A stretch of DNA of 624 nucleotides, taken from Escherichia coli (GTDB lineage Bacteria; Pseudomonadota; Gammaproteobacteria; Enterobacterales; Enterobacteriaceae). This document shows positions 1-624 of the stretch, in pieces. Positions within the stretch are counted from its first letter, which is position 1, and the number at the start of each line of letters is the position of its first letter. Under the pieces are notes generated by a model. That model saw only the letters and a list, made by a program, of their open reading frames with translations. It was not told the DNA's origin and made no database searches. Both the position numbers and the translations under genes were made by a program. Where the stretch lies: NCBI RefSeq assembly GCF_003334385.1, contig NZ_QOWN01000160.1; one strand, written 5' to 3'.

Positions 1-80
1 ACTACCATCGGCGCTACGGCGTTTCACTTCTGAGTTCGGCATGGGGTCAGGTGGGACCACCGCGCTACTGCCGCCAGGCA
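1..80 (-). rRNA. rrf: 5S ribosomal RNA, 5' portion (nt 1-80 of ~120); truncated by the window's left edge
   Basis: The reverse complement of 1-80 is UGCCUGGCGGCAGUAGCGCGGUGGUCCCACCUGACCCCAUGCCGAACUCAGAAGUGAAACGCCGUAGCGCCGAUGGUAGU, which matches the enterobacterial 5S rRNA 5' two-thirds essentially base for base. The mature 5' end (UGCCUGGCGG) is at window position 80. Confidence 0.95.
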
Positions 81-173
81 AATTCTGTTTTATCAGACCG
101 CTTCTGCGTTCTGATTTAATCTGTATCAGGCTGAAAATCTTCTCTCAATCCGCCAAAACACCTTCGGCGTTGT
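81..173 (-). other. 23S-5S intergenic transcribed spacer (part of the 9S pre-5S precursor region); no tRNA present
   Basis: This is the interval between the 23S 3' end (174) and the 5S 5' end (80). In RNA sense it reads ACAACGCCGAAGGUGUUUUGGCGGAUUGAGAGAAGAUUUUCAGCCUGAUACAGAUUAAAUCAGAACGCAGAAGCGGUCUGAUAAAACAGAAUU, nearly identical to the E. coli rrn distal spacer as I recall it. It is too short for a tRNA and has no cloverleaf-compatible sequence. The boundaries rest on the inferred mature ends of the flanking rRNAs. Confidence 0.85.

Positions 174-624
<451 letters not shown>

Follow-up and report, generated by a model that had tools for sequence, protein, structure and literature searches.

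An Escherichia coli rrn operon fragment cut within the 5S rRNA gene gives odds on its operon copy, not its identity

Transcription of an rrn operon gives a single precursor, from which RNase III frees pre-23S and 9S RNA. The 9S RNA comprises the spacer, 5S and the sequence up to the terminator. RNase E cuts it at two sites, the second of which lies 3' of 5S, and exonucleolytic trimming then yields the mature 5S rRNA. The processing of 9S RNA was reportedly described by Ghora and Apirion in 1978. The 9S RNA in-vitro template begins at GAAGCTGTTTTGGCGGATGAG, which is the rrnB version of positions 164-143 of the window (by which we mean the whole 624-nt stretch of DNA analysed here), and ends in terminator T1 (PMC2948425). 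The distal arrangement of the rrn operons is textbook knowledge (PMC5179076).

We looked at what comes after 5S in the K-12 operons, where ARAGORN and the annotation agreed. Four operons (rrnA, rrnB, rrnE and rrnG) have only terminators after 5S. The rrnC operon carries tRNA-Asp and tRNA-Trp, rrnH carries tRNA-Asp, and rrnD carries tRNA-Thr (thrV) and a second 5S gene, rrfF. The distal tRNA starts about 52 nt past the 5S end when it is tRNA-Asp and about 13 nt past it when it is tRNA-Thr. ARAGORN found no tRNA after 5S in K-12 rrnA or rrnE, and neither of them has a second 5S. Directly 3' of rrfE, folding gave a hairpin of 14 bp with a T run behind it (-22 kcal/mol, z -5.4). This rrnE terminator was found by reading and folding the sequence and was missed by a simple terminator scan. 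After rrfA, folding gave a T1-type hairpin of -32.6 kcal/mol (z -10.6) and a second terminator hairpin of -22.8 kcal/mol (z -6.1). The original prediction had named a terminator, distal tRNA genes or a second 5S gene as the possible continuations of the operon. All three were annotated and detected again in K-12, and they are also described in PMC5179076.

Two further observations were made on these operon ends. The terminator after rrfF in rrnD is of the same T1 type as that of rrnA and rrnB (positions 838-922 of the fetched rrnA region), with a compensatory stem change from G-C to A-T. Just before the second rrnA terminator, at 994-1011 of the fetched MG1655 rrnA region, there is a 13-nt copy of the 5S 3' end (AACTGCCAGGCAT) with CAAAT following it. 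Judged by its letters, this copy looks like what is left of a second 5S gene of the kind that rrnD has.

The window is a piece of an E. coli rrn operon that is read antisense, with the 23S 3' end, a 93-nt spacer and 5S nt 1-80. Its main features are:

624..174, minus strand: 23S rRNA gene, 3'-terminal 451 nt, covering the end of domain V and domain VI (RF02541 match and MG1655 annotation)
81..173, minus strand: 23S-5S intergenic spacer, 93 nt (MG1655 gene limits mapped by exact match)
79..88, minus strand: RNase E 'a' site of 9S RNA, ACAGAAUUUG (letters read directly, role from established knowledge)
1..80, minus strand: 5S rRNA gene, 5' two-thirds, nt 1-80 of 120 (RF00001 and exact gene limits)
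1..20, minus strand: 5S nt 80-61, in sense GCCGUAGCGCCGAUGGUAGU, the last visible piece of 5S before the edge, identical to MG1655 rrfE and rrfA

In the Rfam cmscan, LSU_rRNA_bacteria (RF02541) matched 624..174 on the minus strand with 484.5 bits, covering model positions 2480-2925 of 2925. The match ends at the last position of the LSU model, and we assign this part of the window to 23S rRNA; the right window edge cuts the 23S gene at its 5' side. The 5S_rRNA family (RF00001) matched 78..1 on the minus strand with 56.6 bits against a gathering threshold of 38 (E = 3.4e-11). This match covers model positions 1-80 of 120 and was flagged by cmscan as 3'-truncated by the edge of the stretch. The assignment to 5S rRNA thus comes with a score above the curated gathering threshold although only 80 of the 120 positions are present. 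RAGATH-30 (RF03055) was also reported at 65-121, minus strand, overlapping the spacer and the 5S start. Its score of 20.1 bits is far from the gathering threshold of 59.5 (E 0.24), and we rejected it as a chance match.

Exact string matching to the annotated MG1655 rrfE and rrlE placed 5S nt 1 at window position 80 and nt 80 at window position 1, with 40 of the 120 nt missing. The original prediction was that the window edge cuts 5S at about nt 80 and that the last 40 nt or so lie left of position 1. The 3'-truncated Rfam match and the MG1655 mapping confirm the cut to the base, and by the MG1655 gene limits the missing part is exactly 40 of 120 nt. According to the cmscan structure line, the visible 80 nt comprise one side of helix I (its 5' strand), all of the helix II/III arm including loop C, and the beginning of the third arm. 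The 3' strands that pair with helix I and with the third arm belong to the 40 nt beyond the edge. We found no tRNA within the window with ARAGORN and no promoter-like or terminator-like site within it with consensus scans, so the operon 3' end is truly not visible. Left of position 1 one would expect 5S nt 81-120 (GTGGGGTCTCC[C/T]CATGCGAGAGTAGGGAACTGCCAGGCAT), then CAAAT and then the operon's own 3' end.

The 5S piece could instead be a real partial gene in the genome, truncated for instance where an element has inserted, where the DNA has been rearranged or where a contig ends. We consider the chance of this close to negligible, since every exact-match place that we examined continues into a full-length annotated 5S gene of 120 nt and the cut coincides with neither a structural boundary nor the edge of a repeat; nothing positive speaks for a partial gene. 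Taken with the window edge as the cause of the cut, nothing in the window departs from the well-known E. coli rrn operon, and nothing in it is novel.

The letters ACAGAAUUUG at 88..79 are what we take to be the classical RNase E 'a' site, where a cut between ACAGA and AUUUG would leave three extra nt on the 5' end of p5S. Read this way, the transcribed spacer would form the 5' leader of 9S RNA, the precursor of 5S rRNA.

We next compared the window with annotated E. coli genes. Over all 624 nt it is identical to 23S/5S genes annotated in many E. coli genomes, and an identity of 100% over this length to annotated genes means that the resemblance is not due to chance. An exact copy is present in about 930-1,020 of 5,465 complete-genome records, or about 17-19% (of 60 evenly spaced rows, rows 1-11 were at 100.0% and row 12 was at 99.8%). 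As an E. coli rrn operon we counted a 23S, a spacer of about 92-93 nt and a 5S on one strand, identical or near-identical to annotated E. coli copies. The window has this make-up; all 5,426 genomes gave a match, and the identity was at least 99% in 3,951 records. An exact-pattern scan with window positions 1-200 gave no match in 100,044 GTDB species-representative genomes, one per species. The empty scan is therefore uninformative on other species. It also shows that the E. coli GTDB representative is without the exact variant of window 1-200 or that its rrn copies are unassembled.

To place the window among the operons of one strain, the 3' ends of all seven K-12 MG1655 rrn operons were aligned to it. 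The number of differences from the window was 0 for rrnE, 0 for rrnA, 2 for rrnH, 5 for rrnC, 6 for rrnB, 7 for rrnG and 10 for rrnD. By sequence, the window is therefore of the rrnA or rrnE kind and the five other copies are excluded, an assignment that holds for K-12 MG1655 only. In NC_000913.3 both rrnA and rrnE are on the plus strand, whereas the window shows the operon on the minus strand. This means that the window is reverse-complemented or comes from another assembly or strain.

The positions at which the copies vary are the following:

69, minus strand: 5S nt 12 polymorphism, A in the window and in K-12 rrfA, rrfB, rrfE and rrfF, C in rrfC, rrfD, rrfG and rrfH
spacer position 91, minus strand: A in the window, G in rrnC
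spacer position 148, minus strand: 1-nt indel, with an extra T in the window, rrnA, rrnE and rrnH
spacer position 161, minus strand: G in the window, C or A elsewhere
271..285, minus strand: 23S variable hairpin, GACUCCUUGAGAGUC in the window and in K-12 rrlA, rrlC, rrlE and rrlH, GACCCUUUAAGGGUC in rrlB, rrlD and rrlG
529-531 and 553, minus strand: further discriminating 23S sites (alignment to the seven MG1655 operons)

In the hairpin at 271-285, both bases of one stem pair are replaced (U-A versus C-G), and the loop is also different. As far as the letters go, this would be a tidy compensatory change within one genome. At 529-531, K-12 rrlD has GGGTGATGCTG, whereas the window and the other six copies have GGGTATGGCTG, and this three-base difference is private to rrlD. 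The spacer positions 91, 148 and 161 together with 5S nt 12 define the 3' end of the K-12 rrnA/E type, and in other strains they are shuffled among the operons.

We then asked in which operon contexts the same window occurs across strains. For each operon, a chimeric query joined the whole window, in rRNA sense, to the 40 nt that complete 5S and to 260 nt of that operon's K-12 flank, and the queries were searched against 5,426 complete E. coli genomes. The counts are brackets derived from evenly spaced rows, and since the census requires the exact K-12 flank it undercounts operons with a variable flank. The following was found:

rrnE context: exact and full-length in rows 1-4 of 25, about 680-910 records
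rrnA context: exact and full-length in rows 1-3 of 25, about 460-690 records
rrnC context: exact in rows 1-2 of 60, about 93-185 records, and at least 40 records with the 200-nt version
rrnH context: exact in the top row only (strain 99-3165), 1 to about 90 records
rrnD context: exact in the top row only of 25 rows (strain 300709), 1 to about 230 records
rrnB context: exact in the top row only (strain 300709), 1 to about 230 records
rrnG context: best match 99.9% (strain HS30-1), with the window part exact and a single mismatch in the flank

For the matches that are not of the K-12 type, the flanking genes fix the operon: yhdZ for rrnD, dkgB for rrnH, hdfR for rrnC, kgtP for rrnG and murB for rrnB. 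An exact string search found the whole 624-nt window at each of the five loci that were fetched. The exact window was thus seen in all seven operon contexts and before all three kinds of operon end. We had considered the variants inside the window as operon markers; they hold in K-12 and not generally, as the exact window was found in rrnC, rrnH, rrnD, rrnB and rrnG contexts.

Two observations concern single strains and flanks. In NZ_CP025903.1 (strain 300709) the exact window is present in at least three operons, in rrnA, rrnB and rrnD contexts, and the 3' ends of its operons are far more homogenised than those of K-12. A query made of the window plus yjaA was covered to at least 80% in only 2,574 of the 5,426 genomes, which means that the gene beside rrnE is variable across E. 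coli. This variability agrees with the role of yjaA as a marker of phylogroups.

As for how one variant came to lie in so many contexts, we infer that the rrnA/E variant would have been copied among operons by gene conversion, the accepted mechanism, in which rrn copies recombine homologously with one another. This process has been reviewed for rrn operons (PMC6002687). W3110 rrnE is listed with an Ile/Ala spacer and W3110 rrnD with a Glu spacer (PMC5179076), an assignment opposite to the MG1655 annotation, where rrnE has tRNA-Glu. An inversion between rrnD and rrnE in W3110 may be another route that uncouples operon ends from their interiors. The spacer swap between W3110 and MG1655 presumably reflects this known inversion.

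The original prediction stated that any statement about operon identity needs the flanking sequence. Its core is borne out by the exact window in all seven operon contexts across strains, and the census supports the view that, with neither the flank nor the strain at hand, the operon would not be nameable from the letters of the window. "Any statement" was slightly too strong, however, since within K-12 the window narrows the choice to rrnA and rrnE, and by the census the odds lie with rrnE or rrnA and a terminator. Because the variant has spread among operons in other strains, the window alone gives odds and not an identity. These odds come from RefSeq complete E. coli genomes, which are heavily sampled towards clinical and laboratory strains, and from bracketed counts with an exact K-12 flank.

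On this basis, it is likely that a terminator comes directly after 5S in the source operon. Our best guess is that rrnE and rrnA are the likeliest operons, with rrnB and rrnG being rarer. A tRNA-Asp as the next gene is rather unlikely. In that case the window would come from an operon of the rrnC or rrnH type, in which 5S is followed by a 52-nt spacer, tRNA-Asp (and tRNA-Trp in rrnC) and then the terminator. Such operons do carry the exact window, with the rrnC flank in the 93-185 or so records given above and with the rrnH flank in strain 99-3165, and in at least three records the exact copy that is listed lies in rrnC. However, in K-12 the rrnC copy has 5 and the rrnH copy 2 differences from the window, and exact copies are several-fold commoner in rrnE and rrnA contexts.

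An operon of the rrnD type, with tRNA-Thr (thrV) and the second 5S gene rrfF after 5S, is very unlikely as the source. K-12 rrnD is the copy most different from the window, with its 10 positions, and only the top one of 25 evenly spaced rows was exact (fewer than about 230 records), even though strain 300709 has the exact window with the rrnD flank and yhdZ downstream. There is a still slighter chance of an unusual operon end left of the window, either a hybrid rrn operon made by recombination or inversion or a distal gene set absent from K-12. If present, such an end would put a sequence of the rrnA/E type into an unexpected chromosomal context; nothing in the window points to it. A terminator directly after 5S, as in rrnE and rrnA, is thus the reading that we prefer.

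The K-12 operons show how soon the flank becomes informative. Past the 5S end the sequence continues with ...CAGGCATCAAATTAAGCAGTAAGCCGG in the rrnC/rrnH type and with ...CAGGCATCAAATTTAGCGTGCTGATATGG in the rrnD type. After CAGGCAT there is CAAATAAAACGAAAGGC in rrnA and rrnB, leading into the T1 terminator, CAAATTAGAAAAACCCCGG in rrnE, CAAATTATGCGAAAGGCC in rrnG, CAAATTAAGCAGTAAGCCGG in rrnC and rrnH, with tRNA-Asp next, and CAAATTTAGCGTGCTGATATGG in rrnD, with tRNA-Thr next. Counted from the window edge, the K-12 architecture classes diverge from position 46-48 and are five differences apart by about position 60. Separation takes longer within the classes, about 175 nt for rrnC versus rrnH and about 255 nt for rrnA versus rrnB, save one rrfA-specific base at position 12. 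About 60 more nt would therefore settle the architecture and about 255 nt all K-12 operons, and an extension of 500 nt or more is ample. Since the internal variants are mobile, a unique flanking gene is the only operon identifier that does not depend on the strain. This gene (mobB, murB, hdfR, yhdZ, kgtP, dkgB, or yjaA or whatever replaces it) comes within reach at 500-1,500 nt.

This means that, where neither the strain nor the flank is known, an rRNA fragment like the window is best annotated as 'rrn operon, copy undetermined'. The operon-specific variants of K-12 (5S nt 12, the 1-nt indel in the spacer and the variable hairpin in 23S) are unreliable operon markers across E. coli, because the same 624 nt are found in each of the seven operon positions in some strain. 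The import of this is bookkeeping only.

Compared with the known operons, K-12 rrnE (rrlE-rrfE, then yjaA) and rrnA (rrlA-rrfA, then mobB) are the closest. They share all 624 nt with the window, and their gene order of 23S, 93-nt spacer and 5S is the same. The window does not separate the two, as their first difference is at 5S nt 92 (C in rrfE, T in rrfA), 12 nt past the edge. The rrnC and rrnH operons (distal tRNA-Asp with or without tRNA-Trp) and rrnD (tRNA-Thr, rrfF) have the same architecture as the window up to 5S. In K-12 these three differ from it at 5, 2 and 10 positions, respectively, whereas in strains W5-6, 99-3165 and 300709 the rrnC, rrnH and rrnD copies carry the exact window. 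When compared to the 9S RNA, classically that of rrnB, window positions 173..1 correspond to the 5' part of the same precursor, with the spacer, the ACAGAAUUUG site and the 5S body. The window differs from it in that its spacer is the rrnA/E variant GAAGGTGTTTTGGCGGATTGAG where rrnB has the version quoted at the outset, and in that the 3' RNase E site and the terminator of the 9S RNA lie beyond the window.

Follow-up and report, generated by a model that had tools for sequence, protein, structure and literature searches.

The stretch of DNA analysed here, referred to as the window, has a length of 624 nt and is 100% identical to Escherichia coli K-12 as well as to thousands of further E. coli genomes. 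Its counterpart in strain MG1655 is the ribosomal operon rrnE, which is flanked by purH and yjaA and in which 16S, tRNA-Glu and 23S, in this order, precede the spacer contained in the window. The Rfam matches for 23S and 5S rRNA are both on the minus strand, so that this strand corresponds to the RNA sense of the following features:

174-624, minus strand: 3' terminal 451 nt of 23S rRNA (rrlE); Rfam LSU_rRNA_bacteria, 484.5 bits, model positions 2480-2925 (the last 446 model positions)
81-173, minus strand: 23S-5S internal transcribed spacer, 93 nt, between the 23S end given by Rfam and RefSeq and the 5S U1
123-161, minus strand: stem-loop I of the 9S leader, predicted in the MFE folds of a 261-nt 9S-like RNA and of the leader alone
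92-115, minus strand: the hairpin under study, assigned to stem-loop II of the 9S leader from folds, covariation and rrnB identity
81-91, minus strand: single-stranded linker AAAACAGAAUU with RNase E site a, from folds and the product sizes in PMC3488216
1-80, minus strand: 5' portion (80 nt) of 5S rRNA (rrfE), which runs past the window edge; Rfam 5S_rRNA, 56.6 bits, and RefSeq rrf annotation

The RefSeq annotation of 23S rRNA stops at the equivalent of window 174, and the Rfam 5S_rRNA match comprises the first 80 model positions (window 78-1), the 3' end being missing. The start of 5S rRNA differs between annotations: the PGAP record gives 116 nt from window 78, and the K-12 reference gives a 120-nt rrfB from the U equivalent to window 80; consequently, spacer lengths taken from annotation can vary by 2 nt. 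As the classical 120-nt 5S rRNA starts at this U, the spacer extends from window 173 to 81 and has 93 nt. The portion from about G165 onward constitutes the 5' leader of 9S RNA, and the forward primer that has been used for preparing the 9S in vitro substrate (GAAGCTGTTTTGGCGGATGAG) begins at GAAG, the equivalent of window 165 (PMC2948425). Within this leader, stem-loop I is predicted to consist of a core helix (147-143/136-132, loop GAAGAU), also found in the centroid of the 261-nt RNA, and of outer pairs at 154-152/131-129 and 161-157/127-123.

The hairpin itself is a real feature of the spacer. RNAfold gives for the minus-strand sequence of window 115..92, AUCAGAACGCAGAAGCGGUCUGAU, the structure ((((((.(((....))).)))))), that is, an outer stem of 6 bp (115-110/97-92), a single A109.G98 mismatch, an inner stem of 3 bp (108-106/101-99) and an AGAA loop (105-102), which is exactly the architecture that had been proposed in an initial sequence-only reading. 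Its energy is -10.1 kcal/mol (z = -4.68), a stability reached by 0 of 200 dinucleotide shuffles, and a repeat search of window 60-200 returned it as the sole inverted repeat. The hairpin is kept in both the MFE and the centroid structures of the 93-nt spacer, of a genome-derived 9S-like transcript (261 nt) and of window 60-175 (116 nt), the minus-strand segment on which the sequence-only reading could be checked. In the predicted fold of the 261-nt RNA, a leader with two stem-loops is followed by a 5S domain closed by helix I and by a terminator hairpin; the hairpin under study is the second of the two leader stem-loops according to thermodynamic prediction and covariation, and its end is separated by 11 nt from 5S U1. 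The linker 91..81, which adjoins 5S U1 at window 80 and had been read as single-stranded, indeed contains no pairs when the 93-nt spacer or the 9S-like RNA is folded, although in the MFE of window 60-175, where 5S rRNA is truncated at nt 21, some of its nucleotides are paired with the upstream spacer. A stem-loop of 9S RNA has reportedly been examined by chemical probing (Christiansen, 1988). Other signals were considered and rejected at this position: an intrinsic terminator, because the stem is followed by AAAACAGAAUU and the window contains no terminator-like site; a promoter, because no promoter-like site occurs in the window; and the Rfam family RAGATH-30, whose match overlaps the hairpin and the 5S start with 20.1 bits against a gathering threshold of 59.5 (E = 0.24), and is regarded as a chance match.

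The leaders of rrnE and rrnB differ by a G/C change near window 161 and by a 1-nt U indel near 148, leaving the hairpin untouched, and alignment of the window with MG1655 rrnB shows no difference between window 147 and the 5S start, hairpin and linker included; in turn, the rrnB leader matches the 9S substrate primer of PMC2948425. The assignment to the 23S-5S spacer and to the 9S precursor, already made from the letters of the stretch, thus agrees with the rrnE location, the rrnB identity and the Rfam and RefSeq flanks. Cleavage of 9S RNA has been described to yield products of 81 nt, 126 nt (p5S) and 38 nt (PMC3488216). When 81 nt are counted from the GAAG start of the rrnB leader, the cut deduced from these sizes is ACAGA↓AUUUG (the arrow marks the cut), with the scissile bond between A84 and A83, 8 nt downstream of the hairpin and 3 nt upstream of the mature 5S U1. 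Site a deduced in this way falls within the 91-81 linker, in line with the proposal that RNase E cuts in an A/U-rich single strand beside the hairpin and leaves a few nucleotides. The in vivo consensus of RNase E is RN↓WUU with a critical U at +2, and the TIER-seq study behind it also captured the 9S site in vivo (PMC5222698); GA↓AUU at window 85-81 fits this consensus, including U at +2. The exact position of the cut is not given in PMC3997798, PMC6582327, PMC4357692 or PMC5286369, and a full-text literature search with the site sequence ACAGAAUUUG and its variants returned unrelated papers only.

That cleavage depends on the stem-loop is taken, as are the cleavage products, from published work. 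Stem-loop II has been presented as the minimal structural requirement for site a in the RNase E cleavage of 9S RNA to p5S (PMC8522691), in a paper whose depiction of the stem-loops and of site c is a schematic. A preprint (bioRxiv 10.1101/341578, citing Cormack and Mackie 1992) relates that two stem-loops precede the single-stranded site, that disrupting them perturbs cleavage and that sequences 3' of the 9S cut are dispensable. In addition, an RNase E mutant in the duplex-binding surface ("8x") processed 8.9% of 5'-triphosphate 9S RNA vs 98.8% for the wild type, and a 5' monophosphate partly rescued this mutant, 5'-monophosphate 9S RNA being still processed (PMC6202311); duplex recognition is therefore one of two routes. 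Beyond adjoining site a, the hairpin is a positive recognition element according to the literature. The hairpin of the window would be stem-loop II because the fold contains exactly two leader stem-loops and this one is the second, beside the site; its numbering, which follows secondary citations (partly through the preprint mentioned above) and the predicted fold, is probable. In the literature searched, no mapping was found of a contact between RNase E and stem-loop II specifically.

Comparative data reveal that the pairing has been maintained during evolution. One genome per species was scanned for 23S 3' ends and 5S starts lying 70-100 nt apart, which provided at least 120 loci, nearly all from Enterobacterales (Escherichia, Citrobacter, Kluyvera, Pantoea, Mixta, Mangrovibacter, Leclercia, Kosakonia, Franconibacter, Siccibacter, Serratia, Cedecea and others). 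Among the matches listed, 81 of 91 distinct spacers have a hairpin at the same position, represented by 62 hairpin sequences in about 20 genera, and all 81 fold with energies from -8.4 to -22.3 kcal/mol (mean z -4.25, 98% with z < -2). In 77 of these 81 spacers among the matches listed, the end of the stem is 8-12 nt away from 5S rRNA and hence 5-9 nt away from the predicted cut; the stem-to-cut distance has a mode of 7 in this set and is 8 in K-12. In the remaining 4 of the 81 (d = 0 or 6), extra outer MFE pairs obscure the distance and the hairpin is no different. A MAFFT alignment of 69 distinct spacers from the matches listed (alignment A1) was analysed with the E. coli structure imposed. 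In these 69 spacers among the matches listed, pairing is kept in 84.4% of the cells vs 62.5% after shuffling (0 of 500 shuffles as high), double changes occur in 9 of 9 pairs (151 cells vs 44 expected), and the covariation score is 0.611 vs 0.234 for shuffled alignments; sliding the partner by 1-3 columns gives no more than 0.115. The K-12-type hairpin lies one column off the structural register in A1, its mismatch being at 19/36 instead of 20/35, which makes the covariation pair counts conservative. RNAalifold independently gives the same helix. In the same 69 spacers among the matches listed, the stem columns are highly variable and ACAGAAU.UGCCUGGCGGC is almost invariant, A at +1 and U at +2 being present in 69 of 69 and position -2 being always a purine (G in 67, A in 2). 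Retention of pairing while the stem sequence changes indicates that pairing, and not sequence, is under selection, and this matches a duplex read via its backbone, as has been proposed for RNase E (PMC6202311).

Several side observations concern the hairpin alleles. The K-12 allele is present in 4,377 of 5,426 complete E. coli genomes, with a median of 7 copies, and absent from 1,049; other E. coli strains have AUCGACAGGUCAUAACGGGACGUGUUGAU or AUUAACCGGCGACAAGCGGGUUAAU instead (L122:92-120 and L123:89-113, compared with window 92-115). The hairpin allele of E. coli E69 (L045) had a megablast match in 0 of the 5,426 RefSeq complete E. coli genomes and does not represent the species. A comparison across genera (loci L015, L018, L026, L027, L055 and L102) shows an identical K-12 allele in Pseudocitrobacter and Citrobacter youngae, variants with one base changed in the loop in Kluyvera sichuanensis (L102) and Citrobacter sp. 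FP75, and two coexisting hairpin alleles in one Pseudocitrobacter genome, which suggests either exchange of spacer segments or an old shared polymorphism. A literature search on 23S-5S spacer diversity returned nothing relevant. With regard to the stem, most versions are interrupted, three pairs away from the loop, by a 1x1 purine.G mismatch, which is G.G in 45 of 69 spacers among the matches listed (columns 20/35); in 7 K-12-type sequences among the matches listed an A.G mismatch is found one step lower (window 109/98, columns 19/36). The sequence of the apical G-C pairs and of a 3' GCGG is conserved in an otherwise variable stem. Another observation is a direct repeat, CUGAUA, at window 129-124 and 96-91 of the minus strand. 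Because of this repeat, CUGAUACAGAUUA (the 3' side of stem-loop I and its tail) and CUGAUAAAACAGAAUU (the 3' side of stem-loop II and site a) resemble related modules; this resemblance may correspond to a duplicated module, the first copy of which might be the published minor site c. Three unusual spacers were also recovered: Pantoea anthophila (L090) has an unrelated A/U-rich hairpin and ACCAAGAUUU replaces ACAGAAUUU, a 131-nt contig labelled Enterobacter ludwigii (L074) has a Pantoea-like hairpin and may be a contamination, and a Candidatus Fredericiella danica MAG (L066) matched the pattern with an unrelated spacer.

The location of the hairpin, its fold, its identity to the studied substrate, the maintained pairing and the invariant cleavage motif are observed in the present data, and they support the interpretation made in the sequence-only reading. 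The hairpin is very probably stem-loop II of the 9S leader, which helps RNase E to bind and to position the adjacent RN↓WUU site and so leads to p5S with 3 extra 5' nt. According to this model, RNase III would cut the 23S processing stem and release the 5' end of 9S RNA, and the 9S leader would fold into two stem-loops. Stem-loop II, presumably through contacts with the duplex-binding surface of RNase E, would help the enzyme to bind and to position the adjoining single-stranded site, the 11-nt A/U-rich segment after the hairpin being held single-stranded and in register with the active site. RNase E would then cut at ACAGA↓AUUUG, 8 nt past the stem and with U82 acting as the "+2 uridine", and the resulting p5S would carry 3 surplus 5' nt to be trimmed later.

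The main caveats to this explanation are the 5'-monophosphate bypass mentioned above and the existence of natural spacers without the hairpin. Among the matches listed, stem-loop II is cleanly absent from 11 of 11 spacers of Enterobacter cloacae (L006, L007), Enterobacter hormaechei (L051-L054), Enterobacter vonholyi (L118-L120) and Klebsiella michiganensis (L103, L104), and therefore it is not universally required. These spacers have 67-71 nt and read …CAGCCUGAUACAGAUUAACAGAAUUU…, so that the loss is approximately equivalent to a deletion of window 116-89; the junction is …ACAGAUUAACAGAAUUUGCC…, with the RNase E motif retained, and ACAGAAUUU is kept, the Enterobacter junction being …ACAGAUUA/ACAGAAUUU…. 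Folding of the 11 hairpin-less spacers among the matches listed returned no other stable hairpin within 48 nt of 5S rRNA. Their folds are weak, and the predicted stem-loop I composite ends about 9-11 nt from the predicted cut; a composite stem comparable to stem-loop I of the window is predicted in relatives, including those without stem-loop II. Stem-loop I may thus substitute for stem-loop II in these organisms, as the predicted folds suggest. The existence of such natural spacers contrasts with the published statement (PMC8522691) that cleavage at site a requires at least stem-loop II.

A tentative alternative, possible but less likely than not in our judgement, is that the leader is made of two interchangeable modules, each with a stem-loop and ACAGA(A)UU, and that any duplex situated about 5-10 nt before the cut is sufficient for RNase E. 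Stem-loop II may then be a swappable cassette, whose alleles vary within E. coli and are common to several genera; loss of the cassette in Enterobacter and Klebsiella may put stem-loop I about 9-11 nt from the site and allow it to take over. The same reading may turn the kept purine.G mismatch into an undescribed functional feature, involved for example in recognition or in limiting stability.

Another explanation, which is considered unlikely, is that the hairpin works as a folding insulator: by pairing with itself it would prevent pairs between the leader and either the site or the 5' strand of 5S helix I, so that site a would stay single-stranded and 5S rRNA could fold, and the duplex itself would not be read by RNase E. 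The full-length fold, which shows hairpin, single-stranded linker and 5S helix I as cleanly separate elements, is compatible with this idea, as is the behaviour of the RNA with a truncated 5S, where the MFE pulls other leader segments into long-range pairs and the hairpin stays local. Likewise, conservation of pairing alone, and not of stem sequence, fits a purely structural role. However, the duplex-surface mutant of RNase E is strongly impaired on 5'-triphosphate 9S RNA (PMC6202311), and the minimal requirement for site a is, according to PMC8522691, stem-loop II, which points to positive recognition; moreover, the hairpin-less spacers of Enterobacter and Klebsiella have no replacement insulator. 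Insulation and recognition are in any case not mutually exclusive roles.

It is very improbable that the hairpin is a neutral element, either a chance palindrome or a functionless leftover of a duplication. Some genera do without it and suffer no obvious harm, its alleles are freely swapped within E. coli and between genera, and the repeat CUGAUA..ACAGA(A)UU on its flank hints at a duplication as its source. Against this, the published mutational work on 9S RNA (PMC8522691; bioRxiv 10.1101/341578) indicates a function, and in all 62 hairpin sequences among the matches listed the stem is stable and its distance to 5S rRNA is unchanged. Above all, the neutral reading is contradicted by covariation, the compensatory changes affecting 9 of 9 pairs with scores far above those of the shuffled and slid controls. 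Finally, it is very improbable that the hairpin serves RNase III cleavage, intrinsic termination or pausing, or protection from exonucleases, or that it belongs to a described small-RNA family, given that its stem has only 9 pairs and a mismatch and is not followed by a U-tract, that the window contains no terminator-like or promoter-like site, and that rne mutants having RNase III accumulate intact 9S RNA; this holds in spite of a weak Rfam match to RAGATH-30 (window 65-121, minus strand) and of the short stem-loop upstream of 5S rRNA that is an RNase III substrate in Helicobacter pylori, a bacterium without RNase E (PMC6582327).

The assignment to stem-loop II of the 9S leader as an aid to RNase E cleavage is therefore the explanation retained here, and it describes a hairpin that is real, evolutionarily maintained and already known. 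As part of the textbook 9S substrate, it is no novelty in an E. coli rrn operon. The added value of the comparative data is modest: the strong covariation provides direct evolutionary support for a structure that has been defined mostly in vitro, and the hairpin-less spacers, together with the recurrent G.G mismatch, could serve as natural test cases for the way in which RNase E reads duplexes adjacent to its sites. The side observations are modest leads and no discoveries.

RNase E was discovered through the maturation of 9S RNA to 5S rRNA, and 9S RNA is still the standard assay substrate of the enzyme. We know of no structure of stem-loop II bound to RNase E. With respect to the 9S RNA of rrnB, the element of the window has the same species, the same sequence, beginning at window 147, for hairpin, site and 5S rRNA, and the same position, fold and expected cut; the differences are the operon, which is rrnE, and the two changes in the upstream part of the leader. 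Release of 5S rRNA directed by a flanking structure is also known from Bacillus subtilis, where RNase M5 makes a double-strand cut in pre-5S RNA, that is, within the duplex, unlike the cut in 9S RNA. Similarly, the pre-5S stem-loop of H. pylori is a structured element that flanks 5S rRNA and directs the releasing endonuclease, although in that case RNase III cuts inside the duplex, whereas in 9S RNA the duplex stays intact and the cut occurs in the adjacent single strand (PMC6582327). A further likeness is that to the "direct entry" substrates of RNase E (RprA, ompD/MicC and MicL), in which a duplex likewise lies a few nucleotides before an A/U-rich single strand with an RN↓WUU site (PMC6202311; bioRxiv 10.1101/341578). 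Recognition in these substrates is by structure and not by sequence, in agreement with the freely covarying stem described here; the difference is that RprA, ompD/MicC and MicL are sRNAs or mRNAs whose cleavage regulates expression, whereas the cleavage of 9S RNA belongs to constitutive rRNA maturation.

Follow-up and report, generated by a model that had tools for sequence, protein, structure and literature searches.

The 23S–5S rRNA spacer in a 624-nucleotide Escherichia coli rrn operon tail and its identity with the K-12 rrnA/rrnE haplotype

The 23S–5S internal transcribed spacer of this kind is an ordinary and long-known part of E. coli rrn operons. The sequences flanking 23S rRNA pair into a long stem that is cut by RNase III, leaving seven precursor nucleotides at the 5' end of 23S rRNA (PMC7261194, PMC6582327). 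RNase E then cuts the 5S precursor three nucleotides upstream of mature 5S rRNA, and the ends are trimmed to their final form by exonucleases (Jain 2020, PMC7261194; Iost et al. 2019, PMC6582327). On the variation of this spacer, PMC7682190 cites Anton et al. 1999. The closest described counterparts of the spacer reported here are those of rrnA and rrnE in K-12 MG1655 (NC_000913.3, 4040424-4040516 and 4212947-4213039), which are the same at 93 of 93 spacer positions and at 624 of 624 positions of the window (the whole stretch of DNA analysed, 624 nucleotides). The spacers of K-12 rrnB, rrnD and rrnG share its architecture, its 5S-proximal 66 nt and its stem partner in the 23S leader, but they are 92 rather than 93 nt long, have C instead of G at position 13, and carry one U instead of two at positions 26/27. 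Their predicted stem has a mismatch at position 13, where that of the window has a wobble pair, and over the whole window these three operons show 6-10 differences.

Anatomy of the operon tail

Read on its minus strand, the window is the tail of an rrn operon, with the 3' end of 23S rRNA at 624 to 174, the spacer at 173 to 81 and the start of 5S rRNA at 80 to 1. The 23S part comprises the 3'-terminal 451 nt (174..624, minus strand; Rfam RF02541, model positions 2480-2925, the last 446, 484.5 bits, E-value = 7.4e-158) and aligned with K-12 rrlA/rrlE with no mismatch. The 5S part comprises the first 80 nt (1..80, minus strand; Rfam RF00001 from 78 to 1, 56.6 bits, E-value = 3.4e-11), and the 5' U of mature 5S rRNA was set at window position 80 by the rrfE/rrlE annotation of NC_000913.3, in which 5S starts with UGCCUGGCGGC. 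The spacer between them (81..173, minus strand) has 93 nt according to both Rfam and the rrlE/rrfE annotation of NC_000913.3; the 23S–5S gap in the K-12 annotation is likewise 93 nt, with 23S, spacer and 5S on one strand. These bounds agree with the initial annotation, which had described a simple 93-nt spacer at 81-173 with no embedded tRNA, and no tRNA gene was detected in the spacer or elsewhere in the window (0 genes by ARAGORN; no match to a tRNA family by cmscan). Spacer position p corresponds to window position 174-p throughout.

Several elements were assigned within the spacer, all on the minus strand. Positions 1-33 (window 141..173) form the 3' strand of the predicted 23S processing stem, as judged by RNAcofold on the seven K-12 operons, the role of such a stem being taken from PMC7261194. 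This segment contains both sites that are central to the comparison below: G at spacer position 13 (window 161), which faces the invariant leader U(-14) in the cofold, and UU at spacer positions 26-27 (window 147..148), of which the extra U is paired with a leader A in the cofold; both sites were placed by alignment. A local hairpin, AUCAGAACGCAGAAGCGGUCUGAU, at spacer positions 59-82 (window 92..115) lies in the leader of the 5S precursor and is the sole element of the spacer stable in both the MFE and the centroid folds. Folded on its own, the full-length spacer reaches -30.9 kcal/mol, a value that is not significant against shuffled sequences (z = -1.75). From the position given in the literature, the RNase E cut is expected at window 83..84, three nucleotides upstream of mature 5S rRNA, and the corresponding context, ACAGA/AUU-UGCC, was found in the window ahead of 5S.

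The locus thus has the 23S and 5S flanks, the tRNA-free organization and, by cofold prediction, the leader complementarity of the E. coli-type 23S–5S spacer. Window 81-173 is almost certainly the standard tRNA-free E. coli spacer, of the K-12 rrnA/rrnE haplotype and with the processing anatomy proposed here. No evidence contradicts the identification of the spacer, and the caveats touch only its mechanism.

Spacer variation within K-12 and across E. coli

When all seven rrn operons of NC_000913.3 were aligned with the window over 624 columns, rrnA and rrnE, each with G at position 13, UU at 26/27 and a spacer of 93 nt, showed 0 differences. Two differences were found for rrnH (C at position 13, UU, 93 nt) and five for rrnC (A at position 13, one U, 92 nt), the spacer of which additionally has G at position 83. 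The operons rrnB, rrnG and rrnD, all with C at position 13, one U and a 92-nt spacer, differ from the window at 6, 7 and 10 positions, respectively. K-12 therefore possesses four spacer haplotypes across its seven operons, and the window has every mark of the rrnA/rrnE one: G13, UU at 26/27, A83, A at 5S position 12 and the GACUCCUUGAGAGUC hairpin in 23S. In a BLASTN search, the full window matched many E. coli genomes at 100%, such as K-12 MG1655, C600, J53 and ER1709; the MG1655 match (624/624) lies between purH and yjaA and has tRNA-Glu in the 16S–23S spacer, which identifies it as rrnE. In K-12, rrnA is followed by mobB and has tRNA-Ile and tRNA-Ala in its 16S–23S spacer, so that it can be told from rrnE by the latter spacer or by about 200 nt past the 3' end of 5S. 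By sequence, rrnA and rrnE of K-12 are inseparable from the window, and many other E. coli strains likewise match it at 100%.

The initial annotation had held that, compared with the K-12 spacer, this one has a single substitution and an extra U. The string that it gave for the window, GCCGAAGGTGTTTTGGCGGATTGAGAG, is present as given, and the one that it gave for K-12, GCCGAAGCTGTTTTGGCGGATGAGAG (or GCCGAAGCUGUUUUGGCGGAUGAGAG), does occur in K-12, but in only three of the seven copies, those of rrnB, rrnD and rrnG. Both changes are correct relative to those copies (C to G at window 161; the U at window 147/148), but not relative to K-12 as such, since rrnA and rrnE are identical to the window over all 624 bases. 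A BLASTN search with positions 60-200 against complete genomes, as the annotation had proposed, returned 100% matches in many E. coli genomes, K-12 MG1655 among them; perfect identity to a K-12 rrn spacer, which the annotation had itself named as speaking against its claim, was thus obtained. Judged from the aligned copies, the observed difference is heterogeneity between rrn copies inside K-12, real but intragenomic. Because the seven copies fall into four haplotypes, the premise of a single "K-12 spacer" was wrong. A false lead is hereby removed, the window being an exact copy of two K-12 operons and not a K-12 variant, and the case shows that a multi-copy locus needs to be compared with each copy in the reference.

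The expectation that the spacer would be the most variable and informative part of the window was borne out. Among the seven K-12 copies, 3 of its 93 columns vary (3.2%), compared with 8 of 451 (1.8%) in the 23S part and 1 of 80 (1.25%) in 5S. The spacer alone splits the K-12 operons into {A,E}, {H}, {C} and {B,D,G}, and even the whole window leaves rrnA and rrnE unsplit. Two further copy-specific sites lie outside the spacer. At 5S position 12 (window 69), A is present in the window and in rrfA, rrfB and rrfE, and C in rrfC, rrfD, rrfG and rrfH. In a 23S hairpin near the 3' end (window 276-284, minus strand), the window and rrnA, rrnC, rrnE and rrnH have GACUCCUUGAGAGUC, and rrnB, rrnD and rrnG have GACCCUUUAAGGGUC. 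The two forms show four differences (alignment columns 341-349), one of which is a two-sided change from U-A to C-G, so that the stem of the 23S hairpin is kept; as read from the alignment, this is intragenomic compensatory variation within mature 23S rRNA.

The distribution of the four haplotypes was determined in 5,426 complete E. coli genomes, with about 37,987 spacer places in total, by means of 40-nt queries in which each 28-mer seed spans both variable sites, so that only the exact haplotype seeds a match. The haplotype of the window, G13+UU (rrnA and rrnE in K-12), was found in 4,530 copies in 1,717 of the 5,426 genomes (32%), at 1-7 copies each. C13+U (rrnB, rrnD and rrnG) accounted for 8,042 copies in 2,886 genomes, A13+U (rrnC) for 9,261 copies in 3,059 genomes, and C13+UU (rrnH) for 2,733 copies in 1,516 genomes. 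At about one third of the E. coli places, other spacer forms are present. Among them are divergent spacers (for example, those of AR_0089 rrnE, K56-43-un and SCU-122) that agree with the window in operon position, in the first 25 nt and in the last ~17 nt, but have the central or distal segment replaced (loci L009 308-450, L010 308-443 and L011 308-447); they are 96-102 nt long and 84-91% identical to the window over the 141-nt test stretch. For ~860 E. coli records, the window is matched best by a spacer of this divergent type. Diversity of the 23S–5S spacer in E. coli is reportedly the subject of an entire paper, that of Anton et al. 1999 (J Bacteriol 181:2703).

Within the collections searched, G13+UU was found only in E. 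coli, and on these sequences the haplotype points to that species (about a third of its complete genomes), and to rrnA or rrnE if the source is K-12. The suggestion that the spacer could identify the genus or the operon is therefore sustained for the former and not for the latter: given that rrnA equals rrnE and that the haplotype occurs in 1,717 genomes at 1-7 copies, the spacer names neither a single operon nor a strain.

Forty-one spacer matches were located on plasmids. In NZ_CP192746.1, a 9,690-bp plasmid described as "laboratory developed", the distal spacer and 5S are present with 98.8% identity to window 60-144 on the minus strand (positions 57-141 of the 60-200 query). This segment presumably resembles the 5S/terminator fragment of rrnB that common expression vectors carry, and that vector fragment may be the reason why the rrnB form is the one remembered.

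The predicted processing stem and alternative readings of the spacer

Because the window does not include the leader strand of the stem, pairing was examined at the K-12 loci that are identical to it. Next to 23S, the leader (GAAACAUCUUCGGGUUGUGA) does not vary among the seven K-12 operons, and RNAcofold of leader and trailer gave the same long helix in each of them. In this helix, the proximal leader is the partner of spacer positions 1-5 and 7-19, and the upstream UUCGC and UCUCUCAA leader segments are the partners of positions 21-33. The rrnA/rrnE pairing is a continuous long helix with a predicted energy of -61 to -62.5 kcal/mol, and all haplotypes have a long stable predicted stem (-57 to -63 kcal/mol). 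Opposite leader U(-14), the cofold gives a U.G wobble for G at position 13, a U-A pair for A (rrnC) and a 1x1 mismatch for C (rrnB, rrnD, rrnG and rrnH). The extra U (window 147/148) is placed opposite the extra A of the leader segment CUCUCAA, by which the distal helix gains one pair. In isogenic predictions, G13 differs from C13 by about -4.1 kcal/mol and the extra U contributes about -1.3 kcal/mol, values that, like the stem itself, are thermodynamic predictions and not probing data. Both variable sites are, in this model, compatible with stem pairing. No compensatory leader change for position 13 or for the extra U was found across the seven K-12 operons; as the leader is invariant and the variation one-sided, these variants lend the stem no support by covariation.

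From these predictions and the known processing pathway, the following course would apply to the locus. The spacer would be transcribed from the window minus strand within the 30S pre-rRNA, and its first ~33 nt would pair with the leader upstream of 23S rRNA into the long stem offered to RNase III. After the RNase III cut, the remainder of the spacer, including both variable sites, would be left as a leader at the 5' end of the 5S precursor and be removed by an RNase E cut between window positions 84 and 83, with exonucleases trimming the ends. Both G13 and the extra U would be discarded in processing, neither nucleotide being part of mature rRNA, and we infer that the spacer variants are functionally near-neutral.

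Three other readings of the spacer were weighed against its identification as the standard E. coli spacer in its rrnA/rrnE form. The window could come from a relative of K-12 (a different strain, species or genus) in which the spacer has diverged by one substitution and one insertion. Exactly those two changes do separate it from K-12 rrnB, rrnD and rrnG, the G13+UU haplotype carries some lineage information, being missing from 68% of complete E. coli genomes, and many strains other than K-12 match the window at 100%, which leaves room for an origin outside K-12. However, K-12 itself possesses the exact 624-base sequence twice, in rrnA and rrnE, so that divergence is neither needed nor demonstrated, and this reading is considered highly improbable. 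Still less probable, to the point of being negligible, is that the spacer encodes a different product, either a small RNA resembling RAGATH-30 or a peptide on the opposite strand. The match of RAGATH-30 (RF03055) by cmscan at window 65-121 is weak (20.1 bits, E-value = 0.24); it falls far below the gathering score of 59.5 bits and overlaps the start of 5S, and it was rejected as a chance match. The 44-codon ATG ORF at 41-175 on the plus strand was called mechanically; it spans the spacer and the beginning of 5S, in antisense orientation to rRNA, and is regarded as fortuitous. Altogether, the plus strand contains only three short mechanical ORFs, and promoter-like or terminator-like sites were found on neither strand of the window; a coding or regulatory role of either strand was rejected on these grounds.

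The remaining reading concerns not the identity of the spacer but the meaning of its variants, and supposes that operon-specific differences in the stem adjust how fast or in what order RNase III cleaves, and hence the output of particular rrn operons. Isogenic predictions put the haplotypes as much as ~5 kcal/mol apart in stem stability, and all four of them remain reasonably common in E. coli. If the reading were true, ribosome production would be subject to an additional, operon-specific layer of control, and selection, not drift and gene conversion, would maintain the spread of the four haplotypes. The G13+UU copy number, however, ranges from 1 to 7 per genome, which fits drift and gene conversion better than a fixed role of the operon, and every variant retains the long stable stem predicted above. 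Moreover, cells without RNase III still assemble functional ribosomes (PMC6582327), and selection on the fine details of the stem should therefore be weak. That a U.G, U-A or U/C combination at position 13, with or without the distal pair, could alter the speed at which pre-23S rRNA and the 5S precursor are released by RNase III is a slim prospect, and operon-specific tuning as a whole is regarded as very unlikely.

Spacers in other Enterobacteriaceae

A scan with a degenerate pattern, covering one genome per species (GTDB), recovered the stem-forming motif in Escherichia, Salmonella (arizonae and diarizonae), Citrobacter, Klebsiella, Phytobacter, Trabulsiella and Kosakonia. These spacers share with the window the 23S-proximal ~25 nt, ACAACGCCGAAG-N-UGUUUUGGCGGA, the presence of which is partly required by the scan pattern. 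Since the shared 25-mer is mostly demanded by that pattern, the result shows its presence and not its level of conservation; a further caveat is that rrn copies are often collapsed in draft genomes. At the U site, several genera show both length forms. The distal half of the spacer, in contrast, is unrelated to that of the window, or much longer. Position 13 is A in nearly all of the non-Escherichia rows and C in the E. coli representative and S. diarizonae, whereas G was found in no row of the species-representative alignment, and G13+UU was absent from the scanned representatives of other genera. Leaders were read for Klebsiella michiganensis and Phytobacter ursingii, and both have the same one as K-12, U(-14) included. 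On the basis of this alignment, U-A is likely the ancestral pair at position 13, and G13 is a pairing-preserving transition which, within these collections, is confined to E. coli.

Some of the genomes scanned showed unusual arrangements. In scaffold3.1 of Citrobacter amalonaticus S646, the motif occurs twice (10347-10372 and 10604-10629), 257 nt apart and each time after the last 20 nt of 23S; either a unit of 23S tail, spacer and 5S is duplicated in tandem here, or the arrangement is an artefact of assembly. In scaffold2.1 of the same genome (11030-11200), the place ~2.9 kb upstream of the spacer where the 23S leader is expected is taken by the 3' end of 16S, which suggests a collapsed or misjoined rrn operon in the draft; this row was left out of the leader comparison. 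In Salmonella arizonae and diarizonae, K. michiganensis, Phytobacter, Trabulsiella and one C. amalonaticus genome, the spacer extends for more than ~115 nt before any 5S; these longer spacers of Salmonella, Klebsiella, Phytobacter, Trabulsiella and Citrobacter run into a shared purine-rich segment, ...GCAAGGCGGCAAGCGAAGGAAAGGAAGGAGCAUAC...
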